NCBI GenBank assembly: GCA_048939765.1
Contig: JBHLPF010000014.1
Location: forward strand, 24,722 to 66,236
Direction: 5' to 3'
DNA from: Promethearchaeota archaeon
GTDB lineage: Archaea; Asgardarchaeota; Thorarchaeia; Thorarchaeales; Thorarchaeaceae
Length of the DNA: 41,515 nt
Part shown: positions 1 through 41,515 of the stretch, one piece after another
How the letters are laid out: each line of letters begins with the position of its first letter
How positions within the stretch are numbered: the stretch's first letter is position 1
The notes under the pieces: generated by a model
What the model saw: the letters and a program-made list of their open reading frames with translations, nothing else
What the model was told of the DNA's origin: nothing
The model's database searches: none
Translations under genes and position numbers: made by a program

Positions 1-1113
1 GACGAGGCTCACACACTTGTACCAAAGTCTGGCAGCACGCCAGCCAAGGACGCCATAGTGGGCTATGCGAAACTTGGAAGACGCTTCGGATGCAGCCTGG
101 TCCTATGTACTCAACAACCATCCGCTGTGTCAGATGAAGCGATATCACAGGCTGACATCATTCTGTCGCACTCACTCTCTCATGACAACGATATCAAGGC
201 TCTAATACAGAGAGCCCCCGCAGTGATGCCTGACAAGTTTCGTGACAAGGTCTTCATCAGCAGCCTTCCTCGTGGAGTAGGAATCGTTTTTGACCAGAGT
301 ACAGAGAACAAACGTGGCTTTATTATTCAAGTGAGACCAAGAGTTTCTCAGCATGGTGGGACTGATCGCCTCTCGGCGCTCTTTGAGGCAGCCCGACTGA
401 TGATTCCTGATGAAGTAGAACTCGAAGACGTCGAGATAATGGGGACTGCCGCTCCAGAGCTAGAGGTAGACCTGCCTGAGGATTTGCCTGATGTACCAAG
501 GCCTCCATTGAAGCTCAGCAAGGAAGACTGGGAGATTATGGACGCTTGGATGAAGGACTATATTGAGGCATATTTCGATAGCAAAAAGCAGGAGTACGCA
601 ATCACGGAGGAAATTGCTCCTCGTGAAGAGGATGATGCAGCGAAACCGCTTTTGGAGTGGAGACTCTCAGATGCTGGTGTTGCAGAGGAGGAATACACGC
701 CTGCTGAGATAGATGGTTCCATAGTCTCGATCAGACGATTCGGACCCATAACAGCCTCATTATTGGAAAAGGCCATAGCTCGAAAGGTGCTCTATTCGCC
801 AGTCACTCACCCCTACTTATTCGGGCGAGACTCAATGAAGAGAGAAACTACCAGCATAGTCAGAACCGACATTGAGCCTCGTTTACTAGTAGAAGAAGTT
901 GTCTCTAGACTGGGACAACTGGGAATGCAAGTGGAATCTATCAGGGACTCTGAAGGATTCTCGTTTGTCTTACTGCACAAAGACGGCATTCGAGCAGGTC
1001 TTTCCGTTGGAGCAAGCGGCCTAATGACCTGTGTTGCGGTGACAGTGGTGGGAGTTGACCGGAAAGAGGTGGTATCCATCTCCAATGAGCTAAGAGAGCT
1101 TGTCGAGAACTAG
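1..1113 (+). CDS. HerA/FtsK-superfamily (DUF87-type) ATPase, 5'-truncated by the window, with acidic linker and C-terminal alpha/beta domain
   Basis: Frame 1 is open from base 1 and reads DEAH (Walker B end), then GRRFG (arginine finger, cf. GRKFG) and TQQPSAV (cf. TQRPS), typical of HerA-like ATPases. Confidence 0.8.
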   Translation, partial: DEAHTLVPKSGSTPAKDAIVGYAKLGRRFGCSLVLCTQQPSAVSDEAISQADIILSHSLSHDNDIKALIQRAPAVMPDKFRDKVFISSLPRGVGIVFDQSTENKRGFIIQVRPRVSQHGGTDRLSALFEAARLMIPDEVELEDVEIMGTAAPELEVDLPEDLPDVPRPPLKLSKEDWEIMDAWMKDYIEAYFDSKKQEYAITEEIAPREEDDAAKPLLEWRLSDAGVAEEEYTPAEIDGSIVSIRRFGPITASLLEKAIARKVLYSPVTHPYLFGRDSMKRETTSIVRTDIEPRLLVEEVVSRLGQLGMQVESIRDSEGFSFVLLHKDGIRAGLSVGASGLMTCVAVTVVGVDRKEVVSISNELRELVEN

Positions 1114-1145
1114 GAAAGCGCCTGCTGCAAGCCCTAAATTAACTC

Positions 1146-1153
1146 TTATAAGT
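1146..1153 (+). promoter_or_regulatory. Putative archaeal TATA box (TTATAAGT) for the 1186 gene
   Basis: TATA-like element about 35 nt upstream of a TTG start that is preceded by AGGTG. Confidence 0.45.
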
Positions 1154-1185
1154 GGATGTCACCGTCAGCCGCCTAGGTGCGCAAT

Positions 1186-1542
1186 TTGAGCAAAGAAGGC
1201 ATACGATCACCCGTCAATTTCAAGCTCGAGTCAATGATGGATCTGGCAAGAATGCTAGCTTCCTCTGGTCAAGCAAACCGTCCTGCAAGCATGCTTTACT
1301 TCGAGCACCAGGGCAAACATATCTATGGCACATTGATCTCCCATCACGGCTATTATGAGATGTATGGGATGCCACTATGGGTCTATATTGAGGGCGATGG
1401 ACCTCCGGAGGGGTCCTATCTGTCATACACCAACCGTGACAAGGAGATGTACGAGTTCACATCAACTCCTTCACTTGAACCTAGAGTTGCATATCTACCC
1501 ATAATTAAGCTGGCAGAGAAACTACCGATTCTGGACCTCTAG
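1186..1542 (+). CDS. Conserved hypothetical archaeal protein (~118 aa)
   Basis: ORF 1177-1542 with globular composition. TTG at 1186 follows an AGGTG RBS and a TATA box. Confidence 0.65.
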   Translation: MSKEGIRSPVNFKLESMMDLARMLASSGQANRPASMLYFEHQGKHIYGTLISHHGYYEMYGMPLWVYIEGDGPPEGSYLSYTNRDKEMYEFTSTPSLEPRVAYLPIIKLAEKLPILDL

Positions 1543-1553
1543 TCTATCAACTG

Positions 1554-1988
1554 CTAGTCCTTCGAGGACCAGAAGGTTGAGTTTTCCTGTAGCCATTGTA
1601 TAAGGTCTTCAACAATCCTGGAGTGGTCAAAAGCTAGCATTTCAGTTTCCAGCGACTTCATGTCAATCCAGGACGCCTCTGCTGCATCATCGCCTCCAAC
1701 TGGTTCACCTGCAACCGGCCAGGCTATGAAGACCGTTGTAATAGTATGTCCTCTTGGGTCTCTCCTTGGATCACTGTATACCCCTAGGATCGCCTCAAGT
1801 GTGATACGAACACCAGTTTCTTCTAGGACCTCTCGGACTGCCGTTTCCTCCACTTTTTCCCCGAACTCGACAAAGCCTCCTGGAAGGGCCCAGCTGCCCT
1901 TGTAGGGATCTCTGCCGCGTTTCACCAAAAGGAGCTTCTCTCCATCGATAACCGCGACGTCAACAGTAGGTGAAGGATTCCTACGCAT
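1554..1988 (-). CDS. NUDIX hydrolase (ADP-ribose pyrophosphatase-like)
   Basis: Nudix box GGFVEFGEKVEETAVREVLEETG; RDPRGH and LAFDH motifs. Confidence 0.93.
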   Translation of the reverse strand: MRRNPSPTVDVAVIDGEKLLLVKRGRDPYKGSWALPGGFVEFGEKVEETAVREVLEETGVRITLEAILGVYSDPRRDPRGHTITTVFIAWPVAGEPVGGDDAAEASWIDMKSLETEMLAFDHSRIVEDLIQWLQENSTFWSSKD

Positions 1989-1989
1989 C

Positions 1990-3033
1990 TCAGTACATCT
2001 CCCGTGGAGATGCTCTCATGAAATTGACCAGGCTGACCGCAGCGAAGATTAGGAATGCCAACCAGATTATGGAGGTCAGTATTATAGTGTTAGTCTTGAA
2101 GAAGATCTCTACTATCAGAAACAGTCCAATCACCAGAATATTGGACGGTCCGCCCATTGTACTGTTGTCCTGCACTCCTGTCCTTAAACGAATGAGTACC
2201 ATCAAGGCAGCAATGGAAAGGGATATCCAATTGATGTACGACGTGAATATCCAAGACTGATTCAAGAATCCTAGGGTACCAAAGGGAGTGACTATGGGTG
2301 GCAGATAGGTGTAGAGGAACACAATGAATAGAATTATCTCGCCTACCCTGATTTTGGTCGTTGGCGCGTGTGTGTAAACAGTTCCGTAGAGACCACGATC
2401 ATACTGCTGTGCTGCAAAGAACACGAAGTAAAAGGGCGAGCCAAAGGTGAGCGCATTTACTAGGCACTGAGCAAAGCCATAGACTATATTGACCCAATAT
2501 CCCGTCCATCCCCCCATCACAGCATTCCAGACCTCAATATATCGGGGTATGAACTCAAGCATGATTAGCGTGGGTAGGGTGCATAACGCTATTGCGATAA
2601 TTACTGCAATCGCTGTGGCAGGTCTACCAGCTCCGAATTTTCCAACGCCGATTCTATAGAACACAGTGGCAGCTACAAAGAGGCCTGCTATGATTGCGAG
2701 AGGTGCTGCTATGATTGGTAGGATGAAGAAGATGAGCACAAATACTGCATTTGTTCCATAGAAAATTCGCCAGCGTAGTGGCACTGCATCTGTTGCCTCT
2801 TCTGTGAGATGGAATGTGTTCGCGAGTCTATAGCGTGAATTATAGATGATGCCTATCCAAGGAGCTGAGAAGATTGATGGAACCAGAACGTAGTAAAACC
2901 ACCAGTCTAGAGTTGGGTCCTGAAACGGCGCCAACTGAAATGGGAGAAACTGCATGAGTATGAAGAAGTAGACTGGTCCAAGGACTGCAATCAATACTAC
3001 GGTGAGTCGTGACATCATCCAATCAGGTTTCAA
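1990..3033 (-). CDS. Polytopic membrane protein of unknown function (about 9-10 TM helices)
   Basis: 347 aa with repeated long hydrophobic segments; abuts the NUDIX gene (1-nt gap). Confidence 0.8.
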   Translation of the reverse strand: MKPDWMMSRLTVVLIAVLGPVYFFILMQFLPFQLAPFQDPTLDWWFYYVLVPSIFSAPWIGIIYNSRYRLANTFHLTEEATDAVPLRWRIFYGTNAVFVLIFFILPIIAAPLAIIAGLFVAATVFYRIGVGKFGAGRPATAIAVIIAIALCTLPTLIMLEFIPRYIEVWNAVMGGWTGYWVNIVYGFAQCLVNALTFGSPFYFVFFAAQQYDRGLYGTVYTHAPTTKIRVGEIILFIVFLYTYLPPIVTPFGTLGFLNQSWIFTSYINWISLSIAALMVLIRLRTGVQDNSTMGGPSNILVIGLFLIVEIFFKTNTIILTSIIWLAFLIFAAVSLVNFMRASPREMY

Positions 3034-3112
3034 CTTCGCCTCTCCAAGGTCTTGAAAACCCGCATTTCATATAAGTATGCATAGCGTACATTGCAGTCGA
3101 GGAAGGAGTGTA

Positions 3113-3904
3113 ATGGTAGACCAGTTTTACACACGAAAACTGCAGGCTGCAGCATTTGTTAGGAAGAGCAGACTGATTGTAGGTCTGGATCTCGTTGCTG
3201 ACATGGGAGGAAAGAACAAGAAGGAGCAAAAGGCTGAGATAGATCGTATTGAGCAAGAAGCTCTGAAGGTCATTGCTGGCACGTCAGAATATGCAGTGGC
3301 TTTCAAATTCAACAGACAACTCGTTCTACCTTTAGGGGTATTTGATAGGATTCCTGGTCTCATTGATGCTGTACATGACCAGGGACTAACAGCCATAATG
3401 GACTGCAAGATTAACGACATAGGAAATACCAATGCACACATTGCACGTTACTACTTCGATGCGGGATTTGATGCCCTAATCACGAATCCGTTTGTTGGTT
3501 GGGAGGGTGGTCTGGATTCTGTATTCGATCTTGCGCGCAGACGCCAACGAGGTGTAATTACGCTCTGCTACATGTCACATCCAGCAGCTGATGAGGGCTA
3601 TGGCTTGGAGATTGCAGTTGACAAGAAGACCCGAATACCTGTCTGGGCATCATTTGCGGAGAGGGCCCAAAGGTGGGGTGCTGATGGGGTGATAGTTGGC
3701 GCAACCTACCCACATCGAATCCAGGAGATATACAAAATCCTCGGTGCAGAGATACCAATTATCAGCCCTGGTATAGGCAGCCAAGGCGGTAAAGCTAGAG
3801 AAGCAATTGATGCCGGAGCCTCCTATGTAATTGCTGCAAGATCGATTGTCAATGCTGAGGACCCCGGTGCTGCTGCAGCAGCTATTGCCGCCGATACAAA
3901 ATGA
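3113..3904 (+). CDS. pyrF: Orotidine 5'-phosphate decarboxylase
   Basis: Active-site D-x-K-x-x-D motif (DCKINDIGNT), GLD, VGAT, SPGIGSQGG and ARSI motifs. ATG 3113 follows a GGAAGGAG RBS. Confidence 0.93.
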   Translation: MVDQFYTRKLQAAAFVRKSRLIVGLDLVADMGGKNKKEQKAEIDRIEQEALKVIAGTSEYAVAFKFNRQLVLPLGVFDRIPGLIDAVHDQGLTAIMDCKINDIGNTNAHIARYYFDAGFDALITNPFVGWEGGLDSVFDLARRRQRGVITLCYMSHPAADEGYGLEIAVDKKTRIPVWASFAERAQRWGADGVIVGATYPHRIQEIYKILGAEIPIISPGIGSQGGKAREAIDAGASYVIAARSIVNAEDPGAAAAAIAADTK

Positions 3905-4002
3905 CCGAACACATTTGTACATCAAAGAGCTGATTGGCACTTTCAATAGAATTTTTCCTTAGAAACAGATAAAGGCAAGTCGCTACCTGTTAGGCGTGGA
4001 CA

Positions 4003-4019
4003 TGTACATTCTTGTACAT
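4003..4019. promoter_or_regulatory. Tandem TGTACAT palindromic boxes with 10-bp periodicity upstream of the aminotransferase
   Basis: TGTACAT at 4003 and 4013, with a third copy at 3916 in the same intergenic region. Confidence 0.4.
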
Positions 4020-4084
4020 ACCATCTAAAAATCCTGAATCCGCTGCAAGGCTTCATTCGTACACATGTGCCGGAAGGAAAACAG

Positions 4085-5353
4085 ATGGCGAGAAATAATT
4101 CTGGGTATCATTTTGCAACATGGACGACTCTCATTGAAGAGTCTCAAATTCGTGCTCTACTCAAGTACAAGGTCGAGTATTACTTTGCTGGTGGCAAGCC
4201 GGGAATCATGCCCACTGAAATCTTTGGGAAGATTATGGAGGAGCTTGGGCAGACCTACCAAAAGGACTCCAAACAGGCTCTTGACGATCTCAATTATGGG
4301 CCCACTGGTGGCGAGCCTTGGTTCCTGAAGACTCTGGCAAAGAGACTCCATGACAAGAGGAAATTGCCAATCGATCCTGAAAATGAATGGAGCAATGTCT
4401 CAATTACAAACGGATCCCAACAAGCGCTGTATGCCTTACTTGATACTCTTATCAATCCTGGTGATGTCATCATCACGCCCTCACCTTCCTATCTTGGGTT
4501 CCTAGTCCCCGCGGTAAAGCTTGGAGCACGAGTTCTATCAATTCCTACAGATCTTGATGGTCTGATTCCAGACTATGTAGAGAAAGGAATTCATCTCTCC
4601 CAACAGAAGTTTGGAAAGAACCCCGATATGGTGTATGTCGTGCCTGATAGTGATAATCCCAAGGGCACAACTTTACCCTGGAAGAGGCGGCAGGCTCTTT
4701 TCGATTTGTGTGAGAATGAGAATATCCTCATTGTTGAAGATTCCGCCTATGCTGAGATTCAGTTCAATAGTGCCCCTCCTGCCATCAAGACGCTTGATAA
4801 GGAGAATGAGCGTGTTGCATATTTGGGAACGACTAGCAAGGAGGCCGCAGTCCTAAGGGTCGGATATTCTATTCTGCCACCCAATGTGAGAGAACAAGTT
4901 CTGAAGGACAAAGGGTATCTTGATCTCTGCACCTCAACCCTGGTCCAACGAATTCTGGACATCTATTACAGGGACCATATCGACGAGGCGATGCGACAAA
5001 ACGTTCCTAGATACAAGAAACGCGCTGAAGCCATGGCCAAAGCTATTGATTCTTCATTCCCTGCAGGTGAACGGACTAATCCAACTGGTGGGTTCTTCTT
5101 CTGGTGGCAGAGCGAGAAACCATTTGATAGTAGCAAGTTCCTGGAAGAGCATGGGATTCCCAACGATATCATCTATGTGCCCGGAGAAGCATTCTATCCA
5201 ATCACTGGTTTTAAGCTGGTCGACAATGGTAATGACATAGAACCTAGTAGACCTGAGGTCAATACTATGCGTCTTGGCTTCTCTTATGCAACAAGGACTA
5301 AGATTGGAGAGGGAATTGAGAAACTCGGTCGACTCCTCTCCGAGAATATCTAG
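4085..5353 (+). CDS. PLP-dependent aminotransferase class I/II (LysN/ARO8/MocR-like)
   Basis: FAGGKP, YGPTGG, TNGSQQAL, NPKG, EDSAY and TTSK..LRVG (PLP lysine) motifs. Start is 4067 or 4085. Confidence 0.9.
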   Translation: MARNNSGYHFATWTTLIEESQIRALLKYKVEYYFAGGKPGIMPTEIFGKIMEELGQTYQKDSKQALDDLNYGPTGGEPWFLKTLAKRLHDKRKLPIDPENEWSNVSITNGSQQALYALLDTLINPGDVIITPSPSYLGFLVPAVKLGARVLSIPTDLDGLIPDYVEKGIHLSQQKFGKNPDMVYVVPDSDNPKGTTLPWKRRQALFDLCENENILIVEDSAYAEIQFNSAPPAIKTLDKENERVAYLGTTSKEAAVLRVGYSILPPNVREQVLKDKGYLDLCTSTLVQRILDIYYRDHIDEAMRQNVPRYKKRAEAMAKAIDSSFPAGERTNPTGGFFFWWQSEKPFDSSKFLEEHGIPNDIIYVPGEAFYPITGFKLVDNGNDIEPSRPEVNTMRLGFSYATRTKIGEGIEKLGRLLSENI

Positions 5354-7059
5354 AGGATGAAGTTGACGAAGTAGGTTGCCCCATTCTTCATCTCATGAAC
5401 ATGAGCCCTAAAGTATGGTCCGAAGAGGTCTGGAAACCCTGCGTTCAACGCCCATTCAATCCAAGACCAAGCGGATTCTTGGCTTACCTTTTCCCGGGTG
5501 AATTGTCCAAAGGCCCAGCTAAGATACTTTTCAACATCAATCTTGGTCAGGAGAAGACCCTCATCTGCTCTGCCACTGTCCTTCTTTGTTTCCAGCTCAG
5601 CATGGCGGTTATTGAGCTCAGAATGGGCCTTGAAGAGAGACTTCTCAAATTCAGCAAGAGCTTGGTTCATCTCATCAAATCGGTTCTTCTTTCTGAACCG
5701 CCCCACTTTTCCTAGAGTCTTAAACATCTCAGGACGATGAATCACTGGGAAGTCCTTTTCTCTCAATACTCCTGCGAGACTCTCATTCCAAGGCGTATTG
5801 AAGTAGATTCGCGGATATCTTACAAAAAGAGGGAATGGAATGTCGAGTGCTTTTGCTGCTGGAATGACCTGAGCATAATAGGCTGTTTCACCGGGTCCCC
5901 CAACGTGAGCCACAACTGGAAGGAGAGTATCAACCGCAATCTGTCTGGAGTCAACTCTCAATGAGAGTGAAACCGATACTTCTGATAGGTCTGGTGAGTC
6001 CGCATTGATTTCGATCTCGACAACATCGCTGCAAATTGGACATTTTCCTGTCAACAGAGCTTTCGACCCGCTCAGAGAGTAGGAGAGTTCGATTCGTGCT
6101 CGATTGCAGTCTTTCCCGCCACATTCGAAGAAGAACGGAACAAAGGTTGAATCTCTCATACCTATGCCTGGTTTGAATCCCTGATTTTGTATCATTGTGG
6201 TTGCATGCGAATGTGCAGCTAAGAATCTCTCTCTGTTCTCTTTGCCTAGGAGAAGCTCTAAACCGTGGGCCATTAAGTTTCTAATCTCATCATCAGTGGC
6301 AGGTACAAGTGGAACTCCAAGATCTCCCTCCAGATTGAGTAGATGACCGATAATTCTCTGACTCCATTCGCCAAGCGTATTTGAGTTGTGATATGCCCAA
6401 CGTGTTAAGCTCAATGATTGTTCGAGCCTTTCTTCTACCAATGTTCTGGCGTGACCATCAACAGATTTGAACAAAGGTCGATAATTGTGCCGGATGCTCT
6501 CTTCAGCTTGTTCGTACCATTGTCTTCCCGGAAGAGGAATTATGCTGACTGGAGAATATTCGTATCCAGGTGGTATGGGAATACTGACAAGATTCCCCTC
6601 TTGGCCTGCATTTGGAGTTCGGATGTTTGTCAATTCAGATTGTACAATATCATAATCTGCAATGAAGAAATAGGGTGTGAGCAGTAGGTCATCACTACTC
6701 CCGAATGTCGCTATGCTTCTGGCTGTGGCAGCTTTGTTTAGAATATAGCAAGGCCCTCCCATTGCAACACTCTGATGAGCTGCTTCTACAGCACCCTCAT
6801 GAAGATGATCTATTGCCTCCTTCACTTTGGGTGTAAGAATGCCCAGTCTTCTGTTGGCATCACTCAACGCCTTTGCGGTCCGTTCCCGCCTTTCTTCTAT
6901 GTGCCAATCAGTATTCGAATATCTCTGTAAAAGGGAACGTGCCTTCGTCGCTACTGCGCCCATTGTAATCACAGGCGAGCCATAGAGATGCGTAGCAAGA
7001 TCATTCAGTTCGCCTTTCCAAATGAACTGCTGATAGACTTCCATGATGCTTGCTTTCAC
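5350..7059 (-). CDS. bshC: Bacillithiol biosynthesis cysteine-adding enzyme BshC
   Basis: AHQ..MGGPCYILNKA (cf. GQQ..GPLYT.HK), ADYD (cf. EDHD), GGPGETAYYAQ signature, C-terminal coiled coil and QE motif; directly downstream of bshA. Confidence 0.85.
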   Translation of the reverse strand: MKASIMEVYQQFIWKGELNDLATHLYGSPVITMGAVATKARSLLQRYSNTDWHIEERRERTAKALSDANRRLGILTPKVKEAIDHLHEGAVEAAHQSVAMGGPCYILNKAATARSIATFGSSDDLLLTPYFFIADYDIVQSELTNIRTPNAGQEGNLVSIPIPPGYEYSPVSIIPLPGRQWYEQAEESIRHNYRPLFKSVDGHARTLVEERLEQSLSLTRWAYHNSNTLGEWSQRIIGHLLNLEGDLGVPLVPATDDEIRNLMAHGLELLLGKENRERFLAAHSHATTMIQNQGFKPGIGMRDSTFVPFFFECGGKDCNRARIELSYSLSGSKALLTGKCPICSDVVEIEINADSPDLSEVSVSLSLRVDSRQIAVDTLLPVVAHVGGPGETAYYAQVIPAAKALDIPFPLFVRYPRIYFNTPWNESLAGVLREKDFPVIHRPEMFKTLGKVGRFRKKNRFDEMNQALAEFEKSLFKAHSELNNRHAELETKKDSGRADEGLLLTKIDVEKYLSWAFGQFTREKVSQESAWSWIEWALNAGFPDLFGPYFRAHVHEMKNGATYFVNFIL

Positions 7060-7071
7060 TCAATTGCCCCC

Positions 7072-8235
7072 TCATTTGCCAACTACTTTTTCAAACACCT
7101 TTTCATACTCTGTCACGATCTTCTCAGCGGAGAAGCTTTCTTCCACCCGTTTTCGTCCCGCTTTGCCTATTTTGGTTCGGAGGGAATCGTCATCTAGTAT
7201 TTCGATTATTGCTTGGGCGTACTCATCAATCCCAAATCCGTCAGTGACTATCCCATCCTTATTTGGACGCACAAGTTCTGGAATTCCGCCGGCCGGTGTA
7301 GTGACTACTGGAAGACTGCATGCCATCGCTTCAAGCAGGACTAGTGGCATCCCTTCAAGGGTAGAGTTTAGGAGAAAAACGTCAGCAGAGCACATGATTT
7401 CCTGCATGTTACTCTTCACACCAAGTAAATGCACATTGTCACAGAGGTCAAGAGCTTCGATCTTCCTCTCCACTTCGATTCGAGTAGGTCCATCTCCTGC
7501 AATGATAAGGCGCACCTTGGGGTAGTGGTCTGCAACGATTCTCATTATCTCTATCAGTTCAACCACTCGTTTGACCTTGCGGAAATTGGAGGCATGTAGA
7601 AGGATTTTGGCTTCCGGATCTAATTCTTTTGCTTCTTCCACCTTTCGGACTGATACACACCCACTCTCAACCATAATTCTAGTCCCGTTGAGATGTTTGA
7701 ACTGTTCAACGTCGATGAAATTCGGTATCACACTTATCTCACGTTCAATGCCAAGCGCCTCCTGAGCCTTCCTTTTCAGAAATTCAGAAACCGCTGTGAC
7801 TGCATCTGCCTTCTCAATTGTGTGTTTGACAACTGGCTGATATGCAGGGTCTAGCCCTAGCGTATGCACATCGGAACCATGAAGCGTCACAACATATGGG
7901 ACGCCAACTATCTCGCGCGCCATGTAAGCTGACATTGCATGTGGGATTGCATAATGCGAATGTATCACATCTAGCTTTGCGTCTTTCACTGTCTTGATAA
8001 TCTTGGATGTGAGTGCCATGCCATAGGGCGGTCCAATGTTCTTAAACAGAGGATAATCAAATCGGTCGACGAGATCAACATAGACCCCGCTTGTTTGCTC
8101 CCACATCAGAGAGAAGGGCCGCTGGTAGGTTATGAAGTGAATGATATGGTTTCTACCAGCCAGCTTCTGACCAAGTCTTGTGGCAAGGTATCCGGAACCG
8201 CCAACTGAGGGGAATAGATTGACTCCAATCCTCAA
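7072..8235 (-). CDS. bshA: N-acetyl-alpha-D-glucosaminyl L-malate synthase BshA (GT4)
   Basis: PSVGGSG.LAT.LG, HFITY, HSHYAIPHA, TLHGSD, SNFRKVKR and EGMPLVLLEAMA are BshA signatures. Confidence 0.93.
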   Translation of the reverse strand: MRIGVNLFPSVGGSGYLATRLGQKLAGRNHIIHFITYQRPFSLMWEQTSGVYVDLVDRFDYPLFKNIGPPYGMALTSKIIKTVKDAKLDVIHSHYAIPHAMSAYMAREIVGVPYVVTLHGSDVHTLGLDPAYQPVVKHTIEKADAVTAVSEFLKRKAQEALGIEREISVIPNFIDVEQFKHLNGTRIMVESGCVSVRKVEEAKELDPEAKILLHASNFRKVKRVVELIEIMRIVADHYPKVRLIIAGDGPTRIEVERKIEALDLCDNVHLLGVKSNMQEIMCSADVFLLNSTLEGMPLVLLEAMACSLPVVTTPAGGIPELVRPNKDGIVTDGFGIDEYAQAIIEILDDDSLRTKIGKAGRKRVEESFSAEKIVTEYEKVFEKVVGK

Positions 8236-8266
8236 CCGCTACACCTTTTGAGAACACTATAGAGCG

Positions 8267-8279
8267 CCCCTTTAAGGGG
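8267..8279. promoter_or_regulatory. Imperfect palindrome CCCCTTTAAGGGG with TATA-like core in the divergent bshA/bshB promoter region
   Basis: Seen directly, about 30-45 nt upstream of the bshA start. Confidence 0.4.
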
Positions 8280-8374
8280 AATGGTCTGGACATCAATTCG
8301 ATTTTCCATGCATCTCGCATTAATGGCTTGTGATGTGCCAAAGCTTGATTAGCAGCCGCAATCCTAGCGGCCCT

Positions 8375-9043
8375 ATGAGCAGCCTATCAAAGAACTCCAT
8401 CCTTGTGGTCGTTGCACATCCAGATGATGAGACCTTGGGAGCTGGAGGGACAATCAGGAAGCATGTGGAGCAAGGAGTTCCAGTTGATGTCCACTGCATG
8501 ACAGGCAATGACACTCGGAATGCCGAGGTCAAAGCAGCATGTGAAGTCTTGGGAGTTCGACATCTGTATCTCAGTGAGAGAGATGACTTCGCTATCGATT
8601 CCTCCTTGACAAACGAAGTGATTGGTGCGATCTTGAAGTCGCGTCCAACCATCGTGATTACACATTCCCTGGAGGACTATAACAAAAACCATAGCGAGTG
8701 TGCAAAGATTGTCGTGCATGCTGCGGAATGGGCTTCACACGCGACAGTCTTTGACAATGCGCATAGAGTCGAACGAATCTACCATATGGAGGTCAATAGT
8801 CTTCATTCAATACCCAATGTACACGTCGATATTGGGAACACCTACGAAGTAGCTCTTCAAGCCTTGCGAGAACATAAATCCCAGATTCCTAAGTCCGATC
8901 AGTATTATTTGAAGTTGTACGATGCAAGAACGCGTCTACGAGGAGTTCAAGCTGCATGCGATAGAGCAGAAGCGTTTGTAATCACTCTGCCCACCCACGC
9001 GGGTCCGTTCTACCCAAAAAACGCTGTTGATCGGCTCGTCTGA
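8375..9043 (+). CDS. bshB: PIG-L/LmbE-family deacetylase, probable BshB (GlcNAc-malate deacetylase)
   Basis: AHPDDE metal motif, MTG, R..E..AA..LG, HKSQ and RG....AEAF motifs; divergent from bshA. Likely ATG at 8375. Confidence 0.8.
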   Translation: MSSLSKNSILVVVAHPDDETLGAGGTIRKHVEQGVPVDVHCMTGNDTRNAEVKAACEVLGVRHLYLSERDDFAIDSSLTNEVIGAILKSRPTIVITHSLEDYNKNHSECAKIVVHAAEWASHATVFDNAHRVERIYHMEVNSLHSIPNVHVDIGNTYEVALQALREHKSQIPKSDQYYLKLYDARTRLRGVQAACDRAEAFVITLPTHAGPFYPKNAVDRLV

Positions 9044-9062
9044 GGCATCAAGGAAGATTCCA

Positions 9063-9458
9063 TTAAGTTCCATCTGCCTTTCGTCGTCTGGCAGCAAGCA
9101 GTGCTTTGAGTTCGCCCATCATTCCACCTGGACCTGAAGGTGCCCTTGGAGGCGGGGCTTTAGCAATGGGGGCCGAAGCTATAGGTTCACCGCCTGCCGC
9201 AGCCGCTGCTGGCGAGGGACCGGCTGCAGCGACCCCGGATCTCTGTAATGCGCTGATTTTGGCATCAAACGAAGACTCTAGTTTGGATAGCTGAGTCTGG
9301 AGTTCGTAGACATCCTCCATAACCTTACTGACAGCTTCTGTGAGTTTGGTTGTGATTATACTCACGACCTCTCCGAGAGCACGCAGTTTCTCTTCTGTTG
9401 GGTCTTTCAAAGCCCATTCAAACTCATCCATAATGAAGTCTTCGCCATCTTTGCTCAT
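9063..9458 (-). CDS. Small coiled-coil / Ala-Pro-rich protein with C-terminal Ena/VASP FAB-like (WH2-related) motif; putative actin-binding protein
   Basis: Heptad-like helix at aa ~20-73, APPPRAPSGP linker and GGMMGELKALLAARRRKA C-terminus. It has its own TATA box and a GGGG RBS. The gene itself is well supported; the function is inferred. Confidence 0.6.
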   Translation of the reverse strand: MSKDGEDFIMDEFEWALKDPTEEKLRALGEVVSIITTKLTEAVSKVMEDVYELQTQLSKLESSFDAKISALQRSGVAAAGPSPAAAAAGGEPIASAPIAKAPPPRAPSGPGGMMGELKALLAARRRKADGT

Positions 9459-9496
9459 TTCATAGACCCCTTTAGCGCCTGAAAGTGGGCGTTTTG

Positions 9497-9504
9497 TCTA
9501 TAAA
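9497..9504 (-). promoter_or_regulatory. TATA box (TTTATAGA on minus strand) for the 131-aa gene
   Basis: Canonical TTTATA about 40 nt upstream of ATG 9458, inside the 69-nt intergenic gap. Confidence 0.55.
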
Positions 9505-9527
9505 CATATTCCGCGTGCAGCTGAGTG

Positions 9528-10904
9528 TCATAACTTGCCTATGACTCTCTCCACTTCTGCTTTGGCGTCTGCAAGTATCTTTTCCACCTGCTTGTCAGAT
9601 GGAGCCTCACACGTAATTCTAATGACTGGTTCAGTTCCCGATGGTCGAACAAGAACCCATCCTGCTTTGAGTGAGATGCCGATTCCATCCACTGTGATAA
9701 CTTCTGCGGAGCCTTCCATCGCTTCTGGCAGTGATTTGACGAGAGCCGTCATAACCGCGCTTTTGTTCTCATTCTGACATTTGACTTTGGCTTTTCGTAG
9801 TGGGTAGGCCGGGATTTCAGAGATTAGCTCTCCAAAGGATTTCCCTGTAGATGCCATTAATTCAAGAATCCTGCATGCAGTCAGAAATGGCTCTGGAGCA
9901 TTGTGGAATTCTGAGAAGATGAACACACCTGCCGCCTCTCCGCCGAATGCTGCTCCGGTCTCTCTCATCTTGAGAGCGACCTGAATGTCCCCCACAGGAG
10001 TTCTAATTGTCTTCCCACCAGCCTTCTCGACTGTTTCATCAACGATTTTGGAGCTGTCTACAGTCGTGACAATGGTCTTATCCATGGAGCGCTTGATTTC
10101 TTCTCGTGATAGGAGGGCGATGGTCCTATCTCCCCTAATCACCTCTCCCTTTTCCGTAACAAAGACTACTCTGTCTGCATCACCATCGTGTGCAATGCCA
10201 AGGTCTGCACCAGTATCCCTGACCATTTTGGTGAGGTCTTTCAGCGACTCCTTGTCAGGCTCAGACGCTCTTCCAGGAAAATGACCATCTGGTTGACCAT
10301 TTATTGAGATGACTTTGCAAGCTAGCCTTCTCATTAGGTACGGAGTCAATACTGAGCCGGAACCATTACCCGGGTCGACGATGATGTTGTACTCCTTGGA
10401 TTCAATGCTTTTGGAATCGACCAGTTCAAGAATGGCTGTAATGTGTTCATCTACAGCAGTTTCTGTGGTTCGTTCTTCGCCCAAGCCATTCCAATTGGCT
10501 ACTTGAAACGCCTCTTCAGTATAGATTCGCTCAATCTCTCTCTCCATCTCAGGGGTGTATCCCATACTATCTGGACTCCAGAACTTCACACCGGTGTACT
10601 CAGGAGGATTGTGGGATGCAGTTACCATGAGTCCTGCATTGTAGCCATGCTGTCTTGTGATGAACGCGAGAGTAGGAGTCGGTATCATGCCCGCCTTTAC
10701 AACATCGACACCCGTAGACATAATGCCTGCTGCAAGAGCATCCTCAATCATTGGTCCAGTTGTGCGTGCATCTCTTGCCAATACAACAGTTCCTTTCCCA
10801 AGATAGGATCCAAGGGCTTTTCCAAGTCTTAGTGCCATCGAGAGATCGAATTCAGTACCGTAGACCTTTCGAATGCCTGTAGTACCGAAGAGAGTGCGTG
10901 TCAT
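9528..10904 (-). CDS. glmM: Phosphoglucosamine mutase / phosphohexomutase (PGM/PMM family)
   Basis: LFGTTGIR, TASHNP phosphoserine loop, DGDADR metal loop, GGE and RPSGTEP motifs. Confidence 0.85.
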   Translation of the reverse strand: MTRTLFGTTGIRKVYGTEFDLSMALRLGKALGSYLGKGTVVLARDARTTGPMIEDALAAGIMSTGVDVVKAGMIPTPTLAFITRQHGYNAGLMVTASHNPPEYTGVKFWSPDSMGYTPEMEREIERIYTEEAFQVANWNGLGEERTTETAVDEHITAILELVDSKSIESKEYNIIVDPGNGSGSVLTPYLMRRLACKVISINGQPDGHFPGRASEPDKESLKDLTKMVRDTGADLGIAHDGDADRVVFVTEKGEVIRGDRTIALLSREEIKRSMDKTIVTTVDSSKIVDETVEKAGGKTIRTPVGDIQVALKMRETGAAFGGEAAGVFIFSEFHNAPEPFLTACRILELMASTGKSFGELISEIPAYPLRKAKVKCQNENKSAVMTALVKSLPEAMEGSAEVITVDGIGISLKAGWVLVRPSGTEPVIRITCEAPSDKQVEKILADAKAEVERVIGKL

Positions 10905-11028
10905 CTATTACACAGAGTGAGTGCTATCACCACTGGAGAAAAAGATACCTACTGGCCGCTCAGTGTACAAAATACCTCTATATGATTTCGAACTGCTGAA
11001 TACCCTGGACTTTGGAGGTTCATCTGGT

Positions 11029-11826
11029 TTGCCAGTCTTTCAGCATCAGGACATGCGGCTCTACTATCAGGAACGTGATAAGCGGGAGGACAAGACACGA
11101 GGTCTTCCTGTCGTGTTCGTCCACGGTGCAGGCTCATCTCGTAGAACATGGCATATGCAGACTGAAGCCTTCGAATTTACTCATCGTGTGCTCGTACCTG
11201 ATCTATCTGGACATGGAGAGTCAGACGCCGGCCCTGTCGAAGCCAGCATTGAAGGATTCGCCGCTGAGCTAGGTGCCCTCGTAGAACACTTGGACCTTTA
11301 TGATTTCGTGCTTGTAGGCCATTCTATGGGCGGTGGAGTTGTGATGGCGTATATGCTTCATGAGGGGTATCGAAAGCCTCTAGCTATTACTCTGGTCGAC
11401 ACGCATCCGAAGCTTGAGCTGTCGGGTTTAGCTACAGGTCTGGCAATTGAAACAATAGAGACCCAACTGTATCTGTTCAGAGGAAGAAAGGAACGGGGAA
11501 AGAATGGGCCTTACGACATCATCCGCGAAGAGGAAGACATCAAGCGCCAGCACCCTGGTATCATGAGCCGCGACCTCGCCGCATGCAACAAGTTCGATGT
11601 GTCTGATCGCGTTGGCGAGATTGATGTACCGGTCCTTGTCATTGTTGGAGAGCACGACGACATAGTGACTCCCCAGATGGCGAAACAATTCGAGGAATCT
11701 CTTCCCCGAGCTGACATTGCAGTAGTGAAAAAATCTGACCACGTTCCCATGCTTCAAAATCCTGAGCACTTCAACGAGGTTCTCAGGAAGTTCCTCAAAT
11801 GGGTCGAGGAGAAGCGTAAGAAGTAG
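11029..11826 (+). CDS. Alpha/beta hydrolase
   Basis: HGAG oxyanion motif, GHG.S, GHSMGG nucleophile elbow, GEHDD acid and DHVP His. TTG start at 11029 follows GGAGG. Confidence 0.9.
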   Translation: MPVFQHQDMRLYYQERDKREDKTRGLPVVFVHGAGSSRRTWHMQTEAFEFTHRVLVPDLSGHGESDAGPVEASIEGFAAELGALVEHLDLYDFVLVGHSMGGGVVMAYMLHEGYRKPLAITLVDTHPKLELSGLATGLAIETIETQLYLFRGRKERGKNGPYDIIREEEDIKRQHPGIMSRDLAACNKFDVSDRVGEIDVPVLVIVGEHDDIVTPQMAKQFEESLPRADIAVVKKSDHVPMLQNPEHFNEVLRKFLKWVEEKRKK

Positions 11827-11865
11827 AGTAGTTGCTTCCGCTACAGGTCGTTGGCAATATAGAAC

Positions 11866-11879
11866 GAAACCTTATTAGT
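11866..11879 (+). promoter_or_regulatory. BRE/TATA-like promoter (GAAACCTTATTAGT) of the Rab-like GTPase
   Basis: Purine-rich BRE-like run followed by a TTATTA box, about 90 nt upstream of the GTG start. Confidence 0.45.
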
Positions 11880-11965
11880 GCGCTACAACTCTTAACGCTC
11901 CGTAGAACTGCCCCCACATGCCGTGACAATTGGTTGGGTAGTTCTCAAGTTCGGAGGATTCAATC

Positions 11966-12514
11966 GTGAGCAGCTCATACGACTACCTCTTCAAGGTTGT
12001 AGTCCTCGGTGAGGGCGCTGTGGGAAAGACTGCCATCGTCACACGCTTCTCACACGGCTTCTTCAGGACCGATTACAAAACGACGATTGGATCTCAGTTC
12101 GCTGTCAAGAACATCGACATAGTCGCCCCAGATGGCGAGAATCAAGTTGTGAAGCTGCAAATCTGGGATGTCGCAGGCCAGTCTAGATTTCAGATACTGC
12201 GGCCGATGTACTATCGTGGCTCTAACGGAGGGCTTCTAGTATACGATGTGTCCAGACGCCGGACCTTCATGTTGCTGCAAGAGTGGCTAGACGAGCTTCA
12301 TAAAGCCATTCAGAAGGAGATCCCATTGGTGCTCGTGGCCAATAAGACGGACCTGCCAGATCGAGTCATAGAGCCCTCGGAGGGCAGGGAGTTTGCCGAT
12401 GCTCATGGCATGCCCTATGTGGAGAGCTCAGCAAAGACTGGCGAGGGAGTCGTTGACATTTTTGAAGAGCTGGGCACTGTGCTTGTCAGAATGCGTCAGA
12501 ATGTAAACCGCTAG
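11966..12514 (+). CDS. Rab-like small GTPase (eukaryotic signature protein)
   Basis: G1 GEGAVGKT, G2 TTIG, G3 WDVAGQ, G4 NKTD, G5 SAK. RabF-like motifs IGSQF, KLQIW, YYRGS and LVYDVS. GGAGG RBS. Confidence 0.95.
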   Translation: MSSSYDYLFKVVVLGEGAVGKTAIVTRFSHGFFRTDYKTTIGSQFAVKNIDIVAPDGENQVVKLQIWDVAGQSRFQILRPMYYRGSNGGLLVYDVSRRRTFMLLQEWLDELHKAIQKEIPLVLVANKTDLPDRVIEPSEGREFADAHGMPYVESSAKTGEGVVDIFEELGTVLVRMRQNVNR

Positions 12515-12524
12515 ATACTCGTTC

Positions 12525-13295
12525 TCACTCTTCGAGTGGATGTTTCGGGTCCACTAGACTCCAGTAATGCATGAACAGGTCACGGCACCACTTCAGGCCT
12601 GCTTCTGTCTCTGTGTAGAATGCAGCATAGTCCATCTTGCCATCCAAGGTCGGAAATCCAACTACCGCAGTCTTCTCAGATATTACGCTTACTATGGCGA
12701 CTTCATCAATACGGCCGACCCTAATTCTACCAAGATCTTCTGGCTCATAGCTGGGCATGTAGGCGTCTGGGATGTCTGGAGGTGGCATATTCTTGGGCAT
12801 TATGGACAACAGGCTGACACCACGTTTCACAGCTGCCTCAATCAGAGGAACGCTGCCGCTGGGGACTTGATCTGCTGTCATCAATAGTTCCTCCTCTGCC
12901 TCCTCAATGATGGCGTTGACCTTCTGAAATGCTAGAACAGGGTTGTCCAAGAGTGTGCTCCCACTGAGTTCTCCAACTCTTGAGATGAAACTTGCAGGGA
13001 TGTGGCTTATCCGATGTTGTACAAAGTAGTCCCGATGCTCGGTTAGGAAGTCAAGTCCGGGCAATAGCATGAGAATCAGAGTGCCATGGTGTGTGATGTG
13101 AAACGCACCGTCAGCCAACTTCTGAACCAAGAGCGCATCAATGAGCCGTTGGAGATGGCGTGATGTTTCCTGCACCGTGAGGTCCAGTCCCTTTGCTAGA
13201 TTGGTCAGCTTTGTCGGCTTCTTATTGAGTTCGGTGAGAATCGCGAGTCTATCAACGTTGGCAAGCTCAAACAACAGAGCACTCAAGCGTTCCAT
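12525..13295 (-). CDS. ArsR-like winged-helix transcriptional regulator with FilR1/DUF1724-type C-terminal domain
   Basis: N-terminal LFELAN.DRL.IL ... QETSRHLQRL HTH; FPTLDGKMDY and WCRDLF.HYW C-terminal motifs typical of this archaeal family. Confidence 0.8.
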   Translation of the reverse strand: MERLSALLFELANVDRLAILTELNKKPTKLTNLAKGLDLTVQETSRHLQRLIDALLVQKLADGAFHITHHGTLILMLLPGLDFLTEHRDYFVQHRISHIPASFISRVGELSGSTLLDNPVLAFQKVNAIIEEAEEELLMTADQVPSGSVPLIEAAVKRGVSLLSIMPKNMPPPDIPDAYMPSYEPEDLGRIRVGRIDEVAIVSVISEKTAVVGFPTLDGKMDYAAFYTETEAGLKWCRDLFMHYWSLVDPKHPLEE

Positions 13296-13409
13296 GTTTC
13301 AGCTCTTGGTCCTGCGGCCTAATAACTCAAGCTCAATGATGAAAAGCCATCATTGGAGCTTAGGAGCCTACTTCTATGTTTGAGTCCAGTATGTGCCTGG
13401 AGAAGAACA

Positions 13410-13658
13410 ATGACCCTACGAACTGAAGAACATGCTTTCTCAATCGAGCTTAACTCGAAGGACTGCCTCGGAATTGAGGTGCCACGTCAAGTCAATGATT
13501 CTGTGCTGGTAGAAGGAAGCCTGGGTGAGCTGAGCGCTCTTAGGTTTGTCGAAGGCGTGATGTTGGAGATAAAGGGCTCCAACGGAACGTTCAGAATGGA
13601 CATCACCGAATCTGAGTGGGTTTCTTTATTGAAGGAGGGAAGCAAGAATGAAGACTGA
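13410..13658 (+). CDS. Small conserved hypothetical beta-rich protein (~82 aa), divergent from the regulator
   Basis: ATG 13410 follows GGAG; globular sequence HAFSIEL...VEGSLG...EGVMLEIKG.NG..R.D. Confidence 0.65.
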   Translation: MTLRTEEHAFSIELNSKDCLGIEVPRQVNDSVLVEGSLGELSALRFVEGVMLEIKGSNGTFRMDITESEWVSLLKEGSKNED

Positions 13659-13772
13659 AATGGCCTATGATACCCGTAAGATTTGATGGGAAGCCATCGC
13701 GAAGTCTATTCTTGCCCCTTTGTTCAAAACCCAACTCATATGAGGGCGTAAGTTGTCCACCATCTTAGCGAA

Positions 13773-14354
13773 ATGACTGATTCTGACGAATACTATGCAG
13801 TAAACATAATTCCTGCAATCGCATGGGCATTGAATCTGTATCTAAAGACTGGTGCTCGCTTCAAAGACAAGACCCTCGAGGTTGTCTTTCCGGCTGGAGA
13901 TCATAAGGAGAACATGATGAAGAAGGGAGAACATGAGATAGCTGTATGGATTTCAAATCGCAGGATCTATGCCAGAGCAAGGTGCAATTTCAAGAAGGAC
14001 TGCAAAGTCAACACTGAGCGTGTGAATGGAACCGACCGCGATGCTCTGAAGGAGCTTCCTTGGGATGAGGTCAATGTACGTGCATTCTTCAAGACGATGA
14101 TGAAATGGCTAATGCGGATGGATCTTGACTTCAAAACGCTGATCCGCTCATTCAATACTGTATGTAACGATCGCGTGGCACTGCCGCTTACGACAAAATA
14201 CGGCAAGACCTTCAACGAATTCAACGACTATCGCAAGACCAAATGGCCCAAGGATGCCACTCCTGACAACCGGAGCCGTTTCTTGGAGGAAGTTCTTGTC
14301 AGGGTGTCTTTCTGGATGCAGTCAGCAGCTCAAGTCAATGCTCTGGACTACTAG
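13773..14354 (+). CDS. Hypothetical protein (193 aa)
   Basis: Long ORF filling the gap with protein-like composition; no motif recognised. Confidence 0.7.
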   Translation: MTDSDEYYAVNIIPAIAWALNLYLKTGARFKDKTLEVVFPAGDHKENMMKKGEHEIAVWISNRRIYARARCNFKKDCKVNTERVNGTDRDALKELPWDEVNVRAFFKTMMKWLMRMDLDFKTLIRSFNTVCNDRVALPLTTKYGKTFNEFNDYRKTKWPKDATPDNRSRFLEEVLVRVSFWMQSAAQVNALDY

Positions 14355-14589
14355 TTGGGTAGGCATGAATAACAAGTACGAGGAATCCCTTCAATTGGGA
14401 TGATAGGGACTCCCCCCAATTTTAGGTTTCCACCACGAATTCCCGAGCCAGAATAGAACGGTTTGCATTTAAACTATGTCACACAATTACTTTGAAGTGT
14501 AAGAAAGAACATTCTTTGATTTCCACTCCTAATCAGAAACCCTAAAGCGAACATTGGTCACAACTGGCTCGTTCAGATGTGAGGATTCT

Positions 14590-15720
14590 ATGAAGATCGG
14601 TCTGCTTGTCAATCCAATTGCTGGCATGGGCGGACGCGTAGGTCTCAAAGGCACAGATGGGGTGGTTGAGGAGGCTATTAGGAGGGGTGCAGAGCCTGTT
14701 GCAGCAGGAAGAGCAGCTAATTTCCTAGATGCCTTGTCACAAATGCGGAATGTTGGGCGTGTCGATTTCAGCCTCGTGACATGTCCTGGTGTGATGGGAG
14801 AACAAGTAGCTAACGCCAGCGGTCTGCCCTTTGAAGTAGTTGATGCAGCAATAGCTCCAGAAACAGGACCCGAAGATACGCGGAAGTGTGTGACTGCTCT
14901 ATATGCTGAGGGCGTAAGGCTCCTTGTCTTTGTAGGTGGGGATGGAACTGCACGTGATATTCTTGATGCGGTCAATGAGCAAAGCCTGGACGACCTTAAT
15001 GTGCTTGGAGTCCCGTCAGGAGTGAAGATGTATAGCGGCATCTTTGTCGTCAATCCTCGGGACGCCGCAGAGGTGATTCGTCTCGTTGGTCAGGGAAGTA
15101 CATCGTCTGCAGAGTTTGAGATCATGGATGCTGATGAGGATGCCATCCGTGAGGATCAATTCATCATCAAACTCTATGGATACCTCAAAGGTCCTGCAGT
15201 GCCTGCTCGCTTCCAGGGAGCGAAACAGGCCAGTCCTGAAACAATGAATGAACAAGAAGCACAAGAAGCAATTGCTCGATATGTGATAGATGAGATGGAA
15301 CCCGACTACTGGTACATTCTTGGCCCCGGAACTACTGTTAGGGCTATCACTGATATGCTGGAAATGAAGAAGACTACACTCGGAGTTGACGTCTACTCAA
15401 GAAATGGTATGCGCAATGATGTGAACGAAGACGACATTCTTGAACTAGTAACAGACTTTCAAAAGGCTTGGATTGTTGTTTCGCCAATAGGCCATCAAGG
15501 AATGCTTTTTGGCAGAGGGAATCAACAAATCAGTTCAAAGATAATAGAGCTGGTTGGCAAAGATCGGATTCTGGTAATTTCCACACCTTCAAAACTGAAG
15601 GGCATCGAAGGTGGGGCATTGAGGGTAGACACTGGCAGTAGTGAAGTTGATGAGATGCTAAGGGGCTACATTCGGGTCATCACAGACTATAATGAGATCC
15701 GACTTGTGAAGGTGGTATAA
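14590..15720 (+). CDS. ATP-NAD kinase family protein (COG3199/AcoX-like)
   Basis: NPIAGMGGRVGLKGTDG, GGDGTARD, GVKMYSG, GPGTT, GRGNQQ and VDTG motifs. ATG 14590 follows GAGG. Confidence 0.85.
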   Translation: MKIGLLVNPIAGMGGRVGLKGTDGVVEEAIRRGAEPVAAGRAANFLDALSQMRNVGRVDFSLVTCPGVMGEQVANASGLPFEVVDAAIAPETGPEDTRKCVTALYAEGVRLLVFVGGDGTARDILDAVNEQSLDDLNVLGVPSGVKMYSGIFVVNPRDAAEVIRLVGQGSTSSAEFEIMDADEDAIREDQFIIKLYGYLKGPAVPARFQGAKQASPETMNEQEAQEAIARYVIDEMEPDYWYILGPGTTVRAITDMLEMKKTTLGVDVYSRNGMRNDVNEDDILELVTDFQKAWIVVSPIGHQGMLFGRGNQQISSKIIELVGKDRILVISTPSKLKGIEGGALRVDTGSSEVDEMLRGYIRVITDYNEIRLVKVV

Positions 15721-15878
15721 GGCCCTCCCATAGAAATATGCGATGTGATTGGTTTGGGGTGGCCCAGTTCGGTCGGCGGAGGGCGAGAGGAGAGTTAGAC
15801 TTGGCTCCTATGAGGAAAGAATATGCCAAATATTCCCCAAATGGGCCACCCCTGGTAGGAAACAATTTCTATTAGGCC
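15721..15878. ncRNA. Candidate structured RNA or inverted-repeat element
   Basis: Perfect 11-bp IR GGGGTGGCCCA (15756-15766) / TGGGCCACCCC (15842-15852). Outer IR ATAGAAAT/ATTTCTAT. Inner hairpins AGGAG..CTCCT and GAATAT..ATATTC. Confidence 0.35.
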
Positions 15879-15939
15879 GTGAAGACTAAAGAAGTGACCG
15901 AAGGTTGAAACACTGTACTTGTACAATGAGTGAACTATT

Positions 15940-16671
15940 ATGATTGTGCTCTTGACTGACTTTGGTGAGTCGGAATACGTCGGAGCTATGAAAGGAGTTA
16001 TACTGTCTATCTCTCCAGCGGCGCAGATTGTCGATCTGACACATTCAATTTCCCCCCAGTCTGTTCGAGAAGGAGCTTGGGTCTTGTTACAAAACTATCA
16101 ACTCTTTCCTAGGGATGCAATATTCGTTTGTGTTGTGGATCCCGGAGTAGGCACGGATCGTGATGCCGTATTGGTTGACACGACCAACTACATGTTCATA
16201 GGACCAGACAATGGGTTGATGTATCCTGCTATTATGCAAGATGGAATCAAGCAGACATTCAGTCTTAGCATCGATGAAAACGCCTCAAACACATTTCATG
16301 GCAGGGATGTTTTCGCTGTGACTGCAGCCAATCTTGAAAGGCGCGTTGTTGGAAGGCATCTTGGTCCTTACAAGAATGCACTGGATAATGAGATTTCATT
16401 CTATCAAGAGGGCCGAGAGGGAGAGGTAGTCCGCATAGACAGATTCGGGAATATAGTCACCAATATTCCTCCAACAGACACGGGGCCCGTGAAGATTAGG
16501 ACGAATGATAGCGAACTGGATTCAGTTCATTGTCGTACCTATTCGGAAGGACCCGAGGACGGAATCTTTGTCGTTACGGGCAGCTCAAACACTCTAGAAA
16601 TCTCAACGCAAAACGGTCGAGCCATAGACATTCTCTTGCTCAGAATAGGAGATCGCCTAATAATCGAATAG
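15940..16671 (+). CDS. SAM hydroxide adenosyltransferase / chlorinase-fluorinase family (DUF62)
   Basis: LLTDFG, VDLTH, VVDPGVGT.R, GPDNG, STFHGRDVFA-like and IDRFGN motifs. Confidence 0.92.
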   Translation: MIVLLTDFGESEYVGAMKGVILSISPAAQIVDLTHSISPQSVREGAWVLLQNYQLFPRDAIFVCVVDPGVGTDRDAVLVDTTNYMFIGPDNGLMYPAIMQDGIKQTFSLSIDENASNTFHGRDVFAVTAANLERRVVGRHLGPYKNALDNEISFYQEGREGEVVRIDRFGNIVTNIPPTDTGPVKIRTNDSELDSVHCRTYSEGPEDGIFVVTGSSNTLEISTQNGRAIDILLLRIGDRLIIE

Positions 16672-17403
16672 TCACATTTTTGGGTAAAAGACACACGCTT
16701 CTCTGGCACAATCTAGATTTCTCTTCCAATTCTCACAGGAGCCTACTTCTGGTTCAGGACCTAAGTCCACTCCATAATTCTCACTCAATATCTCGATGGC
16801 TGCACCTATTCCATATAATGAAGACCTCTTGCAGCACCGTATCAAACCATCACTCACTCTTTCAAGCGCTGCTATTGTGGCTCTATGAGCCGAGAGACGC
16901 TCCGGGCCCTTCGTTGGAGTAGAACCCACGAATAAGGCAATCGCAATCCCTGCACCAACACAAGCTCCACAATCCCCTGCAGTGCCACAGAAGCCACCAG
17001 GAATCTTTGAGCCTCTCCTTATGCCTTCAAGTATCATCTCGAGGGTCACATTCTCTCCATTTGGCCGGGCAATCCCACGATTCTTCATAGCAATGAGTAG
17101 CGCCGCAGGCACCAGACTGTGATGCTCTGGTCCATGGAAAGTGAATGATGCATGATTGAAGGCAGCCTCTAAGATATTTCGTGGGCTTGTGCTTTTTTCT
17201 CCCTCGGCCATTCTCCGCAACAATGCAAGCGCATCTGCTGAGTGACACTCATCACAGATGAAGTGACCCTTTGGGCAGTAGATTGTGGAGATGAAATCAA
17301 GTCCGCAATAGTCACAGATGTGTTCAGATCCCTTTTCGCTGTAGACAAGAGGTTCACCGCAAACCATGCAAGCGAAATCGTGAGTAGCGGACTTGCCTGT
17401 CAA
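16672..17403 (-). CDS. Cys-rich DUF5714-like metal-binding protein
   Basis: CMVC, CDYC, CPKGHFICDECH, HGPEHH, IPGGFCG..G.CG and RCCKR motifs. Confidence 0.75.
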   Translation of the reverse strand: MTGKSATHDFACMVCGEPLVYSEKGSEHICDYCGLDFISTIYCPKGHFICDECHSADALALLRRMAEGEKSTSPRNILEAAFNHASFTFHGPEHHSLVPAALLIAMKNRGIARPNGENVTLEMILEGIRRGSKIPGGFCGTAGDCGACVGAGIAIALFVGSTPTKGPERLSAHRATIAALERVSDGLIRCCKRSSLYGIGAAIEILSENYGVDLGPEPEVGSCENWKRNLDCAREACVFYPKM

Positions 17404-17530
17404 TCTGTATCACTTGTTTTGAACGCCCAATCATCTCTCTATTGAGATTTGTGATGTAGTCGAGTTTCTAAGCTCGGCAGGACAGAGCTTAGCATCTAAA
17501 TTAGTACAAACTGAACTAGTTGAGCTAACG

Positions 17531-18085
17531 GTGAATGAATTGGAATACACAGTCTTTGAAACCGCCTTTGGGCATATGGGAATCGTATACAGGACGACTG
17601 ACACCTCTGCTAAAGCAGTACACATCTTGCTGCCTCGGAGTAAAAGAGAAACACAAGGCATCATCAAAGTGCTGTTTCCTCAGGCACTGAAATCGGATGG
17701 TGATGGAGTATCAGAGCTTCGAAAGCGAATTCAGAATTTCTTTCTCCGTGACCCGAATCCTATTCCGTTGAGTCTTGTTGACACCTCCATATGTAGGCCC
17801 TTTCAGCTATCGGTCTTGAGGGAAGAACATGCAGTTCCCCGAGGCAAGACTTCATCATATGGGCGAATCGCCAATCATTTGAACTCTCGTGCTGTCCGTG
17901 CAGTTGGCAACGCACTGGCAAGGAATCCCTTTCCCATTGTGGTTCCCTGTCATCGAGCCGTTCGTTCTGACCGGACATTAGGCGGATATCAAGGCGGGCT
18001 TGAGATGAAACGACAGATTCTTTCAATGGAAGGAGTCGAGTTTGACTCCCAAGGAAGAGTGTTACCTGTATGCTTTCTAGGCTGA
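17531..18085 (+). CDS. ogt: Methylated-DNA--protein-cysteine methyltransferase (MGMT)
   Basis: RAVGNALARNP and PCHR active site; GGYQGG..K..L..E. Confidence 0.92.
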   Translation: MNELEYTVFETAFGHMGIVYRTTDTSAKAVHILLPRSKRETQGIIKVLFPQALKSDGDGVSELRKRIQNFFLRDPNPIPLSLVDTSICRPFQLSVLREEHAVPRGKTSSYGRIANHLNSRAVRAVGNALARNPFPIVVPCHRAVRSDRTLGGYQGGLEMKRQILSMEGVEFDSQGRVLPVCFLG

Positions 18086-18088
18086 TCG

Positions 18089-18120
18089 TACATGATAATC
18101 GTGGACATGATTCTCATGTA
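18089..18120. terminator. 12-bp inverted repeat (1 mismatch) just after ogt; possible terminator or operator
   Basis: TACATGATAATC-N8-GATTCTCATGTA. Confidence 0.35.
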
Positions 18121-18250
18121 GGTCCAATTTGCAGGCCTGGGGTTTCCTATTCTCTGACGAAGGCACCTGCTGAGCCTCCTACCTGACCTATTCCTTTCCT
18201 CAATTGATTCAGGCATCAGACCTAAATACCTGTAGGACTCGAAAGGCAGT

Positions 18251-19465
18251 ATGGCTCGCATTGTAGTAATTGGCGGATGTGGAACTGTCGGAAGTATTGC
18301 TGTGAAGACACTAGCCGCGTATGATGACTTCTCAGAGATAGTGGTTGCTGATCTTGACTATGAAGGAGCACAGACATGCGCTGCAGAGGTGGATGAAGAC
18401 AGATGCTCAGCCATTTTGGTTGATGCCACGAATCCGGACAACATTAAGGAAGTAATCAGAGGTGCGGACATCGTTCTCAATGTGTGTGGCCCTTTCTACA
18501 AGCTTGGGCCAATAGTTCTCAAGGCAGTCATTGAGGAGGGCATCAACTATGTTGATGTCTGTGATGATTTCGACGCTACCCAGCTTCTACTAGAGATGGA
18601 TGAGGCGGCTAAGAAAGCTGGAATTATAGCTCTGACGGGAATGGGCGGGTCACCAGGCATAGCGAACCTCCTTGCGAAGTTCTGTGCTGACGTATTGCTT
18701 GATGAGGTGGACTCAATTGATATCCTTCACGTGCATGGGGGTGACGTGCGAGAAGGGCCTGCAGTCATTGCACATAGAATTCATAGTATGCTCGCAGACA
18801 TCCCAATGTATCTGGACGGAGAATTTACCACTGTGAAGTACTTCGAAGAGAGCGGTGTTGCATTGGAGGAGGAAATTGACTATCCCTTGATTGGGAAATA
18901 TAGAAGCTACTGCTATCCTCATCCTGAAACCATTACCCTGCCTAAGTACATCAAGTGCAACAGAGTGACAAATCTTGGTTGCGTCATCCCACCAGAGTAC
19001 TACAACTTGATACGTGATGTCGTACGGCTTGGAATGGTCAGTGAGGAGCCGATTGATGTCAGAGGCCAGCAGGTTATCCCCTTCAATTTCGCTATCTCCT
19101 TTATTCTCAAAGAACGGGGACGCATTCTTAGGGAAACAGACTTCGGAGAACAGAGAGGTGCTTTGAAGATTAGGGTTCGTGGAACACTTGATGGTAAACC
19201 CCATGAATATGATTTCACAATGGCATCAGTTGGACGAGCCATGGGCGACTCAACTGGCATTCCAGCAGCACTTGGCGCAATTCTCATGCAAAGGGGCAAA
19301 GTAACAGGAAATGGGGTGCTGCCTCCTGAAGGCTGCGTTGTCCCTATGGACCTACTCCTCATGATGAAGGATGTTCTTGGTCTGGAGGAGGTCACAGGGA
19401 AGGGCTCCCCACTCATAATTGAGTCGATCAATCATGAAGGGAAGGTTGAGAAAATCGACATCTAG
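18251..19465 (+). CDS. Saccharopine dehydrogenase-like NAD(P)-dependent oxidoreductase
   Basis: GGCGTVG Rossmann motif, NVCGPFY, YVDVCDD, G.SPG and HPETITLP motifs. Confidence 0.88.
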   Translation: MARIVVIGGCGTVGSIAVKTLAAYDDFSEIVVADLDYEGAQTCAAEVDEDRCSAILVDATNPDNIKEVIRGADIVLNVCGPFYKLGPIVLKAVIEEGINYVDVCDDFDATQLLLEMDEAAKKAGIIALTGMGGSPGIANLLAKFCADVLLDEVDSIDILHVHGGDVREGPAVIAHRIHSMLADIPMYLDGEFTTVKYFEESGVALEEEIDYPLIGKYRSYCYPHPETITLPKYIKCNRVTNLGCVIPPEYYNLIRDVVRLGMVSEEPIDVRGQQVIPFNFAISFILKERGRILRETDFGEQRGALKIRVRGTLDGKPHEYDFTMASVGRAMGDSTGIPAALGAILMQRGKVTGNGVLPPEGCVVPMDLLLMMKDVLGLEEVTGKGSPLIIESINHEGKVEKIDI

Positions 19466-19516
19466 TCCTCTCGAATCTCATATATGACCGTTTGACAAGC
19501 CATACTGTGATTCAGG

Positions 19517-21097
19517 ATGGCGACTAGTGATAACAAATACCTCCTTGCAGTCGATCATGGCACATCTGCGATGAAGATCGCATTGACGGACTCATGCGGA
19601 GAGGTTTTGGCATTTGAGTATGAAGGAATCCCACTTGAGCTAATAGAAGGTGGCGGTGCTGAGCAAGACCCAGATGTATGGTGGACTGCTCTCAAGAACT
19701 GCTCTAGGCGTCTTGTTGAGGGCAATCATGTGCCAGTGGATCGGATTGCAGGGATATCGGTCTCAAGCCAATGGTCCGGCACCGTGGCTGTTGACGAAGC
19801 TGGCAATCACCTCTGGAAGGCTATAATCTGGATGGACACCAGAGGAAAACCGTACATCTCAAAGAAGTTGAGAGGTATCATCAACATTCAAGGCTATGGC
19901 ATTCTCAATATACTACGCTGGCTTAGAAAGACAGCCGGAATCCCTACGAATAGTGGAAAAGACCCAATCGCCCATATCTTCTGGCTCCAGAACGAGCATC
20001 CTGAGGTCTACGAGAAGACCTTCAACTTTCTTGAATGTAAGGACTACCTCAACCTCAAGCTGACAGGGAAGTTTGCTGCCTCCTATGATTCTATTATGCT
20101 CCATTGGGTTACCGATATACGTGATATTTCCAACATGAAATATGACAATGGACTGATCAAAAAGCTCGGCATCCATCGTGAGAAACTCCCGCCTTTGAAG
20201 CACTCTACAGACATTCTAGGTGATTTGAAAGCAGACGTTGCTGATGAGATTGGCCTCAATCCAGAGACCAAGGTCGTAGTAGGCTCAGCAGACATTCATT
20301 CTGCAATCGTCGGATCGGGAGCAGTGCAGAACTACGAGGGGCATGTCTATATTGGTACTAGTAGTTGGGTGGTCTGCCATGTTCCATTCAAAAAGACCGA
20401 TATATCACATAACATGGCTTCACTACCTTCTGCAATCCCGGGAAGATACTTTATTGCGAACACGCAAGAATCGGCTGGTGCATGCTTAACATTTCTCCGG
20501 GATAACCTGTTTTTCACTGATGATCCCAAACGCTTTGGCAAATATGAGGTCTACCAAGAGTTTGATTCCATTGTTGAGCAGGTGCCAGCTGGTAGTAACA
20601 AGTTGATTTTTACACCCTGGCTTTATGGAGAACGAACTCCTGTTGAGGACCACACTTTAAGGGGCGGCTTCCATAATGTATCGCTTCCCATAAAGCGGGA
20701 GGACATGATTCGTGCTGTGTTTGAGGGAGTTGCATACAACAGCAGATGGCTCATGGAACTGGTTGAGAAATTCATCAAGAGAAAGATGGACCCGCTAAAC
20801 ATCATTGGTGGAGGAGCCCAGTCTGACATCTGGTGTCAGATTTATGCCGACGTTCTCAATCGCACTATTCGTAGAATCAAGGATCCAATCTATGCCAATG
20901 CAAGAGGCGCTGCCCTCATAGGAGCCGTAGCTCTTGGACTATGCTCTTTTGACGAAATCCCAAGTCTCATTCAGTTTGAGAAGGAGTTCACCCCGAATCC
21001 TGACAATCGGGCGCTCTACGATGAGTTGTTCAAAGAGTTTCTTAATATTTACAAGAATAACGTGAAGATGTACAAGAGATTGAACAGGAGCGGGTGA
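19517..21097 (+). CDS. FGGY-family carbohydrate kinase (xylulokinase-like)
   Basis: DHGTS, EQDP..WW, WMDTR, GTSSW, GERTP, RAVFEGVAY and GGGAQS motifs. Confidence 0.9.
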   Translation: MATSDNKYLLAVDHGTSAMKIALTDSCGEVLAFEYEGIPLELIEGGGAEQDPDVWWTALKNCSRRLVEGNHVPVDRIAGISVSSQWSGTVAVDEAGNHLWKAIIWMDTRGKPYISKKLRGIINIQGYGILNILRWLRKTAGIPTNSGKDPIAHIFWLQNEHPEVYEKTFNFLECKDYLNLKLTGKFAASYDSIMLHWVTDIRDISNMKYDNGLIKKLGIHREKLPPLKHSTDILGDLKADVADEIGLNPETKVVVGSADIHSAIVGSGAVQNYEGHVYIGTSSWVVCHVPFKKTDISHNMASLPSAIPGRYFIANTQESAGACLTFLRDNLFFTDDPKRFGKYEVYQEFDSIVEQVPAGSNKLIFTPWLYGERTPVEDHTLRGGFHNVSLPIKREDMIRAVFEGVAYNSRWLMELVEKFIKRKMDPLNIIGGGAQSDIWCQIYADVLNRTIRRIKDPIYANARGAALIGAVALGLCSFDEIPSLIQFEKEFTPNPDNRALYDELFKEFLNIYKNNVKMYKRLNRSG

Positions 21098-21612
21098 TAG
21101 TGCCTATGTGGGATTTCTCCTTCGATTTCATTGAGAAGGAGGTCAGAAAGAAGACATTCGGAGTTCTTTCTGCAGTAGATGCAAATGGGCAACCACATTC
21201 CACTGGAGTCTTGTATGGAGTGTCACCGCCTGAATCGAAATTCGCCCTGTTTGTAGTCACCTCAGAAAGCTCTGCCAAAGTCCGGCACATAAGACGGAAT
21301 CCCAATGTATCCTTGGTCGTGACCTTTCCCCACTACTATATCCGCTTTGCACCAGCAAGCTACGTGATGTTCAGAGGAACTGCTGAGTTTGTGCCCCTAG
21401 ATGACTCAGATGGCCAATGGGCGTTTAATCAGAAGAGGATACTGAGGATGAATCAGGGAGTTGACCCTGAGATTCTCAAGACGGCATTATTCATAAGGAT
21501 TAATCCAGAGCCTACTGTTTTTTGCTATGGTGTGGGAATTGGAATCATGGAGCTCCGAAGAGAGCATATTGAAGGAGATTACAAGGTAGTTATCCCTTCT
21601 GATAGATTATAG
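21094..21612 (+). CDS. Pyridoxamine 5'-phosphate oxidase-like (split-barrel flavin-binding) protein
   Basis: VLSAVD..GQPH and S.KVRHIRRNPNVSL motifs; GTGA overlap with the kinase stop. Confidence 0.8.
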   Translation: MIVPMWDFSFDFIEKEVRKKTFGVLSAVDANGQPHSTGVLYGVSPPESKFALFVVTSESSAKVRHIRRNPNVSLVVTFPHYYIRFAPASYVMFRGTAEFVPLDDSDGQWAFNQKRILRMNQGVDPEILKTALFIRINPEPTVFCYGVGIGIMELRREHIEGDYKVVIPSDRL

Positions 21613-21657
21613 AGAAGGGGGCTAGCAACCCATCCATCTCTTTTTGGTGCTGCTTTT

Positions 21658-22665
21658 CTATGATTCCAGGAATCGACGAAGAGCTCTGAGTGCACGAAGT
21701 GTTATCCATTTGGATGGTCGTCCCTTGACATCAATGTCGCACAGCATCTTCCCATTGTAGCTGTTCTTTAGTGGCCACTTACCATCCTTTCCTCGTGTTT
21801 CAACTACGAAGTCGATTGAATCCTGCATCCGCTTGTCTTTGACTCCAAGAGCGGTAAGTACATCTAAGACTTCAAGCATGTCTGATTGATAGAAGAGTGG
21901 GAACCCGAAGCGCTTCCATCCTGCCTTTTCTTTTCTAGTTCCATCTGAATTCTTCAGATATTTGTAGACCTCATTCTCAAGTATGACTTCTATTTCATTG
22001 TCAATGATTGCACTGATCTCCTTTGATCTCGCTTTCCCAGGAATAGAAGAGAGCCCTCGAAGCATCTTTACCCTGCCCATGAAGCAATTCACCGGGAACA
22101 CCTTCGTTGGGTCAATAGGAAACGCCCTACACTTCCATCCACCGTTTGTGTCATCGTAATAGTCTACCTGGAAGTCGATTAGTCTCTGAACCCGAGGGTC
22201 TTCAAGATATCCGAAGTGCAGCAAGTAGTATAGGATGTTCCCATCAAGACAGCACCCATCCTTTACAACACTAGCTTTACCCTTTGCAGTCTTGGGCAGG
22301 TCTCCGAGAAAGTGCCCAGAGTCGCGTTGAAATTGGAATAGGTGTTCTATAGCTCTCTCAATCCCACCTGTCCTTTTCGCTCCCAATTCTGCTAGAATGA
22401 GGAGACTATGCGTAGCGCCTCTATATTTCGGGTTGTACATGTCGTCTGGGTTTCCCCAGAAATCATCAGTGGTCTGAGCTGCCAAGATTGCTTTCACACA
22501 ATCGGACTTCATGATATTCTCTTGGGCTTCAATGACAGAAGCATCAGACCTGGGCCTATCTTGAAGTTGCTGCAGCGCCCAAAACCTGACACTTGGATCC
22601 TTCTCCTCCAAGAGCCATTCAAGTACATCCTCGTTCAATAGCTCCTCAAGACTCATGCCCTTCAC
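21658..22665 (-). CDS. Prenyltransferase/squalene-cyclase-repeat (alpha/alpha barrel) protein
   Basis: QW-like repeats (AQTTDDFW, FQRDSGHF, GGWKC, DGKW), FGFPLFY and SKWITL motifs. Confidence 0.65.
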   Translation of the reverse strand: MKGMSLEELLNEDVLEWLLEEKDPSVRFWALQQLQDRPRSDASVIEAQENIMKSDCVKAILAAQTTDDFWGNPDDMYNPKYRGATHSLLILAELGAKRTGGIERAIEHLFQFQRDSGHFLGDLPKTAKGKASVVKDGCCLDGNILYYLLHFGYLEDPRVQRLIDFQVDYYDDTNGGWKCRAFPIDPTKVFPVNCFMGRVKMLRGLSSIPGKARSKEISAIIDNEIEVILENEVYKYLKNSDGTRKEKAGWKRFGFPLFYQSDMLEVLDVLTALGVKDKRMQDSIDFVVETRGKDGKWPLKNSYNGKMLCDIDVKGRPSKWITLRALRALRRFLES

Positions 22666-22702
22666 TGGGAATCACGAGCTAATAAGAATGCCCGACTGCG
22701 CT

Positions 22703-23758
22703 CTATTCGGCATCCATCCAAGGTATTACCTCGTTGTCACGTCCCTCAAGCGTCTTGTTAACAAATTCAGGGTCCGCCAAAAGGGCACGACCTACACCCA
22801 ACAGGTCGCAATTGTCTTCCATCATGACTCTGCGAGCGAACTGGGGCGTTCTCACCATGCCCACTCCTATCACCGGCACTCCTACATGGGGTTTGATCTC
22901 TCGTGCCACGGGAATACAGCAGTCATATGGATACCCCCTTAGAAATTCTGGCATTGTTTCTTCATTGAATATTGGAGGTATTCCAGGATTATAGGTTTCA
23001 TCGACAACACAAGAGACATGCAGTGCATCAATCCCTGCCTTCTCAACAATCTTCGAGATCTGAATCCCTTCCTCGAGAGTGATCCCATCCACCACATTCT
23101 CGATTCCATTTATTCGAAGAATGACTGGATAGTCACCTAGTTCTTCCCGAATCCTTTGAACGACATCAACAGTGAACTTGGCCTTGTTCCTTGTCGAGCC
23201 CCCGTATTCGTCTTCTCTTCGATTTGTGTAGGATGAGAGGAACGCGCTAAGCAGATAGAAGTGCGCTCCATGGACCTCTACTCCATCAAAGCCTGCAGTC
23301 TGTGCCCTTCTGGCTGCATCCACAAACATCTCCCCTATGTCCTCAATCTCATCAACTGATAACGGCTCAGGAATCCTGTTCTTAATGACTGGTATGTTCG
23401 ATGGGCCAACGAATCGCTTTTGAAAGTGAGCTTTTGGACCTGAGTGGTTTATCTGAATGAATGCTCGCGCCCCATGAGTCTTGATGCCGTCAGCGAGCTT
23501 CTTGAGGCCTGGAATGAGTTTGTCATCGTAAATGCCCACATTCCTGCTCAATATGCGGTGTTCCCATGTAATCGCTGCAGCCTCGACTATAATGAGCCCC
23601 ATTCCGCCCTTGCTTATTGCTGCATAGTGCTGAATTAGCTCATCAGTTATTCTGCCGTCTTCGGTACAGAGGTTTCTTACCATAGGAGGTAGAACAAAGC
23701 GATTCTTCACCTGCATCGCTGCAATATCGATTGGATCGGCAAGGTCAACCATTAGCAT
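22703..23758 (-). CDS. NADH:flavin oxidoreductase (Old Yellow Enzyme family)
   Basis: KNRFVLPPM, QINHSG, AGFDGVEVHGAH.YLL, NRREDEYGGS and GRALLADP motifs. Confidence 0.92.
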   Translation of the reverse strand: MLMVDLADPIDIAAMQVKNRFVLPPMVRNLCTEDGRITDELIQHYAAISKGGMGLIIVEAAAITWEHRILSRNVGIYDDKLIPGLKKLADGIKTHGARAFIQINHSGPKAHFQKRFVGPSNIPVIKNRIPEPLSVDEIEDIGEMFVDAARRAQTAGFDGVEVHGAHFYLLSAFLSSYTNRREDEYGGSTRNKAKFTVDVVQRIREELGDYPVILRINGIENVVDGITLEEGIQISKIVEKAGIDALHVSCVVDETYNPGIPPIFNEETMPEFLRGYPYDCCIPVAREIKPHVGVPVIGVGMVRTPQFARRVMMEDNCDLLGVGRALLADPEFVNKTLEGRDNEVIPWMDAE

Positions 23759-23795
23759 GTCCTCTCATTCAGCATTCATTTCGGTCACTCAAAGT

Positions 23796-25100
23796 CTATA
23801 GGTCAAATCCAGTCTTGCCGGAGCCCCACGCATCCATAGCTTTCTTGAGCTCGTCATGCTCTGCAGCTGCCTTCTTCAACGAAATACCGTTCATCTTCGC
23901 ATCAATGGCCTGCCTAAACGCCCTGGCACCAGCGGTTGGCCCGTCGGGATGCGCGTGAATACCAGCACCTGTACCAATGACAATATCAGGGCCCAAGTCG
24001 TCAATCACTTCGTCGACGTGGCCCGGACTTATCCCGCCGCTTGGCATTGGAGCCGTCTGTTCAATGTGATGTAGCGGCATCACCATTTCGTGTGCCATTC
24101 TCAGGAATCTCTCCTTGAGCATCGGTGCCTTGCCATAAGGCGCAGGGAACACTGTTATGTCAGACCCGCAGATTCGAGGGAGTTTTCCAATCACGATATT
24201 CGTCCCAATGCCGATGTTTGGGGCATATGACATGGCCCCTGTGATGTCCATATGGGCCAGGACCGGGACATTGATTGAAGGGTCTTCACACACATGACGA
24301 AATGCCGAATAGCCTACAGCTAGGAAGTTGATCATGAGACCGTTGGTACCAAGCTCTATAGCTCTCTCGGCATTCTCAAACAGCTTTGGCACACTGTCAG
24401 TGATATTGATTGTGAGAAGGGTCTTCTCGCCCTTCTCGGAGTCTGCACGGTCGATGGCGTCCATGAAGAGGGGGATTCTCTCTTCCAGTGTATTGAAGCT
24501 TGCATCTGCAAGAAGCTCATCGTCCTTGATTATGTCTGCGCCTCCAACTGCCGCTTGATAGCAGAGGTCTGCGCCCATCTTTGCAGATGTGTACACACAA
24601 GGCTTGATCATGTTGTTGACAAATGGTCGTTTCTTGATTCCAAGGAGTCTCCTCAGCCCCTTGATCCCGAACTTTGGGCCCTTGAATCCCTTTAGCCAGC
24701 TCTTTGGGAACCTCATGTCCAGACACTTGATGGGTCCTAGGGAGATGTTTCCTATCACAGTGGACAGCAGCATAGGTATCTGCTGACCAAAGTTCTCCCA
24801 TGGGAACGCTATCTGAATGATGTAATGTCGCCTGTCTAGATCGCTCGGGAGACTGAACTCGTACTGCGGAGTTTCGTAGATGCCAATGACTTTGGCCACA
24901 TGCCTCTTTCGCACTGCAGGAGTTTCTCCTGGAACAAGCGTCCAAGTACCCGTGCTCTGTTCGACAGCTGCCCCTCTAGCCAGTTCTCTGACATCCAGAA
25001 ATGGCGGCAATCTCGTGTAATAGGTACAGATCACATGCTTCTCAACATCAATCGAGTCCGGTAACGCTTCAGGTTCTGCTTCCAAGGGCATTCTATCCAT
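23796..25100 (-). CDS. RuBisCO-like protein (form IV RLP)
   Basis: EQSTGTW, GPKFGI.G.R, IKP, GADIIKDDE, PSGG and G.GIHAHP motifs. K177, R295 and H327 equivalents are not conserved, so it is not a true RuBisCO. Confidence 0.9.
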   Translation of the reverse strand: MDRMPLEAEPEALPDSIDVEKHVICTYYTRLPPFLDVRELARGAAVEQSTGTWTLVPGETPAVRKRHVAKVIGIYETPQYEFSLPSDLDRRHYIIQIAFPWENFGQQIPMLLSTVIGNISLGPIKCLDMRFPKSWLKGFKGPKFGIKGLRRLLGIKKRPFVNNMIKPCVYTSAKMGADLCYQAAVGGADIIKDDELLADASFNTLEERIPLFMDAIDRADSEKGEKTLLTINITDSVPKLFENAERAIELGTNGLMINFLAVGYSAFRHVCEDPSINVPVLAHMDITGAMSYAPNIGIGTNIVIGKLPRICGSDITVFPAPYGKAPMLKERFLRMAHEMVMPLHHIEQTAPMPSGGISPGHVDEVIDDLGPDIVIGTGAGIHAHPDGPTAGARAFRQAIDAKMNGISLKKAAAEHDELKKAMDAWGSGKTGFDL

Positions 25101-25262
25101 GATTATCAGCCAGCAGAGATGGGAGTAAACCCCGTCTTATGTCCTTTTGGCCTTAGGATCAAAAATGCATCTGCTTCTTCTACTCGAATCTGTCATAGAG
25201 TCTGGTTTATCAGTGAGGATATTTGGGTTAATCACCGTAGGAATGCAGTTGATAGGTGCATT

Positions 25263-26867
25263 ATGATGATTCATATATCCGAGATTGCTAAACGGGCAGG
25301 TATTCCGGATGAGTACGTGGAGCAATATGGGAAATATATGGCAAAGATCGACCTGAAACTCAGGAAGAATCTGGGCGAGAGAAAAGGCAAGCTGATTCTT
25401 GTTACTGCAACCAATCCAACACCGGCTGGAGAAGGAAAGACGACGAACTCAATAGGCCTGTCTATGGCCCTTAATGCTCTGGGGCACAATGCGGTTGTGA
25501 CTCTGAGGGAGCCCTCACTCGGTCCAGTTTTCGGGGTGAAAGGGGGTGCTGCTGGAGGCGGGAAATCTAGGGTATTGCCATTCGAACAAATCAACCTAAT
25601 GTTTACAGCTGACTTCCCTGCAGTTTCAGCAGCAGGCAATCTTCTCTCTGCAATGATAGACAACTACATACACCATGATCACCAACCAGAGATTGATGTG
25701 AGACGCATTTACTGGCCGCGAAATCTAGACATGAATGACCGTGCTCTGAGGAAGGTGATTGTAGGTCTCGGTGGCAGATTCGATGGATTTCCGAGGGAGG
25801 ACGCCTTTGTCATCACTGCAGCGTCAGAGGTGATGGCTATTCTAGGTCTCTCAAAAGACTACATGGACTTGAAGGAACGGCTTGGAAACATTCTCATCGC
25901 GAGGTCAGAGCAGCTTAAGGAGATGTTTGCAAAGGATGTGAAGGCTGAAGGCGCGATGACGGTTCTGCTTCGTGATGCACTCAAACCCAATTTGGTGCAA
26001 ACTATCGAAGGCACACCTGCATTCATTCATACTGGTCCCTTTGCAAACATCGCTCATGGCACCAGCTCAATCATTGCCACCGACATAGCATTGCGGCTCT
26101 TTGACTATGTTGTGATTGAGGCTGGATTTGGTGCAGACTTGGGGGCGGAGAAATTCTTCAACATCGTGACTCGTGCAGGTGAGTTCGGTGTCGATGCATG
26201 TGTGGTGATAACAACAATCCGTGCACTCAAGGACCACGGAAAAGATGACCTTGAGAAGGGCTTTCCAAATCTTGAGAAGCATATGGAGAACATAAAGAGC
26301 TTTGGAGTCCCTGCAGTTGTTGCACTGAACAGATTCCCAGATGACACCGAAGAGGAGATTGAGATTCTGCGTAAATTCTGCAAGGAGCGGGGTTGGAAGA
26401 TGGAGGTTTCTGAGGTCTTTGCCAAGGGGAGCGAGGGAGGTAAGTCCCTTGCTGAAGCAGTAATTCAAACAATCAAGAAGAATCCAACGAGTGGTATCAA
26501 CTACACGTATGACCTCGAGGATCCAATCATGACCAAGATATTGAAAGTTGCACAGAAGATCTACGGAGCTGATGATGTAGAGTATACAGCAGGAGCTCGC
26601 GGGAGAATTCGTTCACTCGAGAAGCGCGGATATGGCAATCTCCCAATCTGTGTTGCAAAGACCCAGTTCAGTCTGTCAGACTCGAAGAGCTTGAGAGGCA
26701 GACCTTCGGGATTCAATGTTGAGGTAGTTGGAGCTGATGTGAGTAATGGCGCTGGATTTGTAGTCATCTACATGGGTGATATCCGTCTAATGCCCGGCTT
26801 GCCCGAAGAACCTGCAGCAATCGGCATGGATGTCGATGAGGACGGAAATATATCCGGAGTCTTCTAG
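25263..26867 (+). CDS. fhs: Formate--tetrahydrofolate ligase
   Basis: TPAGEGKTT, KGGAAGGG, GPFANIAHG, EAGFGADLGAEKF, AKTQFSLSD and MPGL motifs. Start at 25263 or 25266 after AGGTG. Confidence 0.96.
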   Translation: MMIHISEIAKRAGIPDEYVEQYGKYMAKIDLKLRKNLGERKGKLILVTATNPTPAGEGKTTNSIGLSMALNALGHNAVVTLREPSLGPVFGVKGGAAGGGKSRVLPFEQINLMFTADFPAVSAAGNLLSAMIDNYIHHDHQPEIDVRRIYWPRNLDMNDRALRKVIVGLGGRFDGFPREDAFVITAASEVMAILGLSKDYMDLKERLGNILIARSEQLKEMFAKDVKAEGAMTVLLRDALKPNLVQTIEGTPAFIHTGPFANIAHGTSSIIATDIALRLFDYVVIEAGFGADLGAEKFFNIVTRAGEFGVDACVVITTIRALKDHGKDDLEKGFPNLEKHMENIKSFGVPAVVALNRFPDDTEEEIEILRKFCKERGWKMEVSEVFAKGSEGGKSLAEAVIQTIKKNPTSGINYTYDLEDPIMTKILKVAQKIYGADDVEYTAGARGRIRSLEKRGYGNLPICVAKTQFSLSDSKSLRGRPSGFNVEVVGADVSNGAGFVVIYMGDIRLMPGLPEEPAAIGMDVDEDGNISGVF

Positions 26868-26881
26868 CGGGGTGTAGGAAT

Positions 26882-27766
26882 ATGTCAGATGAAACCGAAC
26901 TGAAACCAATCTGTGAGGACCATGTGATAAAGGGCCGAAGGCTCTCCAAGAGGATTCGGAAGAAAATCAAGGCCGAGGTCGAGGCTCTCACAGCCAAGCA
27001 TAGCATTGCGCCCAAGCTTGTCACAATCATTGTTGGAGAGGACCCGGGCTCGCAGATGTACGTGCGCATGAAACACAAGGCATCAAACAAGGCAGGGATA
27101 CTCTCAGATCATCATGACTTGCCAGAGAGCACTACTCAGGAGGAGCTCTTGGCTCTCATCAAGAAACTCAATGATGACTTTGAGGTTCATGGCATCCTGG
27201 TCCAACTGCCTTTGCCAAAGCATATTGATGAGAAGGCGATTATTGGAGCTATTGAGCCCTTGAAGGATGTAGATGGCTTCTCTCCACAGAATATCTACAG
27301 ACTCTTCTATGGGGAGGAGAAACTCAGTTCTGCAACTCCTCATGGCATTGTCACTATGCTGGACCATCTCGGATGGGGTGACCTATCTGGAAAGCATGCA
27401 GTGATTGTAAACAGATCTACAATTGTGGGCAAGCCGCTCATATTTCTCCTATTGAATCGGAATGCAACTGTGACAGTATGCCATTCACGAACCGCAGACC
27501 TTCCGAGCTTCACAAGACAGGCTGATGTTCTTGTAACTGCGATTGGCCGAAGAGAGTCAGAGGCTGATCCATTCTTCATAACTCCCGAAATGGTCAAGGA
27601 GGGTGCAGTTGTTATAGATGTATCAACTCCACTTGGCGATGTTGACTTCGAGAAGGTAAAGGCGAAGGCACATTGCATCACGCCGGTGCCTGGAGGTGTA
27701 GGGCCCATGACTATCACCATGTTGCTTCAAAACGTGCTCGATGCCTTTACTGCCCAGGTTTCCTAG
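26882..27766 (+). CDS. folD: Methylenetetrahydrofolate dehydrogenase/cyclohydrolase
   Basis: YVRMK, HGILVQLPLP, KDVDG, RSTIVGKP, NATVTVCHS and TPVPGGVGPMT motifs. Confidence 0.95.
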   Translation: MSDETELKPICEDHVIKGRRLSKRIRKKIKAEVEALTAKHSIAPKLVTIIVGEDPGSQMYVRMKHKASNKAGILSDHHDLPESTTQEELLALIKKLNDDFEVHGILVQLPLPKHIDEKAIIGAIEPLKDVDGFSPQNIYRLFYGEEKLSSATPHGIVTMLDHLGWGDLSGKHAVIVNRSTIVGKPLIFLLLNRNATVTVCHSRTADLPSFTRQADVLVTAIGRRESEADPFFITPEMVKEGAVVIDVSTPLGDVDFEKVKAKAHCITPVPGGVGPMTITMLLQNVLDAFTAQVS

Positions 27767-27820
27767 TTCGTCAACACCATCCCAAACGCTTTTGTACATC
27801 GCTGTTCCGAGCGGGCACCG

Positions 27821-29392
27821 GTGAATCTCTTGAAAATCATTGAGTGTGTGCCCAACTTCTCAGAAGGAAAGCGAGAGGACGTCATTGATGCTCTCGCAGA
27901 CACAATACGCAGTGTCGAAGGAGTCAGACTCCTGGACGTTGAGTTTGACCCAGATCACAACCGCTCAGTTTTCACTTTCATTGGCGAGCCTCAAAAAGTG
28001 AAGGAGGCCGCTTTGAAAGCTGCAGAACTCGCCGTCAAGAAGATAGACTTGACGAAGCATAAGGGTGCACATCCAAGGATGGGTGCAGTGGATGTTGTCC
28101 CATTCATTCCCCTACATGGCACGACCATTGGAGAATGCATTGAGCTCTCAAAGGAGTTTGCTGAGGAATTCTCAAGCAAATGCAATGTACCTGTCTATCT
28201 ATACAACAAGTCTGCTACTCGTCCTGAGAGGGCCGACCTCCCCAATATCAGGGAGGGTGAGTTTGAAGGACTTAGAGACCTCATTGGAGAGGACTCTAGC
28301 AAAGATCCTGATTATGGTCCAAATAAGATTCACCCCACAGCCGGAGCCACCGCAACAGGTGCACGCAACTTCCTGATTGCAATCAACTTCAATCTCAACA
28401 CGACTGACATTGAGGTGGCGAGGTCCTGTGCAAATGCTGTTAGGGCAACTACTGGTGGATTCGTGAACGTCCAAGGCATTGGGCTAGACCTCCCAGCGAA
28501 GAACTGCGTACAAGTTTCAGTAAACCTTACACATCCTAAACGCACGAAGATTCACCAAGTCTTTGAGATGGTCAAGCTTGAAGCCCAGCGATTTGGTGCT
28601 ACTGTCATCGAAACCGAGATAGTAGGAATGGTTCCGCTGTTTGCTCTTCTTGATGCGCTCAGGTACTATCTTCGACCCGAAAAACTGGATGACTCCATGA
28701 TTCTCGACCTCTACTATATCGGAGGAGCAGAAGATCCAAAGAAGAAGACATTCAGTGAGATGTCACTCATTGAGTTTGGTGATCAAGTCAAGAGGGCACG
28801 AGCGACACCGGGAGGAGGCAGCGTAGCTGCAGCCATGGGCTCCTATGGTGCTGCCCTAGTCGGCATGGTGACTGGGCTTTCGCTGTCAGGTAGACGTTTT
28901 GTGGCGATAAAGGAGGAGATGGTGAAACATCGTCATGCCGTTGATAACGACCGAGGTATTCTCATGGACTTGGTTGAGAAGGACTCAGCCGCTTTTGATG
29001 AAGTGATGGTTACATTCAAAATGGCTGATGAAACTGCTCAGCAGCGAAAACAGAAAGAGGCTGCTACAGAAGCAGCCACAAAGTACGCCGCAGAGGTGCC
29101 ATTGACAACAATGCGCCACTCTTACAACGCCCTCACACATGCCAAGGCAGCTGCGGAGAAAGGCAACATCAACTCAATCACCGATGCTGGGGTCGCTACC
29201 CATGCTCTAATGGCCGCAATTGAGGGGGCTGCACTCAACGTTCGAATTAATCTTGGTAACATCAAAGACAAGGACTTCGTCAAGAGAACGGATGATGAAG
29301 TGAAGAGGATTTTGGGCGATGGCAAGAAGCTAAAGGACGAAGTCTTGAAGATAGTCGACGCCCGAATGAAGGAGCTCGCTGAAGGCAGTTGA
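27821..29392 (+). CDS. ftcd: Bifunctional glutamate formimidoyltransferase / formimidoyl-THF cyclodeaminase
   Basis: ECVPNFSEG, DHNRSV, HPRMGAVDVVPF and HPTAGA (FT domain) fused to TPGGGSVAA and NVRINL (CD domain). Confidence 0.93.
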   Translation: MNLLKIIECVPNFSEGKREDVIDALADTIRSVEGVRLLDVEFDPDHNRSVFTFIGEPQKVKEAALKAAELAVKKIDLTKHKGAHPRMGAVDVVPFIPLHGTTIGECIELSKEFAEEFSSKCNVPVYLYNKSATRPERADLPNIREGEFEGLRDLIGEDSSKDPDYGPNKIHPTAGATATGARNFLIAINFNLNTTDIEVARSCANAVRATTGGFVNVQGIGLDLPAKNCVQVSVNLTHPKRTKIHQVFEMVKLEAQRFGATVIETEIVGMVPLFALLDALRYYLRPEKLDDSMILDLYYIGGAEDPKKKTFSEMSLIEFGDQVKRARATPGGGSVAAAMGSYGAALVGMVTGLSLSGRRFVAIKEEMVKHRHAVDNDRGILMDLVEKDSAAFDEVMVTFKMADETAQQRKQKEAATEAATKYAAEVPLTTMRHSYNALTHAKAAAEKGNINSITDAGVATHALMAAIEGAALNVRINLGNIKDKDFVKRTDDEVKRILGDGKKLKDEVLKIVDARMKELAEGS

Positions 29393-29458
29393 GGATTCCC
29401 CAACCGCCAACCTTTAGTGTAATCACAAGTGCTCACTTTTGTTACATGGGTGGTTACA

Positions 29459-30250
29459 ATGAGGCTGGTGACTATCTACGGCGATGTCTTTGCTGAGCGA
29501 GTACTCGGTAATCTCATCAACTTCAAGACCTTTTGTGAAGGATGCGCTCCCACATGCGGTGACTGCAGAGTTGGCTATGGCACCCATGTAGGAGATATAG
29601 TTGGAATGCATCGGATAGATGCTCCATCCTCAAAGATGTTCGATGACCCCATGGAGATGCTTGAGGGTGTCGAGCTTCAGCAGTGTGATGTTCTTCTTCT
29701 TGTGGGTGTCCACCACGATCTCATTGCCTCAGCGGATGTGTTGACACAGAGGACTGGTGCCAAGGCGGTCATCGCTCCCATTGAAGACACGAACTGGTTG
29801 CCGCCTGGTCTTAGGGAACAGGTGAAGGAGTCCTTGGATGCAATAGGGATAGAATATGCCTTTCCAAAGCCCTTCTGTACACTCACTCATGGACATGGGA
29901 AAGTGATTGACGAGTTTATTGACAGATATCGGATAGGCTGGCCCGCCTTTGATGCCACCGTCAAGAATGGAAGGGTCAGTGAGATTGCAGTGATGCGGTC
30001 CTCGCCATGCGGCTGCGCCTGGTATGTGGCACAGAAAGTAAAGGGACATGATGTATCAGACACCGAGGGTCTCTTTGATGTAATTGCAAAGGCTCACCAT
30101 GCATATCCCTGTACCGGTGCCATGACAGTTGATAGAGAGCTCGGTGATGCTCCGCTGCATATTGCAGGATATAATCATAGGTACGCGGTCTGTGATGCCA
30201 TAGGGTTCGACTGCAGGGGCGAGGAACCGAAGCATCCGCTCGCCAAGTAG
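29459..30250 (+). CDS. DUF166-family Cys-rich protein
   Basis: PKPFC, RSSPCG, HHAYPC and LHIAG motifs, plus N-terminal CxxCxxxCxxC. Likely ATG at 29459. Confidence 0.7.
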   Translation: MRLVTIYGDVFAERVLGNLINFKTFCEGCAPTCGDCRVGYGTHVGDIVGMHRIDAPSSKMFDDPMEMLEGVELQQCDVLLLVGVHHDLIASADVLTQRTGAKAVIAPIEDTNWLPPGLREQVKESLDAIGIEYAFPKPFCTLTHGHGKVIDEFIDRYRIGWPAFDATVKNGRVSEIAVMRSSPCGCAWYVAQKVKGHDVSDTEGLFDVIAKAHHAYPCTGAMTVDRELGDAPLHIAGYNHRYAVCDAIGFDCRGEEPKHPLAK

Positions 30251-30251
30251 T

Positions 30252-31331
30252 CTATCCTTCTTTTACTTCTGCCCCAGACCCAATCTTTACTAGATATGGA
30301 ATGCCACCTGCTTCGCTAATGGCATCCGCAACGATTTCCTCCTTTCCAGGAGCTAACGCTAACATTGTGCCACCGCCTCCACTTCCGTTTATCTTGCATC
30401 CCAGAGCTCCTGCCGACTTAGCGGCTGATATCATAGCCTCAATCTTCGGCGTTGATCTCTTCAAATCATGCTTCAGGAGGTGATGATGAAGGTCTAGCAA
30501 GTGGCCCAATTCCTCCACATCGGGGGTTTCGTTCATCAGAAACTCAAAGGCTCTTTGGGTGAGGTCTCTATTACGAAGAGAGGCCAGTGCCATTCTTCTG
30601 GCTTCATCAGGATTGTCTGGTGTGATGTCTTCAACGATTATGGTAGCAGTGGTCCTTTGTCCGAAATCCGGAATCGAGGCTTTAATGCGCTCGTACTCCC
30701 CCTCAACTGTATCCCTCATTCGTTTGAGATCTGCGACTGTGTCTTCCTTCTTCTCCAATGAGTCTCCAATCACTATTCCCTCGATTTTCGCTGGTAAACG
30801 GGTCGTCTTGTAGTCTGCCCCAAGGTCCACATGAATAATCCCGCCGTATGCTGATGCGAAATGATCCATCATACCTCCACTCTCCTCGAACTCCAGCACT
30901 TCGGCCTCAAATGCCAATTGCGCAGCTTCCTTTGGGAGCAGAGGAGCATTCTGGCCCATTCGGGCAAAAGCAATGATTCCAGCCACAGTCAGAGCTGAGG
31001 ATGAGGAGAGTCCTGCGGCGATTGGTATGTTTCCTGTCACTTCCAAATCCCACCCACTCTCTAGAGGCATTCCTCTGCGCCTCACAATGTTGTATGCACT
31101 TCTAAGATAGTCCCGATTATGTCGATATGAGGTCTCTTCATTATCAATCACGAAGGCGTCTTCCTCATGGAGATCCACATAGTTCACATTGATCGTCATA
31201 TCATCTCTTCGAGAACACTGAATCTGGATAGCCAGGTTGATGGCTGCAGGAATGACATTGAGGCCGAGATAGTCACTATGCTCTCCAAAAAGACAGACAC
31301 GTCCTGGAGCTCGTACTGAGAATCTCTCCAC
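30252..31331 (-). CDS. galK: GHMP kinase, galactokinase-like
   Basis: APGRVCLFGEHSDY, PIAAGLSSSSA, GMMD and GSGGGG motifs. Confidence 0.8.
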   Translation of the reverse strand: MERFSVRAPGRVCLFGEHSDYLGLNVIPAAINLAIQIQCSRRDDMTINVNYVDLHEEDAFVIDNEETSYRHNRDYLRSAYNIVRRRGMPLESGWDLEVTGNIPIAAGLSSSSALTVAGIIAFARMGQNAPLLPKEAAQLAFEAEVLEFEESGGMMDHFASAYGGIIHVDLGADYKTTRLPAKIEGIVIGDSLEKKEDTVADLKRMRDTVEGEYERIKASIPDFGQRTTATIIVEDITPDNPDEARRMALASLRNRDLTQRAFEFLMNETPDVEELGHLLDLHHHLLKHDLKRSTPKIEAMISAAKSAGALGCKINGSGGGGTMLALAPGKEEIVADAISEAGGIPYLVKIGSGAEVKEG

Positions 31332-31498
31332 GCTTTGAGGTCTCCATGATTTTCAGAGCATTGGGATTATAGTTACCATGCCATGGAGTCATAGACAGAG
31401 CACGCCTACTATAATCTTGCTCAAGGTCCAATTGTAATACTTAGTAATTTGTACAAGCAGGCTGCATTTTCATTTGCGTGTATTGCTGAATGCAATCA

Positions 31499-31556
31499 TC
31501 TCCGCCGCGCCCTTGACAAGCAAAAACAGGTCCCAACATACTGGGTGCGGCGGAGA
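31499..31556. terminator. GC-rich 14-bp stem-loop immediately downstream of the lipoate ligase gene
   Basis: TCTCCGCCGCGCCC (31499-31512) / GGGTGCGGCGGAGA (31543-31556), with one G-U pair on the + strand. Confidence 0.35.
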
Positions 31557-31570
31557 ACATGCACACCTGT

Positions 31571-32665
31571 TTATTTCCCTTCAAGTGCCAGTTTGATTGC
31601 GGTTTCGAAATCTTGGGGCGTTACACCAGGTGATTCTAGTGATTGCTTCTCATAAACGCCCTGGATTCTCTTTAGTATCTCTTCGGAATCTACCTTGGCG
31701 CCAACAAGAGCCTTCTCTATGTCTGAGATTGCATCATGTGGATACATGAAGAAATCTCCACTGATGACAATGCCCTTGATTTTGTCATCGACTTCTTCCA
31801 CTGTGACTCTCATGAGACCTCCAGGTGCCTTGTGGTCTGCAGTGCCGATAGATGCAGTTGCAGATATCCTGACAGTCCTCGCGTCTAATCTGCCACCCGC
31901 ACGCCAATGGAGCCATTCATCTGACACATATTTCGGCTTTAGCTCATTCATGCGAGCTCTTTCCCACTCTGTCAGCTGCCCTGGTACTAGTCTGATATCG
32001 AGAAGCTTCTCGAATTGATGCAGAAGATCCTTCTTCACCTCTTCTCTGTCGAAGGTCTTTCCTGTTTCTCTCTCAATCGTGCTCATTCTAGCATAGAGTC
32101 CCTTTGCAAGTTTATCACGGAACTTCTCGTCGGGCACTCTCAGGACCTTGACCATCATGTCGTAATTAAATGTGAAAATGAGATTGCCAGTCAGAATCCT
32201 TGCATCTCCAACATCTCCTGCTCCATTTCCAGAGATCTTTCTGCCTTCTACCTGGATGTCATTAACTGGTTTGAACTCTGCATCAATCCCGAGATTCCTG
32301 TAGGCCTGAACTGGGGGCTCAAGGAATTTCTTGTAGTATGCATCGATACTCCGTGGAGTTGTAGGGCTATCCACTCTGTGGACTAGCTGATAGAACATCT
32401 GTCCTTCATCCAAATAGACTCCGCCTCCGCCTATCACACGGCGCGTCACAAAGATGTCATTCTCTCTGCAGAACTCTAAGTCGATGTCCTTCTCTATCTC
32501 CTGGAAGTATCCAAGACTGACCAGAGGTTTTGCCGGCCAGCATATAATGAGCGTATTCTCCGACTTCCCCTCTGTGATACCCTGCGCAATCATGTCATAG
32601 ATAATCTGGGTTTCGATGGGTTCAATAGGTCCAATATCGAGAAGTCTCCATGATTCAAGTGTCAT
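31571..32665 (-). CDS. lplA: Lipoate--protein ligase (catalytic domain plus C-terminal accessory domain)
   Basis: LGYFQ, RRVIGGGGVYLD, NDI...GRKISGNG, KAPGGL and ISGDFF motifs. Confidence 0.88.
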   Translation of the reverse strand: MTLESWRLLDIGPIEPIETQIIYDMIAQGITEGKSENTLIICWPAKPLVSLGYFQEIEKDIDLEFCRENDIFVTRRVIGGGGVYLDEGQMFYQLVHRVDSPTTPRSIDAYYKKFLEPPVQAYRNLGIDAEFKPVNDIQVEGRKISGNGAGDVGDARILTGNLIFTFNYDMMVKVLRVPDEKFRDKLAKGLYARMSTIERETGKTFDREEVKKDLLHQFEKLLDIRLVPGQLTEWERARMNELKPKYVSDEWLHWRAGGRLDARTVRISATASIGTADHKAPGGLMRVTVEEVDDKIKGIVISGDFFMYPHDAISDIEKALVGAKVDSEEILKRIQGVYEKQSLESPGVTPQDFETAIKLALEGK

Positions 32666-32765
32666 AGCTGCGCAACCAAGGCTTGATTCTAATAATCACT
32701 TCGGTAGCGCACGGCATCCATCCCAACCATTAAATCCCAATATATCCGAGCATTCTATGATGTGA

Positions 32766-33530
32766 ATGATTGAGGCGATTGGGCTTACGAAGATGTTCAG
32801 CGAGTTCACAGCTGTGAGTGAACTCAGCTTCACTGTCGCTACAGGTGAGATATACGGCCTGCTTGGCCCAAATGGATCAGGCAAGTCCACAACAATGCGC
32901 ATGCTCCTTGGACTATTGAAGCCTACAGCTGGTACAGCGAGAATCATGGGTCATGATATTGAGAAGGAGATCGTGGCAGCAAAGCGAATCATGGGATATG
33001 TTCCTGAAGAGCCGGTCCTTCCAGAAAGACTCACAGGTTGGGAATATGTCAATTATGTAAGTGACATCTGGAGGATAGAACGAGGTCCTGAACGCGAGGA
33101 AGAGATAGATGAGATCCTGACACTGCTGGACATCAAAGATGCAAGCGATGATCTCATTGAAACTTACTCGAAAGGTATGGCACGGAAGATCGGACTTGCA
33201 GCGGCTCTTATTCATCGCCCTCAAGTTCTCATTCTCGATGAGGTGCAGGCTGGCATCGATCCAAGAGGTGCTGCTACAATCAAAGAGATTCTCAACGGTC
33301 TACGAGAAAGAGGAGTGAGTATTCTAATGAGCACCCATGTTTTGGAGATTGCAGAGCAAATGTGTCACCGAATTGGTATAATCAGAGAAGGGAAACTTAT
33401 CGCAGAAGGTACGATGGATGAGCTTCGTGTTCAGGCCAAAGGACAGAGCAGCCTTGAAGAGATATTCCTCTCTTTGACTGGCGGACCCGATATGCAGAAG
33501 ATTGCAGAGTACCTAGGTGGAGTTCAGTGA
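32766..33530 (+). CDS. ABC transporter ATP-binding protein (ABC-2 exporter type)
   Basis: Walker A GPNGSGKST, signature YSKGM, Walker B LILDE and H-loop STH. Confidence 0.95.
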   Translation: MIEAIGLTKMFSEFTAVSELSFTVATGEIYGLLGPNGSGKSTTMRMLLGLLKPTAGTARIMGHDIEKEIVAAKRIMGYVPEEPVLPERLTGWEYVNYVSDIWRIERGPEREEEIDEILTLLDIKDASDDLIETYSKGMARKIGLAAALIHRPQVLILDEVQAGIDPRGAATIKEILNGLRERGVSILMSTHVLEIAEQMCHRIGIIREGKLIAEGTMDELRVQAKGQSSLEEIFLSLTGGPDMQKIAEYLGGVQ

Positions 33531-35266
33531 CACTCGCAGACATTCTTCTGCTATTGCGGCAGGACCTGAATCAGACATTTAGGATCTCTGGGGCAAAAGG
33601 AAAACGCACTGAGCAGAAGAGTATCTTTAGACGGCTTCTCCGCCCCATTGCATTCATTGTAATTGCAGTGGTCATAATATGGGCAATCCTCGTCATGGTC
33701 CCCCTATTTGGCTGGAGCATCATAGCAGACACTGTGATATCTGACCCGGGACTTGGCGCTACCATATTCAATCTGATTCTCATTTTCGGCTTCATTGGAT
33801 CTATAGCTTTTTCCGCAACTACAGTAGGAAATGTGGATCGAATGGAATACCTTCTCACTATGCCCGTTGCCACGCGGACCATATTTCTTGAGAAGACAAT
33901 CGTGATCATCCTCTATAACTCAATGATATGGATGGCCATTGGAGTGCCAATCTACATTGGTCTAAGCATCCTATCGCCTGCTCCGCTGGCCGCGCTCTCA
34001 ATCCCTATCTTTATCGTATTGCTGTTTTCGCTAGTTACCCTGGGTGTTTCACTAGGAGGACTCCTTGGACTTTTATTCTCGCGCCTATTCGCAGGAAGAC
34101 GCACTTTGAAGCAGATCGGCTGGTTCTTGGGAACCAGTTTTGCAATTCTTATCAGCACACTATACTATGTCTTCATTTGGATAGGAGACGGAGGAGATAG
34201 TATCTTTGGGGGATTCTTTCAGATTCTACGTGACCTTGGATTTGCCTCTGATATCAGTCCAGGATATGCTGTGAGCGCCCTTTCTCTAAACATCCTTGTT
34301 GGAGCCCCACTTCATCTAAAGGAAATTCTACTTGGTATCCTGATCGCAGTGGTTGCCTTTGAGCTAGTCTACGCAAATGCGCTCGTCAGCGAGAGGGCTC
34401 ATTACAGTGGTTGGCTCGCCTCAGGATCAAAGAGAACATCAAAGGAGCAGGTTCCGCTAGCACACATATCTTGGAATCCTCAGCCGATACCGGGATTCAG
34501 ATTCAATCAGACAATCAGTGTGTCAATCTGGTATAACTTGTCCTCCATTCGTAGAGAGGGGCGAGTACTGGCGCAATACCTTGTGGGCCCTTTGCGAATG
34601 TCAATCTGGTTTTTCATTCCATTCATCGGCCTTGGTGAGAATTTCCTTGTCTTTACTCCATACTTCCTAATCGCTGCTCTTATTCCATTCATGGTATCAT
34701 ATGGTGTATACTTTGCAGGCTACGAGACAGTCTACGAGGGGAACAATCTGATGACACTTCAGCTTGCAGCAGCAAACTTTGCAGATTACGTAAAGGGAAA
34801 GGCAATCAGCGCAGTACCATTTGTGATGGTTGCAACGACGGCTGGGTCCGTCCTGCTCCTAATCATCAATCCAGGTCTATGGTCCATTCTCCCTGCTATT
34901 GTGATTTCATCGATTTTCATCTGTCTAGCAGCCGGGTCCATTGCAGCAAACGCGGCAGCATTGGGTGGTGACTTCAAGGCGCAACGTATGATCGAACGAC
35001 AACGGGGGTCCGCAGTTCAGATGCCAATCCGGGGATGGTCAATGCTCAGAGCACAACTTGTTCCCTATCTACTAGGCTACATAGGAATCTACAGCATGAT
35101 TGGTGTTGCAGTTCTTGGCGGGGGCCTTTACGGAGAGATGCTTGGCATACTTTCAGCCTATGCGGTTCTATGTATATTCTCAGTAGTGTGTTACTACATC
35201 TTCAATAGATACTCCCATAGTGCTGGTGTTAAGCTGGCTCAGGTTGAGGCCACCAAATACCTCTAA
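33527..35266 (+). CDS. ABC-2 type exporter permease (about 12-14 TM)
   Basis: Highly hydrophobic, with a YLLTMPV motif; GTGA overlap with the ATPase gene. Confidence 0.8.
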   Translation: MTLADILLLLRQDLNQTFRISGAKGKRTEQKSIFRRLLRPIAFIVIAVVIIWAILVMVPLFGWSIIADTVISDPGLGATIFNLILIFGFIGSIAFSATTVGNVDRMEYLLTMPVATRTIFLEKTIVIILYNSMIWMAIGVPIYIGLSILSPAPLAALSIPIFIVLLFSLVTLGVSLGGLLGLLFSRLFAGRRTLKQIGWFLGTSFAILISTLYYVFIWIGDGGDSIFGGFFQILRDLGFASDISPGYAVSALSLNILVGAPLHLKEILLGILIAVVAFELVYANALVSERAHYSGWLASGSKRTSKEQVPLAHISWNPQPIPGFRFNQTISVSIWYNLSSIRREGRVLAQYLVGPLRMSIWFFIPFIGLGENFLVFTPYFLIAALIPFMVSYGVYFAGYETVYEGNNLMTLQLAAANFADYVKGKAISAVPFVMVATTAGSVLLLIINPGLWSILPAIVISSIFICLAAGSIAANAAALGGDFKAQRMIERQRGSAVQMPIRGWSMLRAQLVPYLLGYIGIYSMIGVAVLGGGLYGEMLGILSAYAVLCIFSVVCYYIFNRYSHSAGVKLAQVEATKYL

Positions 35267-35346
35267 TGGGGCATGACCTCAGCAATACATTCTTTTTCAT
35301 TTGATTGTGGGGCTTTTCTAGTTAGAACTCAGTGTGAAGTGACGAA

Positions 35347-35961
35347 GTGACCGAGTCAGTCGATGTTTCGAAGATCCGCCACATAATGTTCCTAGGAATT
35401 GATGGTGGGGAACTACTTCTCTATGTTCCATATGATGGATCCACAAATGTCAACCACGACATGCTTGCAGCACTTCTAAGAGCCATCATGCAGTTCTCAG
35501 AGGATTCCTTGAGTATGATTCGTTGGTCAAACTTCATCTATCTGTTCCAAAAGGGAGAAACCTCCATTGGTCTAATGGGGATGATTTCAGTTCCTGATCA
35601 GGAGATCTATAGAGACAAGCTTGTCAAGATACTCCACATGTTTGAAAGAGAATGCAGAACTCCTCTCGCAGTTCATGATGGGGATATTCGAAGATTCAAG
35701 AACTTTGCACTGGAGATAATCAAGGAGCTTCCTCTTGTGAACCTGAGGCTTGATTCGATACCCAGAAGGACAGATGGAGGCGATCGAATTCCTTGGCGAG
35801 TCGGAGAAGTTGATGTGCGCCTTGAGATTCTCCAACAGGCATCCAACGGCAAGCGCACGATTCAAGACATTATTGATATGACTCAGCTACCAGCGCGCGA
35901 TGTAATTGCTCTCATGTCCATTCTTGCGTATTTTGGTTGGATTGAGATCGATTGGTTTTGA
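35347..35961 (+). CDS. Longin-like domain plus C-terminal winged helix; NPRL2/Npr2-like protein
   Basis: N-terminal longin pattern (IRHIMFLGIDGGELLLY...MLAALLRAIMQFS...FE); C-terminal NGKRTIQDI...LAYFGWI. Confidence 0.6.
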   Translation: MTESVDVSKIRHIMFLGIDGGELLLYVPYDGSTNVNHDMLAALLRAIMQFSEDSLSMIRWSNFIYLFQKGETSIGLMGMISVPDQEIYRDKLVKILHMFERECRTPLAVHDGDIRRFKNFALEIIKELPLVNLRLDSIPRRTDGGDRIPWRVGEVDVRLEILQQASNGKRTIQDIIDMTQLPARDVIALMSILAYFGWIEIDWF

Positions 35962-35962
35962 A

Positions 35963-36700
35963 TCACAGTTTCGCGATGACTTTTCCTGGGGGCAGAAAAA
36001 TATCGCAGTCAAAGTAGAGTCCAATCATTGGGGTTTCAATCTCCAGAATACTAAGGTCATCTTCTGGTCCACTTGTTATCTCAATCTCAACATCACCTGA
36101 GCGACCATTGTGAATATCATATTTCAGATACGCAGCGGTGAGAAATGATGCATCAAAGCCTTCACCAGTCACGCTTGGAATCATCTTGACATTGACATTG
36201 GGGCCGCTGTCAATCCATTCTCCGTCCTCATCAAATGTGCATTTGGCGTAGAATAGCCGGTTGCCATTTCTGCCAGTTGTGGCTGTTAGAGTATCACCCT
36301 TCCACTTCATCTGAATGTCTGCTAGTTTTCGCGGATATCCCCAGATTTCTCTTCCTGACGCAAGTGCGGCGTCTGTATCAACATAGACATGCGCGAAATA
36401 CACTCCAACCTCATCCTCGCCCGTTTCAGGATTGTCGAACATGCATTGGACAAGTAGTGCCGATTCCCAAAATGTCCCCGCCTCAACGCATGGTTGTAAC
36501 CCGGTCATTATTCCAGCCAATGGAAGCTGTGAGGGACGTAGTGGCTCTGGAAGCAGCTTCTCAATAGACTCCACAGTTGGATTGAACAGGGCTAGGAAGA
36601 GATTCGCATTCTTGTAGTTATATGGGGGCGGAGGGTATAGTGGACTCTTCAATGGTGTACTGACTATATCCGGCAATTCTGTCACCTCCTCTCCGGTCAT
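35963..36700 (-). CDS. Acetoacetate decarboxylase-like superfamily protein
   Basis: P..SPLYPPPPY, LLPEPL, and ASGREIWGYPRKLA motifs. Confidence 0.85.
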   Translation of the reverse strand: MTGEEVTELPDIVSTPLKSPLYPPPPYNYKNANLFLALFNPTVESIEKLLPEPLRPSQLPLAGIMTGLQPCVEAGTFWESALLVQCMFDNPETGEDEVGVYFAHVYVDTDAALASGREIWGYPRKLADIQMKWKGDTLTATTGRNGNRLFYAKCTFDEDGEWIDSGPNVNVKMIPSVTGEGFDASFLTAAYLKYDIHNGRSGDVEIEITSGPEDDLSILEIETPMIGLYFDCDIFLPPGKVIAKL

Positions 36701-36773
36701 GATAGCCGGCTATTGAATCTGTCGAGAGTGCAGGAGGTCTAATATCTTGGATGTGTCTTTGATGTAATTGGTG

Positions 36774-37763
36774 ATGGCATTGGAAAGAGGCTTTGCATGG
36801 CATCATTCAAAGCAACCTAAGCATGCTAGAGCAGACTTTGAAGACATGTTGTCAAACAACTGCAATTCTGTGCTTATCGCTGTGTCAGAGAATGACCTAG
36901 AGTATTGGTATCCAAATATGCTTGAGATCATCTCTGAGGCAAAAGACATCGGTTTGCGGGTCTGGCTGAATTTCTGGGCTTTTGGAGGCGTGTTTGGAGG
37001 TGAGCCCCCGTCTTTCTTTCTTCATAGAAATCCGGACTTGAGACAGATCACGGCTGTGTCGCAGGAAAAGATGCCAGCTGCATGCATCAATCAACCCGAG
37101 TTTCGGAAATGGTTCAGCCAAGAGGTCAGCAGAATCGTTCGAAACACCAAAGTTGATGGTGTGTTCATAGATGAGCCTCATTACGCTTGGACCTTCTCAA
37201 TAGAAGAATTCACTTGTGTGTGTGATGTCTGTCAAGAGAAGTATAAGGCTGCATTTGGCGGTCCTATGCCGATGGACTATACCAAAGAAATCAGACGATT
37301 TCGCGAAGACAATATGCATCAATTCTTGGTAGAGACCTGTCAGACTGTAAAGGCGGCAAATGCTTCAACCGAAGTCTGCGTCTGTATCATTCCTGCTGAC
37401 TTTGAGTTTCTTGGTACCCCAGACTGGGACAAGATTGCAGCCATCAAGGAAGTGGATGTCTTCTCAACAGACCCATATTATCACGTTTTTGGACTAGAAC
37501 GAGAATGGGCATTGGAGGCCGCTAAAAAGACCATTGAAACCGCAAAGAAGCACAAGAAGAAGAGTCAGCTATGGCTTCAGATGTTTAGGCTGAGCGCAGG
37601 GGACGAAGAAGATGTTGCCTCACTCATTCCCGAGTATGTAAAGATGGGAGTGGACTCTCTTTTTGGTTGGAGCTACTTGGCGAACAAGGGGACATCGATA
37701 TCCAGCGACAATCCTGATCTCCTCTGGGAATTGGTCACAAAAGAATATCGTAGGATAGGTTGA
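36774..37763 (+). CDS. TIM-barrel glycoside hydrolase-like protein (GH42-like CxCxxC zinc site)
   Basis: DGVFIDEPH, CVCDVC..KY...FG and FSTDPY motifs. Confidence 0.6.
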   Translation: MALERGFAWHHSKQPKHARADFEDMLSNNCNSVLIAVSENDLEYWYPNMLEIISEAKDIGLRVWLNFWAFGGVFGGEPPSFFLHRNPDLRQITAVSQEKMPAACINQPEFRKWFSQEVSRIVRNTKVDGVFIDEPHYAWTFSIEEFTCVCDVCQEKYKAAFGGPMPMDYTKEIRRFREDNMHQFLVETCQTVKAANASTEVCVCIIPADFEFLGTPDWDKIAAIKEVDVFSTDPYYHVFGLEREWALEAAKKTIETAKKHKKKSQLWLQMFRLSAGDEEDVASLIPEYVKMGVDSLFGWSYLANKGTSISSDNPDLLWELVTKEYRRIG

Positions 37764-37776
37764 CCTTCGACCTATC
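37754..37776. terminator. Hairpin between convergent genes
   Basis: GATAGGTTGA-CCT-TCGACCTATC, a 10-bp stem with one G-U pair overlapping the stop codon. Confidence 0.35.
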
Positions 37777-37802
37777 GAAAATCGACTTATGCACCTATGT
37801 AT

Positions 37803-38666
37803 CTAGAAACCAGCTCTCTTGAAGATCAGTGGCCAGAGGAAGATTCCTACGAATGCAACCATGAAATAACGAAGTGTCCTGAGCCAAATCTCAGCTGTCG
37901 GAAGAACTTCGTGCAATCCTAGCATCACGCCAATGACCAAGATAAGACCTATGACGACTCGGGCGATTAAGCGAGGCATTCCTACTTCCAGATCAAATTT
38001 GACATACCTATTCTCCAATGGAAAGGCGACAGCCGCTCCTATGGTCAGTCCACCATAAGCACCGAAATTGTCTCCTGGTGGATACGGAAGTATGGACCCA
38101 ATCACTAGCAGAATGATGCCAATGATAAATAGTAGCAGGTACCAATATTCAGTTCTGAGTCTTGATGCGAACATAGAGATTTGGGGCTCATAGTAGAATG
38201 CCACAAGGCCGATAGTGATGCCAATTGTCCACCCAAGAAGAACGTCATCCAGGAAATGAACTCCCAGATAGACTCGAGAGATGCCAATCAGAATTATGAG
38301 TATGATTGAAACTAGAATCATCCACCATGTCTTGACCTTAGCTCCTAGCCACGAGTACATAGCTCCTGCGTTCTGTGCATGACCGCTAGGCGTGCTATAG
38401 TTGGTAGCGTCCAAATCTCCGTACCAATAGCTTGCAGGTGGTCTTGGATTCCCAATGACATATTTCAACCAGTAGTTGGTTAGAACGGATACAATTATGA
38501 TGAGCGTCAGCACAATTGCCTCTCTTTTTCGATATGACCAGAAGGCAATCAGGAGGACGGAGACGAGGAATATCTCCCCACCCATCTCTGTCACAAGGCT
38601 GAAGAAAGCTCCCGCCCAAGGGAGCAAATCTCGTAGGAAGGTTGTGATGTTTGGATCAAAGAACAT
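37803..38666 (-). CDS. PAP2-family membrane phosphatase
   Basis: K.....PRP, PSGHA and SRVYLGVHF..DV motifs. Likely ATG at 38666. Confidence 0.92.
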   Translation of the reverse strand: MFFDPNITTFLRDLLPWAGAFFSLVTEMGGEIFLVSVLLIAFWSYRKREAIVLTLIIIVSVLTNYWLKYVIGNPRPPASYWYGDLDATNYSTPSGHAQNAGAMYSWLGAKVKTWWMILVSIILIILIGISRVYLGVHFLDDVLLGWTIGITIGLVAFYYEPQISMFASRLRTEYWYLLLFIIGIILLVIGSILPYPPGDNFGAYGGLTIGAAVAFPLENRYVKFDLEVGMPRLIARVVIGLILVIGVMLGLHEVLPTAEIWLRTLRYFMVAFVGIFLWPLIFKRAGF

Positions 38667-38794
38667 GATTCTCTCTCCAAGTGACGCAAATGCTGCAATG
38701 CGCAAAGCGAATAAAAAGCCTAGCGAATCACAAGAGCACTATCAGAAGCTTAATAGTCGACTATCCTTCTCGCCTTTTCAGGGTGATTGTGACG

Positions 38795-40300
38795 ATGGTT
38801 CTAGAGAGTCTCGAACCCAAACTAGTATGGCAGATATTTGAAGATGTGTTCATTCAGACTCCTCGGCCCTCCAAAAAGGAGGACAAGATTCGTGTCAAGA
38901 TTAAGGAGTATGTGCAAGCAAAATCCGAGGCGACTGGAATTCCAGTGACAATCAGTGAGGATGAAACTGGTAATATTCTGGTGAAGGCGCCTGCGACCAA
39001 AGGGATGGAAAAAGCTCCGCCCATCCTGCTTCAGGGGCATATGGACATGGTCTGTGAAACCGACCGGCCAGATGGTTTCGATTTTGACAATAATCCAATT
39101 CCTGTCAGGATACAGGATAATGGAGAGTGGGTCGATGCCGATGGAACAACACTTGGCGCAGACAACGGAATTGGCTCGTCCATCGGGCTTGCTCTTGTAC
39201 TAGATTCTGTGGTAGCACATGGTCCTCTCGAGGTTTTGCTTACCGTGGATGAAGAAACGGGTCTGGTTGGTGCATTTGGACTTGACCTAGTGAAACTAGG
39301 AATTGAGAGCAAGATCATGATCAACATTGACTCCGAGGATTTGGGAGTCATCACAATTGGTTCAGCTGGTGGGGGTGACTCCACACTTACAAAGAAGCTG
39401 AGTCTGAAGGATGTGAAGGGTGAAGCAACATTCTTTGACCTTACTGTATCGGGTTTGTTTGGTGGACATTCAGGAGTCGATATCCATGAACCCCGTGCCA
39501 ATGCAAACAAACTGATTGCACGAATTCTGACATTAATAGTCGAGAAGACGAACGTTCACATGTGCAGCTGGAACGGAGGGAGCAAACATAACGCAATTAC
39601 CAGAGAGTCAACCGCGAAGTTTGCTGTGGAAACTGGAAGAGCTGCTGACACTGAGAAGCTGCTTGAAGAAGCACGCGGTGCAATTCTCGCATACTACAAG
39701 TCTGATGCTCCAGGTTCGACCCCTCTCGAACCTGATATCAGAATTGAGTGGAAGGTATCGGAGCCTGCTCCAGCGTTCTCACTTGAAGAGTCCAAGAAAC
39801 TCATCCAGTCAGTGAACGTTATCCCCCATGGTCCGATTCGATTCTCACCCAGCGTTGAAGGTCTTGTTGAAACCTCCAATAATCTGGCTATCATTAAGAC
39901 TGAAGATGCAGAGATATCTGTCTTGATGTCTACAAGAAGCAGTGTCGATTCGGAACTGGCTTCATTTAGGAAAATGATCTCCGATCTGGCGGCACTCGGT
40001 GGGTGGGAAGTGGCTCAGAAGGCCGCATACCCTGGCTGGAATCCTGAACCAAAGAGCCCATTTCTCGCATATGTTCGGTCACATCTTGAGAAAGTGTCAG
40101 ATGGGGCTGTCAAGGTTGAAGCAATACATGCTGGATTGGAGTGTGGGATAATCGGTGCAAAAATCCCGGGTATCCAGATGGTCTCAATAGGCCCCAGGAT
40201 GGAGAATCCCCACACTCCAGATGAACGGGTCAGAATTGCAGATGTAGGAATCCTATATGATGTGATGAAATCAATTCTCAAGGATTTGCCTAACCTATAG
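38795..40300 (+). CDS. pepD: Aminoacyl-histidine dipeptidase (M20C)
   Basis: QGHMDMV, LGADNGIG, DEETG, NIDSE, GGHSG, IHAGLECG and HTPDE motifs. Likely ATG at 38795 after GGTGA. Confidence 0.92.
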   Translation: MVLESLEPKLVWQIFEDVFIQTPRPSKKEDKIRVKIKEYVQAKSEATGIPVTISEDETGNILVKAPATKGMEKAPPILLQGHMDMVCETDRPDGFDFDNNPIPVRIQDNGEWVDADGTTLGADNGIGSSIGLALVLDSVVAHGPLEVLLTVDEETGLVGAFGLDLVKLGIESKIMINIDSEDLGVITIGSAGGGDSTLTKKLSLKDVKGEATFFDLTVSGLFGGHSGVDIHEPRANANKLIARILTLIVEKTNVHMCSWNGGSKHNAITRESTAKFAVETGRAADTEKLLEEARGAILAYYKSDAPGSTPLEPDIRIEWKVSEPAPAFSLEESKKLIQSVNVIPHGPIRFSPSVEGLVETSNNLAIIKTEDAEISVLMSTRSSVDSELASFRKMISDLAALGGWEVAQKAAYPGWNPEPKSPFLAYVRSHLEKVSDGAVKVEAIHAGLECGIIGAKIPGIQMVSIGPRMENPHTPDERVRIADVGILYDVMKSILKDLPNL

Positions 40301-41515
40301 GTCAGATAGTCCTAGCCTCTCCAGCTTATTGGCTGGAGGTCTGCCGGTCTTTCTATTCCAACCTCTATACTTGTACCATGTCTTTAGTTGGTCCTCCACA
40401 TCGGGGACATGGCCTTCAGTAGGTCCATTCAGTGGTCGAAGCACAATGTCTGGCAGTTTCTCATTGCTGGTGTCGTATCCCATCTTGAGATTGAATAAAC
40501 GCATGAGGGTGAATATCCTCTCCCCAGTGATTGCAAGCTCATTTACAGAGTAGTCCCACCCAGTCACCATTTTGAAAAGCTCCACCAACTCTTCAGCCAA
40601 AAATGGGTAGAAATTACAGACACCTGCAGAGTTAGTGATGCACCTGAAGTCCTGCTGTTTAGCAGCAATATCCGCTTCATTGGCAAATCTATCAGAACTC
40701 TCGATTCCAAGTAATTCGTTTGTCTGTCCCATCTGAACATTATACATGTCAGCGGTCATATGACATGCTCCTCGGGGTGAAGTTGCATACCCTATAGCCA
40801 TTCCTGAAAACCCTCTAGGATCATGCATTGGAAGCTCGAGCCCATTAACTTGAGCAGCTAGGTCTGCAAATCCGAACTTCTTTCCAAAGGCAAGTGTGCC
40901 CTCTGCCATCAGATCTCCTATTCCTTCTCTCTTGGCCATCTTGTCCAAGAGGGCCAGTGCTGAATCTACTTCACCCCATTGAGGTTCAACCCCATCGAGG
41001 TCTTTCTTGGAAATCTTGCCCTCAATGAAGAGATAGTAGGCAAATGCAACAACATTTCCTGCTGAGATAAAGTCCATTCCGAGTAAGTCAAGCGTCTTGC
41101 TACAATGAACAAGAGAGTCCAACTGGTTGTTTAGAATTTGCGTACCCAATGTTCCTGTGACTTCAAGTTCAGGTCCTGCAAACTCTTCCGTTGCGTATTT
41201 CCCCTCCTTGATCTCGACCTTTCTTCCACAACCGATTGGGCATCTGAAACATGCAGACTTACCTACGAGGAAAGTTTCCCGAACTGAAGTCCCGCTGAGA
41301 TTATAGGAGTCGAAATCAGAGACCGTATAGTATCCAGCCGGAAGAGAGCCATACATCATGCTAGCCATGTCAACATATCCAGCAGTTCCGAGATCGGAGT
41401 ACATCTTGAAGGTAGGGTCGTCTTTCTTGTCCTCATTCAGAGCCTTTGCGTATTCAATCAGTCCCTCTGAATCTGCCACGGGGATCTTTCTGTCTGTGCC
41501 ATGGACAACAACAGC
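40295..41515 (-). CDS. aor: Tungsten-dependent aldehyde ferredoxin oxidoreductase family protein, N-terminus outside the window
   Basis: CFRCPIGC, GPELE, GMD.IS.G, HDPRG, RGACH and GVCNF motifs; frame stays open to the window end. Confidence 0.9.
   Translation of the reverse strand, partial: AVVVHGTDRKIPVADSEGLIEYAKALNEDKKDDPTFKMYSDLGTAGYVDMASMMYGSLPAGYYTVSDFDSYNLSGTSVRETFLVGKSACFRCPIGCGRKVEIKEGKYATEEFAGPELEVTGTLGTQILNNQLDSLVHCSKTLDLLGMDFISAGNVVAFAYYLFIEGKISKKDLDGVEPQWGEVDSALALLDKMAKREGIGDLMAEGTLAFGKKFGFADLAAQVNGLELPMHDPRGFSGMAIGYATSPRGACHMTADMYNVQMGQTNELLGIESSDRFANEADIAAKQQDFRCITNSAGVCNFYPFLAEELVELFKMVTGWDYSVNELAITGERIFTLMRLFNLKMGYDTSNEKLPDIVLRPLNGPTEGHVPDVEDQLKTWYKYRGWNRKTGRPPANKLERLGLSDL

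Follow-up and report, generated by a model that had tools for sequence, protein, structure and literature searches.

Bacillithiol is a protective sugar-cysteine thiol which, to our knowledge, has so far been measured in bacteria only. Among known prokaryotes, Asgard archaea are the nearest relatives of eukaryotes, and a cluster of bshA-, bshB- and bshC-like genes in a Thorarchaeaceae genome raises the question of whether such an archaeon makes bacillithiol, a modified analogue or a different compound altogether. The cluster lies in a 41,515-nucleotide stretch of contig JBHLPF010000014.1, referred to below as the window. Our reading, to which we give a probability of about 0.7, is that its three genes constitute a pathway for a cysteinyl-glucosaminyl-malate thiol, that is, bacillithiol or something very close to it. 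The central idea had been published before: a review reported 39 archaeal BshA and 39 archaeal BshC hits, mostly Asgard (Rawat & Maupin-Furlow 2020; PMC7278568), and NCBI annotation already names these proteins BshA and BshC; what is added here are the variant features of the enzymes and their distribution. Counting against the pathway, a low-molecular-weight thiol has yet to be measured in any Asgard archaeon (PMC7278568).

Gene cluster and its archaeal surroundings

The gene for the putative cysteine-adding enzyme, an archaeal-type BshC-like protein of 569 amino acids with a GTG start (5350..7059), follows on the same minus strand the gene for a BshA homologue, a GT4 N-acetylglucosaminyl L-malate synthase-like protein of 387 amino acids with a TTG start (7072..8235). 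The ORF coordinates, together with a direct reading of the 12-nt spacer gggggcaattga between the bshA TGA and the bshC GTG (7060..7071, minus strand), bear out the tight co-orientation of the two genes described in the earlier note. A G-run within this spacer is a possible ribosome-binding site, which would imply co-transcription of bshA and bshC. The PIG-L/LmbE-family, BshB-like deacetylase gene (8330..9043, plus strand) is indeed divergent from bshA; its true start is likely ATG 8375, because homologue alignments begin there, giving a protein of 222 amino acids. The intergenic region read between the divergent genes (8236..8374) contains a TATA-like CTATAG (8257-8262), which precedes the bshA TTG by 22-27 nt, and an inverted repeat CCCCTT-T-AAGGGG at 8267-8279, which are putative promoter/operator elements.

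Beyond the deacetylase gene and a 131-aa ORF (9063..9458, minus strand) lies the gene for an archaeal phosphoglucosamine mutase, GlmM (9528..10904, minus strand; TIGR03990, 538 bits versus a cut-off of 439), responsible for a UDP-GlcNAc precursor step. With GlmU encoded elsewhere in the same genome (500 bits), both UDP-GlcNAc supply genes are present. The linkage of GlmM to the cluster is weak: GlmM adjoins it in Thorarchaeota alone, where synteny extends over all ten genes of the neighbourhood, and is missing from the clusters of other families. GlmM as an integral pathway member was rejected for this reason.

Bacillithiol is elsewhere a bacterial trait, and Thorarchaeal BshA resembles the solved Bacillus BshA structures about as closely as it does the BshA of other Asgard families (36-44% identity to the latter), which would be in keeping with bacterial contamination, a faulty assembly or genes that this one genome gained very recently from bacteria. 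Against this, GC content is even across the window (0.45-0.50), archaeal GlmM and a Ras-family GTPase gene (11966..12514) flank the cluster, and a comparison of genome loci by tblastn recovers an identical ten-gene order in a single-contig 3.16-Mb Thorarchaeal genome and on a 1.55-Mb contig. BshC-like genes are moreover found in 79 of the 85 genomes of the same family (f1) and, as one archaeal clade, in 195 of the 400 Asgard genomes, and this clade is deep. Contamination and mis-assembly are ruled out by the even GC, distribution and conserved synteny, and any origin of this general kind is extremely improbable; for BshC, the recent transfer that the earlier note had raised as a possibility is likewise rejected by distribution, synteny and the deep clade. 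The Asgard-type host suspected from the sequence is confirmed by the Ras-family GTPase and by the closest BshC-like proteins (54-92% identity), nearly all of which are named Thorarchaeota.

The three enzymes and their variant features

The well-characterised bacterial system (BshA/BshB1(B2)/BshC of Bacillus subtilis, B. anthracis and Staphylococcus aureus) comprises the same three families with the same implied reaction order and is represented by solved structures of BshA (5D00), BshB (2IXD, 6P2T) and BshC (4WBD). The window BshA passes the NCBI equivalog threshold (TIGR03999, 377.1 bits versus 273.7) and aligns at full length with B. subtilis BshA 5D00 (255 bits), scoring 249 bits against the B. 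anthracis and 218 bits against the S. aureus enzyme. On the acceptor side, its N-terminal motifs match those of B. subtilis BshA closely. Counting against the pathway, residues 294-297 read EGMP in place of the ESFG of BshA enzymes, with the Glu kept; EGMP is present in 29/29 Thorarchaeal BshA and EGAP in family f14, while ESFG is kept in f8, f9, f10 and f13. In S. aureus this motif (residues 280-283) hydrogen-bonds GlcNAc, with E and F making contacts, and in a related GT4 capsule polymerase Gly versus Pro at its fourth position switches Glc/Gal specificity (PMC10361700).

The deacetylase passes its Pfam family (PF02585, 74 bits versus 28.2) but stays under the curated cut-offs for BshB1 (TIGR04001, 85.4 versus 182.5 bits) and BshB2 (56.4 versus 195.25), which speaks against the pathway. 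Its closest solved relatives are nevertheless B. cereus BC1534 (2IXD, 58.9 bits) and B. subtilis BshB1 (6P2T, 51.3 bits). AHPDD and the last His of the D-x-H-x-x-H motif are present, and the zinc-ligand positions appear to be retained. The Thorarchaeal protein differs from canonical BshB1 in the lack of one loop and in an Asn in place of the first His of D-x-H-x-x-H (EDYNKNH versus EDRHPDH in 2IXD), a change seen in Thorarchaeota only that also counts against the pathway.

The BshC-like protein is only about 16-20% identical to canonical BshC. It passes PF10079 (55.5 bits versus 27) and fails TIGR03998 (60.7 versus 265.8), the latter again weighing against the pathway; other members of the archaeal clade score 46-76 bits, and canonical representatives, a status set for distant sequences by this very score, 386-535. 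A single-sequence query found no PDB match at E 0.01, and a profile was required: built from archaeal sequences alone, it has 4WBD as its sole PDB match (E 4.6e-22). The AF2 model (pLDDT 95.5) shows the BshC fold, with a Rossmann core of class-I aaRS type that bears CP inserts and a helical domain at the C-terminus, and also has a four-cysteine insert. It matches 4WBD in Foldseek (E 4.5e-19, TM 0.68/0.72) and in VIA (Z 38.4, rmsd 2.9, 469 of 540 residues, model residues 2-567), the second-best VIA match being class I LysRS 1IRX (Z 23.4). All 59 archaeal and canonical BshC sequences compared share Q96, G102, K109, D137, E142, R322, G388, E391 and Y394. The canonical GQQ motif is AHQ in the window protein and GHQ in the archaeal consensus, and the insert, C313-x4-C318 ... 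C340-x2-C343, is invariant in the archaeal clade and missing from B. subtilis BshC, with its cysteines unchanged in 30/30 Thorarchaeal loci; alone, the insert returned nothing significant among PDB sequences (best E 0.41).

Taken together, the description of a complete BshA/B/C set holds at the level of Pfam families, fold and synteny, whereas at the curated equivalog level BshA alone passes.

Distribution and remodelling among Asgard archaea

In phylogenetic analysis, 45 archaeal BshC-like sequences fall on one side of a branch of length ~2.7 (SH-aLRT 100), apart from canonical BshC, and within this group they sort by Asgard family. For the archaeal-type BshC, the check proposed earlier, whether Asgard sequences form a clade or reflect recent horizontal transfer, comes out in favour of a deep archaeal clade. 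BshA is found in 76/85 genomes of f1; in f8, both BshA and the BshC-like gene are present in 30/31 genomes, in f10 both in 12/12, and in f14 in 16/19 and 17/19, respectively. The BshC-BshA pair is adjacent in f1, f8, f9, f10, f14 and f32, and in five families (f1, f9, f10, f14, f32) BshC, BshA and PIG-L are neighbours in differing order and orientation, which argues for a single pathway. Within Thorarchaeota the order AT-BshC-BshA-PIG-L is conserved in 29/30 loci, including the single-contig genome. In our preferred reading, the gene set is an old Asgard trait of largely vertical inheritance rather than a recent bacterial import.

Other lineages depart from this arrangement. BshC-like genes occur without BshA in f11, f21 and f22, which counts against the pathway, as the enzyme is then not tied to malate glycosides. 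In f11 the gene is found in 20/22 genomes, beside an aminotransferase and ArgRS. In the Loki-type cassette of f21 and f22 (loci L049, L051), where BshA is present in 0/135 and 0/14 genomes, respectively, a BshC-like protein of the same archaeal clade adjoins PIG-L, but a GT2 takes the place of BshA and an amidohydrolase (Amidohydro_2) is added, together with DUF711 in the f21 locus examined; its product is probably a different glycoside. A third form is the BshC-PIG-L-BshA operon of f13 (G083:C90:62215-65554; loci L054/L043), which follows the same three-step logic in an Asgard host. Unlike the archaeal-type protein of the window, its BshC is of bacterial type (375-386 bits versus the cut-off of 265.8), and its BshA groups with that of Bacteroidota/Ignavibacteria (45-49% identity) in a tree whose bacterial sampling is of this type only, placing monophyly of Asgard BshA versus all bacteria beyond its reach. 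The f13 operon appears to have been acquired separately and at a later time. The distribution of the three Asgard forms (archaeal BshA type, GT2-swapped type and bacterial-type operon) shows a pathway remodelled several times.

Proposed reactions and nature of the product

In the proposed pathway, BshA would move GlcNAc from UDP-GlcNAc onto L-malate, as suggested by its equivalog-level match. The PIG-L zinc hydrolase would then deacetylate the product to GlcN-malate, as its family membership, its nearest solved structures and the conserved gene neighbourhood suggest. The archaeal-type BshC, presumably translated from the same transcript as bshA, would place cysteine on the free amine, in line with its fold, the family residues that it keeps and its gene linkage. 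The cluster brings the three genes together, unlike in the bacterial system. The bacillithiol disulfide reductase and the bacilliredoxins, which accompany BshABC in Firmicutes, are not found: in the window's own genome (88.5% complete), the best Bdr/YpdA score is 78.7 bits versus a cut-off of 339.9 (TIGR04018), and BrxA/B and BrxC yield no YtxJ TIGR04019 or PF06491 match, both results counting against the pathway. YpdA is likewise not found in five f13 genomes. A search for gamma-glutamylcysteine ligase found none, so no competing dedicated thiol pathway is seen. Of the suggestion that this archaeon uses bacillithiol or a variant as its redox buffer, the biosynthetic half remains the best reading of the genes, given the five-family adjacency and the BshC fold, while the redox-buffer half is not backed by recycling genes. 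Given EGMP in BshA, Asn in PIG-L and the failure to find Bdr/Brx, the product may be bacillithiol or a variant; with two of the three enzymes below the curated BshB1/BshC thresholds and lineage-specific changes present, the genes do not fix it exactly.

The variant features could instead specify a modified analogue with another hexosamine (e.g., the C4 epimer, from UDP-GalNAc), acceptor or amino acid, an outcome that we regard as possible at rather low odds. The motif change in Thorarchaeal and f14 BshA falls on positions that contact the sugar or, in the related polymerase, select it; the His-to-Asn change in PIG-L, the ~20% identity of BshC to its canonical counterpart, with GHQ/AHQ for GQQ and the four-cysteine insert, and the presence of a GT2 in place of BshA in related Asgard cassettes, which suggests an evolutionarily flexible scaffold, all point the same way. 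Yet BshA stands 100 bits above its equivalog cut-off with N-terminal motifs close to those of B. subtilis, and the motif argument is an analogy to another enzyme. It is tempting to speculate, more doubtfully still, that Thorarchaeota and f14 make an undescribed bacillithiol analogue (e.g., a galactosamine-based or otherwise altered glycoside specified by EGMP/EGAP), with the last step carried out by an archaeal BshC that bears a zinc ribbon and that, in contrast to the Bacillus enzyme, may be active alone in vitro. If so, this BshC might expose the long-missing chemistry of its step. Its clade is found in Thor, Heimdall/Hodarchaeales, Kariarchaeum and Loki-type lineages, so that in this case the Asgard ancestor would already have had a Cys-hexosamine thiol, before glutathione came into use in eukaryotes.

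That no redox thiol is made at all, the product being a non-thiol glycoside such as a GlcN-malate-type solute or glycan precursor and the BshC-like protein some other ligase, appears improbable. No one has yet reconstituted the BshC reaction, even for Bacillus (PMC5790435), and its chemistry is unproven in every organism, which also counts against the bacillithiol pathway; the BshA-less f11 loci and the unfound recycling genes fit a non-thiol product as well. However, loss of BshC in B. subtilis abolishes bacillithiol and leads to accumulation of GlcN-malate (PMC5790435), the residues invariant in the BshC family are conserved here, and the archaeal gene is tightly linked to BshA and the deacetylase in five families. 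BshC was itself first identified through co-occurrence or co-localisation with bshA (PMC5790435). Under the preferred reading, a bacillithiol-type thiol, the locus offers a concrete three-gene target for heterologous expression to identify the Asgard thiol, and the archaeal BshC clade a fresh handle on the BshC reaction.

The mycothiol pathway of Actinobacteria (MshA/MshB/MshC/MshD) follows the same logic, in which a GT4 transferase and a PIG-L deacetylase are joined by a cysteine ligase of class-I-aaRS type that works on a glucosamine. No MshD step is evident. BshA scores 377 bits as BshA versus 59.9 as MshA (TIGR03449), PIG-L reaches 27.6 bits against MshB, and the BshC-like model matches BshC at Z 38.4 versus 10.8 for MshC.

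Gene content and genomic setting

We consider it most likely (probability about 0.7) that the cluster encodes a functional pathway of three steps leading to bacillithiol or a close analogue; this pathway appears to have been long inherited within Asgard archaea, with an archaeal form of BshC. Gene identity, fold, conservation, linkage and distribution are established here, whereas the catalytic activities, zinc binding, co-transcription and the physiological role are predictions. On the minus strand, bshA (7072-8235, 387 aa), encoding a homologue of GT4 N-acetylglucosaminyl L-malate synthase, is followed by the gene of the putative cysteine-adding BshC-like enzyme (5350-7059, 569 aa), with exactly 12 nt, gggggcaattga, between the bshA stop and the GTG start of the downstream gene. 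The divergent PIG-L gene, for a predicted BshB-like deacetylase, occupies 8330-9043 on the plus strand (237 aa as called); its true start is most likely ATG 8375, where the alignment of every homologue begins. ORF calls, spacer and family scans thus bear out the genes described in the earlier note. Its claim of a complete BshA/B/C set holds for family matches of all three proteins, whereas the curated equivalog level is reached by BshA only (377 bits against TIGR03999, cut-off 273.7; 59.9 bits against the MshA model). The BshC-like protein matches PF10079 (55.5 bits, cut-off 27) and stays below the TIGR03998 equivalog cut-off (60.7 vs 265.8 bits), and PIG-L matches PF02585 (74 bits, cut-off 28.2) and stays below that of BshB1 TIGR04001 (85.4 vs 182.5 bits).

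A phosphoglucosamine mutase (GlmM, 9528-10904, minus strand, 458 aa; 538 bits against archaeal TIGR03990, cut-off 439) had been proposed as a source of UDP-GlcNAc. An archaeal GlmM is indeed a neighbour, but it adjoins the cluster in the Thor family only, where the whole neighbourhood is syntenic, and GlmU is encoded elsewhere in the genome; GlmM is therefore a neighbour rather than a demonstrated pathway member. Between PIG-L and GlmM, orf131 (9063-9458, minus strand, 131 aa) has a conserved coiled-coil-like N-terminus of ~72 aa and an Ala/Pro-rich tail; family scans gave no match, and no tie to thiol genes was seen outside Thor.

Searches with the window proteins against fetched loci (tblastn) recovered a Thor ten-gene order, orf347-PyrF-aminotransferase-BshC-BshA-PIG-L-orf131-GlmM-hydrolase-Ras, which is unbroken in a Thor genome assembled as one 3.16-Mb contig and also on a 1.55-Mb contig; 29 of 30 Thor loci retain the aminotransferase-BshC-BshA(-PIG-L) order. 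The Ras-family small GTPase (11966-12514, plus strand, 182 aa; PF00071, E 4.5e-49) holds the same neighbourhood position in other Thor genomes at 79-82% identity. Bacterial mis-assembly, named in the earlier note as a potential refutation, is excluded by this synteny, including the intact order in the single-contig genome, by the nearby Ras GTPase, by Thor-named relatives and by even GC (0.45-0.50) across the window.

The bshA/PIG-L intergenic region contains an inverted repeat, CCCCTT-T-AAGGGG (8267-8279), and, 22-27 nt ahead of the bshA TTG start codon, a TATA-like CTATAG (8257-8262). Both elements suggest a near-leaderless bshA-bshC transcript and could perhaps form a shared operator.

The class I/II PLP aminotransferase (4067-5353, plus strand, PF00155) is convergent with bshC, the two genes overlapping by 4 nt, and its best NCBIfam matches (MocR/PdxR-like AAT domain, GntC, MppQ) are all below cut-off. 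Its pairing with BshC, kept in 29/30 Thor loci, recurs at 52% identity in f11, a family with BshC-like genes and no BshA; it could be a relic of shared gene order or point to a functional connection with the BshC step.

A putative BshC of archaeal type

Among 1.84 billion representatives searched, 46 BshC-like proteins matched at E <= 1e-30; those that are complete align from end to end with 28-56% identity, and after a gap the next matches have E ~1e-11 and weaker. Named members of the near group are Thor, Hermod, Hodarchaeales, Kariarchaeum/Heimdall, Ranarchaeia, "Promethearchaeota" and one "Bathyarchaeota" label. Against TIGR03998 the far group scores as canonical BshC (386-535 bits) and archaeal members at 46-76 bits. 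The BshC phylogeny proposed in the earlier note sets the Asgard-type sequences apart: in a maximum-likelihood tree of 78 rows, the 45 archaeal sequences occupy one side of a branch (SH-aLRT 100, combined length ~2.7) and cluster within it by Asgard family.

Structural modelling provides strong evidence for BshC identity at the level of predicted fold. The AF2 model (pLDDT 95.5, pTM 0.94) matches B. subtilis BshC, 4WBD (Foldseek E 4.5e-19; VIA Z 38.4, rmsd 2.9 Å over 469 residues), ahead of class I LysRS (Z 23.4), other class I synthetases (~12) and CysRS/MshC (~11), and 4WBD is the sole PDB match of a profile built from archaeal sequences only (E 4.6e-22). Nine residues are invariant across archaeal and canonical groups. 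The archaeal group replaces GQQ by GHQ (AHQ in the window protein) and carries a CX4C...CX2C insert (FFECGGKDC...GKCPIC in the window protein). This insert, invariant in all 30 Thor loci examined and missing from B. subtilis BshC, is read here as a probable zinc knuckle.

Within Thorarchaeota, BshC-like proteins diverge much faster than their neighbours: across 30 Thor loci (L005-L034), identity to the window is 54-91% for BshC-like, 68-97% for BshA and 69-97% for the aminotransferase.

Distribution and cassette types across Asgard archaea

Among 400 Asgard genomes, BshC-like proteins occur in 195 and equivalog-level BshA in 146 (152 at E <= 1e-60). The two genes are adjacent in Thor (f1; BshC-like 79/85, BshA 76/85), in f8 (30/31 each) and in f9, f10 and f14. 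In fetched loci of f1, f9, f10, f14 and f32, BshC, BshA and PIG-L lie together in varying order and orientation, and this is the best evidence here for joint function. BshC-like proteins without BshA characterize f11 (20/22 vs 0/22) and the Loki-type families f21 (8/14 vs 0/14) and f22 (19/135 vs 0/135). The latter two share BshC-like and PIG-L genes with the window cluster but lack BshA throughout their genomes; their cassette runs GT2-PIG-L-BshC-Amidohydro_2, to which f21 adds DUF711 (loci L049:6619-12370 and L051:6767-11085).

Family f13 has BshA in 11/12 genomes and archaeal BshC-like proteins in 0/12. In contrast to the window cluster, its BshC is of the bacterial type (375-386 bits in 5/5 genomes checked: G083, G082, G085, G087, G091) and is arranged in G083 as a BshC-PIG-L-BshA operon (L054/L043, G083:C90:62215-65554). 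The nearest non-Asgard relatives of f13 BshA are from Bacteroidota and Ignavibacteria (45-49% identity), and the operon seems to have been acquired separately, as a second set of bacillithiol genes within Asgard. One BshA that bears the label "candidate division Zixibacteria" shares 80% identity with f13 BshA and falls within the f13 sequences in the tree, and the non-Thor BshC-like cluster nearest to the query is labelled "Bathyarchaeota" (proteins P0332 and P0271); both labels may denote mis-binned or mis-named MAGs.

Archaeal matches to BshA and BshC, 39 each in InterPro and mostly Asgard, are already in print (Rawat and Maupin-Furlow 2020, PMC7278568, section 13), and NCBI annotation already names the Asgard homologues BshA and BshC; the central idea had thus been predicted in print and is no discovery of this analysis. 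A 2025 survey reported no archaeon with all three genes (PMC12719100); its scope was RefSeq only, and the Asgard homologues here come from metagenome-assembled genomes. What is new is that each of the three Thor enzymes has variant features and that Asgard cassettes divide into three types.

Product identity and rival readings

That the archaeon uses bacillithiol or a variant, as the earlier note held, draws its support from the pathway gene set; the known recycling genes add none. In the 88.5%-complete source genome, BrxC and BrxA/B were not found, and of three TrxR-like genes the highest-scoring reaches 78.7 bits, below the Bdr/YpdA cut-off of 339.9; Bdr is likewise absent from all five f13 genomes checked. 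A modified product in place of bacillithiol proper is the main rival, though considerably less probable, and the deviations in recycling genes, BshA motif and PIG-L leave room for either product. The GlcNAc-contacting ESFG motif of BshA (PMC10361700) is kept in f8, f9, f10 and f13; all 29 Thor BshA have EGMP at this position, and f14 has EGAP. In a related GT4 polymerase, Gly or Pro at motif position four switches Glc/Gal specificity (PMC10361700), which by analogy offers a lead to the specificity of Thor and f14 BshA. In Thor PIG-L the AHPDD motif is conserved; in D-x-H-x-x-H the final His is conserved as well, and Asn takes the place of the first.

A non-thiol role for these genes is unlikely, and an origin by contamination or recent transfer is less likely still. 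The source assembly (3.37 Mb, 108 contigs) has an estimated contamination of 4.3%. The closest BshC-like proteins (54-92% identity) come nearly all from MAGs named Thorarchaeota. Gamma-glutamylcysteine ligase was not found in the window's genome. For a bacillithiol-type pathway, a CoADR/Nox-like oxidoreductase (326 bits, below the cut-off of 579) is a possible candidate reductase.

Follow-up and report, generated by a model that had tools for sequence, protein, structure and literature searches.

The window analysed here, a stretch of 41,515 nucleotides from a Promethearchaeota archaeon of the Thorarchaeaceae, carries a small gene, P0001, beside a bacillithiol-type cluster that comprises a BshC-like ligase, a GT4 glycosyltransferase, a divergent PIG-L deacetylase and a phosphohexomutase (Table 1). 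The initial annotation had described a 131-aa protein with its own TATA box, and the open reading frame gives exactly that. At the position of the upstream TTTATA element, GTTTATAG is found identically placed in three of four aligned loci of Thorarchaeota (Thor), while the GGGGTCT site, probably the ribosome-binding site, is kept in all four aligned Thor upstream regions with GGTCT invariant. Because both elements are kept among Thor upstream regions, the gene has its own conserved expression signals.

Table 1. Coordinates of the gene, its predicted parts and its neighbours in the window
Feature	Position	Strand	Remarks
Whole gene P0001	9063..9458	(-)	131 codons plus TAA stop
TTTATA, TATA-box-like	9499..9504	(-)	46 nt 5' of ATG; direct reading
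GGGGTCT, Shine-Dalgarno-like	9464..9470	(-)	6-12 nt 5' of ATG
Conserved N-terminal module, aa 12-39, EFEWALKDPTEEKLRALGEVVSIITTKL	9342..9425	(-)	Acidic-aromatic helix, turn, start of the long helix
Long helix, aa 20-73	9240..9401	(-)	Unbroken 3-4 hydrophobic spacing; candidate oligomerising coiled coil
Ala/Pro/Gly-rich linker, aa 74-112	9123..9239	(-)	Predicted disordered (AlphaFold2); length and sequence vary among homologues
APPPRAP, short proline motif within the linker, aa 101-107	9138..9158	(-)	Thor consensus KAPPPxAP
C-terminal amphipathic helix and basic patch, aa 113-129, MMGELKALLAARRRKAD	9072..9122	(-)	VASP-FAB-like; AlphaFold2 helix
BshC-like ligase	5350-7059		Bacillithiol-type cluster beside the gene
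GT4 glycosyltransferase	7072-8235		Bacillithiol-type cluster beside the gene
PIG-L deacetylase, divergent	8330-9043		Bacillithiol-type cluster beside the gene
Phosphohexomutase	9528-10904		Bacillithiol-type cluster (5350-10904) beside the gene
Ras/Rab-like small GTPase	11966-12514		167 bits to Pfam Ras; synteny kept across Thorarchaeota
193-aa protein	13773-14354		No Pfam match; same Thorarchaeota synteny block

The architecture proposed in the initial annotation agrees with direct reading of the protein and with an AlphaFold2 model of its 131 residues built with 47 homologues. The acidic N-terminus is apparent in residues 1-24, with nine acidic and three basic residues. The model contains helices at residues 4-17, 20-73 and 113-129, with pLDDT above 90 across 31-70, and predicts residues 74-112 as disordered and without secondary structure, pLDDT falling below 50 over 76-96. 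The second helix coincides with the heptad-like helix claimed at about residues 20-73, and the disordered region with the flexible Ala/Pro linker containing APPPRAPSGP. Both this motif and GPGGMMGELKALLAARRRKA are found in the protein, the latter being the C-terminal motif whose core, nucleotides 9075-9128, corresponds to amino acids 111-128. The sequence of the long helix varies among homologues and its heptad pattern is retained.

Homologues of P0001 form a family without a name. A word-indexed search returned 281 clusters at E ≤ 0.01, nearly all of them from Thorarchaeota MAGs and all unnamed, and an exhaustive phmmer search of 1.8 billion representatives yielded only 11 clusters at the 50% level. 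The genome survey, carried out with a family profile built from 36 Thor sequences, gave matches in 253 of 400 genomes of the phylum and in 79 of the 85 genomes of the window's own family; the profile also matched 112 of 135, 11 of 14 and 13 of 19 genomes of three other Asgard families, plus several more, at 1e-7 to 1e-13. Orthologues are also present in Loki-, Hel-, Jord- and Freyarchaeia. Closed Loki-type genomes hold one copy each, and the tail profile detected one copy per genome in the five genomes searched with it. The family is pan-Asgard, and in the genomes seen so far it almost always has a single copy. It is confined to actin-bearing Asgard archaea, and so its orthologues do not sit mainly in actin-less lineages, a distribution that would have told against the earlier proposal of an actin regulator. 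The fetched homologue ORFs, of 130-160 aa, keep the same layout. A search of the full-text literature on Asgard WH2, VASP, polyproline/profilin and Lokiactin found no description of the family.

Conservation is restricted to two blocks, residues 12-39 (EFEWALxDPTEEKLRxLGEVVSIIT) and the tail, residues 113-127, so that the terminal motif of the initial annotation is itself one of the conserved parts. The fraction of the commonest residue is 0.89 in Thor and 0.74 phylum-wide for the former block, 0.93 and 0.81 for the latter, and 0.42-0.56 for the coil and linker. Among the 36 Thor sequences residues 12-39 are mostly invariant, and in the tail M114, E116, L117, K118, L120, L121, A122, A123, R124, R125 and K127 do not vary at all. 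All 15 tails compared, which come from several Asgard classes, contain ELKxL without change, E116, L117, K118 and L120 being nearly unvarying across the classes, and the core of the family tail can be written [IM][MQ]GELKxL[FL]xx[RK][RK]. In orthologues outside Thor, PPPPPG tracts directly precede the end helix, and in those of Loki type the PPPPPG repeats occupy the place of the Thor APPPRAP; in a Lokiarchaeum-type genome three PPPPPGR-type repeats are followed by NPVSLRGSIMDELKTLFSKRRT and then by an acidic run (DDDDDD). A divergent form of 192 aa is present in a further family (G065, L028:1228-1806, minus strand), with a much longer Ser/Pro-rich linker and the tail MNLELKEAFARIKKGWSEDE, in which the basic patch is followed by Trp and acidic residues. 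The search for longer family members gave as its sole result a phosphomannomutase fusion, and forms fused to a gelsolin or a GTPase were not recovered. This single record, P0141 (472 aa, on a 2,127-nt JGI contig), is most likely due to a frameshift or read-through across two adjacent Thor genes and not a real fusion. Two ORFs of 775 and 211 aa that matched the profile weakly in a closed Thor genome proved to be plain coiled coils.

The C-terminal tail had been likened to the F-actin-binding segment (FAB) of human VASP, quoted in a form close to the published sequence. In human VASP this segment comprises residues 259-278, the GAB residues 223-239 and the tetramerisation coil residues 343-380 (PMC10340426). 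The human FAB aligns with the Thor tail 109-GPGGMMGELKALLAARRRKAD-129 with 13 of 20 residues identical, one gap and the same hydrophobic register. Of all 10,104 six-frame ORFs of the genome, this tail gives the best local alignment to the FAB, with a score of 55 against 43 for the next. Shuffling the FAB peptide 110 times never produced a score as high as 55, the mean maximum being 39.6 and the highest 53, from which a Gumbel P of ~7e-4 was obtained, a value that overstates the significance somewhat because the shuffles keep neither the helical periodicity nor the basic cluster. The likeness of the Thor tail to the FAB, as judged from these alignments, exceeds chance at genome scale. It is found in Thor alone: four Thor tails score 35-64, three of them at least 55, and those of Loki, Hel, Jord, Frey and f11 remain at chance level with 18-37 (chance maximum ~40). 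The Gly run and LLAARRRKA, which make the match striking, are Thor innovations on the family core. Since close identity with the FAB is limited to Thor, convergence or chance is favoured over common descent with VASP; this restriction has no bearing on whether the helix works like a FAB. The published GAB scores 20 against the Thor tail, below unrelated ORFs of the genome (33-35), and the GAB, a WH2-like G-actin-binding site with KLRK, has no counterpart.

Profile searches place the protein in no known class of actin regulators. Pfam searches at E ≤ 10 with P0001 and 47 family members gave only weak coiled-coil noise. Neither EVH1 (WH1), in whose place the AlphaFold2 model has two N-terminal helices, nor VASP_tetra was matched by P0001 or the 47 members, and among the latter there was no match to WH2 (PF02205) at E ≤ 10 or to other actin-binding Pfam families. 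As regards a WH2-type layout, helix 113-129 has a hydrophobic face followed by RRRK, and the LKKV spacing and its Leu are not reproduced; the Loki-type tails, inspected for an LKK[TV]-type motif, end in SKRR. PDB sequence searches with the tail and the tail profile retrieved nothing relevant and no WH2-containing chain, and the whole-family profile found generic coiled coils, mostly trimeric. The ESM Atlas search recovered no family but the unnamed one of the protein itself, and the tail had no match among named clusters. A profilin-binding tract of GPPPPP type is absent from the window protein, where the only proline motif, APPPRAP, is too short to count as such a tract. Because EVH1, GAB, WH2 and VASP-tetramerisation matches are all lacking, the protein is not a member of the Ena/VASP or WH2 families but at most an analogue. 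Membership of Ena/VASP is not supported, the coil being moreover N-terminal and the FAB likeness confined to Thor. The combination of a coil, a proline segment and an actin-binding-like motif given in the initial annotation holds as a three-part layout, with a proline segment that is short in Thor. The ESCRT motifs MIM1 and MIM2 were rejected by eye because of a mismatch at the key Leu and Arg positions.

The tail profile gave no match to GelX of Lokiarchaeum ossiferum in the five genomes, and its only extra match there was a 697-aa membrane protein of one Loki genus. This protein (G143, L029:817-2910, equal to L052:1477-3591) has a C-terminal hydrophobic segment and an internal copy of the motif, SAPPPPGSAPKSPQTLRGGMTEELKTLFSK. 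Its gene lies directly downstream of a two-domain gelsolin plus zinc-ribbon gene. A second genome, G141, keeps the motif of the 697-aa protein, and the upstream gene is there an LVIVD-repeat protein; there is therefore no conserved gelsolin link.

In its overall layout the protein resembles several known systems, and differs from each. As in Ena/VASP, an oligomerising coil would be combined with a flexible region that contains proline and with an amphipathic helix whose end is a basic cluster, and the Thor tail has the i, i+1, i+4, i+7, i+8 hydrophobic register of the FAB. However, its coil is N-terminal, 54 residues long and of heptad type, whereas that of VASP is short, C-terminal and a right-handed tetramer; its length is 131 aa where VASP has 380, no such similarity exists outside Thor, the proline segment in Thor is only APPPRAP, and actin binding is here a candidate property. 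Among WH2 proteins (WASP/WAVE, WIP, MIM, thymosin beta4) a short amphipathic helix followed by basic residues, often after polyproline, is likewise found, and in MIM, as here, the motif is placed at the very C-terminus, the helical oligomerisation domain being N-terminal; the present tail, in contrast, has no LKK[TV] after a Gly-containing linker, and its invariant ELKxL core has no WH2 counterpart. The archaeal stalk protein aP1, the FtsZ C-terminal peptide and PIP-box clients are flexible-arm recruiters with a conserved C-terminal peptide. They resemble the present protein in that a disordered, Ala/Pro-rich linker joins an oligomerisation domain at the N-terminus to a short hydrophobic docking helix at the C-terminus, but the aP1 tail follows acidic residues and ends in LFG, a PIP box needs Gln and two aromatic residues, and none of these recruiters has polyproline tracts. 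Among archaeal actin regulators, arcadin-2, a crenactin depolymeriser of Pyrobaculum, has an unstructured linker between its core and a conserved C-terminal helix, and this helix alone binds the hydrophobic groove of crenactin (PMC5173319). Comparison with that description finds the same layout in the present protein, where a structured core is likewise followed by an unstructured linker that is not conserved and by a small C-terminal helix that is. Unlike this gene, which is unlinked to actin, the arcadin-2 gene lies in the arcade cluster beside crenactin; the two proteins are not detectably related in sequence, arcadin-2 depends on Trp where this tail has Met/Leu and a basic patch, and the coiled-coil hub would imply multivalency rather than simple sequestration. 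The Asgard 2DGel gelsolins, for their part, carry a WH2-like LRRV/LKDV linker (PMC7444086; bioRxiv 10.1101/2025.11.30.690169).

Asgard archaea encode actin, profilin and gelsolins. The host genome (3.37 Mb, 88.5% complete) encodes a eukaryote-like actin (441 bits to PF00022, C46:81285-82388) and has four gelsolin-domain matches, on contigs other than that of the window; the Pfam profilin model found no match in it, and the controls likewise had none. The gene is not clustered with actin, which lies on contig C46 while the window lies on C83. Throughout Thor a strict synteny is kept, with NAD kinase, the 193-aa protein, the Ras/Arf-like GTPase, a hydrolase, the phosphohexomutase, the gene itself and the PIG-L/GT4/BshC cluster, and no actin, profilin or gelsolin among these neighbours. 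The order of the cluster persists in Thor genomes whose orthologues share only 46-58% identity with the window protein. In non-Thor genomes it lies beside other genes, for an Elf1-like protein and for a helical protein of 206 aa that has no match in Pfam. Gene order yields no functional clue. The 206-aa all-helical protein (L018:4248-4865 and six other loci) is encoded directly upstream of the orthologue in seven non-Thor (Loki-type) loci; considered as a counterpart of the Thor 193-aa neighbour, it proved unrelated. The host genome also encodes a second protein with a proline-rich arm and an end helix, of ~330 aa (C37:119923-120954, plus strand), in which a hydrophobic N-terminal segment and a helical domain are followed by very long GPPS/GGAAP repeats and the C-terminal helix KSSLQSEMLREMERLKALMGGD. 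Between the actin gene and a two-domain gelsolin (C46:96910-97431) lies the gene for a zinc-ribbon, proline-rich, long coiled-coil protein (C46:87947-89104, minus strand).

Data from Lokiarchaeum ossiferum bear on the expression and partners of the family. The Lokiactin Co-IP of this organism enriched Lokiactin, five gelsolin-homology proteins, profilin and an Arf GTPase (bioRxiv 10.1101/2025.11.30.690169; Nature, PMC13716822), and its authors state that the data under-represent membrane-associated proteins (bioRxiv 10.1101/2025.11.30.690169). The orthologue is most probably GNAMCCOK_02219, a mapping deduced from the monoisotopic mass of the product of the adjoining upstream gene (24.013 kDa, against 24.01 for GNAMCCOK_02218) and from the positions of 2DGel genes relative to locus tags. 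The protein so identified was detected in 16 of 16 proteomes, with a mean log2 of 18.47 against 18.64 for GelX, and is not among the Lokiactin Co-IP rows listed, which run from log2 +10 to -1.06. This absence is weak evidence against a stable complex with Lokiactin. Contacts of FAB and WH2 type are typically weak and salt-sensitive. The Elf1-like zinc-ribbon neighbour (GNAMCCOK_02218; L026:738-1358 in G138, most probably L. ossiferum) is itself given as enriched in the Lokiactin Co-IP, with a log2 of 1.36 and an adjusted p of 0.034.

Taken as a whole, the layout would be that of a small oligomeric hub, in which two to four chains are expected to be paired or bundled through residues 12-73, every one of them extending a 40-residue disordered Ala/Pro arm that ends in the near-invariant amphipathic helix and basic patch of residues 113-127. 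The end helix would be a docking peptide for a strongly conserved partner, and this partner would most likely be Asgard actin, bound in the way that the VASP FAB, WH2-type helices and the C-terminal helix of arcadin-2 bind theirs, with the hydrophobic face on a surface or groove of actin and the basic residues against the acidic filament. Being multivalent, such a hub would serve to bundle or cross-link filaments or to concentrate subunits at the ends of filaments. Where a lineage has PPPPPG tracts, a proline-binding partner, for instance profilin, might be recruited in addition, and the placing of polyproline directly before the helix would correspond to the hallmark arrangement of eukaryotic actin-assembly factors. 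Loki profilins have nevertheless been reported not to bind polyproline, and the Thor profilin binds it weakly, with millimolar affinity (PMC8410842). Proline tracts and profilin behaviour are therefore anti-correlated, the Loki orthologues having the richest tracts and the Thor tract being minimal (profilin data from PMC8410842). The robust part of this interpretation is the design, namely flexible arms that lead from a multimerising helical hub to a docking helix of high conservation. We infer oligomerisation, the docking role of the helix and, above all, the identity of the partner. Actin is the best single candidate because of the FAB match, the polyproline in other lineages, the restriction of the family to actin-bearing Asgard archaea and the extreme conservation, such as the ligand of a strongly conserved protein should show; a hub-and-arm protein whose end helix docks on actin is thus our preferred reading of the sequences, held tentatively and with rather less than even confidence. 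That the family is a phylum-wide Asgard factor for actin assembly or bundling, and as such a functional analogue of Ena/VASP- and WASP-type machines or their functional forerunner, is a more doubtful proposition.

The same hub and arms could also serve an end helix that docks on another conserved protein, such as PCNA, reached through a degenerate PIP-like box ([MQ]-x-E-L-K-x-L-[FL] plus basic residues), a translational or small GTPase, in the manner of the aP1 tail, or a division protein, in the manner of the FtsZ C-terminal peptide. An oligomerisation domain joined through a flexible linker to a short conserved C-terminal helix is a general recruiting design, used by the aP1 stalk, the FtsZ C-terminal peptide, ParR and PIP-box proteins, and the layout fits it. 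A partner other than actin would also agree with the lack of Lokiactin enrichment among the Co-IP rows listed and of any genomic link to actin genes, and the tails of Hel/Jord/Frey type, QxELKALF, come near the PIP box Qxx[LIM]xx[FY][FY]. The PIP consensus is nonetheless not reproduced, because Gln is not conserved, being present only in the Hel/Jord/Frey types with Met instead in Thor (MGELKALL) and Loki, and because position 7 is Leu or Ala throughout and never aromatic. Upstream polyproline is, moreover, typical of actin-assembly factors and not of PCNA or GTPase clients, the Thor tail matches the FAB above chance, and the gene neighbourhood points to no partner; a different docking partner is possible rather than probable. 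It seems unlikely that the end helix and RRRK form a membrane-targeting sequence, as in MinD, FtsA or MreB, and that the protein sits peripherally on the membrane as a tether, with something else held there by its N-terminal module. The tail displays the layout that is classic for membrane targeting, in which a flexible linker leads to an amphipathic helix and a polybasic patch at the very C-terminus, and the bias of the Co-IP against membrane-associated proteins would explain the absence of the orthologue. Such helices, however, usually conserve amphipathicity and not identity, whereas E116, L117, K118 and L120 hardly vary; the terminal DDDDDD of the Loki-type tail would repel acidic lipids, and the orthologue is abundant in whole proteomes. 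The invariance of E116 and K118, flanking the hydrophobic face, fits an interface with a specific protein better than a helix that binds lipid generically.

Two further explanations concern the origin of the tail and the neighbouring genes. True homology of the tail with the FAB block of the Ena/VASP EVH2 domain, the family being ancestral to Ena/VASP, would account for the 13/20 identity, which includes the Gly run and the ARRRKA end, and for the polyproline that adjoins the helix in other lineages. It is very improbable, as high similarity is restricted to Thor with all other tails under the chance maximum, EVH1, GAB and VASP_tetra are missing, the domain order is reversed with a coil of a different kind, and a 20-residue amphipathic and basic motif converges easily. 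Still harder to credit is a role with the neighbours (phosphohexomutase, PIG-L, GT4, BshC-like), for example as a scaffold for a sugar-thiol pathway. The order PGM/PMM, gene, PIG-L, GT4, BshC is indeed maintained at the low orthologue identities given above, but the gene has its own conserved promoter, and non-Thor orthologues, including those of Loki type, have no bsh-type neighbours, their surroundings being entirely different. As the protein is conserved outside Thor despite these different neighbours, the Thor synteny looks like a frozen gene order.

The Asgard actin regulators treated in the literature are mainly profilins and gelsolins (bioRxiv 10.1101/2025.11.30.690169; PMC13716822), and Asgard crawling has been discussed as motility without formins or Ena/VASP (bioRxiv 10.1101/2025.11.30.690169; 2026 Nature, PMC13716822). 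If the protein described here binds actin, it would represent a third class of Asgard regulator beyond these two. The candidate is a small protein with good expression that occurs in several Asgard classes, and it would join a multimerising coil, proline tracts and a VASP-like helix. In that case a protein of 131 residues and a peptide of 20 would allow a direct test of how eukaryotic filament-assembly factors originated. If the partner is not actin, the family would still be among the better-conserved unannotated Asgard proteins, with a partner worth finding.
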